64,000 nucleotides of DNA. Source: Candidatus Poribacteria bacterium. Its GTDB lineage: Bacteria; Poribacteria; WGA-4E; PCPOR2b. The stretch spans positions 6,407,378-6,471,377 of the forward strand of contig OZ220744.1 of the NCBI GenBank assembly GCA_965116925.1, written 5' to 3'. Of this stretch, positions 1 to 64,000 are shown in pieces; position 1 is the stretch's first letter, and the number at the start of each line of letters is the position of its first letter. A program made the position numbers and the translations under genes. Under the pieces are notes generated by a model, which made no database searches, was not told the origin of the DNA, and saw only the letters and a list, made by a program, of their open reading frames with translations.

Positions 1-211
1 GGAGCACTTCACCCAGTTAAACGCTGACTATTTCCAATAATAAAGTGCTATAAAACCTTGAGATGCTGAAAATAGTGTAATGGTCTGGGTGCTGGTTGAC
101 GCTATCAATCTTGCTGACTACAGTCCCATCCTTCAGGTTGGGGCTGTAGTCAGCCAACCCCTATTAAGTGAGTCAAAAAAGGTATCTCACTGGTTCAGAC
201 GGTGCAGTACG

Positions 212-1315
212 TCAAGAGTGTTTATTTAGTTGCACATGTCCAATGAACAACTCTTCGGGCAGGAAACTCGTTGTCTCAGTAGCGTGCCTATATTCAAAAC
301 CCTCGGTCGTGACGACCCCCATCGCAGTAAAGTACTTGGACTCGCCACTCGTTCCGCTCTTGTTTCCCCCGCTGTGACCCCGTAGCCAATTGGGATCAAT
401 GACCTGTTCCCCCTTCCAGATACCACCCGTTGCGTTCAGATGACCAAACCGAGCGAGGTCCGATGCACTGATGACGACCCAGCCGGGACCGCTGCGGACA
501 GGGTGCCCGTTAATCTCATAGGGAGGGTCGAGATAGGTGTACGAATCTGGAATTGTGGGATACAAATATTTCTCGTTTTTGACATAGCCGCCGGTGAGCC
601 AATCCCATCGCTCTGCAGGAATCCCTATCCGGTCAAAGAGTCTCTCCTGAATAATATTCTTCAGGTCATCCCCCAAGACGTAGGTAAGTGCTTGGCTTAA
701 GCGCCAGAACCCGGCACTACTATAGAGACCAACTGTGCCCGGCTCAGCATGGGAGTAGAGGTCATAGAAAGGGTCACCGCTCCACTTGGACCATTCGGGA
801 ACGCCCGGTATAAGGTTTGCTTCCTCAAGTCCTGTAACCTTCTCCCGCCAACGAATCCCTAACTCTATCGGAAATCCTCCGTAGTGAAGGGACTCGTGCT
901 TTGATCCAATGAGATGTCTCCAAGTCAGGTGCTTATGATGCCCTTCGGTCAGATATTTGTGAGGGTGGGAGAGCTCGCCCTCGCCGGTCCACTGTTTGTT
1001 AATCGGCTCGTCCGGATTGATGCGTCCGTCTGCAACTGCGAAACCGAGAAGTGCCCACATAAAAGCCTTTCCGACAGAGGCGGTTTGATGCCGATAATGC
1101 GGATCTCCCCAAGCGTGGATTAAATAACCACCGCGGGTAATCACGGCACCGTATTTGTCGCCGGAGTGATCCTCTCCGCCGAAAGACGCCCCTTTGACCT
1201 CCATGCCCCCTATAAAGGCTCCGAATTTTTTAGAATCAAGCCCCGCCTCCTCTGCCGTAATCTCAACCCAATCATCTTCAGGAAATGTTACCCAATCGGG
1301 AAGTTCAATAGTCAT
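212..1315 (-). CDS. Serine hydrolase, beta-lactamase/PBP class C-like family
   Basis: 367 aa ORF; SxxK motif (ASVGK), YxS motif (LYSS), SASDLARFG segment typical of the family; SD GAGGAGG upstream. Confidence 0.8.
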   Translation of the reverse strand: MTIELPDWVTFPEDDWVEITAEEAGLDSKKFGAFIGGMEVKGASFGGEDHSGDKYGAVITRGGYLIHAWGDPHYRHQTASVGKAFMWALLGFAVADGRINPDEPINKQWTGEGELSHPHKYLTEGHHKHLTWRHLIGSKHESLHYGGFPIELGIRWREKVTGLEEANLIPGVPEWSKWSGDPFYDLYSHAEPGTVGLYSSAGFWRLSQALTYVLGDDLKNIIQERLFDRIGIPAERWDWLTGGYVKNEKYLYPTIPDSYTYLDPPYEINGHPVRSGPGWVVISASDLARFGHLNATGGIWKGEQVIDPNWLRGHSGGNKSGTSGESKYFTAMGVVTTEGFEYRHATETTSFLPEELFIGHVQLNKHS

Positions 1316-1411
1316 CCGATGCCTCCTCTCTCAATAACCTTTGGTCCGAGTTAGTGAGGGTTTGGTTCAAAAGTCCATTCATGAACCAATGAACTAATGC
1401 ACTAAGGTATT

Positions 1412-1699
1412 TATAGTGGATCTTAGAATTAATGGGACACTTCAAACGGGTGCGGTTAGGAAAACGGAACTACCGTTCTCCCGTTTGGTAGGCACTGTTT
1501 CCAACTGTGCCTATTCGGTGCGGTTGAATGAAAATTAAAAAAACAGTTCGGTAATTTGCTAGCGACGCCGGCGCGGTTTCAAACCGCGCCTACCGTATGT
1601 TTCGAGGAAAATAGGGATTACCGATTTAAATACTTAAACTTCATCAAACCGCACCTACCGGTGGGTGAGAGTGTCTATTTATTTTTAGAATTCACTATA
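1412..1699. mobile_element. MITE-like element with TATAGTG termini carrying nested REP-like palindromes
   Basis: Left end tatagtggatcttagaattaatgggacact is an imperfect inverted repeat of right end agtgtctatttatttttagaattcactata; internal palindromes such as ggcgcggtttcaaaccgcgcc; related copy at 52094-52231. Confidence 0.65.
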
Positions 1700-1708
1700 G
1701 TTATTCGC

Positions 1709-1737
1709 TTGACAGCAATTTTGTCTTAGTATATTCT
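1709..1737 (+). promoter_or_regulatory. Sigma70-type promoter
   Basis: TTGACA-17 nt-TATTCT upstream of the CDS at 1823. Confidence 0.55.
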
Positions 1738-1822
1738 TTTGGTGTTCACAACTCAATTAAAAAAGGAGAGAAGCGGTTGAGTACTTAAATCTGAATTTTG
1801 AGTCTCCCGCTGCACAATTTCT

Positions 1823-2773
1823 ATGAAATTACTTGTTGCTTCATCATGGTCCCAAGAGCGACTCGAAGAGGCACAGAAAACCTTTCCCGAAGTCCAGTTC
1901 ACCGTCGCTGCCGACCAAGATGATATTCTGCGCGAAATTGTTGACGCTGAAGCTGTTTTCGGCGCAATCAATCGGGAAGCCTTTCTCGCAGCCAAACAGT
2001 TGAAGTGGATCCAAAATACAGGTGCCGGAGTAGAAAGATTGGCGAGAATCTCTGAGATAGCAGAGAGCGATGTCACTGTTACCAACACTCGTGGTTCTCA
2101 CGCTGCCACAATCGCCGAGCACGGTTTTGGATTGTTGATTAGCCTTACACGCCAATTACCAAGTCTTTTGGACGCACAACGCGAACACAACTGGACACGT
2201 CCATTCAGCGGGCCTCAGGTCGGCTTGACCGGTTTGACGCTGGGAGTGGTTGGCATGGGCAATATCGGTCGTGCCATTGCTAAGCGCGGCCACGGCTTTG
2301 ATATGGAGGTCATTGGGGTTGACATCAACGAAGTGCCCAAGCCCGATTTTGTGGCTGAACTGAGTTTGTTGGACGGACTCGACGATCTGATGCGACGTTC
2401 AGATGTCGTGGCAGTTGCCGCCCCTATCACACCAGAAACCGCCGGGATGCTCGGTCCTGAACAGCTCAGACTCATGAAGCCGACAGCCTACCTGATAGTT
2501 GTTTCGCGGGGAGGTATTATAGACGAAGATACGCTCATGCAGATGCTGAACGATGGGCAGCTTGCCGGTGCTGGATTGGATGTTACGGCGATAGAACCGC
2601 TGCCCGAAGACAGTCCGCTTTGGGATACGCCGAACTTGCTGATAACCCCACACTGTTCTGGAGGTTCCTCCCAGACCGCTGCTGCGGGCAAAGCCATTTT
2701 TTATGACAATTTACGGCGATACCTCGCCAAAGAGCCGCTCACGAATTTGGTCGATCTGAAGCGGGGATTCTAA
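1823..2773 (+). CDS. D-2-hydroxyacid dehydrogenase (NAD-binding)
   Basis: GMGNIG Rossmann motif; SRGG, LDV, E and TPH catalytic motifs. Confidence 0.92.
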   Translation: MKLLVASSWSQERLEEAQKTFPEVQFTVAADQDDILREIVDAEAVFGAINREAFLAAKQLKWIQNTGAGVERLARISEIAESDVTVTNTRGSHAATIAEHGFGLLISLTRQLPSLLDAQREHNWTRPFSGPQVGLTGLTLGVVGMGNIGRAIAKRGHGFDMEVIGVDINEVPKPDFVAELSLLDGLDDLMRRSDVVAVAAPITPETAGMLGPEQLRLMKPTAYLIVVSRGGIIDEDTLMQMLNDGQLAGAGLDVTAIEPLPEDSPLWDTPNLLITPHCSGGSSQTAAAGKAIFYDNLRRYLAKEPLTNLVDLKRGF

Positions 2774-2774
2774 A

Positions 2775-2802
2775 GTGAAACGTGATGCGTGAAACGTGAA
2801 AA
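2775..2802. repeat. Heptamer tandem repeat (GTGAAAC-like)
   Basis: gtgaaac gtgatgc gtgaaac gtgaaaa; same family at 23624, ~30845-30910 and 54093. Confidence 0.7.
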
Positions 2803-2907
2803 CCGTTTGTTGATGAACTCGTGAATTCGTTGGCGCAGTCGAGCTAGGAAACTCGACCTGCGGGGCTCAAAAAAGACAGCGCAACATGCAAAGAAAAACC
2901 GAGTGTT

Positions 2908-3759
2908 TTACATTAAGGCCGCACCGGGAAATGTACCCCAAGGGACCGCTTTTGCCTCGCCCTCATAGACCGGCAGGAATTCCTGTGTGATGTGTCGCGT
3001 CTGTTCAACCCAGTCAGCCCACTCTGATCTGCTGGTGATGTGGTCGCGGATTAGTGCCTTAACTTCGGCGGGCATGTCGTCATAGGCGGGCCAATACCAG
3101 ATTGTGAGCACTGTGCGGCGTTGGTCGGTCTGGTTGGCACGGGCGGAATGCAACAGACGCGAGTCGCCGACAACAACATCGCCAGCGCGAACTGGCACGT
3201 TAACCTCATCCTCAATCTGTTGGAAGGCGAGATGATCCATATCGGTTGCGCGGGTTACAGTGTCGTCGTCCCTCGGTCGCATATCGTGCAGCGCGTGGCG
3301 TTTCAGGTGAGAGCCGGGAATCAAACGCAAACAGCCGTTGTGTATATTCGTGTCGACCAAATAGTACATCAGGAAATACTGCTGCGGTTGATTGGTGTAG
3401 CTGATGGGGTGTTCCCACAACACCCCGTCTTGGTGCCAGTATAACGGTGGGCTGTGCGGAGGCTTGCTGATCACAAAGCCGCTCCAGAATTTAGGGAAGT
3501 CAAATCCCAATTCACCGAAGACCGCCATCGCACCAGGATCAATAAGGAGTTCGGTGAAGACTGGATGGGGGCAAGTCCAGTAGGGAATGATGCACCCCTG
3601 TGAACGGTGCTGCTCAAAGTGCTCCTCATCCTGTTGCGCGATCATCCATTCGCTCATGGCATTTAGCTTTGCTACCATCTCCGGTGCTATTACATTCTCG
3701 AAGACGCAGAAACCATCCCGCATGAGTTGATCTCGTTTCTCCTTAGCGATGATTGGCAT
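2908..3759 (-). CDS. Phytanoyl-CoA dioxygenase (PhyH) family Fe(II)/2OG dioxygenase
   Basis: WHQD motif, NGCL..IPGSH, distal LLH; start moved to ATG 3759 behind SD AAGGAG (track ORF starts 3792). Confidence 0.9.
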   Translation of the reverse strand: MPIIAKEKRDQLMRDGFCVFENVIAPEMVAKLNAMSEWMIAQQDEEHFEQHRSQGCIIPYWTCPHPVFTELLIDPGAMAVFGELGFDFPKFWSGFVISKPPHSPPLYWHQDGVLWEHPISYTNQPQQYFLMYYLVDTNIHNGCLRLIPGSHLKRHALHDMRPRDDDTVTRATDMDHLAFQQIEDEVNVPVRAGDVVVGDSRLLHSARANQTDQRRTVLTIWYWPAYDDMPAEVKALIRDHITSRSEWADWVEQTRHITQEFLPVYEGEAKAVPWGTFPGAALM

Positions 3760-3798
3760 TGATGGTTCTCCTTTCGTGTTAGCAGATTCCATTTGAGT

Positions 3799-4536
3799 CT
3801 ATTGGGGTTTCACCACAGCTTTCCTCGCGGTCGCCTCGGTCGTATGGTGGTTCCAACCGCGCAACACCAAATTCTCACTAAACTGGTAGAGGTCCTCCTT
3901 CCGATCCTTGCCGGAAAACATCCTCGCAATAACTACCTTCCTCGGCTTCTCAGAGCGGTTGGACTGTGAGCCGTGTACGATAAAGTAATCAAAGAAGGTA
4001 ACATCACCGGGCTCGGCTTCAATCACCGTGGCACCTTCAAATGGAAACTTTTCGTGAAATTCAGGATCAACCGCCTTTGAGCTCTCCATTCGTCCCTGTT
4101 TATGTGATCCGGGGTAGACCCTTAGACATCCTATTTCTTCAGTCGCTTCGCTGACGTGAATCATTCCGGCGATCATGGTGTTCTTTTGGGTTGGCAGGTA
4201 ACTCCAGTCTTGGTGCATCTTGAAGGGGGGTTCTCCGGTTGTCTGTCGCTTCTCAAAGAGTGTCGAATGGTTGAGGACGATGTCGGGACCGATGAACTGT
4301 TCAACAATGTCGAGGAACCCTTTGTGAAGCAGGGCTGTCAGCCATAGACTAGAATACTGCTGCACATTACGCGTGGAGATGACGCCATTATGATTTGGAT
4401 CGTCTTCATTGGGTTTTTCGAGTTGTCCCACAATTCGATCAAACTCGCTCTCAAGTGTGCTTATCTCATCTGCTGAGAAAACACCTTTTGCCAAGTAGTA
4501 GCCGTTCTCATCGAAAAAGGTTTGGATCTTGCTCAT
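3799..4536 (-). CDS. PhyH family dioxygenase
   Basis: MHQD, GCLRVYPGSH and VHGS..N.S...R motifs. Confidence 0.9.
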   Translation of the reverse strand: MSKIQTFFDENGYYLAKGVFSADEISTLESEFDRIVGQLEKPNEDDPNHNGVISTRNVQQYSSLWLTALLHKGFLDIVEQFIGPDIVLNHSTLFEKRQTTGEPPFKMHQDWSYLPTQKNTMIAGMIHVSEATEEIGCLRVYPGSHKQGRMESSKAVDPEFHEKFPFEGATVIEAEPGDVTFFDYFIVHGSQSNRSEKPRKVVIARMFSGKDRKEDLYQFSENLVLRGWNHHTTEATARKAVVKPQ

Positions 4537-4914
4537 GGTCGAAGCCTCCTTGTAAACACAATCTCAACCCCTAAATTTCCCCGAAATTAATAGATCTTGC
4601 GTCCGCCTTTGAAGAGTGGTAACATATCTTTGCTGTGGGCAGCTGTGACCAGATAGCATACCTCTGAACTGAGGACATAGCCCCAGCGCATACTGACATG
4701 GTTAGTCAGAAAATCTTCGGTTCAAAATGCAATTATACATAGGGTAAATTACGCGGTCAAGCGAAAACGGGAAAGTGGTTCAAGCATCACTTTAAAGCAG
4801 CTGACAGCACGGCATCGTTCGCTATAGATTAGGAAGGCGCTTCGTGCAATCATTGTGCGTATGGATTTTCGATAGTTTAGGTCAAATTGAATAGTATCTC
4901 TGAAAGGAAAACAA

Positions 4915-5895
4915 ATGCAAGGAATCATTAGAACCGGTGACGGAGGACCGGAGGTCTTGGAATTAGGGGAGGTTGCTGCCCCCACTCCTGGAGCCACACA
5001 ACTGTTGATTGACGTAAAAGCAACCGCGCTCAATCGAGCGGATACCATACAACGGCAAGGGGGATATCCACCCCCGCCCGGCGAATCAGAAATCTTGGGC
5101 TTGGAGCTTGCCGGGGTTGTTGCAGCGTGGGGTGATGAAGTGGAAGGCTTCGAGCGAGGTGACCGCGTGTTCGGCCTGGTCGGCGGCGGTGCTTACGCAG
5201 AACAGGCGGTCATTGACTATCGCATGGCAATGCCAATTCCTGACGATTGGAGTTTTGAGAAGGCGGCGGCGGTCACGGAGGTCTTCTTTACCGCCAATGA
5301 GACGCTCTTCACCCTCGGCGGCTTGCGTGCTGGGGAATCGGTGCTCATTCATGCCGGTGGCAGCGGTGTGGGGACGGCGGGAACGCAGATGGCGCATCAT
5401 GCGGGTGCTCATGTCTTTATCACAGCCGGTTCCGCAGAGAAAATTGAGAGAAGCAAGCAGCTCGGTTGTACAGAAGGCATCAATTATAAGAAACAGGACT
5501 TCGCGGAAGAGATTATGCGACTGACAGATGGGGAAGGTGTGGAGTTGGTTCAAGACTTCATCGGTGCGCCGTATTTGGAACGCAATCTCTCGATTCTCAA
5601 GACGCGAGGTCGTATGGTTATGGTTGGGTTGATGGGCGGTGCCGCTGCGGAACTTAATATGAGTCAAATCATGCGGAAACGGCTACAAGTCTTCGGATCG
5701 GTGATGCGTCCGCAGTCGATTGAAGAGAAGATTGGGATTACGCAGCGTTTTGTTGACCGATGGCTTCCCCTGCTCAAAGAAGGAAAGATTCAACCGATTA
5801 TTGATTGTGTGATGCCGTTATCGCAAGCTAGCGAAGCGCATGCGTATATGGAGGCGAATCGGAACTTCGGGAAGATTATCCTGAAGGTGGATTGA
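4915..5895 (+). CDS. NAD(P)H:quinone oxidoreductase, PIG3/zeta-crystallin family
   Basis: NRAD..QRQGGYPPPPG..ILGLE, HAGGSGVG and C-terminal GKIIL motifs. Confidence 0.92.
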   Translation: MQGIIRTGDGGPEVLELGEVAAPTPGATQLLIDVKATALNRADTIQRQGGYPPPPGESEILGLELAGVVAAWGDEVEGFERGDRVFGLVGGGAYAEQAVIDYRMAMPIPDDWSFEKAAAVTEVFFTANETLFTLGGLRAGESVLIHAGGSGVGTAGTQMAHHAGAHVFITAGSAEKIERSKQLGCTEGINYKKQDFAEEIMRLTDGEGVELVQDFIGAPYLERNLSILKTRGRMVMVGLMGGAAAELNMSQIMRKRLQVFGSVMRPQSIEEKIGITQRFVDRWLPLLKEGKIQPIIDCVMPLSQASEAHAYMEANRNFGKIILKVD

Positions 5896-5925
5896 AGTGT
5901 CGGATAGGTGAGGGCACGACATCAT

Positions 5926-7053
5926 TCAATGACGCTGGATTGGGATGATGCGAACCGTTGCCGAGAATGTCTCATCCGGCGACAAGACAATCACCCCGGC
6001 GGGTATGCCTTTCGCTTCCAAATTGATGGCGTCTGTTGGGCAGGTGTACGGTTCAAAACAGATAGAGGACCGTCCCGGCGGTTTATAAACGACCAATTCC
6101 CTGAATTGGTCGTCCGATTCCAAAACCGTGCCGCGTCCGGTATCTTGGTTGTCAATGATACAACGACTGATGCCATCTGTCAGCTGAACGTCTGTAAAAA
6201 CGTGGTCTAGTTCCGTATTGGCATAGGGTTGTCCATTTCGCAGATCCAACGCACCAGAAACGGGGTGTGTCGTTCCGGTTGGCACGAGTGCCTCATCAAG
6301 TTCCCAATATCTTGCGGTGGGGACAGTAATCATCGCCTGCGTTGCATCTGAGTCTGGAGCAAGGAGAGTGTGAAAATAGGGGTGGATGCCGAAACCCATC
6401 GGCATATTACGTGCGCCTGTATTGGTGATTGAAACATCCATTTTCAGACATAGTGTTGGTATCTCAGTGGACGACGCCGGTGCACCATTTGTCGGGCTAA
6501 CCGGTCCTAGGGTGTAGGTAATCTGAATCTTAAAAGGAAACGGATATTGCCGACCAATATCTGGGAAATCGCGGGTGTCAAGTGAACAGACCAGTATCGC
6601 GCCATCCCTGCCGGCGATGGAACTTTCGACCTGATACGGTTGATTGAGCAGCAATCCATGAATAGAGGTCGGGGATTCGGGCGGTTTGTCAAATTGATAG
6701 GTTTCGCCTTCAAACGTAAACGTGCCCCCCCGGATGCGGTTTGGAAACGGAAACAAGATCGGATTGCCGTAAGCGGTAGGACGTTCTTTTAACATTGCGA
6801 GATCCGGCGGCGATTCTATTACGTCCATCCATCTATCGCCGTCGGCGACCTTAAAAAGGTAACAGTTATTTCCAAGTTCCGGCACAATTTCAGCAGCGGC
6901 GAGCCAATCCGATGGCTTGATATCTGGATTCTCATTAAAAGTTTTAATGTTTGTCGGCGGCGAACTCAAAGCATTCGGTGTGTGTGCACTAAGGTGATAA
7001 ACTCGAAAATCGTCAACGGTTCTGTAACCTTCCGTATAGCTTAGATGCTCCAT
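5926..7053 (-). CDS. Aldose 1-epimerase family protein
   Basis: GNPILFPFPNRI, IHG, GIHPYF, LDHVF and CFEP motifs. Confidence 0.88.
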   Translation of the reverse strand: MEHLSYTEGYRTVDDFRVYHLSAHTPNALSSPPTNIKTFNENPDIKPSDWLAAAEIVPELGNNCYLFKVADGDRWMDVIESPPDLAMLKERPTAYGNPILFPFPNRIRGGTFTFEGETYQFDKPPESPTSIHGLLLNQPYQVESSIAGRDGAILVCSLDTRDFPDIGRQYPFPFKIQITYTLGPVSPTNGAPASSTEIPTLCLKMDVSITNTGARNMPMGFGIHPYFHTLLAPDSDATQAMITVPTARYWELDEALVPTGTTHPVSGALDLRNGQPYANTELDHVFTDVQLTDGISRCIIDNQDTGRGTVLESDDQFRELVVYKPPGRSSICFEPYTCPTDAINLEAKGIPAGVIVLSPDETFSATVRIIPIQRH

Positions 7054-7119
7054 AGTGTCACCTGTATCTGCCTATATTGGAATCGTGAAGATGAAGAAGA
7101 TAAGATGAAACGCTTTCCA

Positions 7120-8154
7120 TTATTCAGGACGCAACATCAACTTTACGCCCTCCCGTCTCTCAAAGAGATCAAATGCCTCCTGCCATTCGGAGATGTGCAT
7201 TTCATGGGTGATTAACGCCTTGGTGGAAACCATGCCGTGTTCCATCAGTTTGAGTGCACGCTCCCATGCGGTCTTTTTCTGAGAGATGAAGCCCGTCACC
7301 TGAAGTTCCTTAAAGGCAATCTGTTCAAAGTCGATGTTGATTGGATTGCCGAACAAACCCATCTGCGTATATTTCCCACGTTTGCGAGTCAGTTCGATGC
7401 CTAGGGGTGCTGCCGGTGCTGCCCCTGAGCATTCCAAGACAACATCGGCACCGTAGCCGCCCGTATGTGCCTTGATGACTTCCACCGCATCTTCCTTTTC
7501 GACATCTATCGTTAGGTCTGCGCCAAGCTCAGCCGCACGTTTAAGCCGATTTGCATCAACGGATGTGCCGCACACAGCGACAATGCCCCCTTCCGCCTTC
7601 GCGATTTGCAAACTGAGCAGTCCAATGGTTCCGGGACCAGTGATCGCGACAAAGTCGCCGGCGGAGACCTTCGTCTGCTCGATTACACCGTGGACACAGC
7701 AAGCGAGCGGCTCTGTCAATGATCCAGAGGTCAGGTCTACGTTTTCTGGAAGTTTGTGTAATCCGGTTTCGGGGGTGGTACAATATTTTGCGAACGCCCC
7801 ATTATGCCAATAACCGATAATCTCCCGGTGATTGCACAGGTTATAAAATCCTGAACGGCAATAGTCGCATCGTCCACAGATCGAAAAGGTTGGCTCAACG
7901 GTCACGCGATCCCCGACCTTGACACGGCTAATTTCCGAACCGCACTCGATGATTGTACCGCTAAATTCGTGACCGATGACAACCGGGGGACGCATCGGGA
8001 GGTTAATGTGATCGTGATGGATGTGCAGATCTGACCCACAAATCCCCGCGCTGTGCACCTTGATGAGCACTTCGTTGGCGTTAGGCTTCCGAACATCAAC
8101 ATCACGGAGTTCGGTGAATCCGTCACCACGCTGATATTTAACGACGCCTTTCAT
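7120..8154 (-). CDS. Zinc-dependent alcohol/polyol dehydrogenase (MDR)
   Basis: CGSD, GHE, CxxCxxC...C structural zinc site, GPGTIG. Confidence 0.92.
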   Translation of the reverse strand: MKGVVKYQRGDGFTELRDVDVRKPNANEVLIKVHSAGICGSDLHIHHDHINLPMRPPVVIGHEFSGTIIECGSEISRVKVGDRVTVEPTFSICGRCDYCRSGFYNLCNHREIIGYWHNGAFAKYCTTPETGLHKLPENVDLTSGSLTEPLACCVHGVIEQTKVSAGDFVAITGPGTIGLLSLQIAKAEGGIVAVCGTSVDANRLKRAAELGADLTIDVEKEDAVEVIKAHTGGYGADVVLECSGAAPAAPLGIELTRKRGKYTQMGLFGNPINIDFEQIAFKELQVTGFISQKKTAWERALKLMEHGMVSTKALITHEMHISEWQEAFDLFERREGVKLMLRPE

Positions 8155-8168
8155 CAGAACAACTCCTT

Positions 8169-8972
8169 TTATGTTTTTCGATAGATCACCGGACAGTGTG
8201 TGGGTGTATCAATGAATGCCGTTAATCCACTCCGGAGGTTGTCAACCGGTCTAGATTTTTCCGTGCGTAGATGGACTGCAAAACTCCGCCGTGGTTTCCC
8301 TGAGAGATTGGGGCCACTGCCATGATATGTGAGATTATCGTGGAAACTAATACCGCCGGGGCAAAGAATGGCGGGGACTTCTTCCCAGCTTTCACCGTCG
8401 GGCACTTCAATCTCTTCGCGTTGTGCTTCGTGGTCTTGTCCATAGAAATCGCTATGACCGAGCAATCCCCACTTGTGCGAACCGCGGACAAATTTCATGG
8501 GTCCAGCTTCGGGGGTAACATCGCTGAGTGCAACCCATGCTGTGAGCAGTTCGCTACCTTCCTCCCACGCCTGCCAATAGTGGCGGTCCTGATGCCAGCC
8601 AATATTCGTGAATACAATTCCATCGGGGTCAGCGGGAGGTTTATAGAGGAGTTGTACCCACCACACCTGCACCATCTCGGCCCCTGTGACTTCAGCTGCC
8701 AATTTTCCGATCGATGACTGGCTGACTAGTTCCATAATCGCACGGTTTGCAATCTGAGACATCTCTATCTTGCATAGCTTCTTTGGATCATCACCGGGAT
8801 TCCAAGCCGACGGACGTGGCGGCGTGCCTGTTTCGTATTCTCCCGCTCGGACCGCATCCATGCCTTTGATGGCGCGTTGAATGACTGCGTTATCAATAAC
8901 CGGCTCCGGGAAAAGATAGAACCCATCCACCTTATATTTTGCACGTGCCGTAGAGGATGTTGGCGTTTGCAT
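8169..8972 (-). CDS. PhyH family dioxygenase
   Basis: GWHQD, GPMKFVRGSH, TYHGSGPN; start either ATG 8972 or GTG 8993 overlapping the upstream stop. Confidence 0.9.
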   Translation of the reverse strand: MQTPTSSTARAKYKVDGFYLFPEPVIDNAVIQRAIKGMDAVRAGEYETGTPPRPSAWNPGDDPKKLCKIEMSQIANRAIMELVSQSSIGKLAAEVTGAEMVQVWWVQLLYKPPADPDGIVFTNIGWHQDRHYWQAWEEGSELLTAWVALSDVTPEAGPMKFVRGSHKWGLLGHSDFYGQDHEAQREEIEVPDGESWEEVPAILCPGGISFHDNLTYHGSGPNLSGKPRRSFAVHLRTEKSRPVDNLRSGLTAFIDTPTHCPVIYRKT

Positions 8973-8989
8973 CAATGTTTCCTTCCTAC

Positions 8990-9820
8990 TCACGATAGGT
9001 GAATCGACTTGAACGACTCAATTTGAGCGGTAATCGCACGTTCTGTCGGCAGACGTTCCGCACTTGATGCACCGTAGAACCCGACGACCCCAGTTGTGTT
9101 GTCGAGGATATACTGGGCATCTTCCGGCTCGGCGATGGGACCACCGTGACAAATGACCAAGATTTCAGGGTTGACCGACTTCGCTGCATCGTGGATAGCT
9201 TGCACCCGTTTGGCAGACTCTTCGAGCGTCAACGCCGTCTTTGCGCCGATACTACCCTTTGTTGTCAGTCCCATGTGGGCAACGAGGATGTCTGCGCCGG
9301 CATCTGCCATCTGTTCCGCCTCCGATTCCTTGAAGGCGTAGGGCGTTGTCAACATGCCGAGATTATGGGCGGTGCGAATCATCTCCACCTCTGGTCCATA
9401 CCCCATCCCCGTTTCTTCCAGATTTTGTCGAAATGTGCTATCAATTAAGCCCACAGTTGGGAAGTTCTGTACCCCAGAAAAGCCGATTGCGTCGATCTGT
9501 TTGAGGAATACATCCATTAGGCGAAACGGATCCGTCCCGCAGACACCTGCAAGCACGGGTATATTTTCAACAACCGGCAACACTTCGCTCGCCATCTCAA
9601 CCACAATCTGGTTCGCATCACCGTAGGGCATCATCCCCGCGAGCGATCCTCGACCTGCCATACGAAAACGGCCTGAGTTATAAATCACGATGAGGTCTAC
9701 ACCGCCAGCCTCTTCACACTTGGCAGAGATACCGGTTCCTGCGCCTGCACCGATAATCGGTTTGCCTGCCTCAACGTTTGTGCGCAATCGGCTTAAAATA
9801 TCTTCACGTTTGAATTTCAT
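8990..9820 (-). CDS. Phosphoenolpyruvate hydrolase-like TIM-barrel protein (TIM-barrel signal transduction / Tm-1 C-terminal family)
   Basis: [33 protein letters not shown] and [11 protein letters not shown] signatures; ATG 9820 behind GGAGG. Confidence 0.88.
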
Positions 9821-9925
9821 TTGCACCTCCAAATCCATTTGGGATAAGTTACCTAGCCATTTATCGAGCGAATCCCCTTAAATTAAGCCGTGCGAGGGTT
9901 TCAAACTGTCGCACGGCGCAATACA

Positions 9926-10921
9926 CTACACCGGAAAAACCAGTTTTTGATCAAAAAAGACCTGACTCACGGAACGTCGCTGGTGAATCCTCAGAATTGC
10001 CTCAGCGAGAAGTGGGGCGATGGATAGGACTTGGATTTTGTTGCCAATCTGTTTCTCAGCAGGGACGGGAATCGTATTGGTGACAACAACCTCCTGAATT
10101 GAAGGGCGATTCAGACGTTCTAGCGCGGGCCCAACAAGCACCGGATGCGTAATACTAAGATACGCTGGCTTGGCACCCGCCTCGACGATGGCATCCGCCT
10201 GCTGGTAAATGCTTCCACTCGTTACGAGATCATCAATAATAATTGGGGTTTTGTTCACAACGTCACCGATGATTTCGGTGACAACCTTCACCTCTCTCCC
10301 ACCAGTTCCGCTTCGGCGTTTGTGCATGACTGCCAGTGGCATGCCGAGCATATCGACGTACTTATCCGCTAGTTTTGCCCGACCGGCGTCGGGAGACACG
10401 ATTACGCCGTCTTCAATCTGCTTCTCCTTAAAGTAATCTGCCAGTGTCGGCAGTGCGGTTAGGTGATCGGTAGGGATATCGAAGAAACCTTGGATCTGTG
10501 CGGCGTGTAAATCGACAGAGACAACCCGATTCGCACCTGCGGTTGTGAGCAGGTTTGCTACTAGTTTCGCGCTAATCGGCTCTCGTCCTGTCGATTTGTG
10601 GTCTTGTCTGGCGTAGCCGAAATAGGGGATGACCGCAGTGATTTGTTGAGCAGAAGCGCGTTTCATCGCGTCAATTATGACCAACAACTCCATTAGACTG
10701 TCGTTTGTCGGTGGGGATGTTGGCTGCACAATATAGATGTCAGCCCCCCGGATGCTTTCTTCAACTTGAGCGTGGGTTTCATCTCCGGGAAACGTGCTGA
10801 CTGACATTTTCCCCAATTCAACCCCCAGAATTGTAGCGATCTCCTTCGCCAATTCCGGATTGGCACGCCCGGCAAAAAGCTGGAAATCGTCTTGAACTTC
10901 TCCATTGGTTATTGTGGACAT
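9926..10921 (-). CDS. prs: Ribose-phosphate pyrophosphokinase
   Basis: PYFGYARQD, DLHAAQIQGFF, VSPDAG and IIIDD motifs; start at ATG 10921 behind GGAGG. Confidence 0.95.
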   Translation of the reverse strand: MSTITNGEVQDDFQLFAGRANPELAKEIATILGVELGKMSVSTFPGDETHAQVEESIRGADIYIVQPTSPPTNDSLMELLVIIDAMKRASAQQITAVIPYFGYARQDHKSTGREPISAKLVANLLTTAGANRVVSVDLHAAQIQGFFDIPTDHLTALPTLADYFKEKQIEDGVIVSPDAGRAKLADKYVDMLGMPLAVMHKRRSGTGGREVKVVTEIIGDVVNKTPIIIDDLVTSGSIYQQADAIVEAGAKPAYLSITHPVLVGPALERLNRPSIQEVVVTNTIPVPAEKQIGNKIQVLSIAPLLAEAILRIHQRRSVSQVFFDQKLVFPV

Positions 10922-10973
10922 AAGGACCTCCATAAAGCATAATACGGTAGAAACAAACACGTTATTTTTCTCA

Positions 10974-11462
10974 TCACCAGTGATTCGTAATCTCTGGTGG
11001 GAAAGCACCGGATTCAATTTCAGCAATCAAATCTTGTAGTGCGTTTCTCGCTTGATTTGCCAGATCAGTCTGGATCCAATTGTTCGCTATCGCTGACTCA
11101 AATTCATCTTCGTCTTCAACCTGATAGCTGCCATCCGGTGAAACCCACAGATCCAAAAATAAATCGGTTATTTCAAAATGAGTGTCCAGTCGTTTCATCG
11201 GTAGGATGATGTCGCAGTAATGCCCCGTGAAATGGTCTTCAAGGTTATAGATTTTCCCAATATCATACCAGCGATTGGCGAAGACAAACCAAACTGCCCG
11301 GTAGTTATCCCCAAGAACAGTTACGCCATCAATGATGATTGGACTGGAAGGTTTGATGCGTTGCGTGGTGACAATAACGTCGTCGTCTTCGTAAAGTAGA
11401 TTTTGCGGAAAGTGGTTTACGCGATTCGGTGGGCGTTTGTAAATCAGTTTGATTGTTTCCAT
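10974..11462 (-). CDS. DUF402 family protein (FomD-like nucleoside phosphatase fold)
   Basis: YCDI...DLFLDLWV.PDG...EDEDEF pattern. Confidence 0.8.
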   Translation of the reverse strand: METIKLIYKRPPNRVNHFPQNLLYEDDDVIVTTQRIKPSSPIIIDGVTVLGDNYRAVWFVFANRWYDIGKIYNLEDHFTGHYCDIILPMKRLDTHFEITDLFLDLWVSPDGSYQVEDEDEFESAIANNWIQTDLANQARNALQDLIAEIESGAFPPEITNHW

Positions 11463-12082
11463 TCGCGATCTACCTCTTTCACATTCTGAATAAATGTCCT
11501 TACTTTGACCGGATCTTTTCGCCCGGGACTCGCCTCGACGCGGCTGCTGACGTCAACACCATAGGGACGCACCTGCTGGACAGCTGACCCAACGTTATCA
11601 GGATTGAGCCCACCTGCAAGAATGATTCGACCGTACTGTTTCGCCTTTACAGCGAGACGCCAATCAAACGCCACCCCTGTTCCGCCCATTTCTCCCTTGA
11701 CATAGGTATCCAGCAGATATCCACTGACACGATAATCGGACAGATGGGAACAACTCGATTCATCTTTAACCCGTACTGCTTTGATGACCCTGCGATTGAA
11801 CCCTTGACAGAATTGAGGGGATTCATCGCCGTGCAACTGTAGCGTGTCTAGATAACATTCGTCGGCGATTGACTGAATCAACTCCGGATCTGCGTTGACA
11901 AACAGTCCAACCGTTGTAATGAAAGGGGGAAGTTGTTCGATAATCTTTGTCGCAGCTTTTGTATCTTTGAGATAGCGGGGTGTATCGGGGACAAAGTTGA
12001 AGCCGAGAGCATCCGCACCCGCATCAATTGACATCAGCGCATCGTCAATATTAGTGATTCCACAAATCTTGATTCGCGTCAA
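11444..12082 (-). CDS. trpF: Phosphoribosylanthranilate isomerase
   Basis: KICGIT, QLHGDE, GGTG..FDW, LAGGL, GVDVSS; likely TTG start at 12082. Confidence 0.95.
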   Translation of the reverse strand: MTRIKICGITNIDDALMSIDAGADALGFNFVPDTPRYLKDTKAATKIIEQLPPFITTVGLFVNADPELIQSIADECYLDTLQLHGDESPQFCQGFNRRVIKAVRVKDESSCSHLSDYRVSGYLLDTYVKGEMGGTGVAFDWRLAVKAKQYGRIILAGGLNPDNVGSAVQQVRPYGVDVSSRVEASPGRKDPVKVRTFIQNVKEVDREWKQSN

Positions 12083-12107
12083 TTCGTTTCTCTCCCTTGT
12101 ACCTACC

Positions 12108-13964
12108 CTACCGGATAACAATTTCAAACGGCATTACTGTTGCAGCAGGTTCATTGACAAACAGATACAGCCAGTAAAAACTCGGCAAAGTTTGTTCAAT
12201 TGGTGTCGGCAATGGCAGGTGAGACGTCATCGGAAGCCGTATGTCCATCTCCATATCCTCTATTAGGGTCTCGAAGAACGTCTTCGGCTTTGGCAGTATG
12301 ATGAGGTCAATCTCATCGGTGGGATCCAGTGCAATTTGTTTTTTAGCAATTGCGAGTGCGGTATCGAGTCCACCGAGTTCATCGACAAGCCCAATCTCCT
12401 TCGCCTGTTTTCCTGTCCAGATTCGCCCTTGTGCAAGTTCGTGGATTTCCGCTTCGGTTTTATCTCGCCCTTCAGCAGCCCTTCGGACAAAACCTTGATA
12501 GATTGTCTCTAACAATTTCTGCAACCGCTCACGCTCCCTCGGTGTAAAATCGCCGTAATCCGAGTAGAGATTCGCATTCTTCCCGCGTGTGATAACCTCT
12601 TTTGTCAGTCCAACCTTGTTGTAGAGTCCTTTGAGATTGAGTTTCCCGCCAAGCACCCCAATTGAGCCGGTAATTGTCCCCGGTTCGGCGACAATCGTAC
12701 CTGCAGCCATAGCGATGTAGTATCCGCCCGATCCGGCAACATCCGACATTGATACGATCACGGGTTTTTCCCGTTGCGTCAGCAGCACCTCCCGCCAAAT
12801 GGCGTCTGATGCGACCGCAGACCCGCCGGGACTATCAACTCGCATGATGACCGCTTGAATGTCACTGTCCTCGCGGGCTTCACGAAGTGCCTCCGCCATT
12901 ACGCCGGGGGTAATAACCTGTCCTGTTGTGAATGGACTGGTAGGTGCATCGGGCATGATGGGACCGGTGGCGTAAATCAGTGCAACCTTTGCTTTTCCTT
13001 CTCCAGAGGTTGGCTGCTTTGACGATGAAAGCATAGAAAAAAGTCTCATGAAACCCGCAAAGCCGGTGAGTTCAGGGGCTGCCATTGATTTTTTGCCGTA
13101 TTCGGACACAACTTCGGCTTTTTCCTCCGCACGTTCCTCAATTGATTGCACCAGTTCGTCGTAGTATTGGAGTGCATCAACGAGCTTTGCCTGATGTGCT
13201 TCTTCGGCAGTAAAAGGTCCTCGATCAATGAGATTCGCAGCCAACGCCGCATCAATTTCACCCCGTCCGTTAGCAATCATTTCAACCTGCTGTGCATAAA
13301 GATCATCGAGAATCGCATTCATTGTCTCTCTTTGGGCTTCTGACATACTGTCTCGCATGTATGGCTCAATCGCTGATTTATACTTGCCGACAGCGTACAG
13401 GTCCGCTTTGACCTCTAGTTTATCCAGAAGGCCTCTGTAAAACATCACTTCAGCCCGCAATCCTGTCAAACCGACCATCCCTGCCGGCATCAACACAATC
13501 CGATCCGCGGCGCAGGCGAGCAGATATTCCACATTGCCACCGCTTTCGAGGTAACTGATGACTTCGATTCCATCGCTTCGGAGTTGGATAATTTTGTCAC
13601 GGAGTTCCTGTAGCTTCGCCCAACCGATTCCGAGTCCCTCGATCTTCAGCAAGACACCGGCAACTTCGTCGTCCTTGCGGATATTGTCGATCTGTTTTGT
13701 TATGCTGCGGAGGGTTTTGACTTGGGGCGAAAATACAAATGTGGGTCTGACCTCTGCAAGCGGTCCCTTGATTGCTAATTCAACATACTTTTGCGAAGGC
13801 ATCTCCTGTGTATCTGAAGTTTCGTCTAAGGAATTGGCGGGTACTTGTGGTTCAACCGCTTCCTCTCCGTTCCGAGAGTCTAAAACTTGAGCAAAAACAG
13901 AGGAGCAGATTAGAAGGGTACTGATGACGGTGAGCAGCCAGAATCGCTTTGTCTGTTTCGGCAT
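12108..13964 (-). CDS. sppA: Signal peptide peptidase SppA, 67-kDa type
   Basis: Two S49 domains; GKYKSA, DSPGGS, GSGGYY, TITGSIGV; N-terminal signal/hydrophobic segment. Confidence 0.93.
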   Translation of the reverse strand: MPKQTKRFWLLTVISTLLICSSVFAQVLDSRNGEEAVEPQVPANSLDETSDTQEMPSQKYVELAIKGPLAEVRPTFVFSPQVKTLRSITKQIDNIRKDDEVAGVLLKIEGLGIGWAKLQELRDKIIQLRSDGIEVISYLESGGNVEYLLACAADRIVLMPAGMVGLTGLRAEVMFYRGLLDKLEVKADLYAVGKYKSAIEPYMRDSMSEAQRETMNAILDDLYAQQVEMIANGRGEIDAALAANLIDRGPFTAEEAHQAKLVDALQYYDELVQSIEERAEEKAEVVSEYGKKSMAAPELTGFAGFMRLFSMLSSSKQPTSGEGKAKVALIYATGPIMPDAPTSPFTTGQVITPGVMAEALREAREDSDIQAVIMRVDSPGGSAVASDAIWREVLLTQREKPVIVSMSDVAGSGGYYIAMAAGTIVAEPGTITGSIGVLGGKLNLKGLYNKVGLTKEVITRGKNANLYSDYGDFTPRERERLQKLLETIYQGFVRRAAEGRDKTEAEIHELAQGRIWTGKQAKEIGLVDELGGLDTALAIAKKQIALDPTDEIDLIILPKPKTFFETLIEDMEMDIRLPMTSHLPLPTPIEQTLPSFYWLYLFVNEPAATVMPFEIVIR

Positions 13965-14080
13965 GGTGCTACCCTTTCTGATGTGATGTGTGAGATTTGA
14001 ACGGGTTCATTTTACCAAATGGCGCGGCAGGTTTCAACCCCAAATGAGTATATTTCTTCTGACCTACGCTAATTTTTGAT

Positions 14081-14935
14081 TCACAGTGGACGGAACTCTA
14101 CTAAACGGCTGTTGGCATCAAACCCAGGGGCTCCCACATACTGGATGGCATTTAGATTTATGCTATCCGCATGTGCAAAGTGAATGTGACCACAAAAAAC
14201 AGCGACAAGGTTCTCTGCCCTCACAAGGGTACGCGCAAATTCTAAGGTTGGGGGTAGATCTTCTCCGGTGCCCCATTGATCTCGACCCTCAGGGCCCCAG
14301 TCCGGATCAGCGATTAAAATTGGGTTCTCGAAGCGTTCTAATGTTGGCTCCCGCAGCGTTGGAAGGCTCACAGGGATATGGGTGAGCAGCACTGTTGGTA
14401 TTCCGTTTGCCAGATGTGTAGCTACAAACGCTGTCTGTTCTTCGTCTACTTGATAGATGGAATCATCGACCAGCAAAAACTGGATGCCACCGATTTCATA
14501 TCGGGCATACGCCGCCTCTCCGTGGTGCAGCGGTGCCAATGCCTCCCACCATACTTCCCGCAACTCCCCCCGTCCCTCGACGCCCGGATAGTGCCAGTCG
14601 TGGTTTCCGGAGGTATACAGTACCGGTACGTCCACTTTGTCAATCGACTTCGCGAGGGTTTCGACACCCGCTTGAGAGGGGAAATGTACCATATCACCGG
14701 TCAACGCAACCAGATCCAGAGAGCTGCCCTTGGCTTCTTCCATCAGCTTATCAAAGATCTGTTCTCTTGATGCAAAACGCTCGCATGCCCCTTGACAAGC
14801 CTCTATATGTTCAGCGTCACGGTCATCAATGAGGGCAATGTGTGAATCGGTGATGTGGAGCATCCGAACCGTTTGATCCAATCCTTCGACGCAAATCGTT
14901 GCTGTGTTATCATTCCATTTGTGTGTCGTTCGCAT
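14081..14935 (-). CDS. Calcineurin-like metallophosphoesterase
   Basis: DSH, TGD, GNHD, THIP and GHIH motifs. Confidence 0.9.
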   Translation of the reverse strand: MRTTHKWNDNTATICVEGLDQTVRMLHITDSHIALIDDRDAEHIEACQGACERFASREQIFDKLMEEAKGSSLDLVALTGDMVHFPSQAGVETLAKSIDKVDVPVLYTSGNHDWHYPGVEGRGELREVWWEALAPLHHGEAAYARYEIGGIQFLLVDDSIYQVDEEQTAFVATHLANGIPTVLLTHIPVSLPTLREPTLERFENPILIADPDWGPEGRDQWGTGEDLPPTLEFARTLVRAENLVAVFCGHIHFAHADSINLNAIQYVGAPGFDANSRLVEFRPL

Positions 14936-14971
14936 GATTGTTTTCCTTGTATGTACCCCAAGTTACTAGGT

Positions 14972-15250
14972 TAGGACTTACGCATTTCAGCTCAGTTGGC
15001 GCGGGGAAATCAGATGCTCCGCCCCGATAAATCGGAATGCAAGCACCTGCGGTTGGCTGCGTAAATCGCAAAAAGTGTTAGATTTTGTTAGATTTTGCCA
15101 GGGATGCCGTTAAAGTTAGGATTTACGCATTAGAAGATACTTCTGACTCCCGACAAAATGTTGCGGGGCAAGTCCGAGCGGATTTCCGATAAATCGAGAG
15201 CAGGCTCGTGCCCGGGTATGCCCCACCTACAGTTGGCTGCGTAATGCCTA
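14972..15250. mobile_element. Two tandem small MITE-like elements with TAGGAC/TTTACGCA termini
   Basis: taggacttacgca(14972)...tgcgtaaatc(15067) and taggatttacgca(15117)...tgcgtaatgccta(15250); shared internal ccgataaatcg and cacct.c.gttggc. Confidence 0.6.
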
Positions 15251-15402
15251 TAGGTATTGAAAATCCGTTGGATTGTCGTTAAAGTTGATGTGTTCAATCT
15301 TTCGCTCCAGCGGAGCGATATGTTTATAGAATACCAATGCATCCCATCTCTGCACTCCAGATGAGTGCTATGTGTATAGCAAAACATGTCTAGCTGCCAG
15401 CA

Positions 15403-16920
15403 TTATGAAAGTTGTTCCATAAACCGCTTAGTTACCCGATCTATGGTCTCCTTTACATCAAACAGTGCATCTTCTGCGGGATATAGCTCGTCCTTCTCAA
15501 GTTTCTCATACGGTAAAGCAATTGCATATTCAACCGCTGCAACTTCATAGCAAACTTCTCGGAATTCTCGTGAATCGGTAGAATTGCCTCCAGTTTCCAG
15601 GGCACTAGCGATTTGGGGATGATCTAAGTTTATGAAAATTGTCTTCGTATCTCCGGCGTACCTTGATCGATTTTGTTCAGTAGTGATACGCTCAAATTCA
15701 ATGGAGAAAACTGCTTTTCGCCGTTTTTCGTTCTCTCCGCTTGGATCTTTTCTCGGTTTCGATTTATTTTCTCCCTGTGCAGCCGATTTCTTCCTTGAGG
15801 TATTTCCCTGTCCATCTCCACTCCTAGAACGCCTAACCCTTTGCGTCATTTCAAGGTCCAGCTCTTGTTGCGCGAAGTCTTGATTGAGAATATTCGAGAT
15901 TCTATTAGCTTCTTTCACCAGCTTTGCTTCCATCGCTGATTGACGTTTTTCACGAGCTTGTCTCACAAGTTCTAATCTGATTTCCTCAAGTTCTTGTGAA
16001 AGCCAACCTAGCAGCACCACAACCACGGGATTTTGTCGGTTCAGCGTGTTATTTCTTGTGTTGTCAAAGGCTGGAATGGGCCATTCACCGTCCTCCAAGA
16101 TTGGGACATCGATCTGTCCAAAAATTTGATTCGCGTTCTCTTTTCTTTCAATTCCTGCAAGTGTCGTTTCATGCCAGATGCCGTGAGATAAAATGTCAAT
16201 TCCTCGCGTATCCTCGTCTAACGGTACAGGAGATACCTTGACATTCAGGGATACGTCCCCAATATGTTGGGCAACTCCTTTTGGCGGAAGGCGTTCAAAT
16301 TGTGCTACAGATGGCGGTTCTTTAAACTTGCACACATGCCCGTTTACAGTCACATGGGCACGGGTACGGTAACGGCTGAGATGGCGTTCAACGTATGACA
16401 TCACCTTATCAATATCTAGTCGTTTTATGTTAAATTCGCGAATGACTACAATTGTCCCATCGTCTTCATCTGTTGGCTGATTTACCTCAATGTCTCGAAC
16501 AGGAAAAGGTTCGCCACTTTGTGCCTGTTCAATATCTCTCCTGTGCAGTTCAACGATGTTCCGCGAACCTGCCTGAATTGTGTCAATGCAAAGCAAATTT
16601 GCCAAGCCGAAGGCGGCACATTTGCCCGTACCAAATCGTCCTCGGACTCTTTTTCCCTTTTTTCTAAGAGGATTCTCCCCGTGCATCTCAAAGAAGCTGC
16701 CTAGCTCTTTTTCAGACATACCGCGACTGTTGTCAGATATAGTCACTTCATGGCTTGTTATCTCAACAGCAATAATTGCTCGGAGGTCATCTTTGACAGC
16801 GTCCAGAGAGTTTGCGACGTATTCCCAAACTACTCTAGGCATGGTATTAAAATATGCAGCATTCTGAAGGAAATCCCTAGCTACATTTGAAGTAACCTTG
16901 ATAGCGTGTTGTCTAGCCAT
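15403..16920 (-). CDS. GHKL (MORC/MutL/Hsp90-like) ATPase
   Basis: EYVANSLDA, DNSRGM, GRFGTG and DDGT Bergerat motifs; coiled-coil-like region; C-terminal INLDHP; ATG at 16920 overlaps the upstream TAA (TAATG). Confidence 0.85.
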   Translation of the reverse strand: MARQHAIKVTSNVARDFLQNAAYFNTMPRVVWEYVANSLDAVKDDLRAIIAVEITSHEVTISDNSRGMSEKELGSFFEMHGENPLRKKGKRVRGRFGTGKCAAFGLANLLCIDTIQAGSRNIVELHRRDIEQAQSGEPFPVRDIEVNQPTDEDDGTIVVIREFNIKRLDIDKVMSYVERHLSRYRTRAHVTVNGHVCKFKEPPSVAQFERLPPKGVAQHIGDVSLNVKVSPVPLDEDTRGIDILSHGIWHETTLAGIERKENANQIFGQIDVPILEDGEWPIPAFDNTRNNTLNRQNPVVVVLLGWLSQELEEIRLELVRQAREKRQSAMEAKLVKEANRISNILNQDFAQQELDLEMTQRVRRSRSGDGQGNTSRKKSAAQGENKSKPRKDPSGENEKRRKAVFSIEFERITTEQNRSRYAGDTKTIFINLDHPQIASALETGGNSTDSREFREVCYEVAAVEYAIALPYEKLEKDELYPAEDALFDVKETIDRVTKRFMEQLS

Positions 16921-17501
16921 TACTCCATCTCCTTTGAAAATTTCGTTTGAAGCAGATCCCACAATTCTGATAAGGTCTCATTATCGCTTACCGCGTTCGC
17001 TATGATTGCGTATCGCCGCTGTCTGGTTTTGATCTGAAAATACTCATTCACCCGGGCAAACTCGTAGAAATCTTGTACAGTAATCTCTTTTGATTTATCT
17101 GCAACGAATAGGTGATATGCTTTTGTACTGAATAAACGGTTGCGCTCTAGCTCCTGGTTTGCGGAAATAGAAGCTTTCCTGTATTTAGCTGGGAGTTCAT
17201 CTCTAATAGCATCAAAATCCACAGTTTTTATCCACTTCAAACCTGCAGGACTGAGCATCCAGCCTTTTGTATTATTCCCGACTATCAATTCTCCACATCG
17301 TGCTTTCTTCGCGTCTTGGAGCGCAAAACTAACAGTTGATAAATCAATGTGTTCAGGATATTTTCGCCAATTAAAGCGTCCTGGTGCAATATCATTTACC
17401 TTGAGAGCGACATCCTCACAATCAACGTACGCCGTGTCTCCATCTAAGAGTGCCACGGCTATTGTAACGAACTGTGGTTTTGAGAATTCAATTCTTTGCA
17501 T
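16920..17501 (-). CDS. Hypothetical protein with predicted N-terminal winged helix
   Basis: 193 aa ORF overlapping both neighbours; helix pattern followed by a wing-like GWMLSPAG segment; SD GGAGG. Confidence 0.65.
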   Translation of the reverse strand: MQRIEFSKPQFVTIAVALLDGDTAYVDCEDVALKVNDIAPGRFNWRKYPEHIDLSTVSFALQDAKKARCGELIVGNNTKGWMLSPAGLKWIKTVDFDAIRDELPAKYRKASISANQELERNRLFSTKAYHLFVADKSKEITVQDFYEFARVNEYFQIKTRQRRYAIIANAVSDNETLSELWDLLQTKFSKEME

Positions 17502-19431
17502 TTCCCGCCTCCTTTTCTATCATAACTGTTCTGGTCCATGCGTTGAATGTAAACTTCACGCGCTCTCCCGGTTGACAGTTCAGCAATTCAAAAGGCTTTT
17601 TTAAATGTCGAAATTCATTCTCAACTACGTTTAGTTCACCTGCTTCCTCACTATTAACATAGCAGGGCCAGTTACCACTTAAATCCCGAAATTGTTCACA
17701 AAAAATCGTACCTGAACCTACAGCAACTGCACTGGGGGTGACACTCACTATGATGTTCCCATCCATACGGTATTCAACTTCCGGACGAAGTGGCTGATGT
17801 TCTCTAGCAGCTTGGGCGCGTTCTATATCTTGGTAGGCTATTACCTTCCCGCGCAGCTTATATAAACCTGATTCTATTTTATCAAACAAGGGAGAAGAAT
17901 TTAGGGTTGCATGTAAGGTAGGAAAAGATAGTTCACTTTCTACAAAGGCATGAGCTAATTCGGAATGATGCAATACCGGTCCGATTTCTTCTAAACAATT
18001 CATTATGATAGTTTCACCTTTGCTTAGCTTCTCGTCGCGGGCACCCTCCCAATAATACAATTCATTGTCACATTGGTAGCCGTTAATCCTAAGTATTTCA
18101 GCCATCACATCAGGAGGAGGCACAGGAAATATTGACCTTGATCGAGCAGTATCCCTACTTGCTAGGTATTCTGGTACAGAGGATCCTGACCTTGATATTC
18201 CGTGTCTTAGACCAGCACAGATGTCATCAATATTCAATTGTCCACAGTACTGAAACATCTGATGTAGGCAGCGGTGAAAAACATCACGGGATGAAATTTG
18301 GGAAGGACTGGGAGTAAACCATCCTGTGGAAAGAGCTCTGTATCCTAGTCCTTGCAAGATATCTGTTATCTCTTCTAATTCTATTTCCATTTCTTGGGAT
18401 AGCCACCTAGCATATACGCCTCCGGAAAACTTCCTGTGCCGGTTGATGAGTCTTTTGGCTTTATCAGATAAAGTGTCAACCGCATGTAGTATTTTAGCCG
18501 GGACATCTGATTTGCCTTTGGCTGCAAGTTGTACAGCATACTGTAAATTCTTAGGCATTTGCAGCCAACGAATCTTACAATCAGTAAACAGATTACAGAT
18601 TGCAATCATGGCTTCTACTGTGTTCGTATCGACAAAGTCCTGTGATGTCCAATCACCAACGAGTCCTGATGACCGAATACGCTGCGCCCATCCTGCATAG
18701 GTAATATCGAGACCTAAATCTCTCGCGATGAGGAAGGCGGACTGCATTCTATGCAGAGCGGGTTTAGTCTTTAGGTTGCTGATGGAGATGGCCTTTTCCT
18801 TGAGCTCACTGCGTATCTGCCTTACTCGTTCACGCGAAATACCTAGCTTCTCCCCAGTTTGTCTCAGGTTTTTAGGTTCTAAACCATACGTGGAGAGTAA
18901 AACGGGTACACAGTGTTGGCCGGGAATCTGGTTGAGGAAAAACTCGATTTCCTCACAGATATTGAGTGAAGAGCCTAAAATGGTTGCTAAAACCTCATAT
19001 ACATGATTACTCTCTATCGTTTTGATCTCCGCACGCCAGTCTTTAACCCAGTCTTTTATCGATTTTTCTGCAATAGGCACCTCATAGTGGAGCAATCCTC
19101 TTGATAGCTGCTTCTTGACTAATTGTACTTGCCACATAACTACTACCCATGAAATTTCATTATCTTGGGGTGTAATTGTATCTGTATTCGCTTTAACCTC
19201 AGAATCACCGAGGATTTTCACCTGATCCAGCTTATTTTTTATTTCTAAGATAGATTTTCTTCCGAGACCGGGAGTTGTTCGGAGTCTGTCCGATTCAACT
19301 AGCTGTAAGACTTCTCCAACTGTCTGAATACGGGCGCGTGTGAGGGCGTTGAAGGAACGATTGGTTAGGTTTAATTGATCGATGGAATCTTCCGGTGAAA
19401 GATTAGCATAATTTAGGAAAAGTTGATTCAT
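17488..19431 (-). CDS. Protein with RNA polymerase alpha-CTD domain and sigma70 region-4 HTH
   Basis: SIDQLNLTNRSFNAL..IQTVGEV..GLGRKSILEI matches alphaCTD; NLRQTGEKLGISRERVRQI matches sigma region 4.2; remainder unrecognised. Confidence 0.8.
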   Translation of the reverse strand: MNQLFLNYANLSPEDSIDQLNLTNRSFNALTRARIQTVGEVLQLVESDRLRTTPGLGRKSILEIKNKLDQVKILGDSEVKANTDTITPQDNEISWVVVMWQVQLVKKQLSRGLLHYEVPIAEKSIKDWVKDWRAEIKTIESNHVYEVLATILGSSLNICEEIEFFLNQIPGQHCVPVLLSTYGLEPKNLRQTGEKLGISRERVRQIRSELKEKAISISNLKTKPALHRMQSAFLIARDLGLDITYAGWAQRIRSSGLVGDWTSQDFVDTNTVEAMIAICNLFTDCKIRWLQMPKNLQYAVQLAAKGKSDVPAKILHAVDTLSDKAKRLINRHRKFSGGVYARWLSQEMEIELEEITDILQGLGYRALSTGWFTPSPSQISSRDVFHRCLHQMFQYCGQLNIDDICAGLRHGISRSGSSVPEYLASRDTARSRSIFPVPPPDVMAEILRINGYQCDNELYYWEGARDEKLSKGETIIMNCLEEIGPVLHHSELAHAFVESELSFPTLHATLNSSPLFDKIESGLYKLRGKVIAYQDIERAQAAREHQPLRPEVEYRMDGNIIVSVTPSAVAVGSGTIFCEQFRDLSGNWPCYVNSEEAGELNVVENEFRHLKKPFELLNCQPGERVKFTFNAWTRTVMIEKEAGNAKN

Positions 19432-19538
19432 AATGCAAATCCTTATCTTTAGTAAAGCACCCCGTACTTGGCAAGTACCAAATCTGCCAATTTACTTAAT
19501 GTGGTAATCATAGTGCTGAATTTGTACCTGATGACAAG

Positions 19539-19610
19539 CTAAACATACGATTCAATACGGTTAATTCCTTTTACTATGTCTTGAAGGTATACGTCATAGG
19601 TTCGTGACAT
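19539..19610 (-). pseudogene. Truncated HEPN/DUF86 (HepT-like) toxin, N-terminal 23 codons only
   Basis: MSRTYDVYLQDIVKGINRIESYV-stop overlaps the end of the MNT gene and resembles DUF86 N-termini. Confidence 0.7.
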
Positions 19611-19905
19611 ACTCTACCTGTTTTTCAATATAAGGTTTCAAGTCCGATTTAACGGACTGAACGGCAACAAGGTCAACCTTCTTCTCAAACAGATCTTCGA
19701 GGAAGAGAACAAGCCCCATGTAGTTGCGAAAAGTTGATTTTTCTAATTCAACGAGTAGATCAATGTCACTTGTAGCGTGTGCTGTTCCATTCACGTAAGA
19801 TCCGAACAATCCGATTTGCTTGACCCCAAACTTCCTCAGTGTATCCCGGTTATCCGCAAGTGTCTGTTTGATAAAGTGCTTGCTGAGAACTGCTCGGTTT
19901 TCCAA
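19594..19905 (-). CDS. Minimal nucleotidyltransferase (MNT) antitoxin
   Basis: LFGSYV.G.....SDIDLLVE and VDLV motifs; TTG start at 19905 behind GGAGG. Confidence 0.9.
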   Translation of the reverse strand: MENRAVLSKHFIKQTLADNRDTLRKFGVKQIGLFGSYVNGTAHATSDIDLLVELEKSTFRNYMGLVLFLEDLFEKKVDLVAVQSVKSDLKPYIEKQVEYVTNL

Positions 19906-20125
19906 CTTAAAACCCTCCACTGAAGCCTTTAAGAGCATGGCTAGCAGTTACAATGCTTTTATGAAAATGATCTTTTACTCGTTTAGGTAGCGACTTAACA
20001 TTATTATACATCTTTTTATGTCGTTTATCAAACGAGTCCTGTAGTATAATTACACCACGACTAAATAAAAAAATCCAAGCAGCAAATTGTCTCAGAGAAT
20101 CTACGGAGGAAAAAGGAGGATAACC

Positions 20126-20920
20126 ATGCGCGTTGAACTTTTAGCCATTGATTGCCAAAACGACTTCTGTGATCCGGGTGGCGCGCTTTATGTGCCGGGC
20201 GCAGAAAATGATATGGCCTGTTTAGCGACATTTATCGATCGGATCGGTAGTCGTCTACACAATATGCACTTCACACTTGACAGCCATCACACGGTTGATG
20301 TCGGGCATCCAATATTTTGGAAAAGTAGCGATGGTGAGCCGCCGGAATCATTTACTACCATCACGCATGAGGATGTTAAAGCTGGAAACTGGCTGCCGTA
20401 TGATCCAGCGTTTACTCAACGGATGTTGGATTACACGCGGCTGTTGGAGGAAAATAATCGGTATCAACTGACGATTTGGCCCATACACTGCCGGATCGCA
20501 ACGTGGGGGAGCGCGCTCTATCCTTCTGTGGATCAGGCGGTGCGAGATTGGGAGACATCTCAATTGAGGGTTGTTGATTTCGTAACGAAGGGTTCAAATA
20601 TTTTCACCGAGCACTACAGCGCGGTGAAGGCGGATGTCCCGGATCCAGAAGACCCCGCCACGCAGCTCAATACCGACCTAATCCAGAAACTGGAAAGGTG
20701 TGATCAGGTGATTATTGTCGGTGAAGCGTTATCTCACTGCGTCGCAAGTACGGTGCGGGATATCGCAACCGAGTTTGGTGATGAAGGGGTGAAGAAATTT
20801 GTTATTCTTGAGGACTGTATGTCGAATGTCCCCGGCTTTGAATCGCTCGGCGATGCGTTCCTGCACGATATGTCACAACTGGGGGTGACCATTACCAACA
20901 GCGTGGACTTCATGCGATGA
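20126..20920 (+). CDS. pncA: Nicotinamidase / isochorismatase-family cysteine hydrolase
   Basis: IDCQNDF, LDSH, WPIHC, KG..TEHYS and GEALSHCV motifs; SD AGGAGG. Confidence 0.85.
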   Translation: MRVELLAIDCQNDFCDPGGALYVPGAENDMACLATFIDRIGSRLHNMHFTLDSHHTVDVGHPIFWKSSDGEPPESFTTITHEDVKAGNWLPYDPAFTQRMLDYTRLLEENNRYQLTIWPIHCRIATWGSALYPSVDQAVRDWETSQLRVVDFVTKGSNIFTEHYSAVKADVPDPEDPATQLNTDLIQKLERCDQVIIVGEALSHCVASTVRDIATEFGDEGVKKFVILEDCMSNVPGFESLGDAFLHDMSQLGVTITNSVDFMR

Positions 20921-20984
20921 ATCGTAGAGGGATTGGTGAAACCCCCTTGCGAAAAGGACGTTTCCAAAGAGTGGGAGGGTATTG

Positions 20985-21125
20985 ATGATGAAACCGAAAC
21001 GCAAACCCAAGACATTCGCAGGGACGGTCGCCCAGAACCTAACGCGAAAAAAGCAAGTTGAGACAATGCAGAGGCAGCTGTTAAAGCGTGCGCGAAAGGA
21101 TCAAGAGCGCGAAAGAGTTACCTGA
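20985..21125 (+). CDS. Putative small basic protein (46 aa)
   Basis: GGGAGG SD then MMKPKRKPKTFAGTVAQNLTRKKQVETMQRQLLKRARKDQERERVT; fills the intergenic gap. Confidence 0.45.
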   Translation: MMKPKRKPKTFAGTVAQNLTRKKQVETMQRQLLKRARKDQERERVT

Positions 21126-21134
21126 TTGCACCCA

Positions 21135-22538
21135 TCACTCCATGACAGCGTCACAATATTGCCGCAGATTCTCTTTACCGAGTTTCTCATAAACTGCTTC
21201 TCGCAGCCGATGTTGTTCCAATCCTGAGTCTTCTTTCAATAATCGTTCTACTTCTTCTGTTCCTCTAAGTTCAAGCGGTAACGATTCCGCATTCAACTGA
21301 CGCAGAACGACCCGTGCACCGAGTGCCGCTGCTTCTCGGATAGACATGGCATCGGTCTTATCCACCGTGTCAAACGCCGTGTGTCCAAAACCCCTGCCGG
21401 GCGGACGACCAACCGTCGTGATACTACCGGTCGGGAGCCCCTTGAGGAAATAGGGGTAGTGATCGGAGTAGCAACTGATGCCACCCCCAACGGAGATGTC
21501 TTGCCCCATCTCTTCGGCTGCGTTTTCGATGAAAGGTTCAAAATCCGGTAACCGGTGCAGCTGAATCCCTTTTCGTCCGCCGGGATTGCCGGCAGAATCC
21601 AGGTTCCAAACAAAGCGGACATGGGTCGGATTGTCGCCTAACCCCTGGGCATCATGATACGCACCGAATAACCCGACTTCCTCATTGCTCCAAGCGATAA
21701 ATCGCACAGTGCGGGCTAATCCATCCCTTGCGTGAGCCGACAACACACGCGCCATCTCTGTAACGACTACCATTCCACTGAGCGGATCGTTAGCCCCCTG
21801 CGTGATGTCGTGTCCATCGTAATGACAGCCAACAATAATGACCTCTTCGGGATGTGTTTTGCCGTGAAGTTCCCCTACGATGTTCCACGCGGTTGTGGGT
21901 CGATATTCATCGGTGGTCTTAATCCTCACACGCACTGCTCCATTTTGCTGAGACAGACGGTGAAGAAATTCCCCAGTCTCATAGGAGATCCCGATGCCGG
22001 GGATAACGGCTTCGTGATTCCAGCCAACGGTGCCGGTAACCTCGCCATAGCCGGGGTAGTGGTTTTGAAAGATGAATCCGTTTGCGTCGTATAAGATGGA
22101 GCGATCGTACTTTTCCATACGGTGGATTCCACCGCTCCGAGAAATGACAATACTATCTGCCAGACGGTCTTTCTCTTTCTCGAAATCTTTCTCAACTCCT
22201 TCATCGACGAAAACGAGATTTCCCTCCACCTCTGCAGCTGGACAGTAAGGCAGCGAGATGCACGGCACTTCGCGTGCTATCGGACTGAGAACCTCCAAGG
22301 TTGCTTCTCCACGATACCACCCATCATAGTCGTAGGCATCTTTATGGACGTTAGCCAGTCCATAGGCAGCAAATTTCTCCTCCAGCAGATCCGCGGCAAG
22401 GGCTGCGCCTTCCGTCCCACCGAATCGCGATCCAAATTCATCACAGAGCGTCGTCAGCAATGCCATGGGTTCAGTTGAGGTGTATATATCCCCAACAATT
22501 TTCTGATCTAGTTCGAGATAAGGATTGGTTGTTGACAT
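21135..22538 (-). CDS. M28 family metallopeptidase with PA domain
   Basis: CHYD, GAND, NEEVG, NLDS, SDH and GHT..D zinc-binding/catalytic motifs. Confidence 0.88.
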   Translation of the reverse strand: MSTTNPYLELDQKIVGDIYTSTEPMALLTTLCDEFGSRFGGTEGAALAADLLEEKFAAYGLANVHKDAYDYDGWYRGEATLEVLSPIAREVPCISLPYCPAAEVEGNLVFVDEGVEKDFEKEKDRLADSIVISRSGGIHRMEKYDRSILYDANGFIFQNHYPGYGEVTGTVGWNHEAVIPGIGISYETGEFLHRLSQQNGAVRVRIKTTDEYRPTTAWNIVGELHGKTHPEEVIIVGCHYDGHDITQGANDPLSGMVVVTEMARVLSAHARDGLARTVRFIAWSNEEVGLFGAYHDAQGLGDNPTHVRFVWNLDSAGNPGGRKGIQLHRLPDFEPFIENAAEEMGQDISVGGGISCYSDHYPYFLKGLPTGSITTVGRPPGRGFGHTAFDTVDKTDAMSIREAAALGARVVLRQLNAESLPLELRGTEEVERLLKEDSGLEQHRLREAVYEKLGKENLRQYCDAVME

Positions 22539-22562
22539 ATTGTCTTTTCTCCTTTGAACGAA

Positions 22563-22760
22563 ACCGCAGAGGCACAGAGGACACAGAGAAGAAATAGAGG
22601 AAGCGAGAGGGTGAGTATTGGAGGGAGCGAGTATCTTTCACACCTCTACGTATCCTCGCCTCTTCCGATAAATCGAGATCCTTCCCGATTGCATCGGAAC
22701 AGGCGGAACGAGACACACTACTTTTCTAATAAAACTCTGCGTTCTCCGCGTCTCTGCGGT
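22563..22760. repeat. REP/MITE-like element with ~26-bp imperfect inverted arms
   Basis: accgcagaggcacagaggacacagag ... ctctgcgttctccgcgtctctgcggt; internal ccgataaatcg and ccgattgcatcgg palindromes. Confidence 0.6.
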
Positions 22761-22792
22761 AGAAAAGATAGCAATCAAGGTGACTCAGTTTC

Positions 22793-23560
22793 TCAATTCA
22801 CCTCTGGCATTGACTCTACCTCGCCGGAGGTGTCTCGCTGCATCGTCGGTCTGATGACCACTGAAGGGAGGTTAGTCCGTTGTGGTAGACTCGCCATGAG
22901 GCAGATTGTTGCCGAGGTTTCGTCGACATCCACCATCTCCGGACGTGTCTCATCGGGAGGGGGAATGGGACGTTTATCGAGGATGGGAGTGTCAACTTCA
23001 CCGGGAATAATGACACTCGCCCGAATACCGGTGTTCCGAAGATCGACATTGAGAAATTCCGTGAAATTGATAACCGCTGCCTTGGCGGGACCGTACGCTA
23101 ATCCGCTAAAAGGTCCGGGTGTTACGCCAGCTAGGGAAGAAACATTGATAATAGTTCCCTGCTTTGCCTTCAGCATAGCTGGAACTACTGCCTGTGTGCA
23201 GTAAATTGTGCCAATCAAGTTGGAATCAAAGACGCTGCGTATCTCCTCCGGTGTAATGGTCAGCAGCCTCCGATTTTTGGAACTGTGACCGGCGTTGTTC
23301 ACCAGCACGTCAATGCGACCATAGGTGCCGAACACATCTTTTGCCATCTGGTGGACGGCGGCGTGGTCAACGACATCCAGAGCGATAGCTAGGGCTGTGC
23401 CGCCATCGGCGATAATCTCATCTCTGACTGCTTCAACTTTTGACGCTGTCCTACCGATCAGCACCACTTTGGCTCCCTGCTGCGCCATCGTTATCCCCGC
23501 ACCGCGCCCGATACCACTGCCACCGCCGGTGATGATACAAACTTTGTCTTGTAAACTCAT
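22793..23560 (-). CDS. Short-chain dehydrogenase/reductase
   Basis: TGGGSGIG, NNAG and YGPAK motifs. Confidence 0.92.
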   Translation of the reverse strand: MSLQDKVCIITGGGSGIGRGAGITMAQQGAKVVLIGRTASKVEAVRDEIIADGGTALAIALDVVDHAAVHQMAKDVFGTYGRIDVLVNNAGHSSKNRRLLTITPEEIRSVFDSNLIGTIYCTQAVVPAMLKAKQGTIINVSSLAGVTPGPFSGLAYGPAKAAVINFTEFLNVDLRNTGIRASVIIPGEVDTPILDKRPIPPPDETRPEMVDVDETSATICLMASLPQRTNLPSVVIRPTMQRDTSGEVESMPEVN

Positions 23561-23623
23561 CTGTCACCTCATGATTAATTGAATAGTTAGAAGTATAATT
23601 AAGGTGAGAAGATATCCGCCTTT

Positions 23624-23651
23624 TCTCACGTATCACGCATCACGTTTCACG
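23624..23651. repeat. Heptamer tandem repeat (TTTCACG-like)
   Basis: tctcacg tatcacg catcacg tttcacg. Confidence 0.7.
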
Positions 23652-23722
23652 CATTCAATGAACTAGTGAATTAATGAACCTCTGAGCCAATCACCTTTGA
23701 CGAATCACAGAGATGTTGCATG

Positions 23723-25819
23723 CTATTTATCTATTCCTAACAGATCGAAGATAAACGCATACTCAAAAGCGATCTCTCTCAAATAGTCGTACCTTCCCGA
23801 CGGTCCACCATGGCCCGCGCCCATCTCAGTTTTGAGAAGCAGCTGCTTATCCCCCGTTTTCGATGCGCGTAACTTCGCTGTCCATTTGGCAGGTTCCCAA
23901 TAATGGACCCGTGGGTCGTTGAGTCCTGCTGTCACCAAGATATGCGGGTACTCTTTCGTCCCGATATTGTCATAGGGGGAATACGATTTGATATAATCGT
24001 AAAACTCTTTCTCGTTGGGGTTGCCCCATTCGTCGTATTCGATGACCGTTAGGGGGATAGAGGCGTCGAGCATGGTGTTGACGACATCAACGAAAGGCAC
24101 TTTTGCGATAACAATCTCAAAAAGTTCTGGGCGCATATTTGTGACTGTGCCCATAAGCAACCCACCCGCGCTGCCACCTTGAATAACTAGCTTGTCGCTT
24201 GCAGTATATTTCTCAGCGATTAGGTGTTCGGCACAGGCGATAAAATCGGTAAAAGTATTCTTTTTTTGGAGGAGTTTGCCATTCTCATACCAAGGCCGTC
24301 CCATCTCTTCGCCGCCCCGGATGTGAGCGATGGCGTATATGAATCCTCGGTCTAATAGGCTCAATCGGTTTGATGAAAAATACGGTTCGCTGTTGATGCC
24401 GTAAGACCCGTATCCGTATAAGAGCAGCGGATTCCCTCCATCTTTGACCAGCCCTTTTTTGTAAACCAGCGAAATCGGGATAGACGTACCATCGGAGGCT
24501 TTGGCAAAAATTCGTTCCGATCTGTAAAGGGAGGGATCGTATCCACCAAGAACTTCGTCCTGCTTCTTCAGTTCGCGGGTTCTGGCGTCCATCTCGTAAT
24601 CAAAGACTGACATCGGGGTAACGAGCGAACCGTAGTTAAAGCGGAGAGTGTTTGTATTGAACTCCGGGTTTCTACCCTGCCGGACGGTATAAACGGGTTC
24701 AGGGAAATCCACCGGGTGCTCCTCGTCCGTAGTGAAGTTGCGAACCCGGATTTTTTGGAGTCCCTCCTCTCGTTCAGAAATCACCAGATGATTCTGAAAG
24801 GCACTGACACCGTCCAGCTTTACGGTTTCGCGATGGGGAATAACCTCCTCCCAATTCTCCATTGACGGATTACTAACAGAAGCACGCATCAACTTGAAAT
24901 TCACTGCCTCCGCGTTGGTAACAATGAAGAATTGATCGCCGTGATGCTCAACGGAATACTCCAATTCCGACTGGCGGGGCGAAATGACTTTGAAATCACT
25001 TGTGGGCTGATCTGCCTTCAGATAATGGGCTTCAGACGTATTGATGTTCTCCAACTCCATCAGCAGGTAAGCCTTGCTCTTTGTCTTGGAAACATCTAGG
25101 AAAAATGACTCATCTGTCTCATGATAGATAAGAACATCTGCTGCTGGATCGCTGCCGAGTAGGTGTCGGTGAAGTTTATAGGGACGTTTTGCTGCATCTA
25201 GCGTGGTATAAAAGAGGGTTTGATTATCGTTTGCCCATTCGACACTGTAGTAGGTGTTTGGGATCTGATCCCCTAACAGTTGACCGGTATTCAGGTCCTT
25301 GACGTACAGGGTATAACTCTCTCCTCCAGTCGTATCGGTGGAATACGCCAACAGTTGATGGTTTGGGCTAATTTTATAGACGCCAATTTCTAGATATTCA
25401 TGCCCTTCGGCAAGGGCGTTCTGATCTAGTAGTATCTCCTCCTCCGCCTCCAAACTTCCCTTTTTTCGACAATAGATCGAATATTGTTTTCCCTCCTCGG
25501 TGCGGGTGTAATAGTAGTAGTCACCCATCTTTTCAGGGACGGAGAGATCGGTTTCTTTGATCCTGCCCAAAAGCTCTTGATACAGTTGTTCTTGGGAGAC
25601 TTCGGTATGCTGCATCATCGCTTCGGTATATCTGTTTTCGGCTTCAAGGCATTCGATGACTGCCGGATTCGATTTCTCTCTGAGCCAAAAATAGTCATCA
25701 ACACGCACTTCACCATGCACAGTGTCTGTTTTTGGGTCAGTTTTCGCAACGGGAGGGGTTAAAGCGGTTCCTGATGCAGTTGGGGCGGTAGTGGCTAACC
25801 AGTAAATAGTTGGTAACAT
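23723..25819 (-). CDS. ptrB: Oligopeptidase B (S9A)
   Basis: DDYFWLR, YGYGSYG, GGSAGGLL, DPRV.YWEPAKW and GAGH motifs. Confidence 0.95.
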   Translation of the reverse strand: MLPTIYWLATTAPTASGTALTPPVAKTDPKTDTVHGEVRVDDYFWLREKSNPAVIECLEAENRYTEAMMQHTEVSQEQLYQELLGRIKETDLSVPEKMGDYYYYTRTEEGKQYSIYCRKKGSLEAEEEILLDQNALAEGHEYLEIGVYKISPNHQLLAYSTDTTGGESYTLYVKDLNTGQLLGDQIPNTYYSVEWANDNQTLFYTTLDAAKRPYKLHRHLLGSDPAADVLIYHETDESFFLDVSKTKSKAYLLMELENINTSEAHYLKADQPTSDFKVISPRQSELEYSVEHHGDQFFIVTNAEAVNFKLMRASVSNPSMENWEEVIPHRETVKLDGVSAFQNHLVISEREEGLQKIRVRNFTTDEEHPVDFPEPVYTVRQGRNPEFNTNTLRFNYGSLVTPMSVFDYEMDARTRELKKQDEVLGGYDPSLYRSERIFAKASDGTSIPISLVYKKGLVKDGGNPLLLYGYGSYGINSEPYFSSNRLSLLDRGFIYAIAHIRGGEEMGRPWYENGKLLQKKNTFTDFIACAEHLIAEKYTASDKLVIQGGSAGGLLMGTVTNMRPELFEIVIAKVPFVDVVNTMLDASIPLTVIEYDEWGNPNEKEFYDYIKSYSPYDNIGTKEYPHILVTAGLNDPRVHYWEPAKWTAKLRASKTGDKQLLLKTEMGAGHGGPSGRYDYLREIAFEYAFIFDLLGIDK

Positions 25820-25854
25820 CTTACCTACATCTCCTTGCGTTGATTAGACAGAGT

Positions 25855-27292
25855 TCAATCCAAATAGTCCATCTCCGGACGACGGTCCCAGCGAAATTGA
25901 TCTTTCGGTTTGGTATGTTCCACCCAAGCCCGGATAACCTCTAGGTCTACCCGTTTCTGTTCCATCTTCTCGGCAACTGCTTCGGGATCCCAACCTGCCA
26001 GCACCTCGGTAGTCAGTTGCTCCCGTATTTCTCGGCAACTTGCATCTTGTGCACGATCCGATAGTTCGTCAGGGTCATCAGCCAGATTAAAAAGCTGTGG
26101 CTCTTGACCGTGGTAGTAATTCAGTTTCCACTCATCCCGTCGAATCATCCTATGCAAGCAGTCCTCGTAGGTACAGTATTCGGAGAAGGCGAGATCTTCC
26201 CACTCTGTGTCAGGATGACGCACCAGATCGAGCACGCTTCTGCCGCAAGCATTAGGCAGGGGTGGTGCACCGAGAGCTTCCAGCATTGTCGCGTTCAAGT
26301 CGAGCGAACTGAGAACGCGATCACACTGGACACCTTCCGGCAAGGCTCCGGGCCAAGAGAGGATCGCTGGTACTTTGACCGAGGCTTCGTAAAACGTGCG
26401 CTTCATCCACAATCCGTGTTCGCCCATCTGATCCCCGTGATCGGAACTATAGATGATAAGCGTGTTCTCTGCTAGGTCATTCTTTCGGAGTGCTTCGAGA
26501 ATCTCACCAATCATGATATCCATCCGCGTCACTAACGCCCAATATGCCGTCCGTACTCTAAGAATCTCTGCTTCGGAAACATCTACGAGATTGCCCCACT
26601 CTCGCCACCACTTGAAGTAAGGGTGAAGTGCGTCGGAGTACGGTTCGGGATGTTTGGGGAGAGTCATGACATCTTGATAGAGTTCATAGTCCTCTCGACG
26701 TGCTACATAAGGCGAATGCGGTAGCATGAATCCCACAGAGAGAGAACTGTTCCGTTGGCAGACCTGCTCGCTTTTGCACGCCGAGCCGGTCTAAGTAGTT
26801 GACGGTCGCAGCGGTCACGTCTTCATCGTGAACCTGATAGCTGCTTTGACCGGATCCTGCTTGTTGCAGGCTAGCACGCATATTTTTCGGGGCGACTCCG
26901 TTACCGGGGTAATTGCCGCCGTGGTCACCGACCAGACGCTCCGCATAGCCGTGCAGTTGATCGGGTCCCAATCCGTGCATCCGCCCAATCAACACCGGCT
27001 GGTAGCCCGCCGCTCCCATCGCGTGTGCGAACGTGGGAATACCGGAATCCATGATGTGATTGTTCGTCCAGACCTCGATTTCAGATGGATACCTGCCTGC
27101 CAACATCGACATCCGTGAGGGCACACAGACCGGTGACGGACAGTAGACGTTTGTGAAGTGGACTCCCTTTGCTGCTAAACTATCGAGATTCGGTGTTTGC
27201 ACCAGCGGATCGCCGTAACAGCCGATGACTGCGGGATTATGCTGGTCGGAGTGGATGTACAAAAGGTTCGGACGTTCTGTATCTGTTCCCAT
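25855..27292 (-). pseudogene. Choline-sulfatase-like sulfatase split by a frameshift
   Basis: 5' ORF has SDQH, CVPSR and GRMH; 3' ORF has PHSPY, SDHG and LFNL..DP.E; frames switch at a (CT)n tract at 26737-26745. Confidence 0.85.
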
Positions 27293-27391
27293 TATCGTTT
27301 TATCCTTTGTTTGTCTCAAAGAGGAGCATCTATTTTATACCGGAACACTACAAAATTTATCCAACTAACAACAATGCGAGGACAAAAAATT

Positions 27392-28846
27392 TCATCCAAG
27401 GTATACCTGCACCATCGAAATTGAATGCGGTGGCAATGTAACTGCGAACGGATTAGACGGGATCTCCAATTTCCGTTTCACCAGTTTTACGTTTTCTTCA
27501 CCAAAGTTGTTTGTCACTATCGGATCTTCGCCGGTGATTTCAAACAGCAGGCCATCGCCCTTGAGATTCCCATGTTGATTTTCGATTGCGACCGGCAGCG
27601 CCTCCGTCTGATGCCTGTTAATCAGGTTAATCGAAATGCGTCCGAGATCTGGCTGGTAGCTCGCAGAGGCATCAAGATATGGAACTTTGCCGTGCTGTTC
27701 CGTTTCAAAACAGTCCGAATCCCAGTGTGCATTGAGGGCAATCGTTCCATTTTCGAGGGTATGCAGTTGCAGGGGCCAAAAGATTGTTTGAAAAAACAGT
27801 CCTTCTGTGTTTGTGTGGATCGGCGCAATGACGTTGACCAACTGCGCCATATTTGCTAGCTTGATCGCGTCCGCATGACGGAGGAAAGCGTTGAGGAACA
27901 TCCCGACTGCCAAGGCATCCTGCAATGTGTATCGCTCATGTCGTGGATGTTCAGGATCGTGGCTATACATCACATTCCATTCGTCGAAGGCGATTTTCAG
28001 TTTCTTCCCCTCCTCCGAGTAATACACCCCAACGTCAATGATCCCGCGAGCTGCCCGTATAAATTTCTCAATATGTTCAGATGCGGCCATGTACTCGTAA
28101 TAACCGCCGTACCAATCGCCGACGTACATGTGGATGGCGAGGTAATCGGCGATGTCCGCTAATTTCTCGACTACTACCTGATTCCACTTCATATCGGAGG
28201 CATTTTGCTCAAATGAACCACAGGCAGCCAGTTCGATATTTTTATCGACTAGTTTCATCACTTTTGCGTATTCGTACGCAAGGGCAGCGTATTCCTCCGC
28301 TGGCTTGTGTCCAATTTTCCAATGCCCTGAAACCTCATTGCCCAATGCCCAATATTTCACACGATACGGTTCGTCGTGCCCATTTTTCCGACGGAGATTG
28401 GCGTAGTAGGTGTCCTCCACCCCGTTGCAGTATTCCACCCAATGCTGCGCCTCGTCCATTGTGCCGTTTCCCATATTGACGCAGATGTAGGGTTCTGTCC
28501 CGACTTCACGACAAAATTGGATAAACTCATCTGTCCCGAAGCGGTTCGATTCGACCGTATTCCACGCCAACTCCATCTTGCGTGGACGTTCATCCTTCGG
28601 ACCGATGCCATCCATCCAGTGGTACGCTGAAACAAAGTTCCCACCGGGCCAACGGATGTTCGGGACCTTTAACGACTTGATGGCTGCAAGCACATCCCGC
28701 CGAAACCCGCTTTTGTCCGATAACGGTGAGTCTTCTTCGTAGATACCGCCGTAAATGCAACGCCGGAGGTGTTCAATGAAATTGCCGTAGATATTCGGAT
28801 CTATCGCGTCAATCTGCCGGCGTGAGTCAACCAAGATTATTGCCAT
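27392..28846 (-). CDS. abfA: Alpha-L-arabinofuranosidase, GH51
   Basis: YGNFIEHL, RWPGGNF, LGNE, FDEWNV and AQLVNVI motifs. Confidence 0.93.
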   Translation of the reverse strand: MAIILVDSRRQIDAIDPNIYGNFIEHLRRCIYGGIYEEDSPLSDKSGFRRDVLAAIKSLKVPNIRWPGGNFVSAYHWMDGIGPKDERPRKMELAWNTVESNRFGTDEFIQFCREVGTEPYICVNMGNGTMDEAQHWVEYCNGVEDTYYANLRRKNGHDEPYRVKYWALGNEVSGHWKIGHKPAEEYAALAYEYAKVMKLVDKNIELAACGSFEQNASDMKWNQVVVEKLADIADYLAIHMYVGDWYGGYYEYMAASEHIEKFIRAARGIIDVGVYYSEEGKKLKIAFDEWNVMYSHDPEHPRHERYTLQDALAVGMFLNAFLRHADAIKLANMAQLVNVIAPIHTNTEGLFFQTIFWPLQLHTLENGTIALNAHWDSDCFETEQHGKVPYLDASASYQPDLGRISINLINRHQTEALPVAIENQHGNLKGDGLLFEITGEDPIVTNNFGEENVKLVKRKLEIPSNPFAVTLPPHSISMVQVYLG

Positions 28847-28860
28847 GTTCCCTCCCTATG

Positions 28861-30810
28861 CTACCAGAACCACACCACGTACAACGGTGTCTCGATAATC
28901 ACGCTCAAAATTGACCAGTAACATCCACTTGCAACATCTCCCAGAATAAGTCCTAGGAAGAAGGGCAGGAAACGCCGGTATAATCGTGCTCCACCAACCT
29001 TGAAAACGATGAATTTAATAGTTCCACATAGGATTAAGGCGAACCAGTAGTGATCCATGGTACCGCCGTTGATGCCCATCGCATACCCGACCGGATGCAG
29101 AGGCCACCAGATAAATTTGAGCCGTAGAAGCCCTAGCAACATGGTGAATGCGAATCCTAGACCGATTGCCATGGTGCCAAAAACATCCATCTCACGGGGG
29201 AATTGGAACCAACCGGAGAGTTGGTTGTAAACACCCTGTCCCGGTCCCAACACCTGTCCGGGAGCGTCTACAGCAATTGAGGCACCGAAGTCGTACAAAC
29301 AGTAGAGGTAAACAAGAAAGGCGATGAAAACACTGGGCGCAATTCCAAGGAGCATGACCACCATCAACCGGCGATAGTTAATTCCGGTGCGTTGGGCCAG
29401 CTTGAAACCTTCAAGTTGGTGAGGCATCGGGTGGCTTCGGTTTGAACCGTTGAACCACGAGAACAGTGAGAACAGCGTCAGATCGCTCTTACCGAAAGCC
29501 GTCACACCCGCCACCGATGTCAGAATTGTCTGTGGATTGACGCCCCCCATGTTATGCACAGGCGGACCGAGTTCAGCGCGAATGCGTGTAACAGCCGCTG
29601 CAATAATCATATATAAGCCAAAGAAGAGTGGGAACACCCACGCGGACATTCCTGCCTGACTGGAAATTACATAGAGGAGAAGAAGACAGATCACGATCCC
29701 GATGACAGCAGATCGATAGCGCACCGGTTCTTGCGAATCATCAAGGGACGTATTCATGCCAATCACACGCTTTAGAATGTCCAGAAAATGTTTCCGCCCC
29801 GCCCAAATTGCCATTGCAATGATTGCGAGGAAGGCACCAACCGCTTGGTTCGGTAGGAAGGGGTAGTAGGGGATCGTATACAAGCCAGCAGCCCGTCCGC
29901 CGATAAATTGTGCTTTTCGGACCCAGTAGAAGAACGCCATTGAGAAGCTTAAATCGATCGGCAGCAGAAAACACAACCCGATCATGAACAATCGTAGATG
30001 AAAATAGGTTGTTCCAATCGCGTCCCACGGTTCATTGTTCAGCCATAGGGCGAGATCCGCAGTCGGCTCGCGGATCGGTATCAGGGGGACGGATGGATAC
30101 AGAAAATTGAGTCCGTTGATAATTTCGATTGCTGCTGCGATTCCAAATCCCCACCACATTGCACGGTTCTGAAAGAAACTCATTCCCGGAGCTGTCATAT
30201 CGAGCGGCAATTGGGCAATCGGATACGGCATCCTTTCATGTTCAATCCATTGGCGTCGGATGAAAACGTTCAAGAAGGCAACGAGAAAGAAGATCAGCGT
30301 GGCGATTGCTGTCCAGCTCAGGATAGGTGCTATCCAGTAGCGCAAATACCCATCGGTGAAGAAATTTGCGCCGCCTTCGTAAAATGGACGTGCCATCTCG
30401 GTGTGTTCCATGACAAGCCACTTTGGGAGATGGGGATGGATAAGCTGCTTCCATTCATTTTCAGGCGAAGCGAACCAGAACGCATGGGTGAGTGGACCCA
30501 TGAGGCTCACCATGTTGTCGTGGGCGATCACCGATGTCGTCGTCGCCATCATAATGTAGATGACGAGTAGTTCGGCTTGGGTCAGTGCATAGTTGGGAAA
30601 GAACCGGTGGACGCCAGCGTTCACAAGGGCGAGGGTGAAGACGATGAAAATTACATTCATCGGGATGGAAGTTGCAGAGAAATGGAAGCCATGCCAGACC
30701 ATTTCGACCATGGCAATCCAATACGCGTTCACGGGCATGAGGATAAACCCTAATAGCACGGCACGTAAGGTAATCCGCGACTCGGAACGCGGGGCTGGAG
30801 ATGTTCTCAT
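28861..30810 (-). CDS. Polytopic membrane protein, DUF6785/DUF6784-like putative transporter
   Basis: Many hydrophobic segments; RRQWIEHERMPYPI and WWPLHPVGY signatures. Confidence 0.75.
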   Translation of the reverse strand: MRTSPAPRSESRITLRAVLLGFILMPVNAYWIAMVEMVWHGFHFSATSIPMNVIFIVFTLALVNAGVHRFFPNYALTQAELLVIYIMMATTTSVIAHDNMVSLMGPLTHAFWFASPENEWKQLIHPHLPKWLVMEHTEMARPFYEGGANFFTDGYLRYWIAPILSWTAIATLIFFLVAFLNVFIRRQWIEHERMPYPIAQLPLDMTAPGMSFFQNRAMWWGFGIAAAIEIINGLNFLYPSVPLIPIREPTADLALWLNNEPWDAIGTTYFHLRLFMIGLCFLLPIDLSFSMAFFYWVRKAQFIGGRAAGLYTIPYYPFLPNQAVGAFLAIIAMAIWAGRKHFLDILKRVIGMNTSLDDSQEPVRYRSAVIGIVICLLLLYVISSQAGMSAWVFPLFFGLYMIIAAAVTRIRAELGPPVHNMGGVNPQTILTSVAGVTAFGKSDLTLFSLFSWFNGSNRSHPMPHQLEGFKLAQRTGINYRRLMVVMLLGIAPSVFIAFLVYLYCLYDFGASIAVDAPGQVLGPGQGVYNQLSGWFQFPREMDVFGTMAIGLGFAFTMLLGLLRLKFIWWPLHPVGYAMGINGGTMDHYWFALILCGTIKFIVFKVGGARLYRRFLPFFLGLILGDVASGCYWSILSVIIETPLYVVWFW

Positions 30811-30921
30811 AGAATTAAGCGTAATGCGTAAAAGCTGAAAGTGGGAAAACGTGATGCCTGAGACGTGAAAAAGGGCAGAAACCTCCTCACATTTTACGTT
30901 TCACGTTTCATTGTTACGGAT

Positions 30922-31464
30922 TTACCCTTGGGATCGTCGTCCTGGATCTCGATAAATAACACGGCCGCGTGTTAAATCGTAAGGCGACAGTTCGACAAGG
31001 ACTTTATCTCCCGGCAGAATTCTGATGAAATTCTTCCGCATTCTGCCAGAGATGTGTGCCAGGATCTCATGTTTATTATCCAATTCAACCCGAAACATGG
31101 CATTGGGTAGGGTTTCGATCACTGTCCCTTGTACCTCGATTTTGTCTTCCTTGGCTCGGACTCGGGATTGGACACCATCTCTGGTTTCCTGAGTCTCTTG
31201 CTCTGCGCGAACCTCAATCTTATCCTTACGAAATTCACGCTTATTTTTCTTTTTATTTCTGGTTTTTCCTGCGCCTGGTGCGGGACCTCTACCTTGCGCT
31301 GGACCTCTGCCCTGTGAAGGTCCTCTACCTTGTGAAGGTCCTCTGCCTTGTGCAGATCCCCTTCCTTGTGAAGGTCCTCTACCTTGTGAAGGTCCTCTAC
31401 CTTGTGCAGGTCTATTTCTATTTGGCGATGGGCCTCTTCCTTGTGTAGGTCTTTTGCCTCTCAC
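30922..31464 (-). CDS. infA: Translation initiation factor IF-1 with long repetitive N-terminal extension
   Basis: C-terminal [57 protein letters not shown] is canonical IF-1; GTG start behind AGGAG. Confidence 0.92.
31278..31452 (-). repeat. 18-bp coding tandem repeat (QGRGPS) within infA
   Basis: Units such as ccttgtgaaggtcctcta repeat on the + strand; boundaries approximate. Confidence 0.85.
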
Positions 31465-31545
31465 TTGTATACATCTCCTCTGTATGGGTTAAAGGGTTAT
31501 CAAAATCTTCCAATCTATAGCTCCGTCATTCGTGACGGAGAGTTG

Positions 31546-32349
31546 TCAATGGTCTTCGAGACTGAAAATTTTGCCTTTTTCGATGACGAGTGTGCGAAGA
31601 TACTTCGCTGCTGCTTGGAGTTGGGATTGGGCGTTGCCTTCGTCACTGCCGGTCGAAACCAGATCAACAGGCATATACTGATTGTCATCGCGTCGCAAGG
31701 CGACATAGGCTTTTAAGTAGACGTTTGGGTGTTCACCCATTACTTGTTGCAAAAGCGGCGAAACTTCCGCCTCAAACATATTTACATGTACGCGCAATGT
31801 TGCAATTTTCGCGCTATAGCGTTCAGCAATCAACGGCGCAATGTAGGCTTCAAAAATGGACTTCATCTCCCGCGGCGGACCGGGCATCAACAGAATCGAC
31901 GACGAATCTTTTGTAACACGAACACACGGTGCCCAACCGACCGGATTTTGAAAAACTTCGGCGGTTTCGGGAACAGTCGCCATATTAACCATGGCATCGG
32001 TCACGTCATCACGGTTCGTTAACTCCCGTCTCTCCATAAAAGAGGTTAATGTTTCCTCATGTACAACAGGTTGTACCCCGAGGATTTTTGCGATGCTCTG
32101 CACTGTCATGTCGTCGGGAGTTGGTCCAAGTCCCCCGGTTGTAAGGATCAGATCTGTTTTCCGGTGAATGGAATCCTCAATGGCTTCATACATTTCGTCA
32201 AACTCATCTCGAAGCATCGTCACACGACGCAGCTGGCCGCCTAACTGAAGAATCTGCTGTGCAATCCAGTGAGCATTGGTATCTTGGATCTGCCCTAGGA
32301 TTAACTCGGTTCCAATTGAAAATAACTCAATAACGGGCGTGCGTTCCAA
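31546..32349 (-). CDS. CinA N-terminal-like molybdopterin-binding (COG1058) protein
   Basis: IGTELILGQIQDTN, TGGLGPTPDD and PGPPREM motifs; no C-terminal PncC domain; TTG start behind GAGGAGG. Confidence 0.88.
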   Translation of the reverse strand: MERTPVIELFSIGTELILGQIQDTNAHWIAQQILQLGGQLRRVTMLRDEFDEMYEAIEDSIHRKTDLILTTGGLGPTPDDMTVQSIAKILGVQPVVHEETLTSFMERRELTNRDDVTDAMVNMATVPETAEVFQNPVGWAPCVRVTKDSSSILLMPGPPREMKSIFEAYIAPLIAERYSAKIATLRVHVNMFEAEVSPLLQQVMGEHPNVYLKAYVALRRDDNQYMPVDLVSTGSDEGNAQSQLQAAAKYLRTLVIEKGKIFSLEDH

Positions 32350-32396
32350 CCTAACCTCCTCATCGCTCAAGAGCTCATTGGTTATTCGCCTATTTA

Positions 32397-33452
32397 TCAC
32401 AACTTTTGGTCAAGGAATTGAAATGCCCCAACCCCGTGAAAACTATGGGCAGCTTCAAACACCTCAAGTCCTAACTGATCCTCAGCACCAAAGGCGCGAA
32501 AAATTTCTTGCGCTTGGTCAAATGCAAATCGGGTCGCATCAATTGGGAAGATGGTATCTTCCGTGCCGGATTCGACGAACATCGCCCGCGGCGCAATCAA
32601 GCCAGCAATGTCATACATCTCTGCATACTTGAGAACACCGGGGATATAGTTGTCGATACAGTGGTTGATACTCAAGATACTGTCACGGAATGTATTGAAA
32701 TAGCCGCTGACGACAGCCACCTTGAACCGCTCATCTATTGCTGCTGAATAAAATGTTGTCGTCCCACCGCCGGAGATTCCCATGACGCCGATACGGTTCA
32801 TGTCAATTTCAGGACGTGTTGAAAGGTAATCGAGAGACCGCATCGCATCGTAGACTCGCCAGCCAATCATCGTTTGCCCAAGCAGAAAGGCTGCCCCGGA
32901 AGCAGGCAGACATGATGAATTGCCCGCTCCCCGTTGACACGCTGCTTCATCTCGACGATGTCCGAACCCAAACTGTTCAATTGCCAACGCAGCATACCCT
33001 CGGTCTACACACTGAAGGGCAAAATCGTTTTGATATTCGCCGTATTCGGTTCGCATTGTGCCATCCTCCTGAATTCCAACGATGTCATCGACACCACGTC
33101 CGTGTCCATGCAGACAGAGGATGGTGGGCCCCGGCGTTTCAAAATCTTTAGGCAGCAGCAAATAGCCGAAAACGGTCATATTGGGACGGCTTTGGAACAG
33201 CACCGTTTCACGGGTATAGGTTGAGAATTCCTTCGTTTCCGTGACTCTGGGCAGCAATTCGCATCTCTCGTCTGGAAAATCACCGAGAAGTTCAATGAGT
33301 TTCGCTCTCAAATCGCGCTGCCAACCCTCCGCCCCCCCTTTATCCCCCCGCTGGCGGGGGGAAAAGGGGGATGCCTGAAACGCCATCGTGCGAGCGGCGT
33401 GATCGTACATTTCATGTGAAAAGGCTAAGGTATCTAAGTGGTCTTGGGACAT
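32397..33452 (-). CDS. Alpha/beta hydrolase (acetylxylan esterase / dienelactone hydrolase-like)
   Basis: HGHG, GISGGG nucleophile elbow, D and H triad positions. Confidence 0.88.
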   Translation of the reverse strand: MSQDHLDTLAFSHEMYDHAARTMAFQASPFSPRQRGDKGGAEGWQRDLRAKLIELLGDFPDERCELLPRVTETKEFSTYTRETVLFQSRPNMTVFGYLLLPKDFETPGPTILCLHGHGRGVDDIVGIQEDGTMRTEYGEYQNDFALQCVDRGYAALAIEQFGFGHRRDEAACQRGAGNSSCLPASGAAFLLGQTMIGWRVYDAMRSLDYLSTRPEIDMNRIGVMGISGGGTTTFYSAAIDERFKVAVVSGYFNTFRDSILSINHCIDNYIPGVLKYAEMYDIAGLIAPRAMFVESGTEDTIFPIDATRFAFDQAQEIFRAFGAEDQLGLEVFEAAHSFHGVGAFQFLDQKL

Positions 33453-33467
33453 CTGAAATTCTCCATG

Positions 33468-34397
33468 CTAATCCCACAGTCTGGTGCTGAAGTATCGCTC
33501 CCCAAGGTCGTTGAAGACGGTAACGATAACCCCTTCTTGAATCTCTTTAGCGACTTCATAAGCACCCTGTAGGTATCCTCCGGAGGACTGACCAACAAAC
33601 CATCCTCGCTTTGCTAGGCGGCTGCACATGTCATACGCATGATCGATGGTAACAGGGATCTTTTTGTCAATGATACTCTCGTCGAGAATCTCCGGAACAA
33701 TGTCTTCGGGTCTCCCCATCGGCTTGAGCCCCTCAATACCCGGAAATTCATCGGGAACAATACCACAAACTTGAATATCTGGATTGTGCTCTTTAAGGCG
33801 GTGTCCAACGCCGGTAATTGTTCCTCCTGTGCCAACCCCTGCGACAAAGTGGGTGACATGTCCCGCTGTTTGTTTCAGAATTTCTACCCCTGTTGTATCA
33901 TAATGCGCCCGCCAGTTGTTATCGTTCTGATACTGGTCGGCAAAGTAATACTTGTCAGGTGTTGTTTCATGGCGACGATGGACTTCGCGGAGGGCTTCAT
34001 CGTAGCCAAGGATTGCGTCTGTGTAGATGATGTTTGCACCGTGCGCTTGAATTCGCTTTTTTCGTTCTTCACTGGCGTTGCTGGGAATGACCAATTCAAC
34101 TTGGTAGCCTAAAACAGCACCGATCATGGCATAAGCGATTGCGGCATTTCCAGAACTCGAATCGAGAACAAACTTGTCGCGTGTTAGCTCGCCGGATCGG
34201 ATGGCTTCCGTCAACATACGCAGTACAGGCCGATCTTTAATAGAGCCGCCCGGATTGTACATCTCTGCTTTTGCATAGATGTCTACATCGGGCAACTCAT
34301 CGGCGAATAGGTCTATTTTGACCAGCGGTGTATTTCCGATCTGTTGAAGAAGCGGATAGTTTGAGAGAGAAACGGAGCCGGTCGATTGTTTGCTCAT
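33468..34397 (-). CDS. cysM: PLP-dependent cysteine synthase
   Basis: IGNTPL, NPGGSIKDR, SSGN, GVGTGGT and GERYFS motifs. Confidence 0.88.
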   Translation of the reverse strand: MSKQSTGSVSLSNYPLLQQIGNTPLVKIDLFADELPDVDIYAKAEMYNPGGSIKDRPVLRMLTEAIRSGELTRDKFVLDSSSGNAAIAYAMIGAVLGYQVELVIPSNASEERKKRIQAHGANIIYTDAILGYDEALREVHRRHETTPDKYYFADQYQNDNNWRAHYDTTGVEILKQTAGHVTHFVAGVGTGGTITGVGHRLKEHNPDIQVCGIVPDEFPGIEGLKPMGRPEDIVPEILDESIIDKKIPVTIDHAYDMCSRLAKRGWFVGQSSGGYLQGAYEVAKEIQEGVIVTVFNDLGERYFSTRLWD

Positions 34398-34508
34398 TTA
34401 GGATGTTACTTCCTTTTTCTAATGGAGTTTTATAGGAGATTGCTGTCGAGCAGTTTTGAAAAATGACTCGTAATACACTGCACTGTACGGAACGCGGATC
34501 TGCGTTCC

Positions 34509-35147
34509 TTACTCCGCTTGAGTCAGCCGCTGCTCAATTAACGAGCGAATATAGTCTTTAGCGGTGTCTCCGGTCAATTCACCGCTGAGAATGTCGGTCA
34601 CTTCAAATTCCGCTAAACGCAAGGTTGGTTTCAGTCCATGCAACGGCGGTAGCCAATCTCGGAATGTATCGAAAAAGGCGCGTTGTGCAGCTCGGCCGTT
34701 AATAAACGGAAAATCTGCTGTCTTTCGTCGAAAACGATCTGTCCCCTTCTGAATCGCCATCTCTTGATGTTTTACACACAATTGGAGGTATGCGTGGCGA
34801 TCAAATCCTAGAGCCAAGTCTTCCGAATAAAAGTCCAAAGTTATCTGACGAAATACTGTAAAATGTTGTAACTCGTCAAATTCAAAGATAAAATTGTAGG
34901 GCGCGGGGAAATAGGCATCGGGGGTTAAGTATCCATCTGCTTTTGTGGATAAGCCCTCCCAATCACCGCCCATCTTCTCAAAGAGGTTGACAATTCTCGG
35001 ATAATATTCACCGAAATGGGCTGGGGACGGTTTGTTTATCAGCCAATCGAACTGAGCACGCCGTTCAGCAGGAACCCCCAACACCTCCTCAACGAGCGCG
35101 ATGATGCCGATTTCAAGACGCATGTTATGCGACGGCTCCTCCACCAC
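34509..35147 (-). CDS. Hypothetical protein, possible PD-(D/E)xK/Vsr-like nuclease fold
   Basis: PDAY....FIFEFDELQHF...R and QRA.FD..RD pattern. Confidence 0.55.
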   Translation of the reverse strand: MVEEPSHNMRLEIGIIALVEEVLGVPAERRAQFDWLINKPSPAHFGEYYPRIVNLFEKMGGDWEGLSTKADGYLTPDAYFPAPYNFIFEFDELQHFTVFRQITLDFYSEDLALGFDRHAYLQLCVKHQEMAIQKGTDRFRRKTADFPFINGRAAQRAFFDTFRDWLPPLHGLKPTLRLAEFEVTDILSGELTGDTAKDYIRSLIEQRLTQAE

Positions 35148-35374
35148 TAATTACCTAAATCGAACAGGTTGTCCTAACCGTACAAAGTTTTGAGATCCCA
35201 CCGAATCAAAAGCATACCACAAATTCGATCTTCTTTCAACTGTAAATTACGCCAATCAATAATCCTCGCTTTCAATACTTGCATCGGTTATAATTATATC
35301 TGATTGCTTAATCTATTCCAATTAAGGATACATCCCGTTACGATCGGGACGCTTCAGTACCCGTCAGCCAGTCT

Positions 35375-36826
35375 ATGAAAGGAAAGAAAATGACAAATCT
35401 GCTTGATGATGCCCAAATACAGCAATTCATCACCGACGGCTATATCACTGTCCGAGCCGACTACCCTCCCGACTTTCACCAAGACATCTACCAACAAATT
35501 GAGGCGATGTTTGAAGGTGAGGGTAACACCGGCAACAATATCCTGCCACGCGTCCCCCAGATTCAGAAGGTCTTCGATCATCCGACGTTAAAGGGTGCTT
35601 TGACCAGTCTGCTTGGGGAAGGTTACATCATGAACCCCCACCGGCACTGCCATCTCAATCCCCCTGACAGCAGAGGGCAGCAGTGGCATAAGGATTGTTA
35701 TGTCTTCGATCACAATATGCGCCACCCACGCTTTCAGTGGGTGCTTGCGCTCTACTATCCTCAAGATACGACCGAAGACATGGGACCAACAGGGCTGCTG
35801 CCCGGCAAGCAGTTTTACAAAAAAGTGAGCCATGCCGATCCGCAACTAGCGAGTGAGCCTGCATCACCCCTATGCGGCGAAGCCGGCACTGTCTCACTCG
35901 TTCACTTCGATGCGTGGCACCGGGCAACGCCGAATCTTAGCACAAAGAAACGATACATGCTCAAGTTTCAGTTCGCGCGTATGCAGACACCTCAAGGGCC
36001 TTCGTGGAATCACAAACATCGTGAATGGGAAGGCGACCCAAACGATGAAAGCCGAGCCACATCGGTAGATGTCTGGAACTGGCTATGCGGAAACCATTCG
36101 CCCCCGGAGCCAGATGCGTCGGGAGATACAGCGTCAACTTTGATCGCAGCTTTGGGGGATAAGTCAGAAACCGTTCGTCTGAACGCCGCCTATACACTAG
36201 GAAGGATGGGGGAATCTGTCGTGCCTGCGTTAATTGACACTATGCGGAAGGAAACCCTTGCATCAATTGAGGAAACGACCGCCAAACCTCCTGACAATTT
36301 ACACGGCACCAATCCGACCGCCGGCTATGCGGCGCAAGCGTTGTCTGCGATTGGCTTACAAGCAATTCCAGCACTAGTCGAGACATTGGCTGATGAACAT
36401 TGGTGGGTACGTGCAATGACTGTGGATGTGTTGACGAAGATTGGACAGTCAGCGGGAGATGCGGCACCGGCATTGATGAAACGCGCGAATGATGAACATT
36501 GGTGGGTGCGTCGCAATGCGATTGAGGCATTGGGAACCATTGGGTCTTGCAGCGCAGACCCAACACCGCTACTGGTTGACGCGGTCCGAGATGAAGACTA
36601 CCGGGTACGCCGTAACGCCGCCCTCACTTTGGCGAAGCTGGGAAAACCCGCAGACGAAGCCATACCTGGGCTGGTGGAGATGTTAGAGGACGAGAATCGG
36701 TACAACCGTTTTTATGCGGCAAATGCATTACGACGGATTGACACATCTGCCGCACGAGACGCGTTGATGAACGCACTTTTCACCGCCCGATGGTGCTCCA
36801 TTACCACGAAGGATAATCAGTATTAG
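35375..36826 (+). CDS. PhyH dioxygenase fused to HEAT repeats
   Basis: N-terminal WHKD and distal WHRA; C-terminal repeats L.DE.WWVR..A..AL. Confidence 0.88.
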   Translation: MKGKKMTNLLDDAQIQQFITDGYITVRADYPPDFHQDIYQQIEAMFEGEGNTGNNILPRVPQIQKVFDHPTLKGALTSLLGEGYIMNPHRHCHLNPPDSRGQQWHKDCYVFDHNMRHPRFQWVLALYYPQDTTEDMGPTGLLPGKQFYKKVSHADPQLASEPASPLCGEAGTVSLVHFDAWHRATPNLSTKKRYMLKFQFARMQTPQGPSWNHKHREWEGDPNDESRATSVDVWNWLCGNHSPPEPDASGDTASTLIAALGDKSETVRLNAAYTLGRMGESVVPALIDTMRKETLASIEETTAKPPDNLHGTNPTAGYAAQALSAIGLQAIPALVETLADEHWWVRAMTVDVLTKIGQSAGDAAPALMKRANDEHWWVRRNAIEALGTIGSCSADPTPLLVDAVRDEDYRVRRNAALTLAKLGKPADEAIPGLVEMLEDENRYNRFYAANALRRIDTSAARDALMNALFTARWCSITTKDNQY

Positions 36827-36850
36827 AGAAATACATCTTTCCGTGAGATT

Positions 36851-38197
36851 TTAATATCCCAACCCTTTTGAAACCTCATCAATTGTCTCTTTCAGCACAT
36901 CAACAGTTTCGAGGACTTGCGACTCGTTGATTGTGAATGGAGGGCTAATGGCGATGTGATCGCCAGCCACACCGTCAATCAGTCCGGGTGCGCCCGGCAT
37001 TATTAGAACACCTTTATCAAAAGCCAGATCTACGACGGCTGAGGTCACGCCTTTTGAAACGTCGAACGGTGTTCCTTTCTCTTTGTCCGCAACAAATTCG
37101 ATGCCAGTCAGCAACCCTTTCCCACGAATATTCCCAACAATTGGTGACGCTTGTAGCGGCTTCAGCTTTTCAAGCATCAGATCTCCCATCCGTGCACACT
37201 GTGTAACAAGGTCATGCTTCTCAATATAGTTCTGCACGGCGAGCGCGGTGGCGCATGAAAGGGGATTCCCGCCGTAAGTATGTCCGTGCGTAAAGCTGCT
37301 CGATTTCTTATAGATCGCATCGTAGACTTTTTCGTGGGCGATCGTTGCAGCGATAGGGGTATAGCCGCTGCTCAACCCTTTCCCGGTGGTCATAATGTCA
37401 GGGACGACATCCCAATGCTCAATAGCAAAGTTGACGCCGGTCCGCCCGAATCCGGTTACGACCTCATCGGTAATCATCAGGATGTTGTGTCGATCACAGA
37501 TCTCCCGAATGGTAGGATAGTAGTCCGGTGGGGGTGCCACTCCCGCTGCGGACGTGCCGAGGATCGGTTCGGCGATAAACGCGGAGATATACTCGCTGCC
37601 TTCCTGATGAATCACGCGCTCAAGTTCGTCCGCGCAGGTGAGATGACAGTCCGGATACTCCTGTCCGTAGGGACAGCGATAGCAGTAAGGGGCTGGAATG
37701 TGCGGAAAATCGAGCAGGTAGGGAACATAGTCGTCCCGCCATGATGTCCGCCCGGACATTGACAGCGCACCGATTGTATTGCCGTGCCAGCTTTGCCACC
37801 GCGAAACCACCTTATACTTTTTGGGATTGCCGGTCTCAATATGATACTTGCGCGCCATTTTCATGGCAGATTCTGTCGCCTCGGAACCGCCGGAGACAAA
37901 GAACACTTTTGAGAGTCCCTCCGGTGCCATATCGTCGATTTTCTGGGCGAGATCAATCTGCGCTTGCGTGAGGAAACGGCTGTATGTGAAACAGACTTGG
38001 CTCGCTTGTTCGCCCATGACATCGGCAATCTCTTTGACGCCGTGGCCGATGCTTACCACGTGCACCCCTGCACACGCATCAAGATAACGTCTGCCATCTG
38101 TATCAAATAGATAGACCCCCTCGCCGTGAGAAATTTGTTGCCATTGCTGCTTCAGCGTTCTATGAAAAATATGATCGTCGTTCCGAGCTTCAGCCAT
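36851..38197 (-). CDS. Class III aminotransferase
   Basis: SGGSEA, FIAEP, DEVVTGFGRTG, GKGLSSGY and HGHTY motifs. Confidence 0.93.
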   Translation of the reverse strand: MAEARNDDHIFHRTLKQQWQQISHGEGVYLFDTDGRRYLDACAGVHVVSIGHGVKEIADVMGEQASQVCFTYSRFLTQAQIDLAQKIDDMAPEGLSKVFFVSGGSEATESAMKMARKYHIETGNPKKYKVVSRWQSWHGNTIGALSMSGRTSWRDDYVPYLLDFPHIPAPYCYRCPYGQEYPDCHLTCADELERVIHQEGSEYISAFIAEPILGTSAAGVAPPPDYYPTIREICDRHNILMITDEVVTGFGRTGVNFAIEHWDVVPDIMTTGKGLSSGYTPIAATIAHEKVYDAIYKKSSSFTHGHTYGGNPLSCATALAVQNYIEKHDLVTQCARMGDLMLEKLKPLQASPIVGNIRGKGLLTGIEFVADKEKGTPFDVSKGVTSAVVDLAFDKGVLIMPGAPGLIDGVAGDHIAISPPFTINESQVLETVDVLKETIDEVSKGLGY

Positions 38198-38257
38198 TCA
38201 ATTTATCTCCTTATGTCAATAAAATTATGCACTTACTCCAAATGGGAAAATTAAGGT

Positions 38258-39091
38258 TCAATTCTTTTGGCGTTTCGGTGGGGTTGCAGAGACGCCTTCC
38301 ATACCGCCGCTGACTCTGAGCACCTCGCCCGTAATCCAAGACGCTTGCGGACTACATAGAAAAGCAACACCACGGGCGATGTCAGTCGGCTCGCCCCACC
38401 GTCCCAACGGGATGGCGCTGCGGATGCGCTCGATCATCTCGTCCTCAGTGATGTTAAGCGTCTCGCAGCGTTGTGCCATGTTTCTTTTGTTAAACTCGGT
38501 GTAAACTGGACCCGGACTCACGGCATTCACTCGCACACCATACGCTGCCAACTCCAACGCCAATGTCTTGGTCAAGCTGATTATGCCTGCCTTTGCTACG
38601 TTATACGCTGCGACTAATGCCGCCGGATTTTGACCGTTGATCGAGGCGACATTAACGATGCATCCCTGTTCCTGACGCTCCATAATCCCACCGGCAGCAC
38701 GGCAGCAGTAGAATGCCCCGGTCAAAGTAGCTTTTAACACACGATCCCACTCCTCATCGCTCAACTCCACAATGGGGGTGACCTGCTGACCCACGCCGGC
38801 GTTATTGACCAAGATATCCAACCGTCCATGTTCACTGGACAACCTTTCAAAGAACGCTGTTACCTCGACACTGTCGGTGATATCCAAGTGAGCTGCATGT
38901 ACCTTCAAACCATCAGTTCGTAGTTTGTCGGCTTCCGTTTCAGCCTTATCCAGTTGCAGGTCAGCGATGATTGTCGTTGCACCATCGCGGGCAAGTTGCT
39001 CTACGATGCCGAGACCTAGCCCTTGTGCTGCTCCTGTTACCACTGCAATTGAGCCATCAAGATTTTGTAAAGAAATTCTATCATTGTCCAT
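38258..39091 (-). CDS. Short-chain dehydrogenase/reductase
   Basis: TGAAQGLG, NNAG, YNVAK and IPLGRWG motifs. Confidence 0.92.
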   Translation of the reverse strand: MDNDRISLQNLDGSIAVVTGAAQGLGLGIVEQLARDGATTIIADLQLDKAETEADKLRTDGLKVHAAHLDITDSVEVTAFFERLSSEHGRLDILVNNAGVGQQVTPIVELSDEEWDRVLKATLTGAFYCCRAAGGIMERQEQGCIVNVASINGQNPAALVAAYNVAKAGIISLTKTLALELAAYGVRVNAVSPGPVYTEFNKRNMAQRCETLNITEDEMIERIRSAIPLGRWGEPTDIARGVAFLCSPQASWITGEVLRVSGGMEGVSATPPKRQKN

Positions 39092-39218
39092 GCACAGACC
39101 TCATTTCTTCCGAAATAGCGAAACTATCTCAACCTCTCTGCAATTTTCCATTGTCAGATTTGGTGCCTTTTGCTACAATGGATCGATACTATGAAGAACC
39201 ATCAAAGGAGGAAATCCA

Positions 39219-39512
39219 ATGGCTACTTACATTGCGTTGGGACGTTATACGCAACAAGGCATACAGAATATCAGAGAAGGACCTGCGCGCACTAAAGCTG
39301 CCCAAAAAAACGCTCAGGCACTTGGCGCGGAATTTAAGGCATTTTATATCGTGATGGGTCAGTACGACTTTGTCACGATCATTGATGCACCGGACGATGA
39401 AACCGCAGCCAAGTTCGCGCTTACCACCGCTGCGGAGGGTAACGTCCGCATTGAGACCCTTCGCGCCTTCACGGAAGATGAATACGGGGAAATTGTTGCT
39501 TCTCTACCCTGA
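39219..39512 (+). CDS. GYD domain protein
   Basis: GQYD motif and ETLRAF; SD AGGAGG. Confidence 0.88.
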   Translation: MATYIALGRYTQQGIQNIREGPARTKAAQKNAQALGAEFKAFYIVMGQYDFVTIIDAPDDETAAKFALTTAAEGNVRIETLRAFTEDEYGEIVASLP

Positions 39513-39579
39513 GTTGTTTTTGGTGCACAACCCATATCATACAAAAAACACCTTAAAACAATTGTAATACACTCCTGCA

Positions 39580-39939
39580 CTAGCGGGTCAATGCTCCGAT
39601 ATCCTCAACAGTATGCGCCAAGTGGGTTGGAGTTGCACGTTGTAATTCTAAAATCGATCCATACCCATAAGTCACCGCAATTGAGTCAATCGCATTACCT
39701 TGAGCACCAATGATATCGTGTTCCCGATCTCCTACCATCACTGCGCCATTTTCTTTCGGTTTTCCCAGCGTCGATAATGCGTGTGCAATAATCTCGGTCT
39801 TTGAAACCCTTGTTCCGTCAAGGTGACTTCCAACAACGGTAGTGAAATATTGATAGAGGTTAAAGGAATTTAAGATCTGGTTGGCAAAAACGGTCGGTTT
39901 CGATGTTGCAACAATTAGCTGCTTCCGCTTATTTTTCAT
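39580..39939 (-). pseudogene. C-terminal half of a HAD-superfamily phosphatase
   Basis: Has motif II (ATSK), motif III (K) and motif IV (VGDREHD) but no N-terminal DxD motif or cap domain. Confidence 0.7.
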
Positions 39940-40864
39940 CCGACCGGTATAGCTCTTTCAGACGGCGTACGTACTCTCGATCTCGTTTTTCGACTGCCTC
40001 ATCGAACTTATTCGGGTCAACAAACCACGGCTTCCCTTCTGCCATACGCTCACTGATTTTCTCAGCGGCTTCGTCACGCGGTTGGGATCTGCTGCGCCGC
40101 CTAGTTCGTATATCTGCGGGCCATTTCCAGATACCCGCTAAATCGTAGTGGAGAAACGGACCTTCGTGAGGCATACGGAAACCGAAGGTAGCTTGGATGC
40201 CGAGTTCAATCTCTTCAGCCGTTGCCACCCCCTCTGCCCACAATCGACTCGCCTCGCGTCCCATTGCGCCCTGTATCCGGTTCAGCAGGTAGCCCGGCAA
40301 TTCTTTAAGCACCCGGATTGGGATCTTTTTGACCTTTTTCATCAAGTTATAGATGATGTTATATGTTTCGTCGGTCGTGCCGGGACCTTTAGCCACCTCA
40401 ACGCCGGGCACGATGTGCGGCGGTGCGAAGTAGTGCGTCAAACCGATCTTGTCTTGCCGCTTGACATCTGCGCCGATATCACTCATGACAAATCCGGAGG
40501 TGTTGCTGACAATGATGGTGTGGGGTGGGCACAGTTGATCCAATGTATTAAAGAGAACCTGCTTGTCTTTCAACCGTTCGACAATGACTTCGGTGATGAA
40601 ATCACTTTGTACTGCCAAGTCCTCCAAATCGGTGGTGGTTGTGATCCGGCTAATGGTGTCATCGGCTTGGGCTTGGGTTATCAGCTCCTCCTCGACAAAT
40701 AGATCCATAGCAGCCTTGATGTTTCTCATAGACTGCTGCAGGAGTGCATCGCTGAGGTCCCTGATAACCGTGGGATATCCACCGAGCGCAAAGTTTATGG
40801 CGATGCCGAACCCCATGGTCCCACCTCCGACAACCCCTACCTTTTTAACGTCCGCTAACTCCAT
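39929..40864 (-). CDS. 3-hydroxyacyl-CoA dehydrogenase family protein
   Basis: GGGTMG, E...E...K, SNTS, THYF.PPH and PGYLLNR motifs. Confidence 0.92.
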   Translation of the reverse strand: MELADVKKVGVVGGGTMGFGIAINFALGGYPTVIRDLSDALLQQSMRNIKAAMDLFVEEELITQAQADDTISRITTTTDLEDLAVQSDFITEVIVERLKDKQVLFNTLDQLCPPHTIIVSNTSGFVMSDIGADVKRQDKIGLTHYFAPPHIVPGVEVAKGPGTTDETYNIIYNLMKKVKKIPIRVLKELPGYLLNRIQGAMGREASRLWAEGVATAEEIELGIQATFGFRMPHEGPFLHYDLAGIWKWPADIRTRRRSRSQPRDEAAEKISERMAEGKPWFVDPNKFDEAVEKRDREYVRRLKELYRSDEK

Positions 40865-40919
40865 ATTCGCCTCCCGTATTTGCTAGTGCTTGTCATAGTC
40901 TCCATCATTGGACGAACCG

Positions 40920-41717
40920 TTAGAGGGGATCTACAATTTTCCGAAGCCCTTCACCAAGCTGAACTAGGCTACTTTGGTATATAAATCGATCCCACCCCAT
41001 GCAGAAGTGGCGGACACCTAGATCAATATACCGTTTTGCTTCTTCAGGTAGGCTAATTTCGATCCGTGGGGCAACATCATATTCTATTGACTTCTTGATG
41101 ACAAGTTCTTCAAATGGTTGTATCTCCGGTGTGTTCATTAGGTTCGGTTCACCTCTGGAGAAACCAAAATCTGCGGGGCCCCATTGGGTCATATCAACCC
41201 CTTTTTCTTTTGCGACAGTTAGAACCTCGTCGATATTCTCAACTGCTATGTTTTTCTCAATCATAATCAAAAACACAATCGAATTCAGATCTTCAATATA
41301 GCCGTCTGCGCTATAGCCACCTAATGCTGAACGGCGGATCTTGACTCCCATGTGTCCACCGACAGCCGGGAGGTCCGGTCTTATCGCCTGATGGCATCGG
41401 TCAACATCCTCTACAGTACGCACATCCGTAAAAAGCACTGCCTTAAAACCCGCGCCGATCGAAGCTTGCGCCCAAAAACTCTCACTTTTCTGGTCTAGCT
41501 TTGTCATCAGCGGTAGGTTGCCACACTGGCCCGAACGTGCCATGTGGTAGAGTAGTTGCATATCAAAAGTGCTATACTCGGCACAGAACTCGCCGTAGTC
41601 AAACAGACCGGTGTCTCCAATGATTTCTGGAAGATCCGGGTCGCTAGAGAGATAGTGTGTGCCGATGGTTGGTTTCCCTTGATTGAGTTTCTCACGAAAC
41701 GTATTAGCCATTACCAT
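40920..41717 (-). CDS. HpcH/HpaI aldolase family protein
   Basis: IMIEK and WGPADF metal-binding motifs; start behind GGAGGAGG. Confidence 0.8.
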   Translation of the reverse strand: MVMANTFREKLNQGKPTIGTHYLSSDPDLPEIIGDTGLFDYGEFCAEYSTFDMQLLYHMARSGQCGNLPLMTKLDQKSESFWAQASIGAGFKAVLFTDVRTVEDVDRCHQAIRPDLPAVGGHMGVKIRRSALGGYSADGYIEDLNSIVFLIMIEKNIAVENIDEVLTVAKEKGVDMTQWGPADFGFSRGEPNLMNTPEIQPFEELVIKKSIEYDVAPRIEISLPEEAKRYIDLGVRHFCMGWDRFIYQSSLVQLGEGLRKIVDPL

Positions 41718-41837
41718 ATAACCAATTCCTCCTCCCCGATAAATCGGGATTTTCAACTTGTGATTCTACTGACAGTTTAATCCTTGCGAAGGTATTAGAC
41801 CTCCGCAAGGATGAAATTCTATGTAAGCTGGTGATAA

Positions 41838-42545
41838 CTAGAGAAACATCGTGATGCCCATATTAATATATCTATCGCGATCGTTTGGGTCAATACCCCG
41901 GAGGCAGACCGCAACACCGGTGCCCTGCAGCTGCTCTGCCACATGCTGCGCACAGTCATCAAGGGTTTTGAGCGAGTGGTGCGGATAGCTTTCTAGGCTG
42001 AAGCTCAAGTCTGCTGGTCCAAAAGAAAGGCAATCAATCCCCGGCTTAGCGAGTTTTCTCGCATTGGTGACCGCATCCACCGATTCTATCTGCATCCAGA
42101 GAACACCGTTTTCGTCCCACCATTGTGCATACTCAAGGCGTCCGCTGTGTTCCGGCGCGACCTTCCGAGAGGGACCACCCCAACTGCGCTTGCCAGTTTG
42201 TGGATAGTAAAAGAAATTAATGGCTTCATCAACCGTCGATTCAAGTTCCACCTGCGGCACCTCAATGCCTGTCGGTCCCAAATCTAGGTAGTTGCCGATA
42301 AGGTAGGCATTGCGGGTGTGCTTAATCCGGAATTGAACAGGCATATCAAATTCGTCTGCAACCTCGCAAAAAGTTTTCAGTCGTTCTTCATTAAATGCGG
42401 AGTGCTGACTGTCGGTATTGATGAAATCGAAATCTGCCCCGTCAAGAATCGCTCTGAGGTCATCCGGATCCGATGCGACAGGGGCGCCCCGCCCGATAAG
42501 TACCTCTCCATCACGTATACGTTGTTTCAAACTCTTTTCTGCCAT
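41838..42545 (-). CDS. HpcH/HpaI aldolase family protein
   Basis: LDLGP.GI.VP, P.TGKRSWG, QIES and FGPADL motifs. Confidence 0.82.
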   Translation of the reverse strand: MAEKSLKQRIRDGEVLIGRGAPVASDPDDLRAILDGADFDFINTDSQHSAFNEERLKTFCEVADEFDMPVQFRIKHTRNAYLIGNYLDLGPTGIEVPQVELESTVDEAINFFYYPQTGKRSWGGPSRKVAPEHSGRLEYAQWWDENGVLWMQIESVDAVTNARKLAKPGIDCLSFGPADLSFSLESYPHHSLKTLDDCAQHVAEQLQGTGVAVCLRGIDPNDRDRYINMGITMFL

Positions 42546-42763
42546 CTGATACTTCCTTTCTGACCTGATTTTGTTAGATGAGAACTTCCAATCTAATATT
42601 CACAATGTTGTAATACTCATCGTAGATGAACAACATAGGGACTTTCACCGCTAGATTTGGAAAGTCTTCGTAAGTCATTGTACCCGTTTTTCGCTTTCCG
42701 ATCAACAAAAATCAGAGATCATTTGCCTGCAATTGTTCAAAAGTTGGGAGCTAATCGGGGTCA

Positions 42764-42793
42764 TTGACACTCAATTTGGAGTTGTGATATACT
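42764..42793 (+). promoter_or_regulatory. Sigma70-type promoter
   Basis: TTGACA-18 nt-TATACT with extended TGn. Confidence 0.55.
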
Positions 42794-42931
42794 AGCTCAA
42801 ACAGTCATGAGAAGCGCATACTACTTGTCGATGGGATCGACAGATACGAAAATCGGAGACATATTCCATAAAAAAACTACTTTGGATATTCTTTATAATC
42901 GGCGTTGCGGTATTCGTCTTAGGAGGGAAGC

Positions 42932-43777
42932 ATGTCAACAGAGGCAGCGTTACACCAGTTGAAAATGAATGGCTATTGTGTCCTTGAGGGGATCATCCCG
43001 GATGACAAAATTGATGAAGTCCGAGAGGGTGTGGTAGCAGCGCAAGCGGCGCACCACAAAAAGGCAGAAGCGGAACTCGCAAAGACACGAGCGCGGGGAC
43101 ACCGTGTGGGTGTTCAGGGGGTTGCGAATCTGAGAGGGGTCATCAACGAAACCCAGACCTTCGCTCCGTACTTGGCAGATGCGCGAATTATGGCGATCAC
43201 CGATGCGTTGTTCGGATCGTATGTGCGGATTTCTTGCACCGATTGTGTGATTAACTATCCGGGAAATGAGCGAGGCTACTGGCATTCGGATTGGCCCTAC
43301 AATCAAACCAACGCAACGCACATCCCCGCTCCATATCCGGACACAATCATGCACCTCTCAACGATTTGGATGCTAACTCCATTTGGACCCGAAACGGGCG
43401 GCACCTACATCATTCCCGGAAGCCATAGAACCGACGAAAATCCTTCCGCAGCAGGGATAGCCGGAATCGATCCCGATGCTCCATATCCTACTGAAACACA
43501 GGTTTCGGGTCCCGCGGGTAGCGTACTACTCTACGACAGCCGACTTTGGCACGCAGTGCCGCCGAACCGTAGTGACAAACCCCGCGTTGCGATTATTGTC
43601 CGCTATGCGCCATGGTGGCTTAATCTGAATCCTACACAGGCTGGAAATCCAGAACACACCCAAATAGTAATCGAGACGGATGGAAAAAATTACGATTCTC
43701 CTCTCATACGATCAGATGTCTACGAGTCACTGCCTGAAAATGTGAAACCGTTATACCGGCATTGGGTAGAAACATAG
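42932..43777 (+). CDS. PhyH family dioxygenase
   Basis: WHSD, GGT..IPGSH and LWHA..PN.S..R motifs. Confidence 0.9.
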   Translation: MSTEAALHQLKMNGYCVLEGIIPDDKIDEVREGVVAAQAAHHKKAEAELAKTRARGHRVGVQGVANLRGVINETQTFAPYLADARIMAITDALFGSYVRISCTDCVINYPGNERGYWHSDWPYNQTNATHIPAPYPDTIMHLSTIWMLTPFGPETGGTYIIPGSHRTDENPSAAGIAGIDPDAPYPTETQVSGPAGSVLLYDSRLWHAVPPNRSDKPRVAIIVRYAPWWLNLNPTQAGNPEHTQIVIETDGKNYDSPLIRSDVYESLPENVKPLYRHWVET

Positions 43778-43906
43778 ACTATCCAAGCCGAACGCCATTA
43801 ATAAACCAGGCTATCCCTTTAGTTGTAAGGGGGTTGCCAACATCAGCAGACCTCTGTCAACCCCAAAGGATAAGAAACTGATTTGAGCACAGAGGAGGTA
43901 GGACAG

Positions 43907-44902
43907 ATGCAACGGAGATACAATCTCACACATTTCATTTTAGCTGGCGTTGTTGTCTTGAATCTAACGCCGCTGATGGTAAGCATTAACGCACGGGCAC
44001 AGATTGCTTTCTCGTCTGATAGGGATGGGGACAGCGAAATCTACGTGATGGGCGTTGATGGGAAGAAGCTCCGGAAACTTACTGACAATCGTTTTGCTGA
44101 CAGTTATCCCTCATGGTCTCCCGACGGCAAACGCATTGCCTTCTCGTCTGATAGGGTTGGTAGCTTTGGCGGCAAGAACTGGGAAATCTATGTGATGGAC
44201 GCCAATGGAGGGAATCCGCGAAACCTGACCGCCAATCCTGCGAAGGATTGGATGCCCTCATGGTCGCCAGACGGTAAACACATTGTTTTTGCGTCCGGCC
44301 GAGATCATAAGCACTGGGAAATCTATGTGATGGAAGTCAATGGGAAGAATCCGCAAAGACTCACCAATAATCTCTGGTTTGATATAGATCCTTCATGGTC
44401 TCCTGACGGTAAACGCATTGTCTTCTCGTCTTATAGGGATAGGGATGAGGACTATGAAATCTACGTGATGAACGCCGATGGGGGTAATCCGCGAAATCTC
44501 ACCAAAAATCCCGCGTTTGACTGGATGCCCTCATGGTCCCCGGGCGGTGAACGGATTGCCTTTGTGTCTGATAGGGATGGGAACTTTGAAATCTACGTGA
44601 TGGACGCCGATGGGGGTAATCCGCGAAGACTCACCAAAAATCCCGCGCATGACTATTCACCTTCGTGGTCACCGGGCAGTGAACGCATCGTCTTCTCGTC
44701 TAATAGGGATGGGCACGTTGTGCATGGTATGCCTACTTTTGAAATCTACGTGATGAACACCGATGGCGCGCGGCATACGCTAAACCTAACCAAAAATCGC
44801 CGTCACGACACTGCTCCTACGTGGTATAGTTCTACTTTCGCAGTTGCTCCCGCAGATAAGACACTCACGATGTGGGGGTGGCTCAAACAGGTTGTCCGAT
44901 AA
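43907..44902 (+). CDS. Secreted TolB-like PD40 beta-propeller protein, copy 1
   Basis: Signal-peptide-like N-terminus ([11 protein letters not shown]), six EIYVM..PSWSPDG-type repeats, tail [17 protein letters not shown]. Confidence 0.88.
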   Translation: MQRRYNLTHFILAGVVVLNLTPLMVSINARAQIAFSSDRDGDSEIYVMGVDGKKLRKLTDNRFADSYPSWSPDGKRIAFSSDRVGSFGGKNWEIYVMDANGGNPRNLTANPAKDWMPSWSPDGKHIVFASGRDHKHWEIYVMEVNGKNPQRLTNNLWFDIDPSWSPDGKRIVFSSYRDRDEDYEIYVMNADGGNPRNLTKNPAFDWMPSWSPGGERIAFVSDRDGNFEIYVMDADGGNPRRLTKNPAHDYSPSWSPGSERIVFSSNRDGHVVHGMPTFEIYVMNTDGARHTLNLTKNRRHDTAPTWYSSTFAVAPADKTLTMWGWLKQVVR

Positions 44903-45100
44903 CTACCATTATCAACAAAACAGTATTCTCTGAGATGCGGGACGTACGGGGTTGGGGCATAAATGCCAAGGAAAGGGCGAAGAATTGATGCGATAATAAT
45001 CCGGGTTGCTTCTTCAATTGGAAGGGTTTGCCAACACAAGCTGGCTTCCATCAACCCCAAAGAATAAGAGATTGATTTGAGAACAGAGAGGGAAAAACAG

Positions 45101-46045
45101 ATGCAACGGAGATACAATCTTGTACATTTGATCTTGGCTATCGTAGTAGCCTTGGTGCTGACGCCGCTGATGGTATGCGCTGCCCCACCGGCACAGATTG
45201 CGTTTGTGTCTGAGCGGGATGGGCTCCGGCAAATCTACGTGATGGATGCCGATGGGGGTAATCAGCGAAACCTTACCAATAATCCCCTTCATAACTGGGA
45301 TCCCGCATGGTCCCCGAACGGTAAACGTATCGCCTTTACCTCTCGTAGGGCTGGGGACTTGGAAATCTATGTGATGGATGCCGATGGGAGTGATCAGCGA
45401 AACCTCACCAACGAGCGCGCGTTTGACTTTTTACCCTCATGGTCACCGGATAGTGAGCGTATTGCCTTTGTTTCTATGAGGGGTGGAATGAACCGGGAAA
45501 TCTACGTGATGGGTGCCAATGGGGGGAATCCGCGAAGACTCACTCACAATGACTTTGATGATTGGAATCCCTCATGGTCACTGGACGGTAAACACATTGC
45601 TTTTACTTCTAGTAGGGATGGGAATCAAGAAATCTACGTGATGGATGCCGATGGGGGTAATCAGCGGAACCTTACCAATAATCCCCGTCATGACAACGAA
45701 CCCTCATGGTCACCGGACGGTAAACATATCGCCTTTGCTAGAGAGGGGAAAAACCGTGAAATCTACGTGATGGACGTTGATGGGAGTAATCAGCGAAATC
45801 TTACCAATAATCCCCGCAGGGGCTCGCATCCCTCATGGTCACCGGACGGCAAACGTATTGCCTTTGTGTCTAATAGGGACGGGAACCGTGAAATCTACGT
45901 GATGGATGCCGATGGAGATAATCCGCAAAGACTCACCAATATGCCCCGTAATGACATTGATCCTACATGGTTTGACCCTGCTCTTGCAGTTGCTCCTGCG
46001 GGTAAGGTACTCACGATATGGGGTTGGATCAAACAGGACGACTAA
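45101..46045 (+). CDS. Secreted TolB-like PD40 beta-propeller protein, copy 2
   Basis: Same architecture; tail AVAPAGKVLTIWGWIKQ. Confidence 0.88.
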   Translation: MQRRYNLVHLILAIVVALVLTPLMVCAAPPAQIAFVSERDGLRQIYVMDADGGNQRNLTNNPLHNWDPAWSPNGKRIAFTSRRAGDLEIYVMDADGSDQRNLTNERAFDFLPSWSPDSERIAFVSMRGGMNREIYVMGANGGNPRRLTHNDFDDWNPSWSLDGKHIAFTSSRDGNQEIYVMDADGGNQRNLTNNPRHDNEPSWSPDGKHIAFAREGKNREIYVMDVDGSNQRNLTNNPRRGSHPSWSPDGKRIAFVSNRDGNREIYVMDADGDNPQRLTNMPRNDIDPTWFDPALAVAPAGKVLTIWGWIKQDD

Positions 46046-46238
46046 TAGCTACCATTATTCAGAAAACAGTGTTTGCTGAGATGTGGGAACGGGGGTTAAA
46101 CGTCAGGGAAGAGGCGAAGGCTTCAGGCGATAGTAATCCGAGTTGCCCCTTTAGTTGAAAACGAGTTTTCAACACCGGTTGACCTCCACACCACCCAAAG
46201 GATAAACAACCGATTTGAGAACAGAGAAGGCATAGCAG

Positions 46239-47186
46239 ATGCGACAGAAATACAATCTAACATATTTGATTTTAGCGAGTGCTGTAGTATTGATTCTAAC
46301 GCTGATGCTGGTAGGCGGCGACGCACAGGCACGCATTGCCTTCGTGTCTGAGAGGGATGGGAACGTTGAAGTCTACGTGATGAACGTTGATGGCAAGAAT
46401 CTGCGAAGACTTACTAACAATCCCGCTGATGAATGGGATCCCTCATGGGCTCCGGGCGGTAAAGGCATTGTCTTTAGTTCCAAACGGGATAGGAACAGTG
46501 AAATCTACGTGATGGACGCCGATGGGGCTAATCCGCGAAGACTCACCATTGATCGCCGTAACGACTGGCATCCGTCATGGTCTCCTGACGGTGAACGAAT
46601 CGCCTTCGCTTCTGATAGGGAGGGGAACTTTGAAATCTACGTGATAAACGTTGACGGGAAGAATCAACAAAGACTCACCAATACTATCCGTAGTGAATGG
46701 CATCCGTCATGGTCTCGCGACGGTAAGCGCATTGTTTTTGCTTCTGAGAGGGATGGAAACTTTGAAATCTACATGATGGACGCCGATGGGGGTAACCAAC
46801 AAAGACTCACCAATAATCCCCGTAGTGATTGGCATCCGTCATGGTCTCCTGACGGTAAACGTATTGCTTTTGCTTCTGAGATGGAAGGGGACTTTGAAAT
46901 CTACATAATGGATGCCGATGGGGGTAACCAACAAAGACTCACCAATGATCCCGGTAGCGACTGGCATCCGTCATGGTCTCCTGACGGTGAACGGATTGCC
47001 TTCGCTTCTGATAGGGATAGGGACTTTGAAATCTACGTGATGGACACCGATGGGGGGAATCAACAAAAAATCACCAATAATGTCCATGATGACACGGATC
47101 CTGCGTGGTTTGACCCGACTTTTGCAGTTGCTCCTTCGGGTAAGATACTCATGATGTGGGGGTGGCTCAAACAGGCTGACCGATAA
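46239..47186 (+). CDS. Secreted TolB-like PD40 beta-propeller protein, copy 3
   Basis: Same architecture; tail AVAPSGKILMMWGWLKQ. Confidence 0.88.
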   Translation: MRQKYNLTYLILASAVVLILTLMLVGGDAQARIAFVSERDGNVEVYVMNVDGKNLRRLTNNPADEWDPSWAPGGKGIVFSSKRDRNSEIYVMDADGANPRRLTIDRRNDWHPSWSPDGERIAFASDREGNFEIYVINVDGKNQQRLTNTIRSEWHPSWSRDGKRIVFASERDGNFEIYMMDADGGNQQRLTNNPRSDWHPSWSPDGKRIAFASEMEGDFEIYIMDADGGNQQRLTNDPGSDWHPSWSPDGERIAFASDRDRDFEIYVMDTDGGNQQKITNNVHDDTDPAWFDPTFAVAPSGKILMMWGWLKQADR

Positions 47187-47373
47187 CTGGCATTATTGAG
47201 AAAACAGTGTTTGCTGAGAGAGGATTGGGCATAAACGTCAAGGAAACCGCGAAACCTTCATGTGATAATAATCTGAGTTGCCCCTTTAATTGGAAAGGGG
47301 TTTCCTACACAAGATGACCGCCATCAACTCCAAAAGATAAACAACTGATTTGAGAACAGAGGAGACATAGTAG

Positions 47374-48330
47374 ATGTACCGGAGATATAATCGCGCACAT
47401 TTCCTTTTAGCTAGTATTGTAGTCTTGGTGCTGACATCGCTAATGGTGGACATTGGCGCACAAGCACAGATTGCCTTTGTGTCTGATAGGAATAGGAACC
47501 AGGAAATCTACGTGATGGATGCCGATGGGGGGAATCAGCGAAGACTTACTAGAAATGACTTTGATGATTGGAGTCCGTCATGGTCTCCGGACGGTGCCCG
47601 TATTGCCTTTGTGTCCAATAGAAAGGAGGATAAGAACAGCCAAATCTACATGATGGACGCCGATGGAGGTCATCAGCGAAAACTCACTAATAATCCGCGG
47701 GGTGCCTCGTGGCCCTCATGGTCTCCGGATGGCAAACGCATTGTCTTTGCTGCCACTAGGGCTGGAAAATTCTTGAACATCCACGTGATCGATGTCGATG
47801 GAGGTAATCAGCGAAAACTTACTAATGCTCCCGAGATTGACTGGGAACCCTCATGGTCTCCGGATGGTAAACAGATTGCCTTTTCGTCTAATAGGGATGG
47901 AAACTCAGAAATCTACATGATGGACGCCGATGGAGGTGATCTGCGAAGACTTACCAATAATCCTCGTAATGACTTTTCACCCGCATGGTCTCCGGATAGC
48001 AAACGCATTGCCTTCATGTCTGAGAGGGATGGGAACAGGGAAATCTACGTGATGGATGCCGGTGGAGGTGATCCGCGCAGACTCACCAATAATCTCTTTC
48101 TTGATAGGAAACCCTCGTGGTCTCCGGACGGCAAACGCATTGCCTTCATGTCTGAGAGGGATGGGAACTATGAAATCTACGTGATGGATGCCGATGGGAA
48201 GAATACGCGAAACCTCACCAATACTCGCCATGATGACATTGATCCTGCATGGTATGCCCCTGCTTTTTCGGTTTCTCTCGCAGGTAAGACCCTCACGATG
48301 TGGGGGTGGCTCAAACAGGTTGACCGATAG
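47374..48330 (+). CDS. Secreted TolB-like PD40 beta-propeller protein, copy 4
   Basis: Same architecture; tail [17 protein letters not shown]. Confidence 0.88.
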
Positions 48331-48362
48331 TTGCTATTTTGATAGCAGAGGAGGAAGGACAG

Positions 48363-49310
48363 ATGCAGCGGAGATACAATCTAGCACATTTCATTTTAGC
48401 TAACATAGTAGCCTTGGGTCTATCGCTGTTAATAGTAGAAGTTGAAGTGCAGGCACGGATTGCTTTCGTGTCTCAGAGGGATGGGAATCCTGAAATTTAC
48501 ATGATGACCGCCGATGGGAAGAATCAACGACGCCTCACTAAAAATCACCATGGTGACTCCTCGCCCTCATGGTCTCCCGACGGTAAGCGCATTGCTTTCG
48601 AGTCTCAGAGGGATGGAAACGGAGAAATCTACGTGATGGACGCCGATGGGAAGAATCAACGACGCCTCACTAAAAATCACCATGGTGACTCCTCGCCCTC
48701 ATGGTCTCCCGACGGTAAGCGCATTGCTTTCGAGTCTCAGAGGGATGGAAACGGAGAAATCTACGTGATGGACGCCGATGGGAAGAATCAACAAAGACTC
48801 ACTGAAAATCCCAGTGCAGACTGGCATCCCTCATGGTCTCCCGATGGTGAACGCATTGCCTTCGCGTCTCAGAGGGCTGGAAACTCAGAAATCTACATGA
48901 TGGACGTTGATGGGAAAAATCAACAAAGACTCACTGCAACTCTCCAGGCGGACTGGTATCCCTCATGGTCACCGGACGGTGAACGCATTGCCTTCTCGTC
49001 TCAGGGGGCTGGAAACGCAGAAATCTACGTGATGGATGCCGATGGGCAGAACCGACGAAGACTCACTGAAAATCGCCGGAATGACTGGTATCCGTCATGG
49101 TCTCCCGACGGTGAACGCATTGCTTTCGCGTCTCAGAGGCCTGGAAACGTAGAAATCTACGCGATGGACGCCGATGGGAAGAATCGACGAAGACTCACCA
49201 ATAATCGCCACGATGACACTCATCCTGCATGGTTTAATCCTACTTTTGCAGTTGCTCCGGCAGGCAAAAAACTCACGATGTGGGGTTGGCTCAAACAGGT
49301 TGACCGATAG
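48363..49310 (+). CDS. Secreted TolB-like PD40 beta-propeller protein, copy 5
   Basis: Same architecture; tail [17 protein letters not shown]; exact 132-bp internal duplication. Confidence 0.88.
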
Positions 49311-49350
49311 CTACTATTATCGACAAAACAGCGTTTACCACTTCCCTTTA

Positions 49351-49755
49351 TTATTCCGCGTATTCATCAAAGTTAGTGACCTTCCACTGTCCATCAACCA
49401 ATTCGGTGAAGATCACAGTGTTACGAACTGTATTTGAAAAACTTGTACCCTTGATGGTCAATTGGTATCTGAAGAATACGCGGTTGTCGTCCTCAATTTT
49501 TTTTCCCACCTGCTTATACTCGATGTTCGGTTTTACTTGGGATTGGTCGCTACCACTTCGCACTTCCCGTAAGAATTCAATTTCTGTTTCCAATTTTTCC
49601 TTAGCCAGTCCATCGCTCAAACGTAACGCCATCCCTTGGTTTGCATGCAGGTAGTAGTTATAGACAAAATCCTCCGCAACACCTTCAGGCGTATTTCTGT
49701 CCGAACAAGCAGATATAATCAATAACAAACTGAAGCCGATCCATGCCCTTTTCAT
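49351..49755 (-). CDS. Hypothetical lipoprotein (possible NTF2-like fold)
   Basis: MKRAWIGFSLLLIISA|C lipobox; TPEGVAEDF and GQWKV pattern. Confidence 0.7.
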   Translation of the reverse strand: MKRAWIGFSLLLIISACSDRNTPEGVAEDFVYNYYLHANQGMALRLSDGLAKEKLETEIEFLREVRSGSDQSQVKPNIEYKQVGKKIEDDNRVFFRYQLTIKGTSFSNTVRNTVIFTELVDGQWKVTNFDEYAE

Positions 49756-49806
49756 GGTATTTCCTTTCGTTGAACCGTTCAGCAAAGATAACAATCCGCA
49801 ATTTAC

Positions 49807-49835
49807 TTGACGCGGATGGGACGGGTTGATATAAT
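49807..49835 (+). promoter_or_regulatory. Sigma70-type promoter
   Basis: TTGACG-17 nt-TATAAT. Confidence 0.6.
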
Positions 49836-49899
49836 GCCAACGATTCTCTCGACCCGATGAGATATTGACATAACTTTTGGCAAACAGGAAGGAAGATTA

Positions 49900-50745
49900 A
49901 TGATTATTTGCCGCTGGTTTATTTCATTACAACTGTTTTTACTGTGTATCTTCATCTGTTTGGTGGGGTATGATCCGCCGCAGAGCGAAGCACAGACCGA
50001 TTCGCCCGAACAGTCAAACCAAACCGCTCAGTCTACAAAACCAAAACGGGGACCGAGGACCCTGGAAGCATTCCAAAACGCAATCAAATCCGGACAGGTA
50101 GGAACCATCAGCGGACACGCGCTGTTCAAAGGTGAACCGCCTCCGCCCAAAGAACTGCGTGTTACATTAAACAAAAAGACGTGCGGACATACATATCAAT
50201 CTGAAAGTCTTCTTGTCTCTGAAAAAGGCGGCATTCAGAATGTAGTCGTGTCGTTGTTGAGAATCCCCAAAGGGTTGCCAAGGAAGACTGACGACAAACC
50301 GATCCAAATTGATCAGCAAAAATGTATTTTTATCCCACATGTGCTGCTGGTCCCCGCCGGCGTAGAATTTGAAGTCTTAAATAGCGATCCCGTGTTGCAC
50401 AGTTTCCATACCATTGGCGCACATAACAAAGAGCTCAACATCATACAGACCAAAACGAAAAGGAGACGGTTGCCCGTGACGTTCCCTGAACCTGATACCA
50501 TTAAAGTGGTTTGCGATGTGCATAGCTGGATGAAGGCATGGATTATTGTAACCGAGCATCCCTACTACGCACTCACGGATGCGGACGGTCAGTTTCGGTT
50601 GGAAAATGTGCCAGAAGGGAGTTACCGCATTAGGGCGTGGCATGAAGAATTGGGGACGCTACCGGTTCAAGAAGTTGCGGTCACCATCAATCAAGATGCA
50701 AAGGTTGATTTTGAGTTCAGCCTACCCCAACAGGCGGTGCAATGA
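49900..50745 (+). CDS. Exported protein with cupredoxin-like and carboxypeptidase-regulatory-like domains
   Basis: DQQKC.F.PHV, NSDPVLH, CDVHSWM, TDADG.F....VP.G.Y...AWHE motifs. Confidence 0.75.
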   Translation: MIICRWFISLQLFLLCIFICLVGYDPPQSEAQTDSPEQSNQTAQSTKPKRGPRTLEAFQNAIKSGQVGTISGHALFKGEPPPPKELRVTLNKKTCGHTYQSESLLVSEKGGIQNVVVSLLRIPKGLPRKTDDKPIQIDQQKCIFIPHVLLVPAGVEFEVLNSDPVLHSFHTIGAHNKELNIIQTKTKRRRLPVTFPEPDTIKVVCDVHSWMKAWIIVTEHPYYALTDADGQFRLENVPEGSYRIRAWHEELGTLPVQEVAVTINQDAKVDFEFSLPQQAVQ

Positions 50746-50967
50746 AGTACCAAGTCAACCGCCCCGGCCTACAGGCACTTGCCAAAGGCAGCTCTTACTG
50801 ATTCACTCCGCTTTGCGCCTCCGTGCGAACAGAGAATTCTCTATATCATTTCCACCGTCCTCAACAGATTCGTGCTTATCTTATTCAGAGAGTTATCGAA
50901 TGATAGCCTGTAATGGAATCAACGTCAAGAAAAATTAAAGGCTCTAGCCTTGGGAGTACATTAAAGG

Positions 50968-52068
50968 ATGAAAATTACCAAACTCGAAACGTTCCTGATT
51001 GCACCCCGCTGGCTGTTTCTGCGGGTACATACCGACGAGGGAATTGTCGGCTTGGGTGAGCCGTATCTAGAGGGACGCGCCACAACCTCCGCTGAAGCGG
51101 TTAGGGAAATGGAAGATTACCTCATCGGTCAAGATCCACGACGCATTATCCACCACTGGGAGGCGATGTATAGACAACCGTGTTATCATGGCGGCGCAAT
51201 TATGATGAGTGCTATCAGTGGGGTCGAGGCGGCGCTTTGGGATATTCTGGGCAAGAGCGTCGGGCTGCCGGTGTGGCAGCTGTTGGGTGGACGTGCACGA
51301 GACCGTATTCGTCTGTACAAAGGGGGCGGCTCCATTGAGCAGATGAAGGAAGATGTGGCGCGTGGATTCAAAGGGTTCAAAATCGGTTTGCCGGGACAAT
51401 ATCCCAAGGTTCACGCCACGAAAGCGTTTATCGATCAAGCGGTTGCTTGGGTGGGAGAAGTCCGCGATGCTGTTGGCCCCTCCATTGACATCGCTATTGA
51501 TCTACACGGCGCATTTCTCCCCGCTGCCGCAGTGCCAATCATCAAAGCGTTGGAACCGCTGCATCCAGCGTGGATTGAGGATCCGTGTCAGTGCGAAAAC
51601 TACGATGAGATGGCGCGAATTGCTCAATCGACAAGCATTCCCATCGCGGCGGGTGAGCGCGTTTTCACACGCTGGGCGTTTCGTGAACTTCTGGAGCGCG
51701 GCGCAGCGAAAATCCTAAATCCCGATCCTTGCCATGTTGGTGGCATTTTTGAGACACGCCTCATCGCGGGGATGGCAGAGATGCACTATGCCGGCGTTGC
51801 GCCCCACTGTCCACTCGGTCCGATTGCGCTAGCGACCTGCCTGCAACTCGACGCCATGATGCCAAACTTTGTGTCTCAGGAACATGTGACGCTCGGTGAG
51901 GGCTACCTCAAAGAACCGTTCGTTCCGGTCGATGGTTACTTGCCGATCCCTGACAAACCGGGGCTTGGCATTGAACTCGACGATGAAGCGATGGCGGACA
52001 AAATCGGTGCTATCTTCCGGCCACAATCCCCGCTTCACCCCGACGATGGAACGGTCGTCGATTGGTAA
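50968..52068 (+). CDS. dgoD: Galactonate dehydratase-like enolase superfamily protein
   Basis: PRWLF, GLGEP, ALWDI.GK, D.H, ED P, GER, APHCPLGP and PGLGIE motifs; substrate not certain. Confidence 0.8.
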   Translation: MKITKLETFLIAPRWLFLRVHTDEGIVGLGEPYLEGRATTSAEAVREMEDYLIGQDPRRIIHHWEAMYRQPCYHGGAIMMSAISGVEAALWDILGKSVGLPVWQLLGGRARDRIRLYKGGGSIEQMKEDVARGFKGFKIGLPGQYPKVHATKAFIDQAVAWVGEVRDAVGPSIDIAIDLHGAFLPAAAVPIIKALEPLHPAWIEDPCQCENYDEMARIAQSTSIPIAAGERVFTRWAFRELLERGAAKILNPDPCHVGGIFETRLIAGMAEMHYAGVAPHCPLGPIALATCLQLDAMMPNFVSQEHVTLGEGYLKEPFVPVDGYLPIPDKPGLGIELDDEAMADKIGAIFRPQSPLHPDDGTVVDW

Positions 52069-52093
52069 GGTGGGAGCCGTGCCTACAAGAATT

Positions 52094-52231
52094 TATGGTG
52101 AATTCTAAAAATAAGTGGATATTTACCAATAACTTTGACCTGCGCGAAGCTTCAAAAGTCTCCCTGACAAGGGGGATTTAGGGGGTTGGTTGTGCATTGG
52201 GAGTGTCTCATTAATTCTAAAATCTACTATA
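52094..52231. mobile_element. MITE-like element, second copy of the TATAGTG-end family in inverted orientation
   Basis: tatggtgaattctaaaaataagtgg ... gagtgtctcattaattctaaaatctactata; different internal cargo from copy 1. Confidence 0.6.
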
Positions 52232-52269
52232 GTTTGCTGCGTAGTACAGAGGAGATGGTGTAAGTTGCT

Positions 52270-53181
52270 ATGATAGACCGTTCGAGAGTTCGAGAAGCGC
52301 TTACGGGTCCCGTTGCCTCCGTCCATACCCCCTTTCTACCTGATGGAGAGATCGACGAAAACGGGCTGCGGAACATGATCGACCATGTGATTGACGCCGG
52401 AAGTGGGAGCATCATCTTAACCTATGGGGATAGCCTTTATTCAGTGTTGACCGACGAGGAAGTTGCTCATCTCACCAAAGTGACCGCAGCGCATGTGGCT
52501 GGACGCGCCATGGTTATCGCGGCGGATAGACAGTGGTGGACCGACAAAGAGGTGGAATTTGCCAAATACGCTGCAAGCGTCAACGCGGATCTATTAATGG
52601 TTCTGCCCCCCAACTGGGCGAAATCCTGCACGGTGGAAACCTTTGTCGAACACTACGCCGCTGTCGCTGAACACATTCCGGTGATGGTTGTCACCAATGT
52701 GTTTGCGGGTGCACCGGATCTCGGTCTAAAGACGCTGGAGGTCTTGCGCGATAAAGTAGAGGGAGTTGTCGCCATTAAGGATGACATTGTTGGAGCGTTT
52801 GCTAGACGGATGGGATTGCTGTTACACGGTCATTGGGGCGTAATTTCCGGTGGGCAGAAACAGAACCATCTGGACGTGCTGCCTTACGGCTGCGACGGGT
52901 ATTTCTCCACTTTCATTCATTTTAGACCCGACATCACTCAGGAATACTGGCGGGCAATCCAGACGCAGGATTGGCAGCGTGTGAAAGAGGTTATACAGAA
53001 TTACGATTTTCCCTATTTCGACTTTGTCGGTGGCTTGACAGGCGGTGGAGACGCCGGCATCCATGGGACGCTGGAGCTATTCGGGATTGCCGGGCGTTGG
53101 CGCAGAAAACCCTATCACACGCTGAACGACGCAGAGATGGAGCAGTTGAAAGGATTCTTCCAAGCCAAAGGCTTACTTTAA
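52270..53181 (+). CDS. DHDPS/NAL-family aldolase
   Basis: TPF..DGEID, L...E, VLPP and AIKD Schiff-base lysine; GxTGE replaced by YGDS. Confidence 0.8.
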   Translation: MIDRSRVREALTGPVASVHTPFLPDGEIDENGLRNMIDHVIDAGSGSIILTYGDSLYSVLTDEEVAHLTKVTAAHVAGRAMVIAADRQWWTDKEVEFAKYAASVNADLLMVLPPNWAKSCTVETFVEHYAAVAEHIPVMVVTNVFAGAPDLGLKTLEVLRDKVEGVVAIKDDIVGAFARRMGLLLHGHWGVISGGQKQNHLDVLPYGCDGYFSTFIHFRPDITQEYWRAIQTQDWQRVKEVIQNYDFPYFDFVGGLTGGGDAGIHGTLELFGIAGRWRRKPYHTLNDAEMEQLKGFFQAKGLL

Positions 53182-53897
53182 GTCCGGTTGCCCCTCTTAC
53201 TTTTCCATTCCTCATACTCAGCCAACGTTTTTTCATCAGGCGGATAGACGCCGACGATACTCGCCCCTGCCTGTATCTTTTCCGTGATAAACACCTCTTT
53301 CTCCTCCATTTCAGCGGAGGTCTGCGCCACCTGCTCCGCCAAGTGTGCCGGCACCACGACGACACCCTCTTCATCGCCAACGATGATGTCGCCCGGATAC
53401 ACCGCCACGTCACCACAGGCAATCGGCACCTGAATCTCGCTCGGATGGTGTATGGTTTTATTGGTGTGAGCATTCATCGCTGCAGCATAAGCCGCAATAC
53501 CAAGTTCCGCGATAACTGGACTATCACGGTAAGCACCATCGGTCACAATACCCGCTGCGCCACGGCAATGGAGGCGTGTAGCAAGGATTGACCCCATTGT
53601 TCCTGCGCGGGTATCCCCTCGTGCATCAATAACCAAGACTTCTCCCTCACCAATCTGCTCAATCCCGACACGTTGGACATCTTTCAGGTTATCAACTGTG
53701 CCCGGATCCAGATCTTCGCGCATTGGTATGTATCGAAGGGTGAATGCGGGTCCTGCCATCTTCATATTGGGGCGTAGCGGTGCGACACCGTGCATAAACG
53801 TCCAGGTGATGCCATGTTGCCGCAGCACCGAAGTCAAGGTTGCGGTACTGGGAATCAAGAGAAGATCGAGTGTCTCACGCGATATTTTTTTTGCCAT
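53178..53897 (-). CDS. RraA-like / HMG aldolase family protein
   Basis: GPAFTLRY, DG..RD and V.PGDIIVGDEEGVVVVP motifs. Confidence 0.9.
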   Translation of the reverse strand: MAKKISRETLDLLLIPSTATLTSVLRQHGITWTFMHGVAPLRPNMKMAGPAFTLRYIPMREDLDPGTVDNLKDVQRVGIEQIGEGEVLVIDARGDTRAGTMGSILATRLHCRGAAGIVTDGAYRDSPVIAELGIAAYAAAMNAHTNKTIHHPSEIQVPIACGDVAVYPGDIIVGDEEGVVVVPAHLAEQVAQTSAEMEEKEVFITEKIQAGASIVGVYPPDEKTLAEYEEWKSKRGNRT

Positions 53898-54092
53898 TCG
53901 TTTCTCCTTTTACAGAATCATTTTTATGAAGACTTCAAATTGTCGTATAAACCTGTCTACCTGATATTATAAACCAGAATAGTTATAATTCAACCTCTAA
54001 ATTCAATCAGGATTTTCAGGTTGCTTTGAATCCCGACTCATCGGGGTTTAAAGAACTAACGGGTGCTTGCATCCCAATTTTATTGAGGATAT

Positions 54093-54120
54093 TTTCACGT
54101 TTCACGTTTCACGTTTTACG
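54093..54120. repeat. Heptamer tandem repeat (TTTCACG)
   Basis: tttcacg x3 plus ttttacg. Confidence 0.75.
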
Positions 54121-54133
54121 CTTCGGTTTTGAG

Positions 54134-54162
54134 TTGACGTGCAGGGGGTGCTATTGTATAAT
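54134..54162 (+). promoter_or_regulatory. Sigma70-type promoter of rsmD
   Basis: TTGACG-17 nt-TATAAT. Confidence 0.65.
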
Positions 54163-54214
54163 CTGCCTGTATTTCACTACGCACTAAGTTTCAAAGCGTC
54201 AACAGGGTCGCAGG

Positions 54215-54790
54215 ATGAGAATTGTCGCTGGAAAATTCAAAGGCAGACGGTTAAAAACACTTAAAGGTTCAGAGGTTCGTCCCACTGCCGACCGCGTTAA
54301 GGAGTCGTTATTTCGTATCTTTGGTGAGCAGGTCATCGACGCTGATTTTCTGGACCTCTGTGCAGGAACCGGTAGCATCGGTCTGGAAGCATTGAGCCAA
54401 GGTGCGAGGGCTGCTACCTTTGTTGATAGCAGTTATCACTCTGTCCGCATTATCGAGTCTAATCTTGAAATGTGTGGGTTTGACCGCAAGCATCCGGGTG
54501 TCCGGCTCATTCACCTTGACGCACGGAAAGCACTTGCCCGACTTGGCAAACGTAAAGCGCAGTTCGACCTGATTTACTTTGATCCGCCATACGCCTCTAA
54601 AATCCACGAATCGTGTGTGAAGCAGATTGCGGAGGCAGATATACTTTTGCCAACCGGGGTGCTCGTTATTGAACATCGAACAGTTCAAAAGATAGATTGG
54701 ACTGAGTCTTTGATACTAGATGAATTGGTACTAAGTCGTCAAGAACGGTATGGTGACACAATGCTTTCATTTTATAGATGGCAGCCGTAA
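54215..54790 (+). CDS. rsmD: 16S rRNA m2G966 methyltransferase
   Basis: MRIVAG..KGR, RPT.DRVKESLF, DLCAGTG, DPPY and YGDT motifs. Confidence 0.95.
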   Translation: MRIVAGKFKGRRLKTLKGSEVRPTADRVKESLFRIFGEQVIDADFLDLCAGTGSIGLEALSQGARAATFVDSSYHSVRIIESNLEMCGFDRKHPGVRLIHLDARKALARLGKRKAQFDLIYFDPPYASKIHESCVKQIAEADILLPTGVLVIEHRTVQKIDWTESLILDELVLSRQERYGDTMLSFYRWQP

Positions 54791-54802
54791 AGGATCAAAA
54801 TC

Positions 54803-55207
54803 ATGCCAAATCGTGCGCTAGACTGGTTGAGACAAGCCGATAGAGATTTCGAGCAGGCGATGGATTCCCGCCATGCCGAACGACATGAGTGGGCATGTTT
54901 CGCTGCACAACAGGCAGCGGAAAAAGCGGTCAAGGCTTTACATCTTCATGTAGGACAGGAGGCGTGGGGTCATGTCGTCGCCCAGCTACTTGAGGAGTTG
55001 CCAGAAACCATTGATGTGCCAGAACTCTTGGTTGAAAAGGGACGCGTTTTGGATAATTTCTATATTCCATCCCGTTATCCGAATGGTCATTTGACAGGAG
55101 CCCCTTTTGAACACTACGGTCCGCTACAAAGTGAGGTGGCAATTCGACATGCCCGTGAGATTATTGAGTTCGCCCGTGCTCAAATGGCCGGATGCCCAAA
55201 CTGTTGA
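54803..55207 (+). CDS. HEPN domain protein
   Basis: W.CFAAQQAAEKAVKA, WGH and YIPSRYPNGH (Rx4H) motifs. Confidence 0.88.
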   Translation: MPNRALDWLRQADRDFEQAMDSRHAERHEWACFAAQQAAEKAVKALHLHVGQEAWGHVVAQLLEELPETIDVPELLVEKGRVLDNFYIPSRYPNGHLTGAPFEHYGPLQSEVAIRHAREIIEFARAQMAGCPNC

Positions 55208-55508
55208 TGAAGCGGTACGTCGTTGGGCTGCAGACATTCATCAAAACCGAAAAGATGTGCTGCGTATCGGGTACTTTGGTTCCTACGCACGAGGAGATTG
55301 GGGAGTAGGGAGTGACCTCGATCTCATCGTTATTGTTAAACACTCTGACCTGCCTTTTGAAAGACGAAGTGCCAGTTGGAATGTTACGGGACTGCCGGTC
55401 CCTGTCGATCTATTAATCTATACTCAGGCGGAATGGCATGAACTTCGTCAGCGAAGATTTTATTCAACAGTGATGCGAGAAGCGATTTGGGTTTTAGACA
55501 TGGGCTAA
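55149..55508 (+). CDS. Minimal nucleotidyltransferase (MNT)
   Basis: FGSYARGD....SDLDL and PVDL; ATG 55149 overlaps the HEPN gene end. Confidence 0.88.
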   Translation: MPVRLLSSPVLKWPDAQTVDEAVRRWAADIHQNRKDVLRIGYFGSYARGDWGVGSDLDLIVIVKHSDLPFERRSASWNVTGLPVPVDLLIYTQAEWHELRQRRFYSTVMREAIWVLDMG

Positions 55509-55521
55509 AAATAGCTTCTAC

Positions 55522-56583
55522 TTGGTTGCGTTAAGAGGAAAAACTTTGCAAGACATCAAGATCACCAATGCCCTCCCACTCGATCAGATTTTGTGCGGCG
55601 ATAATCTGGAGTTGATTCGACAACTTCCAGATCGCTCTGTTCAACTTGTCATTACTTCACCGCCCTATTTCCAACAACGCGACTATGGTGGAGGTATGGG
55701 CAATGAGGCGCGTTTAGAGGAATATCTTGAGAACCTACTAACCCTGTTCCGTGAGTGTGTGCGCGTTGTAGCAGATGACGGGAGCCTTGTGTTTAATTTA
55801 GGAGATAAGTACGAAGATAGCAGCTTGCTCCTTGTACCGTACCGCTTTGCGATTGAGGCGACAAAAACAGGATTGGTGAAACTAGTCAACGATGTGACAT
55901 GGGTGAAGAAAAATCCAACACCACGCCAGTTTAGACGGCGATTGGTCAGCAGCACCGAGCCGTTCTTTCATTTTGTCAAGACAGGGGATTACTTTTATAA
56001 TCCCGATGCGTTCATGTCAAACGAGAGTGCCTCCCCAAAATTGCAGTCCCAAGGGACAAATGTGGGGCAGAAGTATTTCGAGTTGATTAATCAATCAAAT
56101 TTGTCTGAGGACGAAAAACGTAATGCCCGTCTTGCCTTGGAAGCTGCAATTCAAGAAGTTCGCCGTGGTGAAATCGCAGGATTACGGATGAAAATTCGTG
56201 GTATCCACGCGGAAGCATTTGGCGGACAGGATGGCGGCCGTAAGATTCAGATCGAAAAAAATGGTTTCACGCTTATTCGATTACGGGGCAATAAACTCAA
56301 GCGAGATGTGCTCGAGCACTCCGTTGAGTCAATTAAAGGAATCAAGCATCCAGCAATTTACCCCGTAAAAATTGTTGAGGAATTTCTGCACCTGCTCACA
56401 CGCCCTGGCGATGTCGTGTTAGATCCCTTCATCGGTTCCGGTTCCACAGCCGTTGCCTGCCAACAACTCGGACGGCATTTCATCGGCTATGATATTAACC
56501 CGGAGTATTGTGAATATGCACAAAATCGGGTTGAGACGCTGATCAATGAAGATACATTACCTCTGTTTGAAAATCGGTTATAG
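55522..56583 (+). CDS. Site-specific DNA methyltransferase, beta class (probably N4-cytosine)
   Basis: TSPPY (motif IV) near the N-terminus, HPA.YP and LDPFIGSG (motif I) near the C-terminus; start may be TTG 55546. Confidence 0.9.
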   Translation: MVALRGKTLQDIKITNALPLDQILCGDNLELIRQLPDRSVQLVITSPPYFQQRDYGGGMGNEARLEEYLENLLTLFRECVRVVADDGSLVFNLGDKYEDSSLLLVPYRFAIEATKTGLVKLVNDVTWVKKNPTPRQFRRRLVSSTEPFFHFVKTGDYFYNPDAFMSNESASPKLQSQGTNVGQKYFELINQSNLSEDEKRNARLALEAAIQEVRRGEIAGLRMKIRGIHAEAFGGQDGGRKIQIEKNGFTLIRLRGNKLKRDVLEHSVESIKGIKHPAIYPVKIVEEFLHLLTRPGDVVLDPFIGSGSTAVACQQLGRHFIGYDINPEYCEYAQNRVETLINEDTLPLFENRL

Positions 56584-56666
56584 ACGCTCGCTCTCCTACA
56601 TTGCCAAGAAAGGTAGTTTGAACCACGACCTGCATTGTTCCTACTCTTGAAGAGATTCAGACTCAG

Positions 56667-58061
56667 TTGACGGCTTTTGACCTCTTTCAGGTGTTAGCTG
56701 ATGAACCCCATAGCTTTTTCCTTGATAGCGGCATGGATGCTCCAAGGCTGGGACGCTATTCGTTTGTCGGTTCGCAGCCTTTCCTGATCTTCCGCAGCAA
56801 AGGGACAAACCTCCAGTTTAATTGGAGAGGCCGGATTGAGCAACGTTCAGGCAATCCTTTTGACGCGCTCCGAGAAATTTTGAATCGGTTCCAGTCCGCG
56901 TCTTTGCCCTGCGACCTACCGTTTATCGGTGGAGTTGGATATTTGGGGTATCCACTCCGCTGCTTCATCGAAGAACTACCAGCGACAGCACACGACGACC
57001 TCAAATTGCCCGATTGCTACTTTACCTTCTACGATGCCGTCGTTGCATTTGACCATTTGACCAATCAGGTCTATTTATGCCAATCCAATGTCAACGATAG
57101 CTCCGCCAATCGACATCAACAGCAGGTCGAAAAACTTCGCTCCCTCCTCCAATCTGAAGCTCACTGCTCGCAACGTCGCTGCGAAGTGCTCAAGTTAGAT
57201 CTTTCACATTTCACGAAATATCCGATTCGATCCAACTTTTCTAAAACAGACTATCTCTCCACTGTACAACGCGCAAAGGCGTACATCGCATCGGGCGACG
57301 TTTACCAAGTTAATCTATCACAACGTCTATCAACCTCAACCGATTTACCCCCACCAGAGCTATACGCCCGCCTGCGTCAGTTAAGCCCTGTCCCTTATAG
57401 CGCGTACCTCCACTGTGGTGATTTTCAGGTTCTGAGTGCTTCTCCTGAACGGTTCCTCCATTTTTCGCCAAGCAGCCGAACCGTCGAAACCCGTCCAATC
57501 AAAGGGACCCGCCCACGCGGCCTGACACCAGAGTTAGATCGCAAACTAGCGACAGAGCTGCTGCATAGCGAAAAAGATCTCGCTGAACTGTTAATGATTG
57601 TTGATCTTGAGCGGAATGACCTTGGACGCGTCTGTGAAATCGCCTCCATCCATGTGCCGGAGCGCGTCGCGCTCGAAAGCTATTCCAACATACACCATCT
57701 CGTTGCTACTGTCAGAGGAACGCTCCGGAGGGACGCTGATCGGATCGATCTCCTGAAGTCGTGCTTTCCGGGCGGCTCGATCACCGGTGCACCAAAGATT
57801 CGGGCGATGGAACTGATTGATGAACTGGAGCCGACGGATCGCGGCGTATATACAGGAGCAATCGGCTACTTCGGGTTTGACGGGACGATGGATCTCAACA
57901 TCGCCATTCGGACCTGTATCCTCAAGGAAGGGTGTGCCTACTTTCACGTTGGCGGCGGCATTGTTGCGGATTCCGAACCCGAGGCAGAATATCAGGAAAC
58001 CCTAGATAAAGCGAGCAGCTGGATGACTGTTTTAGAAGGCGATATCAAACATGATATGTAA
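56667..58061 (+). CDS. pabB: Aminodeoxychorismate synthase component I
   Basis: GDVYQVNL, SPERF, PIKGT, SEKD.AE..MIVDL.RND and GGSITGAPK motifs. Confidence 0.9.
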   Translation: MTAFDLFQVLADEPHSFFLDSGMDAPRLGRYSFVGSQPFLIFRSKGTNLQFNWRGRIEQRSGNPFDALREILNRFQSASLPCDLPFIGGVGYLGYPLRCFIEELPATAHDDLKLPDCYFTFYDAVVAFDHLTNQVYLCQSNVNDSSANRHQQQVEKLRSLLQSEAHCSQRRCEVLKLDLSHFTKYPIRSNFSKTDYLSTVQRAKAYIASGDVYQVNLSQRLSTSTDLPPPELYARLRQLSPVPYSAYLHCGDFQVLSASPERFLHFSPSSRTVETRPIKGTRPRGLTPELDRKLATELLHSEKDLAELLMIVDLERNDLGRVCEIASIHVPERVALESYSNIHHLVATVRGTLRRDADRIDLLKSCFPGGSITGAPKIRAMELIDELEPTDRGVYTGAIGYFGFDGTMDLNIAIRTCILKEGCAYFHVGGGIVADSEPEAEYQETLDKASSWMTVLEGDIKHDM

Positions 58062-58134
58062 AAGTCAAATCTGTTGGGTTGTGTTTAACTGTTAAACCTG
58101 TGGTCATGAGCTATCTGCTCATAAGGAGAACATC

Positions 58135-59184
58135 ATGAGCCAAACAAGAAAAGTTGTTGTAATGGATAGCAACGGAAAAATCTGGACGGAGGAGCAGCCT
58201 ACCCCTGAACCTGAGTCGGGACAATTACTGGTAGAAGTCAAAGCATCAATGGTAAGCCCGGGCTCCGGACTCGGTGGGGTCAAGGGCAGACGTGCAAATC
58301 CAGAACCGAATCCAGCCGCGCGTCCTTTCGGTTATACCAACGCCGGTGTCGTCATTGGTAAAAAAGGGGATTGTGATGAGTTTTCGATTGGCGATCGTGT
58401 GTCGGGAATGGGCGGTGGATACGCCCTACACGCCACGCACGCCTGTATACCGCACAATCTGTGTGCAAAGATTCCTGAGAATGTGAGTGATGCCGAAGCG
58501 GCGTCCAATCATCTTGCAGCGACAGCCTTACACGCTGTGCAGCGCGGCCGAATCACAATCGGTGAAAATGTTGTTGTAGCAGGGCTGGGGCTGGTGGGAC
58601 AGTTGTCCTGTCAAATTGCACAGATTGCCGGTGCGTATGTTATGGGGTTAGATCATTTTCCCCGGCGTGTGCAGATTGCACAGGAGGCTGGTGTGGATCT
58701 GCCAATCCAATTAGGTGATACCGACCCGGTGTCGATTGCAGAAGAATTCACAAAAGGATACGGGATGGACTGTGGGATTATCGCATTCGGCGGCGATGGC
58801 ACGGAAGCGTTTCGCCAGATTCGCAGTATGCTCAAGACGGCACCAGACACGCACAAGATGGGACGCATCGTGATCGTTGGCGGTGCAAACATTACGCACC
58901 GCTTTGCCGCTGGCGTTGGAAATGTGGACGTAATCAGCGCGGCCCGGACGGGCCCCGGCTATCATGACGAAGCCTATGAACACGGCGCAGACTACCCACC
59001 GGTTTTCGTCCATTGGCCTACGCAACGGAATCTGGAATTAGTACTTCAGTTCATGTCGGAAGGTAAGCTAAGGGTGAAACCGCTGATTACCGATATGGTC
59101 CCAATCGATCAGGCCGCCGACGCGTGCGAAAAACTCATCCAAACCCCGAACGAGGCGTTGGGGGTTGTCTTCACTATGCCGTAA
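58135..59184 (+). CDS. MDR-superfamily dehydrogenase (zinc-type alcohol dehydrogenase-like)
   Basis: SPG, GY..AG and GLGLVG motifs; lacks the GHE zinc site. Confidence 0.82.
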   Translation: MSQTRKVVVMDSNGKIWTEEQPTPEPESGQLLVEVKASMVSPGSGLGGVKGRRANPEPNPAARPFGYTNAGVVIGKKGDCDEFSIGDRVSGMGGGYALHATHACIPHNLCAKIPENVSDAEAASNHLAATALHAVQRGRITIGENVVVAGLGLVGQLSCQIAQIAGAYVMGLDHFPRRVQIAQEAGVDLPIQLGDTDPVSIAEEFTKGYGMDCGIIAFGGDGTEAFRQIRSMLKTAPDTHKMGRIVIVGGANITHRFAAGVGNVDVISAARTGPGYHDEAYEHGADYPPVFVHWPTQRNLELVLQFMSEGKLRVKPLITDMVPIDQAADACEKLIQTPNEALGVVFTMP

Positions 59185-59203
59185 TCTATAGACGAAAAAT
59201 GGA

Positions 59204-59232
59204 TTGACAATCAAAATATGGTACACTATACT
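59204..59232 (+). promoter_or_regulatory. Sigma70-type promoter
   Basis: TTGACA-17 nt-TATACT. Confidence 0.65.
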
Positions 59233-59303
59233 GACCATACTGAATTTTGTTGTCGAAGGAGAGGTGAACCACAATCTTCCGAAAAATCAAGATCATCCTA
59301 GAC

Positions 59304-60125
59304 ATGATCAAATTTGAGCACACAATCTTCATGCTGCCCTTTGCGATCATGAGCGCATTCATCGCTTCGGATGGATTGCCAGCGTTAGATAAGTTTATCT
59401 GGATACTCGTTGCCATGGTTGGAGCACGAAGTTGTGCTATGGCATTTAATCGACTCGCTGATGCTGAAATTGACAAAGCGAACCCACGTACGGCAATGCG
59501 AGCTATTCCCGCCGGATTGATCGCAAAGGGAGCGGTATGGGGATTTACCCTTGTTTCCGCTGCACTGCTCGTATTCGCTGCATATAACCTCAATCCGCTT
59601 GCGTTTGCACTTTCACCTGTTGCGCTTGTGGTGATTATGGGATATTCCTACACCAAACGCTTTACCTCCTTCTCTCACCTTTGGCTTGGCATCTCCCTCT
59701 CAATCGCGCCGATTGGCGCATGGATCGCTATCAGAGGTCAATTTGATTGGACACCCATACTGCTCGGATTGGCGGTGCTGCTTTGGACAGCGGGATTTGA
59801 CATCATCTACGCTTGTCAAGATTTCGATTTCGATCGCAAGCATCGGTTATACTCAATTCCTGCGAAGTTCGGAATCAAACCGGCATTATGGATTTCATCG
59901 GTACTACATGTAGTGATGGTTGCGGTCCTGCTCGGCGTTATGTTATTGACAGATCTGGGTGTCGTCTATCTGGTCGGCGTTGGAATCGTTATAATTATTC
60001 TGATTTATGAACACGTCATCGTCAAGCCACACGACCTTTCACGGGTAAATCTCGCCTTCTTCACACTGAATGGCGTGGTGAGTTTGGTGCTCATGGCACT
60101 ATCTGTTGTGGATATGATGCTATAG
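59304..60125 (+). CDS. mqnP: UbiA-family prenyltransferase (MqnP-like, futalosine pathway)
   Basis: KFEHTIF.LPF, NRLAD..ID..NPRT, YSYTKRF, FDIIYACQD and AFFTLN motifs; true start may lie upstream (see findings). Confidence 0.85.
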   Translation: MIKFEHTIFMLPFAIMSAFIASDGLPALDKFIWILVAMVGARSCAMAFNRLADAEIDKANPRTAMRAIPAGLIAKGAVWGFTLVSAALLVFAAYNLNPLAFALSPVALVVIMGYSYTKRFTSFSHLWLGISLSIAPIGAWIAIRGQFDWTPILLGLAVLLWTAGFDIIYACQDFDFDRKHRLYSIPAKFGIKPALWISSVLHVVMVAVLLGVMLLTDLGVVYLVGVGIVIIILIYEHVIVKPHDLSRVNLAFFTLNGVVSLVLMALSVVDMML

Positions 60126-60215
60126 TATGACACAAAAAATTGCTTGAGATGCCAATTGAGCAGGAGCATAATGTAGTAGTCCAAATCTGAAATTTTCATA
60201 GAAGGAGGAAAAATT

Positions 60216-61145
60216 ATGGACATCAGTTTTAGTACAGGGGCAGGTGGGGGTGCATGGAGCCTTGAAGAGTGTGCCGAATGGGCGAAAGCAAACGGTTTCG
60301 ATGCAATTCGTCCTAACGCTAGTGGAACATTTGATCCCGATCATATCTCGCAAGTGGGTGGTGATAAGATCAACGAAACCTTGCGATCGCACGATATTTA
60401 TCTCGCTGCGATAAGTGCCCATAACAATCTGCTAGACGACGATCTCGAAGCGCGTGAAGCTGCCAGTGAAAACCTCAAACGAGCGATCGAAGCGACAAGC
60501 ATCCTCGGGGCACCAGTCCTCGTGACCTATGCCGGCAGCCCTGTCAGTTGGCATTTTTACGGACAATTTTCCTCGAACCCCGGAAATCCGGGCGATAGAT
60601 CGGTTGAACTGGTAGGCAGATTTAAGGAGATGTGGACGCCGGTCGTCCGCTTTGCTGAAGAGAAGGGTGTGACAATCGCGCTTGATTGTGCGGTACGAAT
60701 GGGTAACATCGCCTGTAATCCGGAGATGTGGGAACGCATTCTTGACGCAATTCCTTCCGACAACCTAGGATTATCTTGCGATCCCTCCCACTGGCTCTGG
60801 ATGGGGATTTTGCCGGCAGAGGATGCTATCCGCATGTTTGCCGGCAAGTGGTACTATGCCGATGTGAAGGATTGCGAAGTCAGTCCACAAATGCGTTTCC
60901 GTCAAGGAATCATTGGGAATTGGTGGTGGCAGTATCGCGTTCCCGGACGCGGACAGTTGAATTGGGGAACAATCATCGGTGCACTACTTGAGAGCGGATA
61001 TGATTATGTCCTCTGTGTTGAGAATGAAGACCGAGGGATGCCGGGGCTTGCCGGGTTCGCGTTGGGTGGGCGACATCTGCGCCAGTTTCTACCCAAGCGC
61101 GGAGAACCCTACGACCCGGCAACTCTCTGGAAGGTCAAAAGTTGA
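60216..61145 (+). CDS. Sugar phosphate isomerase/epimerase (xylose isomerase-like TIM barrel)
   Basis: DPSH, VKD, R.PG.G..NW and VENE motifs; SD AGGAGG. Confidence 0.85.
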   Translation: MDISFSTGAGGGAWSLEECAEWAKANGFDAIRPNASGTFDPDHISQVGGDKINETLRSHDIYLAAISAHNNLLDDDLEAREAASENLKRAIEATSILGAPVLVTYAGSPVSWHFYGQFSSNPGNPGDRSVELVGRFKEMWTPVVRFAEEKGVTIALDCAVRMGNIACNPEMWERILDAIPSDNLGLSCDPSHWLWMGILPAEDAIRMFAGKWYYADVKDCEVSPQMRFRQGIIGNWWWQYRVPGRGQLNWGTIIGALLESGYDYVLCVENEDRGMPGLAGFALGGRHLRQFLPKRGEPYDPATLWKVKS

Positions 61146-61226
61146 TCTTGCAATCGCTTCTTGAAATATGCTATCATTTAGCGGTTTTGCACATCCCTGT
61201 TAATTCTCTCTTACGGGAGGAAGACA

Positions 61227-61916
61227 ATGGCTTTTATTCACGAAAATCTTTCACGGATTCAAGATCGGATTGCTGCAGCTGCCGCACGCGTTGGACGTAA
61301 CCCAGATTCAATAGAGCTCGTTGCTGTTTCTAAAACCAAGCCTGTTAGTCTAATTGTAGAAGCAATTGAAGCGGGGATTACGCATATTGGTGAGAATCGC
61401 GTCCAAGAGGCACAAAGTAAGCATCCCCAGATTGATCACCCGGTGAAGTGGCATCTAGTCGGTCATCTGCAACGAAATAAAGTGAAACAGGCCCTACAGA
61501 TTTTTGATCTCATCCACTCCGTGGATAGCCCGCGTCTCCTTGCTGAAATAGATCGACGATCTGCCGAGTTGAATCGCGCGACAGAGATACTGATTCAGGT
61601 CAACACCTCTGCTGAACCCAGCAAATACGGTCTGGAACCGGATCAGACGCTAGACTTCATTGAAAGTGCACACCCTTACACCCATGTCCGGATCAAAGGA
61701 TTGATGACAATCGGTGCCTTTCTGCCAGATCCTGAAGCGGTGCGTCCGATGTTTGCATTGCTGCGGCAGCTCCGTGAAAAAATTATCGCCCAGCAATTTC
61801 CGAACGTTGAGATGGACACCCTGTCAATGGGAATGACCAACGATTTTGAGGTTGCTATTGAGGAGGGCGCGAATCTCATCAGGGTTGGTACCGCAATCTT
61901 TGGAGAACGGGAATAA
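61227..61916 (+). CDS. yggS: PLP homeostasis protein
   Basis: AVSK, GENRVQE, WH.VG.LQ.NK, SMGM..D and RVGTAIFG motifs. Confidence 0.95.
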   Translation: MAFIHENLSRIQDRIAAAAARVGRNPDSIELVAVSKTKPVSLIVEAIEAGITHIGENRVQEAQSKHPQIDHPVKWHLVGHLQRNKVKQALQIFDLIHSVDSPRLLAEIDRRSAELNRATEILIQVNTSAEPSKYGLEPDQTLDFIESAHPYTHVRIKGLMTIGAFLPDPEAVRPMFALLRQLREKIIAQQFPNVEMDTLSMGMTNDFEVAIEEGANLIRVGTAIFGERE

Positions 61917-61946
61917 AACATTTGACGCAGATAGGAGCATAGCCCT

Positions 61947-62762
61947 TTGGATACTAAACTTCGAGTCGGTTTCATTGCCGTTGGCAATATGGGAGGTGCA
62001 ATTGTCAGAGGCGTTGTGCGTGATTTACTACCACCTGAACAGGTTTGGATAACAGATGTCTATCGTCCCCTCGTTGACCAGTTGTGCGAGGAGTTAGGGG
62101 TCAACAGTGCGGAAAACATCCCGCAATTGATGGAAAAGGTCGACTGTCTGCTATATGCAGCCAAGCCAAATAACGTGCCAGATGTCTTCCCAGAAATTGC
62201 TGCCACCCTCCAATCTCCGACCCAGTGGATCATCTCCATTGCAGCAGGTGTTTCAACAACCCAATTAGAATCTTACTTTGCTTCTCCACCACCGCCAATT
62301 GTCCGTGTGATGCCAAACATCGCCGCATCTGTGGGGGAAGCAATCTCCGTAATCACAGCGGGAAGCACTGCCACGTCTAAACACCTTGCCGTAACCCAAG
62401 CAATTTTCAACGCTGCAGGCAAGTCGCTGGTTATGGAGGAAAGACATCTGAACGCCGTTACCGGTTTAAGCGGCAGCGGTCCCGCGTTTGTGTTCCTCTT
62501 CATTGAAGCCTTCGCTGATGCAGGGGTACAGGTCGGCTTGACCCGTCCCGACGCATATCAACTTGCCCTACAAACCGTGCTCGGAGCGTGTAGGATGCTT
62601 GAGGAGATGGATGAACATCCGGCAGTCCTGAAAAACCGGGTGACGACGCCGGGGGGAACAACCGCAGCAGGATTATATGCGTTGGAGAGTGGACGCCTGC
62701 GGTCGGTTATTGCTGATGCTGTGAGTGCCGCTACAAAACGCTCCGAAGAGCTTGCAAATTGA
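61947..62762 (+). CDS. proC: Pyrroline-5-carboxylate reductase
   Basis: SIAAG, RVMPN, SGSGPA and TPGGTT motifs. Confidence 0.95.
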   Translation: MDTKLRVGFIAVGNMGGAIVRGVVRDLLPPEQVWITDVYRPLVDQLCEELGVNSAENIPQLMEKVDCLLYAAKPNNVPDVFPEIAATLQSPTQWIISIAAGVSTTQLESYFASPPPPIVRVMPNIAASVGEAISVITAGSTATSKHLAVTQAIFNAAGKSLVMEERHLNAVTGLSGSGPAFVFLFIEAFADAGVQVGLTRPDAYQLALQTVLGACRMLEEMDEHPAVLKNRVTTPGGTTAAGLYALESGRLRSVIADAVSAATKRSEELAN

Positions 62763-62786
62763 GTGAGATTGGAAGGGTCCTCGACT

Positions 62787-63059
62787 ATGGAAGTGTTGAT
62801 ACCTCTCATGATTGAAGTAATTGGGATTTACTCAATCATTGTTTTTGCCAATGTTATATTATCTTGGGTTGTGAACTTTTCTGGTAACGTGACAGTAAGA
62901 CAACTTTATTGGATGACGAACCGATTTGTTGACCCCGCACTAGACCCCATTCGCCGCTTTCTGCGTCCCGTGACGGGTGGGTTGGGAATTGACATTTCGC
63001 CGCTTATCTTAATACTCTTTTTACAGATACTGCAAAGGATGTTGAGGTCAACCTTGTAA
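62787..63059 (+). CDS. yggT: YggT family membrane protein
   Basis: ILSWV, P.L.PIRR and GIDISP motifs; canonical position after proC. Confidence 0.88.
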   Translation: MEVLIPLMIEVIGIYSIIVFANVILSWVVNFSGNVTVRQLYWMTNRFVDPALDPIRRFLRPVTGGLGIDISPLILILFLQILQRMLRSTL

Positions 63060-63123
63060 GCATCCATTTATTCAGAATTTCTGAATTTTTGTAATTATTA
63101 GGTATCCCTAACGGTACTTGAAA

Positions 63124-64000
63124 ATGATGACTGAAGAAAAAATTCTAAAATTATGGGATGAGATTGATATTTACGCTCAACTAATTCAACGAGCGAAATC
63201 GACACCCTATGTTCTTCGCGAAATGCCTACGGCTACCCATCATTTGAAGTTGGATATGCTTAAAGGCAAGATCTGCCAAGACATGTTTCTGAAATCGAAC
63301 ATGATGCAAGGGATGGGGGTAGAGTATGTACCGCATTGGGATTATTATACCTCTGCTGTTGAAACAAAGGCGTTGAATCGGGAGTATAAGGATAGCACCT
63401 TTGATGCCATTCGATTTCGCCGGCAGTGTCGCCGTGAGTTCCAACGTGAGGTTGACCAACAACAAAACCAACTGCGAGCGATTGGGATTTTTGGAGATTG
63501 GAAGAAGGGCAAAACTCTGGATTCACGCGATGAAGCGAAAATTATCAATGCTTTCAGCGCGTTGCAGGAGTTGGGGTATTTGAGTAAAGATCGAAAATTG
63601 GGAGCATGGTGTCCGAAATGTAATACTATACTAGATATGGATGAGATGAAAAATCAGCCCTCCCCGGCGTATTCTGGGTACGTCAAATTTCCTGTTAGCA
63701 TCGGTTTAGAAGAGTTTGGCGAGGACGTTTACCTGTTAGCGTGGCTTCAAGATCTATGGTATCTTGCTGGGAGCGTTGCCATTGGGGTACAGGAAAGTAG
63801 CGAATATTGGATTGTTGAGCTAGATGGCGAAATCCTTATCCTCACTGAGGCAGATCTCTCAGCTTGCTTTCCACTGGATCAGCAGGCAAATATAAATCGA
63901 TTGCAAACCTGTCCAGTTGATGTACTGACGGATTGCTTTTGCGCCCATCCGTTTCTTGGCAAAGACCTTCAGGTAGTTATTATTCCAGATATTTCTGAGC
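63124..64000 (+). CDS. Isoleucyl-tRNA synthetase-like protein with degenerate motifs (partial, runs off window)
   Basis: My translation: 292 codons without a stop; EEKILKLW, KICQD, YVPHWD, FRRQCR, IGIFGDW, WCPKC, YVKFPV and HPF are colinear with the IleRS N-terminus. Confidence 0.85.
   Translation, partial: MMTEEKILKLWDEIDIYAQLIQRAKSTPYVLREMPTATHHLKLDMLKGKICQDMFLKSNMMQGMGVEYVPHWDYYTSAVETKALNREYKDSTFDAIRFRRQCRREFQREVDQQQNQLRAIGIFGDWKKGKTLDSRDEAKIINAFSALQELGYLSKDRKLGAWCPKCNTILDMDEMKNQPSPAYSGYVKFPVSIGLEEFGEDVYLLAWLQDLWYLAGSVAIGVQESSEYWIVELDGEILILTEADLSACFPLDQQANINRLQTCPVDVLTDCFCAHPFLGKDLQVVIIPDISE

Follow-up and report, generated by a model that had tools for sequence, protein, structure and literature searches.

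A conserved three-gene cassette joining RNA-polymerase-like DNA-binding domains to a MORC-like GHKL ATPase: a tentative candidate for silencing without cutting

Three co-oriented minus-strand genes on a Candidatus Poribacteria contig (here A, B and C) raise the question of whether they form a unit and what that unit does. All coordinates are positions in the window, i.e. the whole 64,000-nt stretch of the contig that was analysed. As the preliminary description had stated, A and B overlap by 14 nt and B and C meet in a TAATG junction. The length of C is counted from its ATG (the GTG start at 16962 in the ORF list falls within B). The features of the locus are as follows.

17488..19431, minus strand: gene A, 647 aa; alpha-CTD, sigma70 region 4, winged-helix-like repeats and beta domain (Pfam PF03118, PF04545)
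16920..17501, minus strand: gene B, 193 aa; N-terminal winged helix and C-terminal helical domain (predicted model, fold match)
15403..16920, minus strand: gene C, 505 aa; GHKL and S5 ATPase, long helix, linker and zincin-like tail (PF13589, model)
19594..19938, minus strand: MNT (minimal nucleotidyltransferase) gene upstream of the cassette (PF01909; MntA model under its cut-off; PADLOC PDC-S09)
19539..19610, minus strand: 23-codon HEPN stub (the partner gene of MNT), ending 107 bp before A (translation)
20003..20031, minus strand: promoter-like sigma70-type site TTGATA-17-TATAAT ahead of MNT (near-consensus, 11 of 12 positions)
14980..15385, no strand: repeated sequence between the cassette and a metallophosphoesterase gene (own-genome blastn; local repeats D4 and D7)
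14953..19557, no strand: segment missing in empty-slot relatives, where 14952 is joined to about 19558-19578 (L081, L085, L087; contig joints in runs X1, X4 and X5)

The cassette is more AT-rich than its flanks, as had been noted: its GC content is 43.4% (genome 49.2%, flanks 50%), a value as low being found in just 0.8% of 6468 genome windows of the same size, and the GC3 of its genes is 0.38-0.39 compared with 0.51-0.54 in five flanking genes. The broken HEPN gene described about 110 bp before A is the stub listed above; a full-length copy of 114 aa is present in the relative L080. The MNT gene is found in relatives both with and without the cassette, and it is therefore a passenger of the same variable slot, outside the conserved cassette. 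The promoter-like site upstream of MNT could drive read-through into the cassette, and no minus-strand terminator-like site was seen in 14900-20130; since fewer promoter-like sites were observed (8) than chance predicts (11), the site serves as a lead only. Concerning the MITEs said to lie at the end of the cassette, the repeats at 14980-15385 are indeed genome-wide (up to 92 own-genome blastn matches for 15311-15370), and their type is only consistent with MITE/REP-like elements.

Do the three genes belong together? C was used to fetch 79 GTDB loci, of which 64 contain the complete ABC set, eight are cut by contig ends, one lacks B and six contain C alone; the three genes do co-occur elsewhere. 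The order is ABC in 44 of the complete loci and BCA in 19, and one has A divergent. Pairwise identity values of the three genes are correlated with one another (rho 0.75-0.84 over 34 loci, kinship contributing), and the cassette is a conserved unit moving as one. B lies directly before C in 71 of the 79 loci and is the constant upstream partner of the ATPase; a second association places it upstream of a longer sister-family ATPase, without A in the stretches fetched. This gives the unannotated B family (647 clusters at 50% identity) a partner, the GHKL ATPases. These sister pairs without A, together with the six stand-alone C homologs, indicate that the ATPase core can do without A.

The cassette occurs in uncultured bacteria of many phyla. 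It is found in 19 of 176 genomes of the host phylum (one of these weak), in 7 of 20 of the host genus, where it occupies a variable slot, and in 6/401 and 4/401 genomes of two phylum samples, centres included. The slot is empty in a contig whose left flank is 98.5% identical; among the RNA-library runs (contigs only), X1 and X4 represent strains that lack the cassette, and only scraps of it are covered in X5. The copies of Phototrophicaceae and of the host genus are at fixed sites. No close relatives were found in viral contigs or phages and no plasmid relatives at 1e-20; there is one distant Rhizobium plasmid ATPase (23% identity), for which profiles of A and B gave no match. The proposed horizontal acquisition stands in so far as the cassette is patchy and was transferred between phyla; the synonymous divergence of C equals that of the flanking genes, so it is not a fresh arrival in the host genus. 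The cassette is under purifying selection, dN/dS ranging from 0.08 to 0.38 with no region above 1.

Every domain recognised in A and B is of a DNA-binding type. A contains an alpha-CTD (15-69; PF03118, E 6e-15) and sigma70 region 4 (178-207; PF04545, E 1.7e-6), then a helical region, winged-helix-like repeats at about 330-545 and a C-terminal beta domain at 548-642. Of the 39 aligned A homologs, all have sigma-4 and 32 have the alpha-CTD. In sigma-4, the DNA-contact residue R202 is invariant and R200, E201, R204 and Q205 are kept in at least 92% (n=39). Over 110 alpha-CTD repeats, R265 is kept in 78%, N268 in 75%, G296 in 93% and K298 in 64% (E. coli numbering and roles), while the surface that contacts activators is not host-like. 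The last winged helix is a HARE-HTH candidate (Atlas 0.78; hhalign E 0.002 but probability 12%), PF05066 (HARE-HTH) did not match over A in five genomes, and profiles of this helix and of the C-terminal domain gave nothing significant against PDB sequences. The latter domain is B3-like by eye only; a B3/EcoRII-N identity is not supported and remains a guess. B (model pLDDT 82) resembles winged-helix proteins over residues 1-105 (top Z 8.6, rmsd 2.7, 75 aligned), with no match in Pfam, PADLOC or NCBIfam and none by Foldseek of the model at E<=0.001; comparison with a winged helix of A gave a probability of 0.3%, and comparison with one Mrr_N sequence 3%. Prediction of a B–C complex gave no answer either way (score 0.02 vs a mark of 0.32).

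C matches PF13589 (E 9e-16; model pLDDT 83). The four GHKL motifs reported for it are intact (EYVAN, DNSRGM, GRFGTGK and GT), as are the coiled coil (long helix 298-368, followed by a disordered linker at 365-401) and INLDHP in the C-terminal part. In 51 aligned homologs, EYVxN/EYISN is present in 51, GxFGTGK in 50 and GT in 51; in motif II the window copy has Ser, compared with Gly in 26 of the 51. The likeness to MORC holds by fold, since the best matches are MORC3 (Z 22.0, rmsd 4.1, 284 aligned) and MORC2 (Z 22.0), followed by SMCHD1 (18.6), GRP94 (18.4) and MutL (17.2), so that MORC3/MORC2 rank above Hsp90, MutL and topoisomerases. An S5 domain follows GHKL (the model aligns with MORC2/3 and MutL over 11-324), and its invariant basic residue R289 is a candidate S5 finger residue. 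A MORC2-like basic linker was rejected as a conserved feature (net +8 here, median 0 in 51 homologs). Matches of C to restriction enzymes and Mza are weak and do not extend beyond the GHKL domain. In line with the earlier reading, Pfam, PADLOC and NCBIfam reveal no nuclease or methylase family in the cassette, and, with regard to the paraMORC1-5 subfamilies, neither a REase nor a TIR tail was detected on C by Pfam or fold search.

Looking at the surroundings, no fixed nuclease, methylase or helicase partner is present among 180 neighbours, such enzymes are sporadic over the 79 loci, and most neighbours are housekeeping genes. The suggested enrichment in defence islands was not borne out (defence families 16/180 vs 8/126 far genes of the same loci, p=0.52); some loci nonetheless lie within clear islands, and a B-seeded search gave three complete cassettes, one beside a Pycsar effector and an Mrr_N protein, one beside an Eco57I-type methylase and one beside a SIR2-DUF4020 protein. 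Mobile genes are more frequent among the neighbours (11/180 vs 0/126, p=0.003), and transposases are inserted in A or C at L011 and L068. There is no consistent metabolic neighbour.

The reading that we tentatively favour is that ABC could be a nuclease-free clamp on DNA, driven by ATP, which A directs to promoter-like sequences and which silences invaders. C would dimerise and close on DNA with ATP, as is established for MORC/GHKL proteins, and B would load or regulate it; the alpha-CTD and sigma-4 of A would read UP-element-like and -35-like DNA and its winged helices further DNA, and the clamp would block RNA polymerase or compact the invader DNA. Candidate cues by which self might be spared are strong UP/-35 promoters, a high AT content, or base modifications that the winged helices recognise. 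The strict ABC linkage, the correlated identities, the MORC fold, the DNA-binding domains, the kept DNA-contact residues and the lack of a fixed nuclease, methylase or helicase point to this reading; patchy presence, the empty slot, transposases inside A or C and mobile neighbours suggest conflict-like behaviour. The neighbours of the three B-seeded cassettes and the PglW match of A, treated below, also speak for it. The absence of defence enrichment, the mostly housekeeping neighbours, the fixed sites and the lack of dN/dS above 1 weaken this reading, and the cassette encodes no self/non-self mark, which also counts against it. Expanded alpha-CTD arrays retain R265 in only 30 of 89 repeats, so that many of these repeats may bind DNA poorly; this loss, and the dispensability of A for the ATPase core, are further points against the clamp.

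A different role for A, which we regard as unlikely, is that of a decoy in abortive defence: it would mimic the alpha-CTD and sigma-4 attacked by phages, and its binding or modification would switch on the B–C ATPase and arrest the cell. Both surfaces are targets of T4 proteins (ModA/Alt, AsiA and MotA). The alpha-CTD repeats, moreover, vary in number (1-7 per A in the GTDB loci; 4-11 in 13 long homologs with 64-78% core identity) and are the fastest-evolving folded part (dN/dS 0.29; pN/pS about 0.6 in 11 close pairs), and position 265 is variable. Against such mimicry, the repeats of Poribacteria (mean identity 28%, maximum 36%) are no nearer to the host RpoA alpha-CTD than those of other phyla (mean 28%; one host RpoA compared), no toxic effector domain is recognisable and no dN/dS exceeds 1.

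Equally, there is a low probability that the cassette is an accessory reader-motor module, a stripped-down relative of MORC restriction-modification (RM) operons and Mza, which works for effectors that are unlinked or vary (restriction nucleases, methylases, SIR2, TA toxins) or controls adjoining defence genes. MORC/paraMORC ATPases are described chiefly in RM operons by Iyer, Abhiman and Aravind (2008; PMC2292703), Mza combines a sigma-factor gene with MORC-associated genes according to PMC9523054, and some loci have a methylase or nuclease next to them (L016, L017, L032, L053, L054, L067, L068, L096 and L118). These neighbours, however, vary by locus, are often on the opposite strand and form a minority, and the cassette stays intact under purifying selection amid housekeeping genes; the MzaA likeness is limited to sigma-4.

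The C-terminal part of C could itself be an effector, with a non-canonical nuclease or protease site; this we hold to be very unlikely. The preliminary description called for a fold search for cryptic nuclease domains, and in C this recovered YbeY, selecase and Wss1 folds over residues 330-505 (Z 6.6-8.9; YbeY-like Z 8.9, rmsd 4.2, 110 aligned), with Z values in the range that the tool rates common and the tail compared within the whole-C model. Its residues R418, N431, H434 and Q436 are invariant, E459, E464, Y465 and R495 are kept in at least 90%, and the domain has the lowest dN/dS of the cassette (0.08). HExxH, however, is found in none of 51 homologs (the helix reads YEVAxxEY), and neither this zincin nor the YbeY metal site (H-x3-H-x5-H) is present, H434 being the sole conserved His of the domain. 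INxxHP also opens the dimerisation domain of Hsp90, TRAP1/HtpG align with C through to the C-terminus, and few of the conserved tail residues are kept in the sister family. A profile of the tail gave nothing significant against PDB sequences. The clamp model can explain this domain, the best-conserved part of C, solely as a surface for dimerising or binding.

Lastly, a role outside defence, as an accessory regulator of transcription or the nucleoid or as a selfish module persisting at neutral insertion sites, would suit the mostly housekeeping neighbours, the lack of defence enrichment, the long stay at one site in some lineages and the absence of close matches in viral contigs, phages or plasmids, but is very unlikely given the rare, scattered presence over many phyla, the lack of a consistent metabolic neighbour, the repeated gene disruption and the accordion-like repeats.

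Concerning known systems, the ABC cassette is an unnamed unit, unlike any named system found, as had been suspected: no named description exists among PADLOC/NCBIfam models or in the full-text literature searched (mostly non-subscription; supplements of defence predictions may list its families). Aravind and Iyer reportedly proposed in 2012 that alpha-CTD / sigma-3/4 / HARE-HTH proteins are promoter-binding mimics; like these, A unites pieces of RNA polymerase alpha and sigma in a single chain, its HARE-HTH being putative. The anti-phage system MzaABCDE likewise encodes a sigma-4-bearing protein with a GHKL ATPase. The MzaA profile, however, covers only the sigma-4 stretch of A (about 598-659 of 683; 26 of 39 A homologs match, with sigma-4 only in nine matching of ten inspected), MzaB scores C at 23 bits (E 1.8e-5) against a cut-off of 850, no MzaC-E-like or other Mza gene is a conserved neighbour, and B has no counterpart; an MzaB search of 176 phylum genomes gave no matches, but controls were also silent. 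PglW of type 2 BREX, as presented in PMC12839542, has an alpha-CTD followed by several winged-helix modules, as in A, whose homologs match the PglW profile at about 800-975 (alpha-CTD-to-HTH stretch only); A differs in having no NERD nuclease, kinase or iSTAND, and no other BREX gene is present. With the prokaryotic MORC/paraMORC proteins, as described in PMC2292703, C shares GHKL and S5 with four intact motifs, a MORC-like fold, a conserved C-terminal extension and sporadic spread. The Arg of the S5 signature GhXhhpXXRhl of MORC proper is absent from C homologs (0/51; at G240...248 they have I, V, N or L in 51/51, by pattern alignment), and unlike the RM operons of that account, ABC has A and B as partners in place of a fixed SFII helicase, methylase or endonuclease.

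The best structural matches of the ATPase module of C are the eukaryotic MORC2, MORC3 and SMCHD1, at 15% identity. These silence without a nuclease and are recruited by partner proteins, whereas for prokaryotic MORC-type ATPases joint action with nucleases and methylases has been predicted. C has a zincin-like tail in place of CW/PHD or an SMC hinge, and the functional likeness is inferred. It is rather doubtful, but conceivable, that ABC is a bacterial MORC silencing complex, in which a mimic of RNA polymerase, its alpha-CTD array able to expand, guides an ATP-driven clamp onto invader promoters and shuts these off without cutting or methylation. Such a complex would be a prokaryotic equivalent of the silencing that MORC proteins impose on viruses and transposons. 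This compact, conserved three-gene unit, with no nuclease or methylase and with a putative reader built from promoter-binding modules of RNA polymerase, offers a small testable model for asking whether MORC transcriptional silencing already exists in bacteria.

The genome that contains the window is closed (6.47 Mb), and the cassette consists of three ORFs with overlapping junctions, lying where the preliminary description placed them:

19431–17488, minus strand: gene A, ORF
17501–16920, minus strand: gene B, ORF
16920–15403, minus strand: gene C, ORF

Its low GC content, the HEPN stub upstream and the repeats downstream are also as first described. Based on Pfam, A contains alpha-CTD and sigma-4 domains, and HATPase_c_3 spans residues 27–151 of C. 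B has no family annotation; in its predicted model residues 1–105 are a winged helix by fold (top Z 8.6) and the remainder is helical. Since the recognised parts are all DNA binders or an ATPase, without a fixed effector enzyme, we tentatively favour a putative ATP-driven clamp, which A would steer onto promoter-like DNA and which would silence invading DNA. Elsewhere in the window (25855–27319), a sulfatase-like gene is apparently divided between two overlapping ORFs (27319–26684 and 26736–25855), perhaps by a frameshift or an assembly error.

A GTDB scan with the C alignment identified 193 relatives; profile searches were applied to the best 79 loci. The supposition that the genes belong together is borne out: all three are found in 64 of these best 79 of 193 loci, in the order ABC (44) or BCA (19), or with a divergent A (L079). 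Eight of the remaining loci are broken by contig ends, one (L032) lacks B and six contain C alone. The stand-alone C homologs (L050, L051, L052, L059, L062 and L069; Chloroflexota, ~36–43% identity) have housekeeping neighbours; the five included in a quick tree of 75 rows are all in a separate Chloroflexota branch (SH-aLRT 100). The identities of A, B and C covary across 34 loci (rho 0.75–0.84), to which relatedness contributes. B-seeded searches of two phylum samples found 6/401 and 4/401 genomes. All eight new genomes have a GHKL-type ATPase gene downstream of B, in a complete ABC or BCA cassette (three) or as a longer sister ATPase (five; ~650–790 aa, Pfam HATPase in 3/5), whose tail is weakly similar to that of C (E 7e-4, probability 26%). 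No A was detected beside the sister ATPase in the fetched DNA of the five loci, two stretches of which are short. The core is thus B–ATPase, and A is a dedicated third part of C's subfamily. The sister ATPases (L120–L124, e.g. L123:4832-7678 and L124:4952-7809) are of the GHKL-S5 type with extra beta-rich domains; in L123, DndB-family and GIY-YIG genes come next. A distant ATPase homolog (23%; L105:7941-9482) is located on a Rhizobium leguminosarum plasmid, where profiles found neither A, B nor a matching tail.

Concerning A, Pfam detects sigma-4 in 39/39 homologs and alpha-CTD in 32/39, and the best-conserved stretch is the sigma-4 recognition helix. Judged from the alignment, the domains farther downstream resemble winged helices plus a beta domain, for which HARE-HTH and B3 are unconfirmed candidate labels only; Aravind and Iyer reportedly described alpha-CTD/sigma/HARE-HTH proteins in 2012. 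The alpha-CTD repeats number one in the window, 1–7 across the GTDB loci and 4–11 in 13 long homologs (1168–1973 aa, core identity 64–78%). Positions R265, N268, G296, K298 and S299, which we take to be DNA contacts, are retained in 78, 75, 93, 64 and 50% of 110 repeats, respectively; R265 is retained in only 30/89 repeats of the long homologs. Decoy-triggered arrest seems unlikely as an alternative; Poribacteria repeats are no more host-like than those of others (28% vs 28% identity to the host RpoA domain). Long acidic, Q/N/S/T-rich linkers separate the expanded arrays of P0392 (1973 aa), L014:5411-9433 and L019:5946-9434. Individual A proteins contain a weak N-terminal PspA/IM30 match (L019), zinc ribbons (L063) or a weak NgoFVII B3-like match (L053). 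B is joined to the C-terminal half of A in P0254, has tandem winged helices in P0264 and P0266, an unannotated 260-aa N-domain in P0323 and a fused DUF6508 in P0328; P0309 combines the N-domain of B with a weak alpha-CTD match.

For the neighbour set, the closest two genes on either side with products of 120 aa or more were taken together with inserted genes and reduced to one per cluster, giving 180 proteins (E 1e-5); the control comprised 126 of 149 drawn far genes, after removal of 23 edge ORFs (E 1e-8). The defence-island enrichment that the preliminary description proposed to look for is not seen (defence-type families by hand classification, 16/180 vs 8/126, p=0.52), in a comparison with unequal E cut-offs, where small TA genes escape and far genes may share the island. 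Transposases and integrases, classified likewise in the same comparison, are in excess (11/180 vs 0/126, p=0.003), and therefore the cassette prefers insertion-prone sites. The three complete B-seeded cassettes adjoin Pycsar/Mrr_N, an Eco57I-type methylase and SIR2-DUF4020, respectively. An accessory module serving variable effectors is a rather doubtful reading, and a regulator outside defence a decidedly improbable one. One small gene pair, with a PIN domain in the copy scanned, is found near five cassettes of different phyla (L038, L047, L060, L072 and L074), directly upstream in four. In L079 (11779-15277), the genes after C comprise one for another HATPase_c_3 protein, a HATPase_c gene and an ORF resembling a receiver-domain protein, similar to the HEF_HK/paraMORC arrangement in an excerpt of PMC8011034; GmrSD and RelA/SpoT genes lie farther along.

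Among the best 79 of 193, C relatives cover Poribacteria (the nearest), Chloroflexota, Acidobacteriota, Actinomycetota, Bacillota, Verrucomicrobiota, Planctomycetota and others. The 16 Poribacteria rows of the quick tree are a single clade amid Chloroflexota rows, and Chloroflexota require at least seven changes on starred branches; the cassette likely moved between phyla. B is present in 19/176 host-phylum genomes (one weak). In the genus, both flanking genes are found in 20/20 genomes and the cassette in 7/20. None of the remaining 13 retains a trace of the cassette: their slot is vacant or occupied by MNT/HEPN, a different gene or an IS. This metallophosphoesterase–isochorismatase slot (window 14936–20086; L080–L098) varies across the genus and, where filled, can contain MNT alone, MNT plus HEPN, a ~312-aa gene, IS elements or an Eco57I/MmeI-type methylase (L096:1452-4910). 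In RNA-library runs of one study (X1, X4), a contig with 59 differences per 3953 flanking bases skips the cassette. Across the seven genus members, dN/dS is 0.08–0.13 for the folded domains of C and for eight flanking genes, 0.15–0.17 for B and 0.14–0.29 for A; dS of C equals that of the flanks, and A and B are mostly above.

The four GHKL motifs first noticed in C are all conserved across 51 aligned homologs. The top structural matches of its predicted model (pLDDT 83) are MORC3 and MORC2 (Z 22.0, rmsd 4.1–4.4, 284–292 aligned), followed by SMCHD1 (Z 18.6), GRP94 (18.4), TRAP1 (18.3) and MutL (17.2); Foldseek intermixes TRAP1 and MORC among its top matches. The MORC assignment thus holds by fold, but C lies outside the MORC family proper, since the Arg of the published signature is missing. 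Past the ATPase module are a 70-residue helix, a disordered linker and a tail. By structure, this tail resembles proteins of the zincin fold, among them a YbeY-like one (Z 8.9, rmsd 4.2 over 110 aligned residues), selecase (Z 6.9) and Wss1 (Z 6.6), with middling scores from a whole-protein model, but HExxH is missing from all 51 homologs, and a cryptic enzyme in the tail is very unlikely.

PADLOC and NCBIfam give domain-level matches only, in keeping with the initial view that the cassette is no named system. The similarity of MzaA (Mza) to A is confined to sigma-4, and that of BREX PglW covers the alpha-CTD–HTH stretch; in excerpts of the sources, mzaA is termed a sigma factor (PMC9523054), PglW has an alpha-CTD and three winged helices (PMC12839542), and winged helices act as 6mA sensors (PMC11037411). 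Full-text literature searches found no published description of the cassette, nor does the three-gene unit appear in the available portions of 10.64898/2026.09.30.754977, PMC10853773 and PMC8011034. MORC/paraMORC proteins are associated with RM operons that also encode helicases, methylases and nucleases (PMC2292703, in excerpt).
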